A stretch of 29,534 nucleotides of DNA, from contig JBGVJO010000174.1 of the NCBI GenBank assembly GCA_045129535.1, positions 1 through 29,534 on the forward strand. The letters are read 5' to 3'. The notes beneath the pieces were generated by a model. The model did not search any database, was not told the origin of the DNA, and saw nothing but the letters and a program-made list of their open reading frames with translations. This document shows positions 1 to 29,534 of the stretch, in pieces. Positions within the stretch are counted from its first letter, which is position 1. Each line of letters opens with the position of its first letter. The DNA is from Eubacteriales bacterium. Lineage in GTDB: Bacteria > Bacillota > Clostridia > Oscillospirales > CAG-272. A program made the position numbers and the translations under genes.

Positions 1-431
1 AACAGCTTCAAAAGCTGATTCATCAATACGTTATTCATTCCCTTGATTGACGGTATGTGAATAAATACTGTGTTTCGATTCTTTTTCAGCATATGGTAAT
101 AAGCAGCATTACACAAATACGCTGTTGGCTTGTTAGATACAGTATAGGTTATACCTGAATCTTTTATCACCTGTTCCAAAGACAGTATATCAAAAAAAGT
201 ACTAACTAATTCTCCGTTGTAATTGGCGCAAGTTTCAATCCGAATACTGTTTTTCAAATTTTTATCTATCCCAAACATATATATCGCGTCATAGTCGGTG
301 CGCAAAGATAAAATGTCCTTTTCTAAACCTTGAAATGAATTTGTTAGAAACAACTTGTCTCCATTTATTTGATTGACAAGTTGAAAGGAAGTGTTGTGTG
401 ATCCTTTAAAAGCTGTATATAACTTTCTCAT
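1..431 (-). CDS. Pyroglutamyl-peptidase I (peptidase C15)-like protein, 3' end runs off the window
   Basis: Manual translation from ATG at 431: MRKLYTAFKGSHNTSFQLVNQ...IRIETCA...PTAYLCNAAYYHMLKKNRNTVFIHIPSIK..., open to base 1. The E (IRIE), C (YLCN) and H (FIHIP) match the Glu-Cys-His triad motifs of C15 peptidases. The start overlaps the upstream stop (ATGA). Not in the ORF track because the stop lies outside the window. Confidence 0.72.
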   Translation of the reverse strand, partial: MRKLYTAFKGSHNTSFQLVNQINGDKLFLTNSFQGLEKDILSLRTDYDAIYMFGIDKNLKNSIRIETCANYNGELVSTFFDILSLEQVIKDSGITYTVSNKPTAYLCNAAYYHMLKKNRNTVFIHIPSIKGMNNVLMNQLLKL

Positions 432-787
432 TTGTTATCAATATTTGCTTTTGCCGTTCTGCAAGAAGAAACGAGCATCACGCGAAGCGTGGCGCATTTA
501 TCGGACAGAGTTTTATATTGCTTTTCATCAATGTAATTTGTTCTGTATGCAAGCTCAAGCCAATATCCTGTTTCACTCGCCTCTTTGAGCGCAATTTCAA
601 ACTTAGATATAAAATCCTTTTTGCCTTGTGCATACTGTGCCTCGTGGATATTTGCGCCGATGGAAGTGCCGCTTCTGCCGATCTGATTCGCAATTACGGA
701 TTCGTGATTTGATTTTAAGAATTTTACAAGATTTATAATGTCAACGGAAAACTCCATTGAAAGTTCACGCAATTTTGATTCAGCCAT
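428..787 (-). CDS. Four-helix-bundle protein (23S rRNA intervening-sequence protein-like family)
   Basis: 119 aa with the signature NQIGRSGTSIGANIHEAQYAQGKKDFISKFEIALKEASETGYWLEL; RBS GCGAGG upstream. Confidence 0.9.
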   Translation of the reverse strand: MAESKLRELSMEFSVDIINLVKFLKSNHESVIANQIGRSGTSIGANIHEAQYAQGKKDFISKFEIALKEASETGYWLELAYRTNYIDEKQYKTLSDKCATLRVMLVSSCRTAKANIDNK

Positions 788-810
788 AAGAGCACCTCGC
801 TTTCGGTTAT

Positions 811-839
811 ATTATAGCATAATTTTGACCGTTCGTAAA
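811..839 (-). promoter_or_regulatory. Sigma-A-type promoter for the four-helix-bundle gene pair
   Basis: Minus strand TTTACG-17 nt-TATAAT, with TG at the extended -10 position (TGcTATAAT). Confidence 0.6.
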
Positions 840-840
840 T

Positions 841-1015
841 AGTGATGTATCGGCTACGCCGAAGCGATGTTATAGCTTCGCCATAGTGATGTATTGCGCT
901 TTCGGCGCAAAGTGATGTGATGTGTTCCGCATCCTCACGCGCGAAGCGCACATCACTTCCGAAGGAAACATCACGCACGAAGTGCATATCTCGTTCCGCG
1001 CAAGCGGAACACATC
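841..1015. repeat. Array of short GTGATGT / ACATCAC units separated by mini-hairpins (REP-like)
   Basis: AGTGATGT at 841, 885 and 911; ACATCAC at 950 and 968; hairpins TGCGC-TTTCG-GCGCA, GCGC-GAA-GCGC, TTCC-GAA-GGAA, GCAC-GAA-GTGC and GTTCCGC-GCAA-GCGGAAC; perfect 12-bp inverted pair at 919-930 / 1004-1015. Confidence 0.8.
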
Positions 1016-1020
1016 GTTCC

Positions 1021-1058
1021 AAAACAAAAAGCACTTCTTACGAAGTGCTTTTTGTTTT
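1021..1058 (-). terminator. Intrinsic terminator of the tRNA operon (potentially bidirectional)
   Basis: Perfect 17-bp inverted repeat AAAACAAAAAGCACTTC-ttac-GAAGTGCTTTTTGTTTT abutting the CCA end of tRNA-Cys. Confidence 0.85.
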
Positions 1059-1132
1059 GGAGGCGTCACCCGGATTTGAACCGGGGGATAAGGGTTTTGC
1101 AGACCCGTGCCTTACCACTTGGCTATGACGCC
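1058..1132 (-). tRNA. tRNA-Cys (GCA)
   Basis: Reverse complement GGCGTCATAGCCAAGTGGTAAGGC...CTGCAAA...GGTTCAAATCCGGGTGACGCCTCCA; cloverleaf with encoded CCA. Confidence 0.97.
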
Positions 1133-1140
1133 ATATAAGT

Positions 1141-1168
1141 TGTGGGTACGAAATTTTTCGTACCCACA
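1141..1168. other. Perfect hairpin in the tRNA-Gly/tRNA-Cys spacer
   Basis: TGTGGGTACGAAA-tt-TTTCGTACCCACA, a 13-bp inverted repeat. Confidence 0.7.
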
Positions 1169-1171
1169 GTA

Positions 1172-1247
1172 TGGAGCGGATTACGGGGCTCGAACCCGCC
1201 ACCTCCACCTTGGCAAGGTGGCGCTCTACCAAATGAGCTAAATCCGC
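1172..1247 (-). tRNA. tRNA-Gly (GCC)
   Basis: Reverse complement GCGGATTTAGCTCATTTGGTAGAGCGCCACCTTGCCAAGGTGG...GGTTCGAGCCCCGTAATCCGCTCCA. Confidence 0.97.
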
Positions 1248-1250
1248 ATA

Positions 1251-1326
1251 TGGTGCCTCCGGTCGGAATCGAACCAACGACACGGAGATTTTCAGTCTCC
1301 TGCTCTACCGACTGAGCTACAGAGGC
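1251..1326 (-). tRNA. tRNA-Phe (GAA)
   Basis: Reverse complement GCCTCTGTAGCTCAGTCGGTAGAGCAGGAGACTGAAAATCTCC...GGTTCGATTCCGACCGGAGGCACCA. Confidence 0.97.
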
Positions 1327-1360
1327 ATCCTGCAGCCTCTAGTGCGTACCGTAGGCTACT

Positions 1361-1437
1361 TGGCGACCCGAAGGGGACTCGAACCCCTGACCTCCGCCGT
1401 GACAGGGCGGCGTTCTAACCAACTGAACTACCGGGCC
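1361..1437 (-). tRNA. tRNA-Asp (GTC)
   Basis: Reverse complement GGCCCGGTAGTTCAGTTGGTTAGAACGCCGCCCTGTCACGGCGG...GGTTCGAGTCCCCTTCGGGTCGCCA. Confidence 0.97.
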
Positions 1438-1440
1438 AAA

Positions 1441-1516
1441 TGGTGGGAACAATAGGGCTCGAACCTATGACCCTCTGCTTGTAAGGCAGATGCTCTCCCA
1501 ACTGAGCTATGCTCCC
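1441..1516 (-). tRNA. tRNA-Val (TAC)
   Basis: Reverse complement GGGAGCATAGCTCAGTTGGGAGAGCATCTGCCTTACAAGCAGA...GGTTCGAGCCCTATTGTTCCCACCA. Confidence 0.97.
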
Positions 1517-1570
1517 ATTCAGTGCGGCTTTTGGAACCGCCGCGTCGCGGTTGCCCTCGCGACGTGTTAT

Positions 1571-1599
1571 AGTATACCACGCCCCCTTTCGTTTGTCAA
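1571..1599 (-). promoter_or_regulatory. Strong sigma-A promoter of the tRNA operon
   Basis: TTGACA-17 nt-TATACT with TG extension; A/T-tract UP-element-like sequence immediately upstream (about 1603-1632). Confidence 0.85.
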
Positions 1600-1641
1600 C
1601 ACCTTTTTTCATTTTTTTCAAAAAAATTTTTTGCGGCCGTT

Positions 1642-2406
1642 TTATCCCTTCCGGCAGCGGGCGGCGATATACCACCGATCGCTGTTTCGGGTAGCCGGCG
1701 TGAAGTTGTAATCCTCATAGATACCCAGCAGCTCAAGCCCCGCCTGCTTCAGGGCGCGGCAAATATGGGCACGGCTGTAGCACCGCTCCGTCTGCACCGT
1801 ATCGGTGCGGCTGTATCGACCGTCGGACTGCTTTTCAAAAATAGTAAGGATAAAATCACACAGGCCGCCGGCCGGGTCAAACTGATTCTGCCAACAGCAG
1901 ACGGCGCCCTCGTTTTCCAGAATGAAATCATTGGTTCCGTAGGTGTGGCGGAATTTGTGGGGCGCATTTACGTCAAACAAAAACAACCCGTCGGGATTGA
2001 GGTAGTTATGGACCAGGGCAAAGCACTTTTTCAATTCTCCGTCCTCGGTGAGGTGATTTAGGCTGTCCAGGCAGCATACCACCGCGTCCACCGTACCGTA
2101 CAACTCAAACTCCGTCATATCCTGCTCCAGCAGGAGCACGCCGTACTGCCCGGCCTCTGCCAATCGGGTGGCGGCGATGGACAGCATGTCGGCGGAATTG
2201 TCCACCGCGGTCATATCGTAGCCCCTCTTGGCCAATTCGACGGTCATGGAGCCGGTGCCGGCCGCCAGATCGAGAACCAATTCCGGCTTCTCTTTCGCGA
2301 AACGGGCAAACTGCGCCTCCACAAAATCCGCCCAGCGGGCATAGTCCAACTCCCGGTTCATTTCATCATAAATGGGTGCCATCGCGGTGTAAGGCAGTTC
2401 GGTCAT
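1642..2406 (-). CDS. Class I SAM-dependent methyltransferase
   Basis: Motif I VLDLAAGTGSM, motif II AVDNSADML, and DAVVCCLDSLNH; RBS AGGAAA before the ATG. Confidence 0.9.
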   Translation of the reverse strand: MTELPYTAMAPIYDEMNRELDYARWADFVEAQFARFAKEKPELVLDLAAGTGSMTVELAKRGYDMTAVDNSADMLSIAATRLAEAGQYGVLLLEQDMTEFELYGTVDAVVCCLDSLNHLTEDGELKKCFALVHNYLNPDGLFLFDVNAPHKFRHTYGTNDFILENEGAVCCWQNQFDPAGGLCDFILTIFEKQSDGRYSRTDTVQTERCYSRAHICRALKQAGLELLGIYEDYNFTPATRNSDRWYIAARCRKG

Positions 2407-2424
2407 AACGGTTTCCTTTTCTGT

Positions 2425-3429
2425 TTATTGTAGGATGAGGCGGGATATATCCTCCGCCGATGCGCCGTGGACGTATTCCTCAACGGGCGCGGGCAGTGTG
2501 GCCAGAGCGGCGGTAATGGCATCCGTCCGCAGGGGCGAGCCGATGAGGGCGTTTTCCAATTCCGACACGGGCCGCTGGCCGAAATAATCGCCGAGAAGAC
2601 GAAGGGATTCGATCTCGCCGCCTTTGGCGGTATAGGATGCGTGGAGCGTGCCGAAGGGGAAGCGGCAGGTTTTCTCCGTCTCATGACGGAGGGAGGCGCC
2701 GAAATTCCACTCCCAGGTGGCGTATTTCTTATCCCGCAGGGCACGGATACCGGCCGTCTCCTCCTCCGTGAGGGGGATCAGCTCTGCCTCCGCGGAGACA
2801 GCGGCACGGGCCAGATAATTCATAAACGCCTCAACGGTCATCTCCTCGGGAAAGCCGGGCACGTCCGTCAGATTGGTGACTCTCTGCCGCACGCTGGCCA
2901 CGCCTTTGGCACGGATCTTCTCGGGGGACACCTTCAGCGCCGACGTCAGCCGGGACAGATCGGAGGAAAACAGCATCGTTCCATGATGGAGCAGTCGCTC
3001 CCCGCCGCCGGGCATCCGATGCACGCACTGGGCATTGCCGGAGATCTTGGCACCGCTCACCACGACGTCGTTGCGCCCGTCCGCCTCTGCCTCCACGCCC
3101 AGCGAAGCCAATGCCCGCAGGATGGGCTCCAGAAACGGGCGGAAATCGATGCCGCGGGTGGGATCGTGGGCGGTGATATAGGTGAAGTTCACGTTGCCCA
3201 GATCGTGGAACACGGCTCCGCCTCCGCTCAGGCGGCGGACCACGGTGATGCCTTGTTCTTCCGTGAACGGCACGTTTACCTCGGCCCAGGCGTTCTGATT
3301 CTTTCCGATGACCACGGCGTTATCGTTCCGCCACAGCATAAAGACGTCCTGCGTTTCGTTTTCCAGCAGGTATTCTTCTGCGGCCATATTGAAGTACGGG
3401 TCGGTGTAATCGTGAATAATAACGCGCAT
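2425..3429 (-). CDS. lplA: Lipoate-protein ligase A
   Basis: DPYFNMAAEEYLL, IGKNQN, VRRLSGGGAVFHDLGNVNF, RNDVVVSGAKISGNAQ, HHGTMLF, WEWNFG. Start trimmed to ATG 3429 (MRVIIH), which follows the RBS GAGGAA. Confidence 0.93.
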   Translation of the reverse strand: MRVIIHDYTDPYFNMAAEEYLLENETQDVFMLWRNDNAVVIGKNQNAWAEVNVPFTEEQGITVVRRLSGGGAVFHDLGNVNFTYITAHDPTRGIDFRPFLEPILRALASLGVEAEADGRNDVVVSGAKISGNAQCVHRMPGGGERLLHHGTMLFSSDLSRLTSALKVSPEKIRAKGVASVRQRVTNLTDVPGFPEEMTVEAFMNYLARAAVSAEAELIPLTEEETAGIRALRDKKYATWEWNFGASLRHETEKTCRFPFGTLHASYTAKGGEIESLRLLGDYFGQRPVSELENALIGSPLRTDAITAALATLPAPVEEYVHGASAEDISRLILQ

Positions 3430-3459
3430 GGCTTCCTCGCATAAGATAATGATAAAAAT

Positions 3460-3488
3460 ATTATAACGCAGACAGGGGCGGATGTAAA
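3460..3488 (-). promoter_or_regulatory. Sigma-A promoter for lplA
   Basis: TTTACA-17 nt-TATAAT on the minus strand. Confidence 0.65.
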
Positions 3489-3516
3489 GCAAATTTGGGG
3501 AATTCGAAAATTAGTA

Positions 3517-3545
3517 TAGGCAAATGGAAATTTATATGATATAAT
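3517..3545 (+). promoter_or_regulatory. Sigma-A promoter for the glycoside-hydrolase-like gene
   Basis: TAGGCA-17 nt-TATAAT with TGa extension; a second TATAAT lies at 3559-3564. Confidence 0.55.
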
Positions 3546-3563
3546 GGACACAGCATATTATAA

Positions 3564-3693
3564 TGGCAAAAAGTTTTCATTCGCCGGCTGTGTCCGCGAG
3601 CCATCCGCGTTGCCGCAAGCGGCACCGTTTCGCCCAGGCGAAATCCCGGATGTCTCCAAGCTGCAGGCGAATGCTGGCAAAGAGTTTTCATTC
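3564..3693 (+). repeat. 19-bp direct repeats flanking a GC-rich multi-hairpin segment
   Basis: TGGCAAAAAGTTTTCATTC (3564-3582) and TGGCAAAGAGTTTTCATTC (3675-3693), 18/19 identical. Confidence 0.8.
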
Positions 3694-3755
3694 TTTAAAG
3701 ACAATACACGCATTTTCTCACACCCAATCTCAAAAACGATTTGTGAGGGTATATA

Positions 3756-6416
3756 ATGGACAATAAATTTATCACCCAAAACCGGGAAGATTTCGATGGG
3801 ATGGCACGCACCCGGGACGTTTCCCTGCCACAGTGGGGACCCTACTCCTCCAACATCGCCGGCATCGTGCACACCGCCGATTCTGCCCGCGGTGCCGGAT
3901 TCCATCTCTCCGTCTTTCCCCGTTACTATCAGGGCAAGGCTCATCTCCCCACCGAACGGGAGGAGTCCTTTCACTTCCCATGGCTTGCCATGGAGGATCT
4001 GTCCCTGTATACCTATCGGTTTGAGTTGGAGTGGAAGGACCGTCTGTACTGCGATATTTCCTACATCCGCCTGAACGACGACGCCTATATGATTGAGGTG
4101 GAGGCTCACAACAACACCGGTGTGGCCCAGCAATTGGGCTTGCACTATCTGGCTTCCATGCAGTATCCTCTGACGGACGGCAAATACGCCGCCTGGGTAA
4201 AGCCGTTCTGCGACGGGAACTACACCTCCGTGGACGGCGTGGAATACGACGCGCTTCTGCTGGCGGATCCCGCCGCCGAGAAGGATCTGCCCCCTCAGGG
4301 CATGCGCGTCGGGGAGATTGTGGGACACGAAATGGTGGGCGGCCACGCGCTGGGCGGCCGATTCGGCAAGACCCCCGGCGATCGGGCAGACTACACCCTC
4401 TCCCGACCGGGAAAGGGCGATCTGCTTCTGACGATCCGTGCCAAAGGCCGTGCCCGCCTTGCTTTGAGCGGCGTGGTGGAAGCGGAATGGACGGTAGACA
4501 GCGACACGTTTACCCCCTACACGTTCCCCGTCCCCCCCGCAGAGGATGCCGTATCCCCCCTGACGATCCGCTGCATTGAGGGTGACGGCGCCGTCATGGA
4601 CGTGATTACCCTGTCGGATGCACCCGTGTCTTTCGTGCGGGAGGACCCGGCCTTTGTTCCCCAGCTCCATCGGGAAGACGGAACCTTAACCCTCTCCTAC
4701 GAAAACAGTCACGAATACGGCATTTTGTGGGACGGCGGCGACGCCACCCTGCGAGAGCTGTTGGGCAGTGACTGGGAAGCGAAAACCGGCGCCCCGAAAA
4801 ACATCCCCCACGAAATCGTGGAGGGGGATCACAACGCTCATTATACGGATCTGTACGTACGTCCGTTGTTCCTTGCCCCCTATGAAACGAAGCGGATGTA
4901 TTCGCTTATCTGCCACAGCACGAGAGAGGAGGGGCGGCTGCGTGAGCATTTCGCCCATTGGGCAGAAATAGAGCACGAAGCTTATGCGGACAACGCCTTT
5001 GACAAGATCCGCTCCCAATTGCTCCCCCCGGATGCCTATTCTCTCAGCCAGCAGCTCCTTCGGGCTGCTACCTTGACCAACATTTTGTATCCTATCCGGG
5101 GAAGAGACGGCTATACCCGCCGTTTCACCGGTGCCAAGCGGGACACGGTCCCCTCGACTCATTCCCTGGGTCTGATCGCCCTGGGACTGGTGCCCACCTC
5201 TCCCTGTCTGGCTATGGAAGTACTGAACAGCTGCCTGAGTGCCGACGGTGAAGAGAAAGTCCCCTTCGTTCACGCAGGGGATCCCACGCCGACGGTGGCG
5301 TACGCCTATAAGGCTTTGTGGGACAAGACCCACAACCGGGCGTTCCTTGCTTCCTTCTATCCCCGTCTCAGACAGTATTACCGTTTTCTGATGGGCCGCC
5401 ATCCTGCATCCGCCATGCGGCAGATGAAGTCCGGCATCCTCAATCCGGCAGCCTATATGCCTACGGATGAAAACAACGATATTCCCGTCTGCGCGGCGAT
5501 CCGGGAAAAGGGACTGGAGACCCGCTGCTGTCCCAACCACATCAGCATCCATACCATCGTTTTCGCACGGATCCTCCGTCACGCATCCGTCATTCTGGGA
5601 TGCGGGGACGAGGGCGAATACGATTCGGATATTGCCTCCCTGGGCAGCGCCCTGCAGGCCTACGCCTACGACCGCCGCAGCGGCTACTTCGGATGCATCA
5701 ACCACGACGAAAACGGAAATCCGGAAGGATTTTTACGCACCGACCGATTCCTCAACTACAACATGGGATACGACGGCGCGGAAATCCTGCTCAGCGGCAT
5801 CTGCAATCCCCGCCAGGAAACCGTTCTGGCCGGCTTTATGATGGATCCCGCCCGGATGTGGACGGATGTGGGCATTTCCAACGTGGACCGCTCTGCCCCC
5901 TACTACCGCCGGGACGGCTTCCGCAACGGCACCGCAGGCGTGACACAGCAGTGGTTTGCATTCCTCGGCATGCTGGGATGCGCCCACCTGGCGGATGCTT
6001 TCAAGATCGCCACCACGGCCCTGGACACCTGGAAATCCGAGACCGACGCCAGCTACAACTGCTACGAGCATTTCGTTCTGGAAACCGGTCGGGGCGGCGG
6101 ATGGCACTGCTCCAGCGATGCCTCTGCCCCGCTGTCCATGTGGTACCACACCCTGTTCGTGCCCGGCAACGTAATCGCTCCGCCGGACGTATGCGTGATC
6201 ACCTCCTCCTTCGGCGAGGGATGCGCGTGTGTGGATCTGAGCGTGGATGCCGGCCAGTCGAAGCGACCCGAAACGTCTCTGATCGTCTCTCTGGCGCGGG
6301 ACGATTACCGGGTCATGGTAAACGGCGAATTGGTGGAAGCCAAGTGCTGCGAATGCGCTTTGGGTATCCGTATCCCCACGGGACGGGTTTCCCACATTTC
6401 CGTTTATCCGAAATAA
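3756..6416 (+). CDS. GH63/MGH1-like (trehalase-type (alpha/alpha)6 barrel) glycoside hydrolase-like protein, active-site motifs divergent
   Basis: 886 aa; QWGPYS, YRFELEWKDRLYCD, NYNMGYDG, MWTDVGISNVDRSAPYY and NCYEHFVLETGRGGGWH resemble this family as I recall it; RBS GAGGG. Confidence 0.7.
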   Translation: MDNKFITQNREDFDGMARTRDVSLPQWGPYSSNIAGIVHTADSARGAGFHLSVFPRYYQGKAHLPTEREESFHFPWLAMEDLSLYTYRFELEWKDRLYCDISYIRLNDDAYMIEVEAHNNTGVAQQLGLHYLASMQYPLTDGKYAAWVKPFCDGNYTSVDGVEYDALLLADPAAEKDLPPQGMRVGEIVGHEMVGGHALGGRFGKTPGDRADYTLSRPGKGDLLLTIRAKGRARLALSGVVEAEWTVDSDTFTPYTFPVPPAEDAVSPLTIRCIEGDGAVMDVITLSDAPVSFVREDPAFVPQLHREDGTLTLSYENSHEYGILWDGGDATLRELLGSDWEAKTGAPKNIPHEIVEGDHNAHYTDLYVRPLFLAPYETKRMYSLICHSTREEGRLREHFAHWAEIEHEAYADNAFDKIRSQLLPPDAYSLSQQLLRAATLTNILYPIRGRDGYTRRFTGAKRDTVPSTHSLGLIALGLVPTSPCLAMEVLNSCLSADGEEKVPFVHAGDPTPTVAYAYKALWDKTHNRAFLASFYPRLRQYYRFLMGRHPASAMRQMKSGILNPAAYMPTDENNDIPVCAAIREKGLETRCCPNHISIHTIVFARILRHASVILGCGDEGEYDSDIASLGSALQAYAYDRRSGYFGCINHDENGNPEGFLRTDRFLNYNMGYDGAEILLSGICNPRQETVLAGFMMDPARMWTDVGISNVDRSAPYYRRDGFRNGTAGVTQQWFAFLGMLGCAHLADAFKIATTALDTWKSETDASYNCYEHFVLETGRGGGWHCSSDASAPLSMWYHTLFVPGNVIAPPDVCVITSSFGEGCACVDLSVDAGQSKRPETSLIVSLARDDYRVMVNGELVEAKCCECALGIRIPTGRVSHISVYPK

Positions 6417-6430
6417 ATACGCAAAAAATC

Positions 6431-6460
6431 AAGGCTGTTGCTTTTGCAACAGCCTTTTTT
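6431..6460. terminator. Bidirectional intrinsic terminator (copy 1 of a conserved hairpin)
   Basis: AAGGCTGTTGC-tttt-GCAACAGCCTT followed by a T run, between convergent genes. Confidence 0.85.
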
Positions 6461-6497
6461 CATATTCTTTTCCCCTCGGACATACAATGCCTTGGAA

Positions 6498-6743
6498 TTA
6501 CAGCTTCTGTTGCATCTCCGCCAGGCACTTTTTGCACACCTTTTTGTCGCGGAAGATGACCACGTCGTCTCCGTCTCCGCAGAACAGGCAGCAGGGCTCG
6601 TACTTTTTCAGGATGATCTTATCCTCGTCCACAAAGATCTCCACGCCGTCCTTTGCCTCCAGACCCAGCTGACGTCTGGTCTCGATCGGCAGAACGATTC
6701 TGCCCAGCTCGTCCACTTTCCGCACAATTCCGATAGATTTCAT
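6498..6743 (-). CDS. abrB: AbrB/SpoVT-family transition-state regulator
   Basis: MKSIGIVRKVDELGRIVLPIETRRQLG...EIFVDEDKIILKKYEP plus the clostridial C-terminal CxxC...CxxC; start at ATG 6743 after the RBS GGAGGG. Confidence 0.92.
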   Translation of the reverse strand: MKSIGIVRKVDELGRIVLPIETRRQLGLEAKDGVEIFVDEDKIILKKYEPCCLFCGDGDDVVIFRDKKVCKKCLAEMQQKL

Positions 6744-6813
6744 TTCTTTCCCCTCCATAATTGGTTATAACTGGATTTGATGTAAATCCGTGTCAATTCT
6801 TGTTTGCATTACC

Positions 6814-6842
6814 ATTATACCAAAAAATTCCTGTTCTGTAAA
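6814..6842 (-). promoter_or_regulatory. Sigma-A promoter for abrB
   Basis: TTTACA-17 nt-TATAAT with TGg extension. Confidence 0.7.
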
Positions 6843-6939
6843 CAATTAAATTGCAAAAAAATGGTAATTCGATCACAATTTACAATTTGTTTTTATCTGT
6901 GCTCGCATCTTGTTTGATTCTGTCGGGAGGTGACGAATT

Positions 6940-7533
6940 ATGTTGGGAATTTGCTTTTTCGTGCTCTGTTTTGTGTCCGTTTTGTTTACGGTTGTGGCCG
7001 GAGATCCCGCCGCCTTATCCAACGGTGTATTGGATGGGGCCGGCCGGGCTATGGAATTGATGTTCTCCCTCTCGGGGGCCATGGCCCTGTGGTGCGGCAT
7101 CATGAACGTGCTGCAGGAGGCAGGCTGGATCGGGCGGCTGAGCCGTCTCCTTTCCCCCATTTTACGGAGAGTCTTTCCTGCCTCCTGGGAAGATTCCGAC
7201 GTGAGAGAAAAGATTACCGCCGCCATCAGCGCCAATATTCTCGGTATCGGCAACGCGGCCACCCCCCTGGCGCTCTCAGCCATGGAGGCGATGCAGCGGC
7301 GCAATCCCACCCCGCACCGAGCCACGGACGATATGATCACCCTGGCCGTGGTGGCCACCGCCTCCTTCGATCTGCTGCCCACCACGCTGATCGCTCTGCG
7401 GAGAAGCGGCGGCTCCTCCGCCCCTTACGCTATTTTGCCGCCCGTATGGATCACCTCCTTCATGTGCTGCACAGCAGCGATTCTGCTTTGTCGCGGGGCG
7501 GGGTGGGCATGGAGGGACCGCCGTGAGAATTGA
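6940..7533 (+). CDS. spmA: Spore maturation protein A (nucleoside recognition Gate domain)
   Basis: ALWCGIMNV, ISANILGIGNAATPLALSAMEAMQ; RBS GGAGGTG; paired with spmB. Confidence 0.92.
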   Translation: MLGICFFVLCFVSVLFTVVAGDPAALSNGVLDGAGRAMELMFSLSGAMALWCGIMNVLQEAGWIGRLSRLLSPILRRVFPASWEDSDVREKITAAISANILGIGNAATPLALSAMEAMQRRNPTPHRATDDMITLAVVATASFDLLPTTLIALRRSGGSSAPYAILPPVWITSFMCCTAAILLCRGAGWAWRDRREN

Positions 7534-8080
7534 TTCCCTCTCCGCTTGGGTGATCCCCTTGGTGGTGCTGCTCGCCGCCCTCCCTATGCTGTCCCGCAAA
7601 AAGGATTATTTCGCCGCCTTTGTCACCGGGGCGAAAAACGGACTTGCCGCCGCGGTGCGGCTTCTGCCGGTGATGGTTGCTTTAATGACGGCCCTCTCTA
7701 TGCTGGAAGCCAGCGGGGCGCTCACCTATCTGAGCACATGGCTTGCCCGTCCCGCCGCCGCTTTGGGTATTCCCGCCGAGCTGATTCCCCTCCTCCTCAC
7801 CCGTCCCGTATCCGGCTCTGCCTCCACCGCCGCTTACGCTTCCCTTTTGGATCGCTACGGCCCCGACAGTTTCGTTTGCCTGTGCGCCTCCGTGCTGATG
7901 GGCTCCTCCGACACCTTGATCTACATCCTCTCCGTGTACTTTTCCGGTACGGCCATCACACCGGGCGGCGGTGTACGCAAGACCCGCCACGCCTTTCCCG
8001 TGGCGATTCTTGTGATGCTTCTTTGTGTTTTTCTGTCCTGTGCTATAACGCGGCTCTTTTTTTCGGAGGGCATCGCATAG
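7523..8080 (+). CDS. spmB: Spore maturation protein B
   Basis: YFAAFVTGAKNG, LIPLLLTRPVSGSAS, YGPDS, VLMGSSDTLIYILSVYF; GTG start overlapping the spmA end. Confidence 0.92.
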   Translation: MRIDSLSAWVIPLVVLLAALPMLSRKKDYFAAFVTGAKNGLAAAVRLLPVMVALMTALSMLEASGALTYLSTWLARPAAALGIPAELIPLLLTRPVSGSASTAAYASLLDRYGPDSFVCLCASVLMGSSDTLIYILSVYFSGTAITPGGGVRKTRHAFPVAILVMLLCVFLSCAITRLFFSEGIA

Positions 8081-8135
8081 CGCCCGACTCCCCGGTTCAT
8101 ACTAATGGGGAAATAAAGCAACGGAGGAAACCAGA

Positions 8136-8417
8136 GTGCGCGGGAGTGAGAAAAAGATTATCTACGTGAAGGATACGGGAAGCAAGATTTTCGAGGAAGC
8201 TTATTTCGTGATCCGCCGGGGAGTGGATGGGGAGGACAGCCGCCCCTCGGAAAACGATATGGTGCGGGAGGCCACGCGGATCGTGGCGCAAAACGGTGCC
8301 GAATATCCTGCCGCCCGCCGACGCCGACGGTTACGCGAAAAAATTCTGTCCTTTCTGGCCGGAGCGGCGGCCGCCACCTCGGTATTTGGCGGCGTGTGGC
8401 TGCTCAGCCTTTTGTGA
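8136..8417 (+). CDS. Small conserved hypothetical protein with C-terminal membrane helix
   Basis: RBS ACGGAGG, GTG start; KKIIYVKDTGSKIFEEAYFVIR pattern I recognise from clostridial hypotheticals; hydrophobic C-terminus. Confidence 0.7.
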   Translation: MRGSEKKIIYVKDTGSKIFEEAYFVIRRGVDGEDSRPSENDMVREATRIVAQNGAEYPAARRRRRLREKILSFLAGAAAATSVFGGVWLLSLL

Positions 8418-8727
8418 CGGTCACAGTGTACACAAAAAAGTCACACTTTGTTCATAGCCGTCGGGGAGAAAACGGAAAGCTTCATTGGTATAATATAGTT
8501 GAGATATTGTGTCCGTTTTTTCGCAGAACATCGCCCGTTTGCGAGTGTCTGCACTGTTTTCATACATCAAAACCGCATATCACACACATTCGGCTGTTTA
8601 TCCGTTATCGGTCCCGCCGCCCTCGGGTTCCGCAGGATATTCCATAGCGTACGCGTCTCGGGCCGCCATGTGTGGGGTTCGTTTTTTGCGGCCATATATC
8701 TACATAGGACAAAGAAAGGATTGCTTT

Positions 8728-10401
8728 ATGGCAAAAAAACAAAACAACACCAAGCTCCGCGTTATGATGCTGGGTGGCTTGAACGAGATCGGCAAAAATA
8801 TCGCCGTTTTGGAATACGGTAACGATATCATCATCGTGGACTGCGGTCTTGCATTCCCCGACGATGATATGCTTGGCATAGATCTGGTTATACCCGACAT
8901 TTCTTATCTGGAAAAGAATGCGGATCGGATCCGCGGTATTCTTCTGACCCACGGTCACGAGGATCACATCGGCGCGCTCCCCTACGTGCTCCGCTCCATC
9001 AATCCGCCCATTTACGGCACCCGCCTGACTCTGGGCATTCTGCAGAACAAGCTGGCAGAACAGCGTCTGCCCCATAAGGTGAAGATGAATACGGTTTCTG
9101 CCGGTGACACGGTGAAGCTGGGCGCGTTCTCCGCGGAATTTATCCGGGTGAATCACTCCATCGCCGACGCCTGCTGCATCGCTATCACCACCCCCGTGGG
9201 CGTAGTGCTCCACTCCGGTGACTTTAAGATTGACGTCTCCCCCATCGACGGCGATATGATCGATCTGACCCGCATCGGCGAATACGGTAAGAAGGGCGTG
9301 CTTCTCTTTATGTGCGAGTCCACCAACGTGGGCCGCGCCGGATTTACCCCCTCCGAGAGAAAGGTCGGCACCTCCCTGGATCTGATCTTTATGAATAACC
9401 CCACCAAGCGGGTGATCGTAGCTACCTTCTCCTCCAACGTACACCGCGTACAGCAGATCATCAATTACAGTGCCAAATACGGCCGCAAGGTGGCCATTAC
9501 GGGACGCAGCATGCTGAACGTGGTGGGCGCCGCCGTGGAGCTTGGCTATATGACCGTGCCCGACAAGGTGCTGATCGACATCAGCGAGATCGGTCGCTAC
9601 AAGCCCAATCAGATCACCATCATCACCACCGGCTCCCAGGGTGAGCCCATGTCCGCTCTGTACCGCATGGCATTCTCCGATCACAACCAGGTGGAACTCA
9701 CCTCCGGTGATTTGGTGGTGCTGTCCTCCCACGCCATCCCCGGCAACGAAAAGCTGGTAGGCAACATCATCAACGAAATGTACCGCCGCGGCGTGAACGT
9801 ATATCACGAGGATGCGGAGGTTCACGTATCCGGACACGCCTGCCAGGAGGAGATCAAGCTTCTGCACGCACTGGTGAAGCCGAAATACTTTATGCCCATC
9901 CACGGCGAATACAGTCACCTGATGCAGCATAAGGAACTGGCGGAATACATGGGTATGAATCCGAATCACATCTTCGTGTGCGATATCGGTCAGGTATTGG
10001 AATTGGACGGCAAGAACTGTAAGAAAAACGGAACCGTGCCTGCCGGCCGGGTTCTGGTAGACGGATACGGCGTTGGTGACGTAGGCAATATCGTCCTCCG
10101 TGACCGCCGCCATCTGGCACAGGACGGTCTGATCGTGGTGGTAGCCACCGTGGATACGGACACCCGCACGCTTCTCTCCGGTCCCGACATCATCTCCCGC
10201 GGATTCGTGTACGTTCGTGAATCCGAGCAGCTGATGGATGAGGTTCGCCAGATCGCACGGGATTCCCTGATGGAAACCATCGATGCGGGCGTCACCGAGT
10301 GGACCCAGATGAAACAGAATATCAAAGACGATCTGTCCAAGTATCTGTACAGCAAGACTAAGCGCAAGCCGATGATCCTGCCTGTCATTATGAACGTCTG
10401 A
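8728..10401 (+). CDS. rnj: Ribonuclease J
   Basis: LGGLNEIGKN, LTHGHEDHIG (metallo-beta-lactamase motif), HSIAD, HSGDFK, TFSSNVHRVQ, TGSQGEP, HVSGHA, PIHGE; start at ATG 8728 after the RBS GAAAGGA. Confidence 0.97.
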   Translation: MAKKQNNTKLRVMMLGGLNEIGKNIAVLEYGNDIIIVDCGLAFPDDDMLGIDLVIPDISYLEKNADRIRGILLTHGHEDHIGALPYVLRSINPPIYGTRLTLGILQNKLAEQRLPHKVKMNTVSAGDTVKLGAFSAEFIRVNHSIADACCIAITTPVGVVLHSGDFKIDVSPIDGDMIDLTRIGEYGKKGVLLFMCESTNVGRAGFTPSERKVGTSLDLIFMNNPTKRVIVATFSSNVHRVQQIINYSAKYGRKVAITGRSMLNVVGAAVELGYMTVPDKVLIDISEIGRYKPNQITIITTGSQGEPMSALYRMAFSDHNQVELTSGDLVVLSSHAIPGNEKLVGNIINEMYRRGVNVYHEDAEVHVSGHACQEEIKLLHALVKPKYFMPIHGEYSHLMQHKELAEYMGMNPNHIFVCDIGQVLELDGKNCKKNGTVPAGRVLVDGYGVGDVGNIVLRDRRHLAQDGLIVVVATVDTDTRTLLSGPDIISRGFVYVRESEQLMDEVRQIARDSLMETIDAGVTEWTQMKQNIKDDLSKYLYSKTKRKPMILPVIMNV

Positions 10402-10409
10402 TAGTACGG

Positions 10410-10437
10410 TGCGGCGGGCCTCCCGCCGCATCTTTTT
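10410..10437 (+). terminator. Intrinsic terminator or attenuator after rnj
   Basis: TGCGGCGGG-cct-CCCGCCGCA followed by TCTTTTT. Confidence 0.65.
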
Positions 10438-10480
10438 ACTTTATTACGAAAGGAATCGGGCACTTGCCCGGAGTTTTCCT

Positions 10481-11725
10481 ATGACGACGGAACTTCTTTC
10501 TCCCGCGGGAGATTTTGAAAAACTGCGTGCCGCCATCCGCTACGGCGCGGATGCGGTCTATTTGGCCGGAGAGGCCTTTGGTATGCGTGCGGCATCCGCC
10601 AATTTCACAAACGAGGAGCTCTCCGAGGCCGTATCCTACGCCCACGAGCGGGGCGTAAAGATCTACATAACGGTCAATATTCTTCCCCGCACGAAGGAAT
10701 ACGAGGCACTTCGCCCCTATCTGATCTTTTTGGAATCCATCGGGGTGGACGCGGTGATCGTATCCGATTTGGGTGTGTTCACCCTGGTACGGGAGGTGGC
10801 GCCCAAGCTGGCCATCCACATCTCCACCCAGGCGTCCTCCGTTTCCGCCCAGGCGTGCACCGCCTGGTACAAGATGGGTGCCTCCCGCGTGGTGCTGGCC
10901 CGAGAATTGAGCATGGCGGAGATACGGGAAATCCGGGAAAATACACCGCCGGAATTGGAATTGGAGGCCTTCGTGCACGGCGCTATGTGCATCGCCTACA
11001 GCGGCCGCTGCCTGCTCTCCAACTATTTCACGGGACGGGATGGCAACCACGGCATGTGCGCCCAGCCCTGCCGCTGGAATTACAATGAACTGGTAATCAC
11101 CGAGGAAAAGCGCCCCGACGACCGGGTTCACGTGATCGAGGATCACGGCGACACCTTTGTGATGAGCTCCCGGGACACCTGCATGATCGAGCACGTGCCG
11201 GAATTGATCGAAGCAGGCATTACCTCCTTCAAGATTGAGGGACGGGTGAAGAGCGCTTATTACACCGCGGTGGTGACCAACACCTACCGTATGGCCATCG
11301 ACGCCTACCTGGCCTCCCCGGAAAACTACGTATACAATCCTTTGTGGATGCGGGAGTTGTGCAGTGTAAGCCACCGTGAATACCACACGGGCTTCTATTT
11401 TACCCCGCCCCACGAGTCCGCCAACACCGTCACCGCCCCCGGCTATATTCGGGAGAAGGCCTATTTGGCCATCGCTGCCACGGACAGCGATGAAAATGGC
11501 TACGCCACCTTCATTCAGCGGAATAAGGTGATTGCGAACGCTCCTATGGAGCTGCTGACCCCCGGCAAGGTGGGCATTCCCTTTGTGGCGTCCGATATGA
11601 CAAACGAAGCCGGGGAGGCAATCGAATCCGCCCCCCATCCCATGATGCGCTTCACCATGCGCACCGACGTGCCCGTGCGGGCCGGTGATATCGTGCGTGC
11701 CGGTGACGCGGAAGCTGATTTGTGA
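10481..11725 (+). CDS. Peptidase U32 family protein (TrhP-like, probable Fe-S tRNA hydroxylation factor)
   Basis: ELLSPAG, GADAVY, HISTQAS, VVLARELS, HGAMCIAYSGRCLLS, CAQPCRW, KIEGRVKS; start at ATG 10481. Confidence 0.9.
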   Translation: MTTELLSPAGDFEKLRAAIRYGADAVYLAGEAFGMRAASANFTNEELSEAVSYAHERGVKIYITVNILPRTKEYEALRPYLIFLESIGVDAVIVSDLGVFTLVREVAPKLAIHISTQASSVSAQACTAWYKMGASRVVLARELSMAEIREIRENTPPELELEAFVHGAMCIAYSGRCLLSNYFTGRDGNHGMCAQPCRWNYNELVITEEKRPDDRVHVIEDHGDTFVMSSRDTCMIEHVPELIEAGITSFKIEGRVKSAYYTAVVTNTYRMAIDAYLASPENYVYNPLWMRELCSVSHREYHTGFYFTPPHESANTVTAPGYIREKAYLAIAATDSDENGYATFIQRNKVIANAPMELLTPGKVGIPFVASDMTNEAGEAIESAPHPMMRFTMRTDVPVRAGDIVRAGDAEADL

Positions 11726-11732
11726 GGTATTT

Positions 11733-12572
11733 ATGGATTTTTTGATTGAGCTTTTGAAGGTGATCCTCCTCGGTATCGTGGAGGGCATCACCGAATGGCT
11801 TCCCGTGTCCAGCACGGGCCATATGATCCTGGTGGAGGAGTTGGTTTCCCTCCGTTTGAGCGAGGATTTTATGGAAATGTTCCGCGTGGTGGTACAGCTG
11901 GGTGCGGTGTTGGCCGTGGTCGTGCTGTACTTCCGCAAGCTGTTCCCTTTCACGAGGGATAAATCCCCCGCCGAGGTAAAATCCTGCTTCCGTTTGTGGG
12001 GAATGATCCTCATCGCCTGCGTTCCCGCGGCGGTGATCGGCGTGCTCCTGGACGACTGGCTGGACGCCCATCTGTACAACTACGTCACCGTGGCGGTGAC
12101 GCTGATCGTATACGGCATCGCCTTTATCCTGATCGAAAAACGAAACAAAAACCGCACCGCCGCCATTGCAACGGTGGACGAGATCGACTGGAAGTCCGCC
12201 CTCAAGATCGGGCTGTTTCAGGTTCTTTCCCTGATCCCCGGCACGTCCCGCTCCGGCTCCACCATTCTGGGCGGTATGCTGTGCGGCGTGTCCCGTCCGG
12301 CAGGGGCTGAATTCTCCTTCTTTTTGGCTATCCCCGTGATGCTGGGCGCCAGCTTTCTGAAGCTGCTGAAATTCGGCTTTGATTTCTCCCTGTGGGAGAT
12401 CATCATCCTGGCGGCCGGTACGCTGGTGGCGTTTATCACTTCCCTTGTCGCCATCCGATTCCTCGTTTCCTTCGTGCGCCGTCATTCCTTTGCCGTATTC
12501 GGCTACTACCGTATCGTTCTCGGCATTTTGGTGCTGGGATATTTCCTCGTGAAGAATGGCGTATTCGCATAA
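11733..12572 (+). CDS. uppP: Undecaprenyl-diphosphate phosphatase
   Basis: GIVEGITEWLPVSSTGHM, IPGTSRSGSTILGG, AEFSFFLAIP; multi-pass hydrophobic; RBS GAGGT. Confidence 0.96.
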   Translation: MDFLIELLKVILLGIVEGITEWLPVSSTGHMILVEELVSLRLSEDFMEMFRVVVQLGAVLAVVVLYFRKLFPFTRDKSPAEVKSCFRLWGMILIACVPAAVIGVLLDDWLDAHLYNYVTVAVTLIVYGIAFILIEKRNKNRTAAIATVDEIDWKSALKIGLFQVLSLIPGTSRSGSTILGGMLCGVSRPAGAEFSFFLAIPVMLGASFLKLLKFGFDFSLWEIIILAAGTLVAFITSLVAIRFLVSFVRRHSFAVFGYYRIVLGILVLGYFLVKNGVFA

Positions 12573-12596
12573 TTCATAAAAAAGGAGTTTTGCTCC

Positions 12597-13775
12597 ATGA
12601 GTAAGACGTGTAAATATTTCGGCAAGTGCGGCGGATGCCAGACACCCAATCTGGACTACCCCGCCCAGCTCAGCCTCAAAATGCGCAAAATGATCTCCGC
12701 CATGGGACGGATGTGCCACGTGGACGAGATCGTGGGGATGGAGGATCCCTATCACTACCGGAACAAGGTGCAGGCAGCCTTTGGCCGTCAGAGCGGCCAC
12801 ACGGTCTGCGGCATCTATCAGAGCGGCAGCGGGCGGATCATCCCCGCCAAATCCTGCCTCCTCGAGGATGAGCGGGCCACCGCCATCCGCTTGGCAGTGC
12901 AGAAGCTGGCACAGGAGATGTCCCTCACCATCTACAATCCGAAAAACGGACGGGGTCTGCTCCGTCACGTGATGGTGCGGGTATCCCGGGCCACCTCCCA
13001 GGCGATGGTGGTGCTGGTAACGGGCACCTCCCCCTTCACGAAAGCCCGCGCTTTTACGGAGGCGCTGATTGAGATGCGCCCCGACATCACCACCGTGGTG
13101 CAGTGCATCAACACCACCGACGTGGCGCTGTTCATGGACGGACGGGAAACCGTTTTGTACGGCAGCGGATTTATTGAGGACGTGATCGGCGGCATCCGCT
13201 TCCGTGTGTCCGCCAAATCCTTTTTGCAGATCAATCCCACCCAGACGGAAAAGCTCTACGGACTGGCCCTGGAAAACGCGGGCTTGACGGGCAAGGAAAC
13301 GGTGCTGGACGCCTATTGCGGCGTGGGCACTATGTCCCTGTTGGCGGCAGGACGTGCCAAGCGGGTGATCGGCGTGGAGATCAATGAATCCGCCGTGGAA
13401 AATGCATCGCAGAACGCGGCCCTCAACGGAATCCGCAACGCGGAATTCCACGCGGCGGACGCGGGAGAGCATATGAACAATCTGCTCCGCCAGCGCACCA
13501 AGGTGGACGTGGTACTGGTAGATCCGCCCCGTGCGGGATGCTCCGAAAAGTTTTTGAAGTCCCTCATCCGGCTCTCCCCGGAGAAGATCGTGTACGTATC
13601 CTGCAATCCAGACACGCTGGGCCGGGACGCCATCACCCTGCGGAAGGGCGGATACCGCGTGGAGCGCGTCACCCCCGTGGACATGTTCCCGTTTACCACG
13701 CATGTGGAGAGTGTCGTGAAGTTTTGTAAACCAAAGGAGAGTCCCCTCTATGAAAATCCTAAAGAAAATCGGTAA
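12597..13775 (+). CDS. rlmD: 23S rRNA (uracil-C5)-methyltransferase, RlmD family (no N-terminal TRAM domain)
   Basis: CxxxxxCGGC Fe-S motif, YRNK, SFLQIN, LDAYCGVG, VDPPRAG, YVSCNP (catalytic Cys), DMFPFTTHVE. Confidence 0.88.
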   Translation: MSKTCKYFGKCGGCQTPNLDYPAQLSLKMRKMISAMGRMCHVDEIVGMEDPYHYRNKVQAAFGRQSGHTVCGIYQSGSGRIIPAKSCLLEDERATAIRLAVQKLAQEMSLTIYNPKNGRGLLRHVMVRVSRATSQAMVVLVTGTSPFTKARAFTEALIEMRPDITTVVQCINTTDVALFMDGRETVLYGSGFIEDVIGGIRFRVSAKSFLQINPTQTEKLYGLALENAGLTGKETVLDAYCGVGTMSLLAAGRAKRVIGVEINESAVENASQNAALNGIRNAEFHAADAGEHMNNLLRQRTKVDVVLVDPPRAGCSEKFLKSLIRLSPEKIVYVSCNPDTLGRDAITLRKGGYRVERVTPVDMFPFTTHVESVVKFCKPKESPLYENPKENR

Positions 13776-14709
13776 AATCCTCGCCATTGTGCTGGCATCC
13801 CTTCTGGCTTTGGTGGTGCTGGTGCTGGGCGGGCTGAATATCGCAAAATTCTTTATTTACGATGATTATTACGAGGCCGAGACCGCTTTGTGCCGGAATC
13901 CCGGTCTGAATGACGGCTTCGTTTGCCAGGGCATCGCCGCCGTGGACGGGGAGGATCGGATTCTTGTATCCGGCTATATGGCGGACAAGAGCCTCTCCCG
14001 CATTTACGTAACCACACTGGACAGCGACTCCTATTATGTGACGCTTCACTGTAACGGAGAGCCCTACACGGGACACGCTGGCGGCATCGCTGTTTCCGGA
14101 GATATGGCCTACATCGCCAACGGCAGCAAGATCTTCTCCTTCCCTCTCGGTGACGTGTTGGATGCGAAAAACGGAGACAGCGTAAACATCGGCTCGGGCA
14201 CGAAGATCAATAACAAGGCCTCCTTCCTCTACACGGACGACACGTATCTGTACGTGGGTTCGTTCATTGACGACAACACCAAGCGGGTGGAGGAGCACAT
14301 CTTTGACACGGCGGAGGGCACCCACTACGCCATCTGCTCCGTCTATGCGATCGGAGATCTGTCTGCACCGGTGCGGATCTATTCCATCCGGAATCTGGTA
14401 CAGGGCATCTGCTTTACGCCGGACGGCAAGGTGGTCATGTCCACCTCCTGCGGACTGAACAGCTCGGGATACTACGTCTACGATCTCGCAGACGCCACCG
14501 ATTCCGGGAAAGTACTGGACGGTGCGCCGGTATATTATCTAGACAAGCTGCAGGAGAAGACAGACGGTCCTGCCATGGCGGAGGGACTGGATTTCTACAG
14601 TGGAAAAATCATCACTCTGACGGAGAGCGCGTCGAACAAATACATATTCGGCAAATTCTTCTTCGCGAACGATATCGTCAGCCTGGATCTGAGAGAACTG
14701 GCGGATTGA
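13750..14709 (+). CDS. Membrane-anchored or secreted hypothetical protein, probable beta-propeller
   Basis: Positively charged then hydrophobic N-terminus; repeated beta-strand blocks (VCQGIAAV, HAGGIAVS, LVQGICFT, MAEGLDF); RBS AAGGAG; 26-bp overlap with rlmD. Confidence 0.75.
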   Translation: MKILKKIGKILAIVLASLLALVVLVLGGLNIAKFFIYDDYYEAETALCRNPGLNDGFVCQGIAAVDGEDRILVSGYMADKSLSRIYVTTLDSDSYYVTLHCNGEPYTGHAGGIAVSGDMAYIANGSKIFSFPLGDVLDAKNGDSVNIGSGTKINNKASFLYTDDTYLYVGSFIDDNTKRVEEHIFDTAEGTHYAICSVYAIGDLSAPVRIYSIRNLVQGICFTPDGKVVMSTSCGLNSSGYYVYDLADATDSGKVLDGAPVYYLDKLQEKTDGPAMAEGLDFYSGKIITLTESASNKYIFGKFFFANDIVSLDLRELAD

Positions 14710-14713
14710 GAAT

Positions 14714-14752
14714 AGAAAAAGAGGCTGTTGCTTTCGCAACAGCCTCTTTTCT
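14714..14752. terminator. Bidirectional terminator (copy 2 of the conserved hairpin)
   Basis: AGAAAAAGAGGCTGTTGC-tttc-GCAACAGCCTCTTTTCT between convergent genes. Confidence 0.85.
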
Positions 14753-14762
14753 CATGAGAACG

Positions 14763-15887
14763 TTATTTGTTGGCAAGCCCCTGTAACCACTCGACTGCAT
14801 CTTTGTAGTAATCCTCATTTCGTACGCTGTTAAACCACGCCCATCGGGGGTTGGTGAGGAGATTGAGGATGACCTCCGGAGAAGCATACACCTGGATTTG
14901 CCCCGATCCATATATCCGATGAATTTCTCCATCCGGGGATTGCATATGGATCCACTTTTTATCCACGCGCAAGCCACCGAACAGGGCCGCGCCCGTATCC
15001 AGATATTCCTCCGTCAAGTTATGGAAACGCTTCAGTTTCTCCACGGCAGAGAGGAATTCCGCCTTACCGGCGTCAGCCTTACCCATGCCAAACAGACAAG
15101 CGGCATAGACCAGCTGCTTATAGGCGTACATGGCCAGCCATCCGTCGGGAATTTCCCCGTCCGCACCAAACGATGCGATGGTGTCCATCACACTCTTATG
15201 ATAGGCCGCCTTGGCGGCAGGGCCTGCTTTATCGGGATAGCGCATATCCAACAGATTGGCCATAAACTCCAGATTGCGCTGAGACAGGCACAACTTCTGC
15301 TTTTCCGTATCCGGCCGGGCGGCATAGCGGAAGATCATCAAACTGCGCCGATTGTTATTCGTATGATACGGCACCAGCTTCAGCCATTCTTCCAGATCGC
15401 ACTCGTCACAGGCACGCACCATACAATGGATGGCTGTATGCCGGTACTGCACATCCTCCAGCAGTTTTTCCGCCGTGCTACGCAGAAGCGCGTAGTATTT
15501 GTCCCGGTTCTCCGGATGCACAAGGATATGATTGCTCAACGCCTCACACAGAAGCTGAGCATACCAGTGATTATCCGGATATCGACGGCAGTATTCCCGG
15601 ACAAATTCAATCTTCTCTTCGCTGGGCTCTTCATACTGTTTGTATTTCTCCCAGAATCGTTTCCGTTCTTCCTCCTTACCCTGCGCATCGTTGCCCAGAA
15701 TCGCATCCACCGTCACACCGAAAAAATTGGCAATGGCGGGCAGCTGTGTAATATCCGGATAGCCGTAGGCGCACTCCCATTTGGATACGGACTGGGCACT
15801 GACACCCAATGCATCCGCCAAGGCTTCCTGGGTAAGATCTCGGTCGCGGCGGAGCCGTTTGATATTTTGTCCAAAATTCAGTTCCAT
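14763..15887 (-). CDS. XRE/Cro-CI family HTH transcriptional regulator with a large helical C-terminal domain
   Basis: FGQNIKRLRRDRDLTQEALADALGVSAQSVSKWECAYGYPDITQLPAIANFFGVTVDAILG; start at ATG 15887 after the RBS AGGAGA. Confidence 0.9.
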   Translation of the reverse strand: MELNFGQNIKRLRRDRDLTQEALADALGVSAQSVSKWECAYGYPDITQLPAIANFFGVTVDAILGNDAQGKEEERKRFWEKYKQYEEPSEEKIEFVREYCRRYPDNHWYAQLLCEALSNHILVHPENRDKYYALLRSTAEKLLEDVQYRHTAIHCMVRACDECDLEEWLKLVPYHTNNNRRSLMIFRYAARPDTEKQKLCLSQRNLEFMANLLDMRYPDKAGPAAKAAYHKSVMDTIASFGADGEIPDGWLAMYAYKQLVYAACLFGMGKADAGKAEFLSAVEKLKRFHNLTEEYLDTGAALFGGLRVDKKWIHMQSPDGEIHRIYGSGQIQVYASPEVILNLLTNPRWAWFNSVRNEDYYKDAVEWLQGLANK

Positions 15888-16037
15888 ATATTTCTCCTGT
15901 GATTGTATTTGCGACATGGGCCCCTGTCTGAGTATAGTATAGCACAGGGATTTACCGAAAACAATAACCGCGTATTTGCGCCGCGCTCAACCAAATGGAT
16001 ACTTTTCCTACAGATAGGATAGAAACATACAGAAAAC

Positions 16038-16069
16038 AAGAGGCTGTTGCTTTCGCAACAGCCTCTTTT
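16038..16069 (-). terminator. Terminator of the adhesin gene (copy 3 of the conserved hairpin)
   Basis: AAGAGGCTGTTGCTTTCGCAACAGCCTCTTTT, identical to 14719-14750. Confidence 0.85.
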
Positions 16070-16076
16070 ATGTTAG

Positions 16077-19000
16077 TTATTCGCCGTCGTTGGCTTCGGA
16101 CCAGCGCTTCTCCAGTGCTGCCCAATCGCGTACGGGACGGATCTGCTCCCAGATCTCACTGGTCTTGTCCCAGGTGTAGGTATGGGAGTTGGTGGCTTCC
16201 TGGATCTCCGCATAGTACCATGCGGCGGTATCCGCGTTGTCCACCCAGGTGATCATATCCTCAAGGAGATGATCCTTATCGGGGGCCCGGTTCAGGGTAC
16301 GGTTGATGATCTTGATGGCCTCCGCGCGAGTCACGTAGCGGTCGGGCTGGAAGGTTTCATCGCCGTAGCCGTCGACGAATCCCAGATCGGCTGCGCCGTT
16401 GATGAAGGCCGCCGCCCAATGCTCACCTACGTCATTGAACACGTGGCTGTCGCTGTGTACCGTACCGTAGAAGGACATGGCGATCTTCACCAGCTCAGCT
16501 CGGGTGATGGGCTGATCCGGGTGGAAGGTGCCGTCCTCATAACCGGACAGAGCGCCTGCCTTCGCCAGGGTAGAGATAGCGTTGTTGTACCACGCATCTG
16601 CCGACACGTCGGTGAAGTCGTTGGTCTTGGACCAATACTCGGCCCGCTTGGCATCCGTCAGGAGACGGAAGAAGATGGTCGCCACCTCCGCGCGGGTGAT
16701 ATTATCCTCGGGACGGACGGTGTCATCCTGATAACCGATGATATAACCGAAGTGATCACGGGTCTCCAGGGACAGATCCGTATAGGTGTTGGTAAAGGTG
16801 ATCACGGTGGGCGTGAGTCTGGCCTTTACGGTAACCGTAGCGCCGTAGGGGATTACGTTTCCGTTCGCATCCGTTGCCACGGTGGTCAGTGCGTAACCGG
16901 GCACGCCGGCTCCCACTTCTTCCACCAGGTAGTTATTGCCCTTCGGCAGATCGAAGTAGCCGGAATCGCCCTTGCCCGTTTTGGCGTTCACCTTAACGGT
17001 TTCCGTATGCACCAGAACCTTGGTGTCACCGATCACTTGATAGATGCGGAAGGTGTACTCTTTGGTACCAGTGAAGTCACGGGGAGCTTCCACAATCTTC
17101 TCGATCTTCATTGTACCGTCCGGAATCGGATTCCGTCCGGTGGTGCCGTAAATCACCACATCTGCGGCCAGCATCGTGAATACGGGATCTCCGTATCCGT
17201 TATACAAAACCGTAAGAGGCGTACCGTAGATGGTCCGAGGCACGCTCCAACCGGAGAAATAATAGCCTGCGGGGAGTAGGGGGGCATCCAGCATAAAGTG
17301 ACGCTGGAACAGCTCGTATCCGCCCTCCCAATACAGCAAGCCATCCAGATAATAGCGTACGCTGTATTTTTCAGCGGGAGCAATGGGCGTGGAGGTGCAG
17401 CGAATGTGCACTTCACCGTGCTCCGTCATGGTAAAGGTACCGTCCGCATTCATAACCACGGAGACTCCGCTCGTTACGGATATAGGAGCGGACCAGCCGC
17501 TGTAAGAGTGAGAAGACGTGCCGGGCAGATTCTCCATCACCGTAACGCTGGTGTTCAAAGGATAAGTCTGGGTGAGGTGGGTCTGCTCCACGCCGTCCAC
17601 GAAGTACTTAACCGTGAACTCCTGCGGCTCGGTAGACACCCATTTACCATAGAGGTGAATGGTCTTGTCCGTACGGGTCAAGGCAGGCATGGTGAAGGTG
17701 CCGCCGGGCGCCACCAGAATGGTGGGATCGGAGCAGAACCAGCCCTCGAAGATAGCCTTGTCCGGCTTGATGCCGATTACGTCCAGCGCGGTCACGGTGG
17801 CGCCCGTGTAGTAAGCGCCGCTGTCGGTGGGCAGATCGGGCCAGCCCAGTGCTCTCCACTGAGCCTCAGTCAGCTCGTCCACGTAGTGGTATACCACGCG
17901 GGAGGTTGCCTCACGGCTGTAATACAACTCGAGAACCAGGGGGGTGGTGGCGGAAACTACGCCTTCCCACTTGCCGACGTCCCGGGTCTTGTCTGCGTTG
18001 ATCTTCGCACCCATATTCAAATACGTCTGGTAGGCATTGGCACGAACGGAGTCACCCACTACGCCGGTCTTTGTTTCGGTGTACGGAGTAACGTCCTCGT
18101 AGTTGCCCTTGTCATTCATCAGGTAATGGGCAATGGTGTAGTTGACCTGACCTGCGATGAACGAACCCTTCAAGGCCACACTCCGGGCGGGCATAAGGAA
18201 GGTTTCGCCTGCCGTTACGTTGCCAACCTCCGCCGATCTCCATCCGGAGAAGGTATATCCCGCCAGGGTGGGAGCGGGAGTGGTTACGGTATCACCGAAA
18301 TGCTTGGTCTCCGCACCGGGGAGCTGTGCGCCCGCGGGAACGGTGCCCTCAAACTCGTAGGTAACGGTGTAATCCACCAGATCGTAGAACAGCTTCAAAA
18401 TGAGCGTACCGCTTGCGGGGATCACACCGGAGGGAACGCGCTCCTTGTGGATCGTGTTCTCGGTATATCCCTCGAAGGTCATGGAATGGGCCTCCACGGC
18501 TGCACCGATGGGTGCCGTGTGAGTATGGCTTGCCTCCTCATCCTTCACGTATCCCTGATGATCCGTAGTCTGGAGCCAATATTCCACCACGTAGGGAGGA
18601 TTGATATTGAAGGAGCCAACCAGGATCACGTCGTGGGCGGGCATCTCGAACTTGCCCTCACTTACCGTCACGCCGGCGGGAGACTGGATCGTCCAGCCGG
18701 AGAAGGTGTAGCCGTCCGCCGTCGCATCGGGAGCGACAGTTACCTCGGACATATAGATGGCGTCCGCTGCTGCGGGAAGGGGAGAACGGTTTGCGGGAAG
18801 TATGCCCACATACTCGTAAATAACACGGTAGGTGTTCCGCTTGTAGTACAGCTTCAGAGTCAGAGGATAGTAGGGATCGGTGGAAGCGACCACGGTGCCG
18901 CTGAGCACGCTGCCCGCTGCGGCGGGATCGTGCACGTATCCGGCGAAGCGATTGTCCACGGATGCCTTCTTGGGCGTGCCGGTTACGGTTTCGCCGGCAA

Positions 19001-22000
19001 TGCCGTCATTAAACTCTTCCGTCAGGATCGGTGCGGAATAATTTCCGTTTTCGTCCATCAGGTAGTGCTCTACCTTGTAGTGAACGCCCTCGATCCGCTT
19101 GAACTCGCCCCACAGGGTCAGATCCTCATCGGGCATTGCAAAGGAGGACATACCCGTGGTCACGTGGAACGCCGCATTCTTCGTGTACCAGCCGCGGAAG
19201 CTGTAGTACTCCAGCACGGCGTCTTTTTCTACATCCACCTTCTGACCGAATCGGTAGGTGGCGGTGGTGGGCAGGGGCGGTGCTCCGGCCACGTCGGACT
19301 CGTACTCGTATTTAACGGTGTGGGTGTTGCGGACATAGTACAGTTTCAGCACCAAAGCTTTATTGGGGTCGGAGGTTGCTACCACGGTGCCGCTTGCAAG
19401 GGTGCCGGTAACGTCTGTATCCAGAGTCAGGCCGGTGTAGGTCTTTTTCGGTGCATAAACGATAGATCCGGTAACACCGTTATTATATATATCCGTTTCG
19501 TAGAGCGTAAAGCCGTCACCCTCGGTGTTCTGCCAGTAGTACTCAACCCGGTACTGATTGTTGGTGCGGGCCTCAAAGGAACCGACCAGAACCACGTCGG
19601 AGTCGGGCATTACGAACTGTCCGTTTTCATCGATAACGGTGTTGCGCGCCTTAAACTGCCATCCGGAGAAGACGTAGCCGTCGGCCACAGCGGGATCAGC
19701 GACCTTCACCGTGGTGCCGTAGGGCACATCGCGCTTTGTCAGTGTATCGAGAGCATCCTTGGCGGGAATTGCTTTATCCGGAACCGGATCGATGTATTCG
19801 TAGGTAACGGAGTAGGTTTTGCGGTTGTAGTACAGCTTAAGCACCAGACCAGTCTGTACCGTACCCGTTACGGGATCCGCATGATCAAAGGCATATCCGG
19901 TGAAGGATCGCTGGTAATTCGCTGCCGTTACGTCCGTACCGGCAACGCCGTGGGACTTGGCAGTCGCTTCCAGCTTATATCCCTCGTCCGTCTGCAGATA
20001 GTGCTCGATCACAAACTGTACGTCCGTCTTTGCATAGAATTCGCCCCACAGGGTTACGTTGGCGGCAGGCATCGTGAAGGACTCTGCGGCAGCGGTTACA
20101 GTCACGGCAGAACCTTCCTTGGTATACCATCCGATGAAGTCGTAGTCCGCACGGGATACGTCCGGCTTCACGGTTACGGTAGCGCCGTAACGGTACGCGG
20201 TGGTATCCTCGGGACGCGGGGGCAGATTCGGGATGGAGGAAGAGGATGCCTCGTAGGCGTACTCCACCCGATACGTATCGCGGTCGTAATAGAGCCGCAG
20301 CACCAGCTTTTCTTTTGCGGTGATGGTGCCCGTCGTCAGGGTATCGGGAGCCTTATCATTCAGGTGGAATCCCGCATAGGCTCTCACGGGAATCGTAACG
20401 GTGCTGTCGGTGGTACCCGTCAGATTCTGCCACTCGTGGAGAGAATATCCGTCTCCCTCCACATTCTGCCAATAGTACTCAATGCGGTAGGGTGTATCGT
20501 GGCGGGCGCTGAAGGAGCCTACCAGTACCACGTCCGCATCGGGCATCGTGATCTTGCCGTCACGGATCACCGCCTCGACGGGTGTCTCGATTCTCCAGCC
20601 GGAGAAGATGTAGCCTTCCACGGTGACAGGATCTGCCACCGTAACGGTGGTGCCGAACGCCACGTCGGTCAATCCTGCAGGAGGCGTTGCGCCTGCGGGA
20701 ACGGGATTTTCAAACTCGTATTTTACATCGTGCTTGTGGATCGTGTAGTACAGCTTCAGAATCAGCACGGGCTTCTCGGAAACGGTGCCCTGCGTCACGC
20801 TGCCTGTCACGCGGGAATCGTAGGTGTAGCCGGGGATGGTGCGGACGAACTCCGACGCATACTCCACGGTACCGGCTACTCCATGGGAAGAGCCCGTGTA
20901 ATTGGGAGTAGCGGGATAGCTTCCGTCTGCATTCTGCAGATAGTGGTGGATGTGGAAGGGCACGTTCTCCTTGAGAGTGAAGATACCGTACAGGGTGATG
21001 TTACCCATCGGCATCGTGAACTCCGTCATCTTATCGGTAACGGTAGTCTTGTTCAAGGTGTGCCATCCGGCGAAGGTCTGGTCAAGGACTGCATCCTGCG
21101 CCGCGTGGGATTCTACGGTGACAGTCTGACCGTGGTAGTATTCTTTGGTAATCGGCAAGTCAGGAGCCGTGCCGGGGACGGATCCCTCGTACGCGTAGGT
21201 AACGGTGTACTTGTTGCGGGTATGGAACTGGTGCATCGTGAACTGACCGTCGGCACTCACTTTACCGGAGGAGACGGTATCCACGGTGCCGCTGACGCCG
21301 GTTACCCTCGCGCCCATAACGGTGGTGTCCAAAGCAAAGCCTTCGTACACGCGGGTAGCGGCGGTTACGGTAGCATCGGTGGTACCGGTGCCTTTTACGG
21401 TTTCTCTGACGGAATAGGTACCGTCCAGATTCTGCACGTAATGGATCGTCTTATAAGGAATGCCGGTATTGGCGGTGAAGTAGCCGATCAGCTCCACGTC
21501 CCGATCGGGCATGGTAAAGGTAGCCTGATCTGCTGTGATGGCGGGATTGGTGGACTGCCATCCGGTGAAGGTGTAGCCGGAATAGGTAAGATCGGCAGCC
21601 ACGGTTACGTCGGTGCCGAAAGCCACATCGCTCAAGCCGGCAGGTGCCGTAGCACCCGGATTGTATCCGGTGATCGTATAGGTCACGTTGTGCTTGTTCG
21701 CGGTAAACGTGCCCTTGAATACGATATTCTTCTCAGGCATGGTATAGCTGCCGTCAGAGGCTACGCTTACGTCGGTAGTAGTCCAGCCGCCGAAAGTGTA
21801 GCCGTGAAGCACGGGAACATCGTTGCTCACCGCGGTTTCGCCGCCGGGCAAACGGTACTGCGTCCGGAACGTCACCGTCTGTTTGGTGACGGGATCGGTA
21901 TACTGATAGGTAACGGTATTGGCCTGAATGTAGGGGGTCTCTACGGCAGCAACCGGCACACCCGCGGTATTCAACAGGTTAGCGGTGCCGTCGTTGGAGG

Positions 22001-23711
22001 AAATCTTGCCGTCCTGAATCAGGGAGGAGTGGGTATCGATCATCTCGTAATCGGGGGTAGCGTTGATCTTGATGATCAGAGCCGTTCCGTAATAATCCCG
22101 GCCGTTCTTCGTACGGGCTGTATCGGAAACGTAGTTTTCGTCATAGTCGAAGCCGTGCACCTGCACCGTCTTTCCCTGCACGGTGCAGCTCAGTCCGGTG
22201 TCCCGGATCGCCTCGGACCAGCTCCAGGTGCCGTCTGCATTCTTCACGCGGTCCGACTTGTACAGAGATACGGAATTCGTACCGTCGGGGATGGTGAAGA
22301 AGGTGGACATGGTATCCACGATCTCCGCGCTCTGGCCCAACTCGATGGTGGGAGACTCGATCTGCTGAGCGATAGCCTGGAAGATCATCGCCAGGGATTC
22401 GGAGGAACTGGGGACCATATAGTAACCGGCAGAGGAATTTCCATTTGCTCCGGGGGTGCTCAGATTGGAGGCGTTGGGATAGTTGCTGGATACGTAATGG
22501 AAAAATTTATTCAGGTTAGTGGTAGTGTTATTTACGTCCGTATTCGGAGCCACGCTGATGGAATACACCTTCGCGGTCTGCTTGATATTCTTGGCCAGGT
22601 TGATCGCCGTATTGGCAACGTTGGTATCAAAGCCGTTGCTGTGGTTCGGCTCACCGTCGGAGAACACCAGCACGACCTTATTGCGCTGTGCAGCGCCCGC
22701 ATTGTTGGGCGCCAGAACCATCTGCGCCAGCGTCAGACCGTAGTCAATGGAGGTTGCGCCGCCGGGCTCCAGATCATTCACCGCCTCGATCAATGTCTCG
22801 TGACCGTCGCCGTCCGCCACCGTCAGGTTTTTGACCACCTGGGAATAGTTATAGCCGGAATTGTTTTTGTTGTTGCCCTCGGCGAGAGAAGCACTGCCAC
22901 CATAATAGCTGTCATCCGCAAATTTTACGATAGCGATACGGTGCTGGAGCGCTTCAATCTGTGCGTCCGTCAAGTTCTTCAACCGGCCTTCTGCCGCGAT
23001 TTCCGCGTTCTTCTGGTGGGTGGTTTCGATAAAAGAATCCACTGCCGTTTTCAGCGCTTCCATAAAAGTGACGTTGACTTTTTGGGTAGCGTACTGATAG
23101 AACTGTACTACGGGATAGCTGAACTGACGGGCTTCATTGGGGTTATTGTTCAGCCGCGGGTACACATACACGGGAGCATCGTTTGCGCCGTAGTAATAGT
23201 AGTAGTCGTACTTACCGCTGTCCGTGCCCTGCCGATGCAGCTCCACGTAGTGAGGTGCAGCCTCCGTACCCATATTGATATAATAGGTAGTGGAGGTGGA
23301 GGAGAAACCGTAAACGGTATCAAAACTAAATCCACCCGCCCAACGGTACTGGGTGCTACCGTTTACTGCACTGTAAGAGGTAACGGACGTGCTGGAGTGA
23401 ACGTCGTCCATAGAACCGGACACGTCCAGCACAAGCACGATATCCGTAGGAACGGACGTAGTGGTCTGCGTAACCACACCGGTGGTGTACGCTTCAATGA
23501 TTACGTCCACCGTTCCGTCGGGCTTGCCGTTTTCCTCGTGAAGCATAGCGGTCTTTCGCATAACGACACCGTCCGACTGGTTGGTGTTTTCCATAACGGA
23601 AGACTGCATGCGGGCCTGCAGTTCGTCAGAGCTTGCGGCAAATACCTGCAGCGGCATCACCGTTACGAGCATCACAGCTGCCAAAAAAGCAGCAAAAATA
23701 CGTTTTGTCAT
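16077..23711 (-). CDS. Giant SLH-anchored surface adhesin: signal peptide, vWA domain, about 20 tandem beta-sandwich repeats, C-terminal S-layer homology domains
   Basis: 2544 aa; signal peptide ending VFA; MIDAS motif LVLDVSGS...GGATS...FSDGEPN; 12 repeats with a GW...xxMP-type motif (InlB-B/SHIRT-like) and 8 (H/Y)YLQ...LKLYY modules (MucBP-like); SLH motifs RPEDNITRAEVA, HPDQPITRAELV, QPDRYVTRAEAI; RBS AAGGAG. Confidence 0.92.
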   Translation of the reverse strand: MTKRIFAAFLAAVMLVTVMPLQVFAASSDELQARMQSSVMENTNQSDGVVMRKTAMLHEENGKPDGTVDVIIEAYTTGVVTQTTTSVPTDIVLVLDVSGSMDDVHSSTSVTSYSAVNGSTQYRWAGGFSFDTVYGFSSTSTTYYINMGTEAAPHYVELHRQGTDSGKYDYYYYYGANDAPVYVYPRLNNNPNEARQFSYPVVQFYQYATQKVNVTFMEALKTAVDSFIETTHQKNAEIAAEGRLKNLTDAQIEALQHRIAIVKFADDSYYGGSASLAEGNNKNNSGYNYSQVVKNLTVADGDGHETLIEAVNDLEPGGATSIDYGLTLAQMVLAPNNAGAAQRNKVVLVFSDGEPNHSNGFDTNVANTAINLAKNIKQTAKVYSISVAPNTDVNNTTTNLNKFFHYVSSNYPNASNLSTPGANGNSSAGYYMVPSSSESLAMIFQAIAQQIESPTIELGQSAEIVDTMSTFFTIPDGTNSVSLYKSDRVKNADGTWSWSEAIRDTGLSCTVQGKTVQVHGFDYDENYVSDTARTKNGRDYYGTALIIKINATPDYEMIDTHSSLIQDGKISSNDGTANLLNTAGVPVAAVETPYIQANTVTYQYTDPVTKQTVTFRTQYRLPGGETAVSNDVPVLHGYTFGGWTTTDVSVASDGSYTMPEKNIVFKGTFTANKHNVTYTITGYNPGATAPAGLSDVAFGTDVTVAADLTYSGYTFTGWQSTNPAITADQATFTMPDRDVELIGYFTANTGIPYKTIHYVQNLDGTYSVRETVKGTGTTDATVTAATRVYEGFALDTTVMGARVTGVSGTVDTVSSGKVSADGQFTMHQFHTRNKYTVTYAYEGSVPGTAPDLPITKEYYHGQTVTVESHAAQDAVLDQTFAGWHTLNKTTVTDKMTEFTMPMGNITLYGIFTLKENVPFHIHHYLQNADGSYPATPNYTGSSHGVAGTVEYASEFVRTIPGYTYDSRVTGSVTQGTVSEKPVLILKLYYTIHKHDVKYEFENPVPAGATPPAGLTDVAFGTTVTVADPVTVEGYIFSGWRIETPVEAVIRDGKITMPDADVVLVGSFSARHDTPYRIEYYWQNVEGDGYSLHEWQNLTGTTDSTVTIPVRAYAGFHLNDKAPDTLTTGTITAKEKLVLRLYYDRDTYRVEYAYEASSSSIPNLPPRPEDTTAYRYGATVTVKPDVSRADYDFIGWYTKEGSAVTVTAAAESFTMPAANVTLWGEFYAKTDVQFVIEHYLQTDEGYKLEATAKSHGVAGTDVTAANYQRSFTGYAFDHADPVTGTVQTGLVLKLYYNRKTYSVTYEYIDPVPDKAIPAKDALDTLTKRDVPYGTTVKVADPAVADGYVFSGWQFKARNTVIDENGQFVMPDSDVVLVGSFEARTNNQYRVEYYWQNTEGDGFTLYETDIYNNGVTGSIVYAPKKTYTGLTLDTDVTGTLASGTVVATSDPNKALVLKLYYVRNTHTVKYEYESDVAGAPPLPTTATYRFGQKVDVEKDAVLEYYSFRGWYTKNAAFHVTTGMSSFAMPDEDLTLWGEFKRIEGVHYKVEHYLMDENGNYSAPILTEEFNDGIAGETVTGTPKKASVDNRFAGYVHDPAAAGSVLSGTVVASTDPYYPLTLKLYYKRNTYRVIYEYVGILPANRSPLPAAADAIYMSEVTVAPDATADGYTFSGWTIQSPAGVTVSEGKFEMPAHDVILVGSFNINPPYVVEYWLQTTDHQGYVKDEEASHTHTAPIGAAVEAHSMTFEGYTENTIHKERVPSGVIPASGTLILKLFYDLVDYTVTYEFEGTVPAGAQLPGAETKHFGDTVTTPAPTLAGYTFSGWRSAEVGNVTAGETFLMPARSVALKGSFIAGQVNYTIAHYLMNDKGNYEDVTPYTETKTGVVGDSVRANAYQTYLNMGAKINADKTRDVGKWEGVVSATTPLVLELYYSREATSRVVYHYVDELTEAQWRALGWPDLPTDSGAYYTGATVTALDVIGIKPDKAIFEGWFCSDPTILVAPGGTFTMPALTRTDKTIHLYGKWVSTEPQEFTVKYFVDGVEQTHLTQTYPLNTSVTVMENLPGTSSHSYSGWSAPISVTSGVSVVMNADGTFTMTEHGEVHIRCTSTPIAPAEKYSVRYYLDGLLYWEGGYELFQRHFMLDAPLLPAGYYFSGWSVPRTIYGTPLTVLYNGYGDPVFTMLAADVVIYGTTGRNPIPDGTMKIEKIVEAPRDFTGTKEYTFRIYQVIGDTKVLVHTETVKVNAKTGKGDSGYFDLPKGNNYLVEEVGAGVPGYALTTVATDANGNVIPYGATVTVKARLTPTVITFTNTYTDLSLETRDHFGYIIGYQDDTVRPEDNITRAEVATIFFRLLTDAKRAEYWSKTNDFTDVSADAWYNNAISTLAKAGALSGYEDGTFHPDQPITRAELVKIAMSFYGTVHSDSHVFNDVGEHWAAAFINGAADLGFVDGYGDETFQPDRYVTRAEAIKIINRTLNRAPDKDHLLEDMITWVDNADTAAWYYAEIQEATNSHTYTWDKTSEIWEQIRPVRDWAALEKRWSEANDGE

Positions 23712-23773
23712 CAGTTATTCTCCTTGCCGGGGTTGTGTCCCATTTTCTCTCATAATTGTATGTACACGAGCAC

Positions 23774-24133
23774 TCACGTCTCTGCCAATTCGGCAGAAGC
23801 GCTCGGTGTTCGCAGTTCCGGGTTGTCCTTTTTATCGGCATAGCGGCAGACGCCGATGTAGTCCTCGCATTTTTCAAAGTACCTGCAGTCGCCGCACCAT
23901 CGTTCCTCGAAAGCCAACGGCTTCGCCCGAAAATGATGGCAGCCGTCCTGATATACCGTGGCGAACGGAAGCCCCTCTTTCGTGTACTCCGGTTTGCTTA
24001 CAAAATCCGGATAAATGGGCACGGGCTCCCATCGATTTCGTTCCTCTTCACTGGTATATCCATACCGTATTTCAAACACGGTATCTCCTATGATGACGAT
24101 CTTGTGCAAGTCACCCTCTCGGATGTCCCTCAT
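23774..24133 (-). CDS. Small Cys-rich hypothetical protein
   Basis: 119 aa with RBS GGAGGA; FEIRYGY...PIYPDF...YT..G.PF...QDGC...WCGDC..F..C...IGVC; co-oriented between the regulator and the adhesin. Confidence 0.8.
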   Translation of the reverse strand: MRDIREGDLHKIVIIGDTVFEIRYGYTSEEERNRWEPVPIYPDFVSKPEYTKEGLPFATVYQDGCHHFRAKPLAFEERWCGDCRYFEKCEDYIGVCRYADKKDNPELRTPSASAELAET

Positions 24134-24189
24134 GACCGATCCTCCAAATTTTTTACAGTTTTTTCGATATTACTTTCCATATTACTATA

Positions 24190-24208
24190 ATACAGGATTT
24201 TCCTGTAT
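24190..24208. promoter_or_regulatory. Candidate operator (8-3-8 inverted repeat) upstream of the Cys-rich/adhesin operon
   Basis: ATACAGGA-ttt-TCCTGTAT, directly upstream of a minus-strand TATAGT -10-like box (24183-24188). Confidence 0.5.
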
Positions 24209-24245
24209 AAATCTGTAACTTTCCGGCGGAAAAAAGTGGAGTTTT

Positions 24246-25499
24246 TTACACGAAGGCACCCAACTTTTCACGCTTATTTACGCCGGTCTTATTCATCGCG
24301 TCGTACACGGCTTTTTTAACAGAATCCACGGAAATATGCAGCTGACTGCTGATCTCGGAATTGCTGAGGCCGAACGCCGCCAGGCGGGCGATCTCCCGCT
24401 CCCGAATGGTGAGAGCCCGAGACACGCTTTTGGACAGAAGCGAGTTGTGCAGCTTTGTCCAGCCCGTAAGCAAACCCCGGTGAAGCTCCTTATACCGCTT
24501 AAAGGCCTCCAGATCGGCCAAGGCAAGCCGGTCGTCCAAAAGAAAGTCCAGATTGCGGCGGTACTCTGCAAAAATGCCGAGAAATCCGTCCGGCAGGGCC
24601 AGCGCAATTGCCGCATCCACGTGAAAGGCAGCCGATTTTTCGTCGCCGCACTGATGGTATGCCGTAGCAGCCAGCAAACGGAGGTGTATTTCGGGGATGA
24701 TCTTGTGCTCTATGGAAAGCTGGGCGATCATGGGCTCTGCAATATGGGGGATGAAGCGGATCATGCCGCGTCCCGTCACGTCCACAGTTTTCACCTGATT
24801 CACCGCTCTGTCCTGGGCATAAAACAGCAGGTACTTGAGGTAAAACACCCAAGCTGCCGGATGCGCATCCGAGGGCAAGTGGCCGAACTGCCCCCGCACA
24901 AACCATTCGGGATAGTTGGAAAAATCCCGCACCGTACTGTCCACACAGGCCAGAGACAAGGACAGGATATCCCGATCCTCCTCATGCCGGCAGGGGGCCT
25001 CAAAAATATGCAGCTTTGCCTGCCGCCACAGATGGACGTCGCCGCGCCACATAGCCGCCAGCGCCAACAGCATTCCTCCCGCATTGACGGCGTAAAAGCC
25101 GGAGCGGTGATTCAAAAAGTACTGCGCGTGGGCCACAACCTGATCGATATCGCCCCGGTTGTACGCAATCTCGGCGGCAAACAGTGCCTGCGCCTCCGGA
25201 TGATCGTCCAAAGCCGCAATGCACTCCTCAGCGGATCCGGGCTTCGTGTACAGATCGGTCATGGACAAAAAAGGAGATTTGCGGGGCATGGGGAGATTGG
25301 CGGCGTTTTTCGCCTTCTCCGCCCGCGCTCTCTTGGTCCTGCCATCCGCCGGCTTGGGGGTTCCCTCGGGGATCATCCAGGATCGACCGAAGCGCACCGC
25401 ACCCGGCACGGAGCCTGCCCGGCAGAGATTCTGCACCTGACGGGGAGAGATGCCCCACGTTTCCGCCGCTTCGACGATGGGGATGTATTTTTCCTTCAT
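24246..25499 (-). CDS. Transcriptional regulator with N-terminal excisionase/MerR-like HTH and C-terminal LuxR HTH
   Basis: N-term EAAETWGISPRQVQNLCRAGSVPGAVRFGRSWMIP; C-term LTIREREIARLAAFGLSNSEISSQLHISVDSVK; helical middle; start at ATG 25499 after the RBS GAGGAA. Confidence 0.88.
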   Translation of the reverse strand: MKEKYIPIVEAAETWGISPRQVQNLCRAGSVPGAVRFGRSWMIPEGTPKPADGRTKRARAEKAKNAANLPMPRKSPFLSMTDLYTKPGSAEECIAALDDHPEAQALFAAEIAYNRGDIDQVVAHAQYFLNHRSGFYAVNAGGMLLALAAMWRGDVHLWRQAKLHIFEAPCRHEEDRDILSLSLACVDSTVRDFSNYPEWFVRGQFGHLPSDAHPAAWVFYLKYLLFYAQDRAVNQVKTVDVTGRGMIRFIPHIAEPMIAQLSIEHKIIPEIHLRLLAATAYHQCGDEKSAAFHVDAAIALALPDGFLGIFAEYRRNLDFLLDDRLALADLEAFKRYKELHRGLLTGWTKLHNSLLSKSVSRALTIREREIARLAAFGLSNSEISSQLHISVDSVKKAVYDAMNKTGVNKREKLGAFV

Positions 25500-25542
25500 A
25501 CTTTCCTCGCTATATTTCGCATTCGCGATACGTATACACTTT

Positions 25543-25571
25543 ATTATACATCGTTTTCGCGAAGGATACAA
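25543..25571 (-). promoter_or_regulatory. Sigma-A promoter of the dual-HTH regulator
   Basis: TTGTAT-17 nt-TATAAT on the minus strand. Confidence 0.65.
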
Positions 25572-25605
25572 GGGGGGGATGGGAAGTTTTTAGCGGAACA
25601 GAAAG

Positions 25606-25730
25606 AAAAATCCCCGCCGATGACTCGGCGGGGATTCGTTTATTCGGTTTTCTCTACCCTCGTGGGATAGCGGCTACTTACTTATTGCTGATAGCAGCCT
25701 GTGGTGCTATCAGCAAAAGAGGGAAATTAT
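25606..25730 (-). repeat. Cassette-boundary repeat, distal copy (att-like inverted repeat + recoded ppdK 3' end + terminator)
   Basis: Aligns along its length with 26586-26696; 25606-25636 is identical to 27256-27286; 25678-25713 translates on the minus strand as LIAPQAAISNK*. Confidence 0.85.
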
Positions 25731-25750
25731 GAATTGCAATAGAATGGAAT

Positions 25751-26515
25751 TTATTCATTTGTGATATATTCTTCCAATATGTCCATTTGATTTAAAACAG
25801 CAATAACATTTGCGTTATTTTCAAGATTAAACCCGCAATCTCTAAAAAAAGACTTGGAGGTCTTTAATCCATCAAGATTATCTTTTAGATTTTTAATATG
25901 TTGTAAAACATCACAAACTTTTTTAATTCGCCAAACTAAAAATTCAAGTTGCAGCGCATTATCAATATTAGAATTGCTTTTAATTTCTTTACGGATGCCA
26001 TCTCTTATATCTTTATATTGATTTTGGTTTACATTGTTCCAAGCAGTAATATCTGTAATTTCTTTGTTTCTACACCAAAGTAATGTGTTGTCATCTAACG
26101 GAATATGACATTCTTTAAAATCTAAGTTGATATGATTATGCAATTTATCGTTTATGCAATATATATATTTAAAACTCATATTGATGAATTTCTGCCATAC
26201 ACCATATCTCATTCCGAAATCGGTGTTAGAGCACATATTATCATGCCAAGTGTCAAAATCGTTATCCCAAGCCTCGCTAGTGATAGCTGTCAATAAACGT
26301 TTCTTGATTTTTTCAGCATTTTTAATAATAGTAGAATCACTTGGTGAGTTTTTCTTTCTAACATAAATTATGGCATCAGGCCACGCCTTGCTCAAACAAT
26401 ATTTGATTAAGTCGTTATCGCTATAAGATTTTTCACTTAATTTCTTTTGCCAAGCCTTACTAAATGTTAATTCAACAAATTGATTTTTAAGAGTTTGTTC
26501 TAACAACTGATTCAT
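25751..26515 (-). CDS. AT-rich hypothetical protein (254 aa), possible HhH-glycosylase-like fold
   Basis: RBS CGGAGG before ATG 26515 (MNQLLEQ); motif YGVWQKFINMSFKY...CHIPLDD...W...LEFLVW; base composition visibly unlike the flanking genes. Confidence 0.8.
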   Translation of the reverse strand: MNQLLEQTLKNQFVELTFSKAWQKKLSEKSYSDNDLIKYCLSKAWPDAIIYVRKKNSPSDSTIIKNAEKIKKRLLTAITSEAWDNDFDTWHDNMCSNTDFGMRYGVWQKFINMSFKYIYCINDKLHNHINLDFKECHIPLDDNTLLWCRNKEITDITAWNNVNQNQYKDIRDGIRKEIKSNSNIDNALQLEFLVWRIKKVCDVLQHIKNLKDNLDGLKTSKSFFRDCGFNLENNANVIAVLNQMDILEEYITNE

Positions 26516-26545
26516 ACTTAACCTCCGCGATAGTTTATATCTAAA

Positions 26546-26574
26546 ATTATATGAGCCTTTTATCCAAAAGTAAA
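26546..26574 (-). promoter_or_regulatory. Cassette-internal sigma-A promoter
   Basis: TTTACT-17 nt-TATAAT, starting just after the upstream repeat's terminator. Confidence 0.6.
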
Positions 26575-26585
26575 GTAATTTAGAC

Positions 26586-26696
26586 AAAAATCCCTCTGCC
26601 GATGACTCGGCGGGGATTCATTATTCGGTTTTCTCTACCCTTGTGGGATAGCGGTACTACCACTTATTTGTTGCTATCATAAAAGAGGGAAATTAT
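26586..26696 (-). repeat. Cassette-boundary repeat, middle copy (lacks one arm and the spacer of the inverted repeat)
   Basis: Shares AAAAGAGGGAAATTAT, TTATTCGGTTTTCTCTACCC..GTGGGATAGCGG and the terminator hairpin with 25606-25730; the stop codon of the upstream gene is the TAA that begins the repeat. Confidence 0.85.
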
Positions 26697-27121
26697 AGCA
26701 GTTGCATCCCGCTTGCTTTTTCAAGGTTAGTTGCAAAATTAAATATTTCATTTTCGGGGTTATTAAAATCCACGGCTATCTCACAGGTTAATAAATACCA
26801 TTTGCCAATTCCGTCGATTAAACTATATGTTTCGCCGCAAAAGCAATTTGTGAGCATGGCATCAGTCAATTCACAAGCAGCAAGATGTTCCCAACTTAAA
26901 GGCAAAAACCGAGTTGAAACAAAGCCGCCTATGTTTTTTATCAAATCGATTGTATCTCTATCAATTTTTTCGTTGGACGAACACTGTGAAATCGCCGTAA
27001 AGGTTTCTTTGAAGATTTCACAAAAAGATTCGCTATCAAATTTTTTGTTCTGTGATACTTCTTTTGTAAATTCCCACCATTGTAGCGGTAAAATATCTGT
27101 TATTAAAAAATCTTCAACCAT
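26693..27121 (-). CDS. AT-rich hypothetical protein (142 aa)
   Basis: RBS GGAGGT before ATG 27121 (MVEDFLI); acidic, helical-looking; no family recognised. Confidence 0.72.
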   Translation of the reverse strand: MVEDFLITDILPLQWWEFTKEVSQNKKFDSESFCEIFKETFTAISQCSSNEKIDRDTIDLIKNIGGFVSTRFLPLSWEHLAACELTDAMLTNCFCGETYSLIDGIGKWYLLTCEIAVDFNNPENEIFNFATNLEKASGMQLL

Positions 27122-27255
27122 ATATACCTCCAAAATTTTGTTTTCACTTGTATTATACACTACCACATGTCCTAAAATTGGTACAAGACAATCCATATTA
27201 TTATATTTTGTATATTTCGCCTCAAAATGTCAACTGTTTTTCTAAAAGCACATAC

Positions 27256-27286
27256 AAAAATCCCCGCCGATGACTCGGCGGGGATT
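27256..27286 (-). terminator. ppdK intrinsic terminator
   Basis: Minus strand AATCCCCGCCGA-gtca-TCGGCGGGGATT followed by TTTT, 22 nt after the ppdK stop. Confidence 0.88.
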
Positions 27287-27308
27287 GGTTTGTTTATTCA
27301 GTTTGCAA

Positions 27309-29534
27309 TCACTTGTTGGAAATAGCAGCCTGAGCAGCAGCCAGACGAGCGATCGGCACACGGAAGGGAGAGCAGGATACATAGTCAAGACCGATCTTGT
27401 GGCAGAACTCAACGGAAGTCGGGTCACCACCGTGCTCACCGCAGATACCTACGTGGAGGTTGGGGTTAACGGGACGGCCCAGGGAGATTGCCATATTCAT
27501 CAGCTTGCCAACGCCAACCTGGTCCAGCTTAGCGAAGGGATCGTTCTCGAAGATCTTGGTCTCATAGTATGCTTCCAGGAACTTGCCGGCGTCATCACGG
27601 GAGAAGCCGTAAGTCATCTGGGTCAGGTCATTGGTACCGAAGCAGAAGAAGTCTGCGTTTGCAGCGATCTCGTCAGCGGTCAGGCATGCGCGAGGAATCT
27701 CGATCATGGTACCAACTTCGTATGCGAGCTCAACGCCTGCAGCAGCGATCTCAGCGTCAGCAGTCTCAACGACTACCTTCTTAACGAACTTCAATTCCTT
27801 AACGTCGCCTACCAGAGGAATCATGATCTCGGGCTTAACGTTCCAGTCAGCGTGAGCCTTCTTAACGTTGATAGCAGCGCGGATAACGGCTGCGGTCTGC
27901 ATCTTGGCAATTTCGGGATAGGTTACTGCCAGACGGCATCCACGGTGACCCATCATGGGGTTGAACTCGTGGAGGGAAGCGATGATGGCCTTGATGGTCT
28001 CAACGGACTTGCCCTGTGCCTTAGCCAGTGCAGCGATGTCAGCTTCCTCAGTGGGAACGAACTCGTGCAGCGGGGGATCCAGGAAACGGATGCAAACGGG
28101 AGTGCCCTCGAGAGCCTCGTACAGAGCCTCGAAGTCAGCCTGCTGCATGGGCAGGATCTTAGCCAGAGCCACTTCGCGCTCAGCTACGGTCTCGGAGCAG
28201 ATCATTTCGCGGAACGCGTCGATTCTGCCCTCGCCGAAGAACATGTGCTCGGTACGGCAGAGGCCGATACCCTCGGCGCCCAGCTCGCGAGCCTTCTTAG
28301 CATCGGTGGGAGTATCTGCATTGGTGCGAACCTTCAGGGTACGGAACTTGTCAGCCCAACCCATGATGGTACCGAAGTTGCCGGAGATCTCAGCGTCAAC
28401 GGTAGCGATGATGCCGTCGTAGATCTTACCGGTGGAACCGTCGATGGAGATGAAGTCGCCCTCGTGGTAGGTCTTGCCTGCCAGCTCGAACTTCTTGTTC
28501 TCCTCATCCATCTTGATCTCGCCGCAACCGGAAACGCAGCACTTACCCATACCACGGGCAACAACGGCTGCGTGGGAGGTCATACCGCCGCGAACGGTCA
28601 GAATACCCTGAGCGGCCTTCATACCCTCGATATCCTCGGGGGAAGTCTCAAGACGAACCAGAACTACCTTCTCGCCCTTAGCAGCCCATTCCTTAGCGTC
28701 TTCTGCGGAGAATACAACCTTACCGCAAGCAGCGCCGGGAGATGCGCCCAGACCCTTGCCGGCTACGTTGGCAGCCTTCAGAGCCTTCGCGTCGAACTGG
28801 GGATGGAGCAGAGTGTCCAGGTTACGGGGATCGATCATCAGAACAGCCTGTTCCTCAGTCTTGTGTCCCTCAGCTACGAGGTCAACAGCGATCTGGAGAG
28901 CAGCCTGTGCGGTTCTCTTACCGTTTCTGGTCTGGAGCATGTAGAGCTTCTCGTTCTCAACGGTGAACTCCATGTCCTGCATATCGTGATAGTGGTTCTC
29001 CAGGATCTGGCAAACCTCAACGAACTGCTTGTATGCTGCGGGGAACTTCTCAGCCATCTGAGCGATGGGCATGGGAGTACGAACACCTGCAACAACGTCC
29101 TCACCCTGTGCATTGGTAAGGAACTCACCCATGAGCTTCTTTTCACCGGTTGCGGGGTCACGGGTAAATGCTACGCCGGTACCGCAATCGTCGCCCATGT
29201 TACCGAATGCCATTGCCTGTACGTTAACGGCAGTACCCCAAGAGTAGGGAATGTCGTTGTCACGGCGGTATACGTTTGCACGGGGGTTGTCCCAGGAACG
29301 GAATACGGCCTTAACGGCGCCGATGAGCTGCTCCTTAGGATCGGTCGGGAAATCTGCACCGATCTTGGCCTTGTACTCAGCCTTGAACTGGTTAGCCAGC
29401 TCCTTCAGATCGTCAGCGGTCAATTCAACGTCCAGGGTAACGCCCTTTTCTTCCTTCATCTTGTCGATGAGTTCCTCGAAGTACTTCTTGCCGACTTCCA
29501 TAACAACGTCGGAGTACATCTGGATGAAGCGGCG
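27309..29534 (-). CDS. ppdK: Pyruvate, phosphate dikinase (5' part outside the window)
   Basis: RRFIQMY, SWGTAVNVQ, GTGVAFTRDP, NAQGEDVVAG, LQTRNGKRT, GGMTSHAAVVARG (phospho-His), GIGLCRTEHMF, GTNDLTQ, GICGEHGGDP; strongly biased codon usage. Confidence 0.98.
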   Translation of the reverse strand, partial: RRFIQMYSDVVMEVGKKYFEELIDKMKEEKGVTLDVELTADDLKELANQFKAEYKAKIGADFPTDPKEQLIGAVKAVFRSWDNPRANVYRRDNDIPYSWGTAVNVQAMAFGNMGDDCGTGVAFTRDPATGEKKLMGEFLTNAQGEDVVAGVRTPMPIAQMAEKFPAAYKQFVEVCQILENHYHDMQDMEFTVENEKLYMLQTRNGKRTAQAALQIAVDLVAEGHKTEEQAVLMIDPRNLDTLLHPQFDAKALKAANVAGKGLGASPGAACGKVVFSAEDAKEWAAKGEKVVLVRLETSPEDIEGMKAAQGILTVRGGMTSHAAVVARGMGKCCVSGCGEIKMDEENKKFELAGKTYHEGDFISIDGSTGKIYDGIIATVDAEISGNFGTIMGWADKFRTLKVRTNADTPTDAKKARELGAEGIGLCRTEHMFFGEGRIDAFREMICSETVAEREVALAKILPMQQADFEALYEALEGTPVCIRFLDPPLHEFVPTEEADIAALAKAQGKSVETIKAIIASLHEFNPMMGHRGCRLAVTYPEIAKMQTAAVIRAAINVKKAHADWNVKPEIMIPLVGDVKELKFVKKVVVETADAEIAAAGVELAYEVGTMIEIPRACLTADEIAANADFFCFGTNDLTQMTYGFSRDDAGKFLEAYYETKIFENDPFAKLDQVGVGKLMNMAISLGRPVNPNLHVGICGEHGGDPTSVEFCHKIGLDYVSCSPFRVPIARLAAAQAAISNK

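Follow-up and report, generated by a model that had tools for sequence, protein, structure and literature searches.

The systems closest to the locus described here are the SCC/SCCmec composite islands and the PvCTn elements, which occupy the same ppdK codons in Bacteroidota. In staphylococci, SCC/SCCmec, psi-SCC and composite SCC islands, handled by CcrAB or CcrC, share several traits with the ppdK arrays: insertion into a conserved housekeeping gene at its 3' terminus, with restoration of the gene end, tandem accretion with short direct repeats between elements, recombinase-less members beside members encoding large serine recombinases (LSRs), at times as two adjacent recombinase genes, and a cargo of accessory and defence genes. 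Ccr mobilises tandem SCC-like defence cassettes (PMC11470126), and another comparator of the SCC type is the Enterococcus cassette chromosome (PMC6222049).

Integrons and CALINs resemble the ppdK arrays in having co-oriented, small and mainly single-gene cassettes of very diverse cargo, each ended by a recombination site, in arrays that may lack a resident integrase. In Streptococcus thermophilus, ICESt1, ICESt3 and CIME show accretion at the 3' end of fda. Like the ppdK cassettes, CIME are recombinase-less and att-flanked, and share the 3' end of a glycolysis-related gene with an autonomous element in tandem; CIME can be mobilised in cis or in trans. Unlike the ppdK cassettes, this family involves a tyrosine integrase and large elements, with no single-gene cassettes. 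PvCTn elements also carry their own tyrosine integrase. The PvCTn-like conjugative transposons of Bacteroidota are reported to have their attB at the 3' end of ppdK (..A Q A A I..), i.e., at the codons used by the ppdK cassettes, and the stop is likewise regenerated within a few residues, whereas these elements are large and conjugative, belong to another phylum and do not form cassette arrays (PMC11005914). Our literature searches retrieved no description of the ppdK cassette system presented below.

Organization of the ppdK locus

The window, i.e., the whole stretch of DNA analysed (29,534 nucleotides), belongs to a 1.6-Mb metagenome-assembled genome (MAG) of the Eubacteriales. We estimate at about 0.65 the probability that positions 25678-27332 hold two minimal mobile cassettes arrayed in tandem within the last codons of ppdK, most likely moved by the LSRs of sister elements. 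All features discussed lie on the minus strand, in the order ppdK, recoded tail and terminator, orfA, degenerate junction, orfB, intact junction, and displaced ppdK tail and terminator. An earlier, sequence-only reading of this DNA had listed ppdK, a terminator and two orphan genes, each followed by a repeat, and all of its features were found at the coordinates given.

The target gene ppdK (pyruvate phosphate dikinase, 27309..29534, 5' end lost at the window edge) matches the Pfam families PPDK_N, PEP-utilizers and PEP-utilizers_C, and is 95-97% identical to the ppdK genes of G012 and G011, the two nearest relatives compared (G012 is the closest, at 95%). Its C-terminus, ...LAAAQAAISNK*, lies at 27344-27309, and alignments with most relatives end at about 27321-27322, where the recoded tail starts. 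The proximal, attL-like junction (27309..27332) consists of the core CAGGCTGCTAT at 27332-27322, with its central CA at 27332-27331, and of the cassette-borne replacement tail (27330 to 27309) reading ..AAISNK and ending in TGA. Terminator 1 of cassette A follows (27252..27290), with a hairpin at 27286-27259 and then a T run; the distal hairpin, of the native type, has the identical sequence. A promoter-like region (27150..27233), recognised by consensus match alone, contains TTGACA-17-CAAAAT and the extended -10 TGTATAAT at 27159-27152. The cargo of cassette A is orfA (26693..27121, 142 aa); the cassette arm opens with the TAA stop of this gene.

The junction between the two cassettes (26660..26695) is degenerate. 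A 24-nt arm remnant, one base short (26695-26672), is directly fused to the tail remnant ACAAATAAGTGG (26671-26660), which matches the ppdK end of G011 (AGCAACAAATAAGTGG); about 19 nt, namely the spacer, the crossover and the other arm, are missing. The genus-type spacer and terminator 2 (26586..26659) come next. Terminator 2 is chimeric, its left stem half being of the native type and its right half of the orfB cassette's own type, as judged from the copies of that cassette in L193 and L194, which carry CCCTCTGCCG..CGGCAGAGGG. The promoter-like site of cassette B (26546..26574, TTTACT-17-TATAAT) lies in a region kept in the L193 and L194 copies and diverged in a third, L195. Its cargo, orfB (25751..26515, 254 aa), precedes the intact 28-nt cassette arm, or P arm (25702..25729, TAATTTCCCTCTTTTGCTGATAGCACCA). 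The distal junction (25678..25701) holds the core, with its central CA at 25701-25700, and the displaced ppdK tail, GGCTGCTATCAGCAATAAGTAA from 25699 to 25678. It is followed by the genus-type ppdK downstream spacer with terminator 3 (25600..25677, hairpin at 25637-25608), which is syntenic with the terminator preceding a regulator gene in G012.

The displaced tail had been noticed as a spare LIAPQAAISNK* at 25713-25678, and its last eight codons indeed differ from the real ppdK end only synonymously (ATT/ATC, TCC/AGC, AAC/AAT, TGA/TAA). Both ends share an identical 11-nt core (25691-25701 and 27322-27332). A 12-8-12 inverted repeat, perfect in both arms, spans 25685-25696 and 25705-25716, and a 31-nt stretch of terminator at 25606-25636 recurs exactly at 27256-27286; one more copy, near 26594-26626, is imperfect. 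The ppdK genes of G012 and G011 end in variants of the spare tail, and the 24 nt of the distal tail, CAGGCTGCTATCAGCAATAAGTAA, match the ppdK end of G012 exactly (24/24). Because of this match, and because the ppdK-end repeat has no other occurrence in the MAG, a chance resemblance can be rejected. The empty-site arrangement predicted earlier was partly recovered: the G012 gene ends in ATC AGC AAT AAG TAA, whereas G012 and G011 are themselves occupied by other cassettes, so that the relatives compared offered no site that was strictly empty and followed by the same gene downstream. Both orfA and orfB are low in GC, and the GC content of 27-37% over 25700-27250, compared with 52-64% in the flanks, together with the uniqueness of the repeat in the MAG, indicates that the insert is of foreign origin.

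Regarding the cargo, orfA gave no family match. A homologue with 81% identity is present in L201, inside a cassette with an intact arm, and more distant homologues adjoin Tpt1/KptA-like, McrBC and GmrSD genes. The orfB product is predicted to be all-helical (model pLDDT 82.6). The model aligned with 8-oxoG glycosylases with VIA-align Z scores of 8.6, 8.3 and 7.9, while Foldseek gave no significant result; as modelled, orfB resembles glycosylases of the HhH-GPD/AGOG type. Cargo across the arrays is diverse, including ToxN, a restriction-modification system, YbjQ and TipAS, and no recombinase genes were found among the cassette cargo of the arrays examined.

Distribution of the cassettes

In 68 other species genomes a ppdK tail was detected directly behind the 25-nt cassette end TAATTTCCCTCTTTTGSTGATAGCA, frequently in arrays of 2 to 7. 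The arm is exact or near-exact in these species and precedes the ppdK tail at all 68 loci (68/68); the docking site and the cassette end are common to dozens of species of gut Clostridia. In an order-wide sample the arm was present in 22 of 401 genomes, representing at least 10 families, while the reversed control gave 0. Cassette content varies among genomes between conserved junctions, in agreement with the earlier proposal of an integration hotspot at the ppdK 3' end. The same proposal held that promoter-bearing, one-gene cassettes bring a replacement tail, push the older tail distally and stack in tandem, and this too gains comparative support. Tandem accretion with a repeated core, recombinase-less members included, was observed in the window (two units), in G045, where six junctions and one LSR element stand behind ppdK, and in G037. 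A YbjQ cassette is alike in four species, with the left border ...CACAG|GCTGCTATCAAAG... and the right border arm-CACAGGCTGC. The orfB cassette recurs in three species (L193, L194 and L195), and one metagenome contig carries the orfA cassette, in each case with the same arm. Furthermore, identical cassettes occur behind ppdK genes that share just 70-80% identity, and the cassette borders fall exactly at the core. Insertion at this one gene end also leaves the reading frame restored: 114 of 123 junctions retain a stop 6-9 codons after the Q in the ppdK frame, and the replacement tails are thus functional.

The same two-cassette layout was found in metagenome contigs from cattle and pig gut. In metagenome contigs, the depth of the arm was 6-30x that of its flanks, with divergent continuation on either side (divergence points 25729/25730 and 25689/25690). 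These contigs contained no clean excision, circle or empty-site joint, the joints seen being weak or explained by an internal repeat. A search of the IMG/VR viral contigs did not recover the arm.

Recombination site and recombinases

Comparison of 115 junctions revealed conservation from -28 to +12 and dyad symmetry around the CA, involving inner positions 2 and 4-11 and outer positions 22 and 24-28. The information content of the arm is high from -28 to -1. The conserved site is therefore a dyad of about 56 bp, comprising the 28-nt arm, the central CA and symmetric motifs, both inner and outer, and the 12-8-12 inverted repeat is its inner part. The crossover was bracketed to CACAGGCTGC, about 10 nt, which fits both a 2-bp serine cut and a 6-8-bp tyrosine overlap. 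Recombination would occur inside this shared core, most likely at its central CA.

LSR genes were found exactly at this ppdK crossover in more than 20 species. In eight species a 580-aa LSR is encoded by a gene whose 3' end runs into ACAGGCTGC and the tail, and in six species a pair of LSRs (283 and 618 aa) lies 0.4-3.9 kb upstream of the exact 25-mer; the enzymes of both types have Resolvase and Recombinase domains. One LSR clade terminates in the identical 25-mer, and further clades behave in the same way (L142-L147, L149, L080, L193, G037). In G037, a 31-kb LSR element, a mini-cassette and a second LSR element were observed. The cassette arm and the arm inside the LSR gene match at 16 of 28 positions, counted by eye. 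An LSR lies within 3 kb of the arm in 3 of 21 array-bearing genomes, and LSR domains are absent altogether from 6 of the 21, one of which is 97% complete. As had been noted, the window contains no recombinase gene. The MAG (87% complete) yielded no cognate recombinase, its sole LSR being about 35% identical and located on a 3.3-kb contig without a ppdK-like site.

Each cassette unit consists of a replacement ppdK tail (a few codons ended by a stop), a terminator hairpin, a promoter of its own, either one gene or a few, and the conserved 28-nt arm, and is in this sense self-contained. Since the cassette brings the replacement tail and crossover falls in the shared core, ppdK always keeps a working end while the older tail is displaced downstream. 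The sequence data directly show how the cassettes are built and bordered, how widely they occur among species and that LSR genes are joined to this site. As no recombinase is present in the window, no cognate enzyme was found in the MAG and no excision junction was seen in the contigs, mobilisation in trans and mobility today are inferred rather than shown; the likeliest movers of such recombinase-less cassettes would be the LSRs of larger sister elements sharing the ppdK crossover. Canonical LSRs are not known to recombine any pair but attP and attB, and tandem accretion would therefore need a Ccr-like relaxed specificity; this point, like the six array-bearing genomes without LSR domains and the absence of the arm from the IMG/VR contigs, weighs against the reading. 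The orfA-orfB junction has lost its core, with terminators homogenised through ordinary recombination, so that both cassettes now form one fused unit with an attL-like site at one side and an attR-like site at the other. The three terminators of the window are all native-type or chimeric, which shows that homologous recombination also shapes this array.

Comparison with SCC elements and integrons

As LSR-bearing sister elements sit at the same ppdK crossover, one clade carrying the same 25-mer, the array would behave like an SCC-type composite island at integron-sized units. The LSR-encoding members typical of SCC are represented by the sister elements and not by the window cassettes. In contrast to SCC, the arrays target ppdK and not rlmH, and are thus not SCC in the strict sense; their hosts are uncultured gut Clostridia. 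The ppdK cassettes are far smaller (commonly one gene of 0.5-1.5 kb), each has its own terminator, promoter and nearly invariant 28-nt arm, their mobilisation is deduced from sequence, and some sister elements have the attachment site inside the recombinase gene. The integron likeness suggested earlier holds for the layout and fails for the machinery. The ppdK arrays lack an IntI-type tyrosine recombinase, an attI platform, a Pc promoter and folded attC sites with R and L boxes; no Phage_integrase match was found among the window ORFs or in the 20 kb around arrays in 26 genomes. Unlike integron cassettes, which are promoterless with a folding attC, the ppdK cassettes carry their own promoter-like sites and terminators, dock at the coding end of a gene, and have a site that is a conserved-sequence dyad and not structure-only.

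Alternative explanations

The inverted repeat had been taken for a loxP/FRT-shaped tyrosine-recombinase site, and the same array might be moved by such an enzyme, a chromosomal Xer-like recombinase or a ppdK-targeting ICE integrase, acting at 8-12-bp inverted arms around an 8-bp spacer. Core sites of this type have inverted arms of 7-13 bp around a 6-8-bp overlap. We consider this reading unlikely. The repeat is perfect, the crossover window would accommodate the overlap, conjugative transposons of the PvCTn type use a tyrosine integrase, and tyrosine recombinases are present somewhere in every one of the 21 array-bearing genomes surveyed, including the six with no LSR match. However, none was located within 20 kb of the cassette end in any of 26 genomes (5 + 21), and the window ORFs gave no Phage_integrase match. 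Conserved to -28 and bearing a symmetric motif on its outer side, the arm exceeds the length of a tyrosine core site, and it is LSR genes that physically abut the crossover. The enzyme class proposed earlier is thus probably wrong.

The partly deleted junctions of G012 and L105 and the dead middle junction of the window would also fit cassettes that are relics, with no site-specific recombination today, spread by homologous recombination or transformation via ppdK and the repeated tail-terminator homology. The homogenised or chimeric terminators, the lack of circle or excision junctions in the metagenome contigs, and the many array genomes without an LSR point in the same direction. Yet an arm that is not of host origin and is nearly invariant over at least 10 families is hard to explain without a protein reading it, and the identical cassettes behind 70-80% identical ppdK genes rule out long flanking homology as the vehicle, which makes this explanation improbable. 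Alternatively, the ppdK 3' end and terminator might have been duplicated locally in tandem, with AT-rich genes then inserted in unrelated events. This would account for three terminator copies and two tails within 1.7 kb, with the peptide match as a leftover. The four synonymous differences between the tails (e.g., AGC vs TCC) are unexpected from a recent duplication, and the occurrence of the same arm and cassettes in other species contradicts this scenario, to which we attach hardly any credence. Cassettes moved in trans by sister-element LSRs remain the preferred reading.

Implications

A wider proposal, which we advance tentatively and at slightly less than even odds, is that the ppdK stop serves the whole community of gut and rumen Clostridia as a common platform for gene capture. 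Sister LSRs would write minimal cassettes, each a 28-nt arm with its own tail, terminator and promoter, in and out of this platform, and some LSR genes would be split by integration, so that the full-length enzyme would be made solely from the excised circle. The same few ppdK codons serve as a landing pad in two phyla, in Bacteroidota for conjugative transposons, which typically use tyrosine integrases. If the proposal is true, the platform would be a functional counterpart of integrons that relies on another class of enzyme, in a phylum from which integrons are thought to be absent, and its docking site would lie within an essential-pathway gene. It would also offer natural pairs of a recombinase and a short att site (about 56 bp) for engineering bacteria that are hard to manipulate. 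Finally, movement in trans by LSRs would mean that abundant, uncultured Firmicutes of the gut and rumen exchange accessory and defence genes singly, in an integron-like manner, and would account for the passage of one-gene traits (e.g., restriction-modification systems, ToxN and glycosylase-like proteins) from family to family.

Layout of the ppdK locus

The ppdK gene (minus strand; Pfam PPDK_N, PEP-utilizers and PEP-utilizers_C) ends at 27309 with ...AQAAISNK-TGA and is followed on the same strand by a strong hairpin terminator (27286-27259) and promoter-like sites. Next comes orfA, an ORF of 142 aa (27121-26693, minus strand), whose own stop codon opens the first repeat copy. Downstream of that copy a promoter-like site (TTTACT-17-TATAAT, minus strand) precedes orfB, an ORF of 254 aa (26515-25751, minus strand), and then the second repeat copy, which contains a 'spare' tail, ...AQAAISNK-TAA (25701-25678, minus strand), together with an exact 31-nt copy of the terminator. 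GC content is 27-37% over 25700-27250 versus 52-64% on both sides. The sequence-only reading had described a recoded spare ppdK end at this position, and our re-reading of the sequence bore out its coordinates, the purely synonymous tail differences, the 11-nt identical core and the 12-8-12 inverted repeat, as well as the absence of any recombinase from the window. The 141-nt repeat unit is not scattered through the genome; it was found at this locus alone in the 407-contig, 87%-complete MAG, and a dispersed repeat of the REP/MITE type is thereby ruled out.

The gene directly downstream of the array (24246-25499, minus strand) codes for a regulator of 417 aa that combines an HTH_17 domain (excisionase/MerR-like) at its N-terminus with a LuxR/GerE HTH at its C-terminus. 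The GC content of the gene is native, and the closest relative, G012, has an orthologue; the excisionase-like domain beside an attachment site is probably a coincidence.

ppdK ends in related genomes

The 3' ends of ppdK were compared from 26 related genomes, and most alignments stop about 12 nt before the stop codon, exactly at the start of the recoded tail. In G012, whose ppdK is 95% identical, the last 24 nt of the gene match the window's spare end exactly, and the same spacer and terminator follow. In the next closest relative, G011, ppdK ends in AGCAACAAATAAGTGG, which is present as a remnant in the middle repeat of the window. Both sites are occupied, by one different cassette (EEP-like gene) with a degraded arm upstream of the orthologous regulator gene in G012, and by an orfB-like cassette among other things in G011. 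In the remaining species of the genus no regulator gene follows ppdK. Thus, the expectation that strains with an empty site would end ppdK in the spare sequence holds at the level of the tail, but no strictly empty site was found. Genome G026 has two different ppdK 3' ends sharing 86 nt (contigs C18 and C43; loci L019 and L037), one at a contig end, which probably reflect either a further ppdK insertion that duplicated a longer segment or an assembly that broke off at the array.

Cassette borders and attachment site

The borders of a cassette could be read from an alignment of a two-gene YbjQ cassette that is mostly base-for-base identical in four species. Similarity starts at ...CACAG|GCTGCTATCAAAGAATCTAAGTAA, where the left neighbour is ppdK itself or another cassette's arm, and stops at arm-CACAGGCTGC, beyond which the tails differ. 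Given these borders, a cassette unit consists of tail, terminator, promoter, gene(s) and a 28-nt arm (25702-25729, minus strand, in the window). The two genes of the window behave likewise elsewhere: orfB occurs in three other species (81-88% amino-acid identity) with the same arm and different neighbours, its promoter being kept in two of the three, and an 81% homologue of orfA lies between two intact arms on a metagenome contig. In 114 of 123 junction tails (QAAIKESK, QAAIKG and others) a stop follows 6-9 codons after the Q in the ppdK frame, so the tails are maintained in a state that can complete the gene.

In a set of 115 distinct junctions, the positions from -28 to +12 relative to a central CA carry high information content, and the two halves of the site mirror each other both near the centre (positions 2 and 4-11) and further out (22 and 24-28), so that the 12-8-12 repeat of the window is the inner part of a larger dyad. 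The crossover was bracketed to about 10 nt. At 28 nt the conserved cassette half-site is longer than an arm of loxP, FRT or dif; in having both an inner and an outer motif over this length it resembles the attP sites of large serine recombinases (LSRs), as established for phage serine integrases.

The array of the window has not kept this structure throughout. Its middle junction, between orfA and orfB, is short of about 19 nt, core included, and the terminator there is a chimera, half native-type and half of the orfB cassette's own type. The proximal hairpin is the same as the native one, and the orfA cassette elsewhere carries a different hairpin. The chimera and the native-identical hairpin indicate that the array was reshaped by ordinary recombination between repeated terminators. 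As a result, orfA plus orfB are now one unit bounded by good attL-like and attR-like sites.

Distribution of the arm

On its right side the orfB unit ends in non-host sequence, TAATTTCCCTCTTTTGSTGATAGCA, which has exact copies in 69 species genomes. Of these, 68 are MAGs of gut or rumen Clostridia in which the copy leads into SCACAGGCTGCWAT; a short ppdK-like tail with its stop comes next, then a hairpin terminator and an AT-rich promoter. Many loci have 2 to 5 arm copies within 8 kb, and in genome G045 six junctions follow ppdK. When the order was sampled evenly, arm plus core (at most 3 mismatches) was detected in 22 of 401 genomes, spread over at least 10 families, while the reversed control gave 0. 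Cargo is very diverse, including YbjQ, DUF4234, DUF5677, TipAS, an aldo-keto reductase, a lactate permease, ToxN and a two-methylase restriction-modification unit.

The two-cassette layout of the window also occurs in cattle, pig and manure metagenome contigs, where the arm piles up 6-30-fold with divergent continuations at 25689 and 25729/25730. In these contigs orfA and orfB differ about twofold in depth, a hint that strains with a single cassette may exist. The Logan contigs of four runs yielded weak joints only and no clean circle or empty-site joint; one joint that goes back 976 was dismissed as evidence of a circle or excision, as an internal 34-nt repeat explains it. A composite island of at least 47 kb was observed behind the ppdK tail in the 100%-complete genome G037 (G037:C21:37375-84669; L214-L216), comprising a 31-kb element with an LSR at its end, a mini-cassette of 0.5 kb that bears the 25-mer arm, and another element with an internal TAG in its LSR.

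Candidate recombinases

No recombinase was found among 87 cargo proteins. The sequence-only reading had favoured a tyrosine recombinase acting in trans on a loxP/FRT-shaped site. We searched for such an integrase next to the arrays and found none, neither within 40 kb in five array genomes nor adjoining the arrays in 21 further ones, where the sole tyrosine recombinase on an arm-bearing contig is 23 kb off. LSRs, on the other hand, do adjoin the arrays in several clades. In G045 a 580-aa LSR (Resolvase plus Recombinase domains) is the last array member, its 3' end overlapping the displaced native tail, and seven homologues in other species all lead into ACAGGCTGC, then tail and terminator. Six species have LSRs of a second clade, which come as a pair of 283 aa and 618 aa; the exact 25-mer follows 0.4-3.9 kb downstream, with variable cargo between. 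In L135 the two genes of the pair occupy 3621-4469 and 4469-6322, respectively. Further clades share this placement (L142-L147, L149, L080, L193, G037). An LSR lies within 3 kb of the arm in three of the 21 array genomes, and six of the 21 had no LSR match at all. In MAGs with L049-type LSR elements ppdK is on other contigs, and the left ends of these elements therefore could not be delimited. The window's own MAG (87% complete) yielded no cognate LSR; its one distant LSR, on the short contig C145, has no ppdK-like site beside it and no link to the attachment site. A phage origin was also set aside, since the exact arm was not found in IMG/VR viral contigs.

Two LSR clades have their attachment site within the coding sequence of the recombinase itself, as in G045 (contig C52; LSR gene L109:1479-3218, element left end near L109:9050-9230, reverse strand) and G037 (C21 at 37375 and 66944-68640; L214-L216). 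The integrated ORF is 580 or 582 aa long, and the displaced ppdK tail forms its end. With the two ends of the element joined in silico, the ORFs become 622 or 626 aa long and have the conserved C-terminus (...HKW.D..V..YI) of intact 618-aa LSRs, which argues that integration splits off the last 40-odd codons (42 and 44). Archaeal SSV1-type integrase genes are likewise split on integration; we know of no serine-recombinase example.

Cargo of the window array

Neither orfA nor orfB matched a family in Pfam, NCBIfam or PADLOC. Distant orfA homologues adjoin Tpt1/KptA-like, McrBC and GmrSD genes. Two of them (51-53% identity; L196 3001-3414 and L197 3001-3414) each stand at the end of a conserved row of four genes. 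A Tpt1/KptA-like RNA 2'-phosphotransferase belongs to this row, which adjoins McrBC or GmrSD in what looks like a defence-island neighbourhood.

Clustered at 90% identity, the orfB family falls into 36 groups, many of them from contigs of about 1 kb. The structural model of orfB is all-helical and confident (pLDDT 82.6). The top matches in an exhaustive VIA-align search were AGOG/OGG-type 8-oxoguanine DNA glycosylases and the related queuine salvage enzyme DUF2419 (Z 8.6-6.9), 11 of the top 13 being HhH-GPD-type, and Foldseek gave no significant score with the same model. A glycosylase-like fold is thus a reasonable lead from the model rather than a finding, and orfB could serve in defence or salvage as a protein of the base-excision type.

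Relation to known systems

Our literature search on ppdK with serine recombinases, integrases or cassettes did not turn up any account of this system. The PvCTn elements of Bacteroidota have a tyrosine integrase. These elements insert at the same ppdK codons (PMC11005914). The closest known systems are the SCC/SCCmec composite islands, among them tandem defence cassettes without a recombinase that are moved by Ccr (PMC11470126), and the Enterococcus cassette chromosome (PMC6222049). The cassette arm and the arm inside the G045-type LSR gene are equal at 16 of 28 positions (ungapped, counted by eye), and it looks as if the ppdK cassettes are G045-type LSR elements stripped to their last 28 nt.
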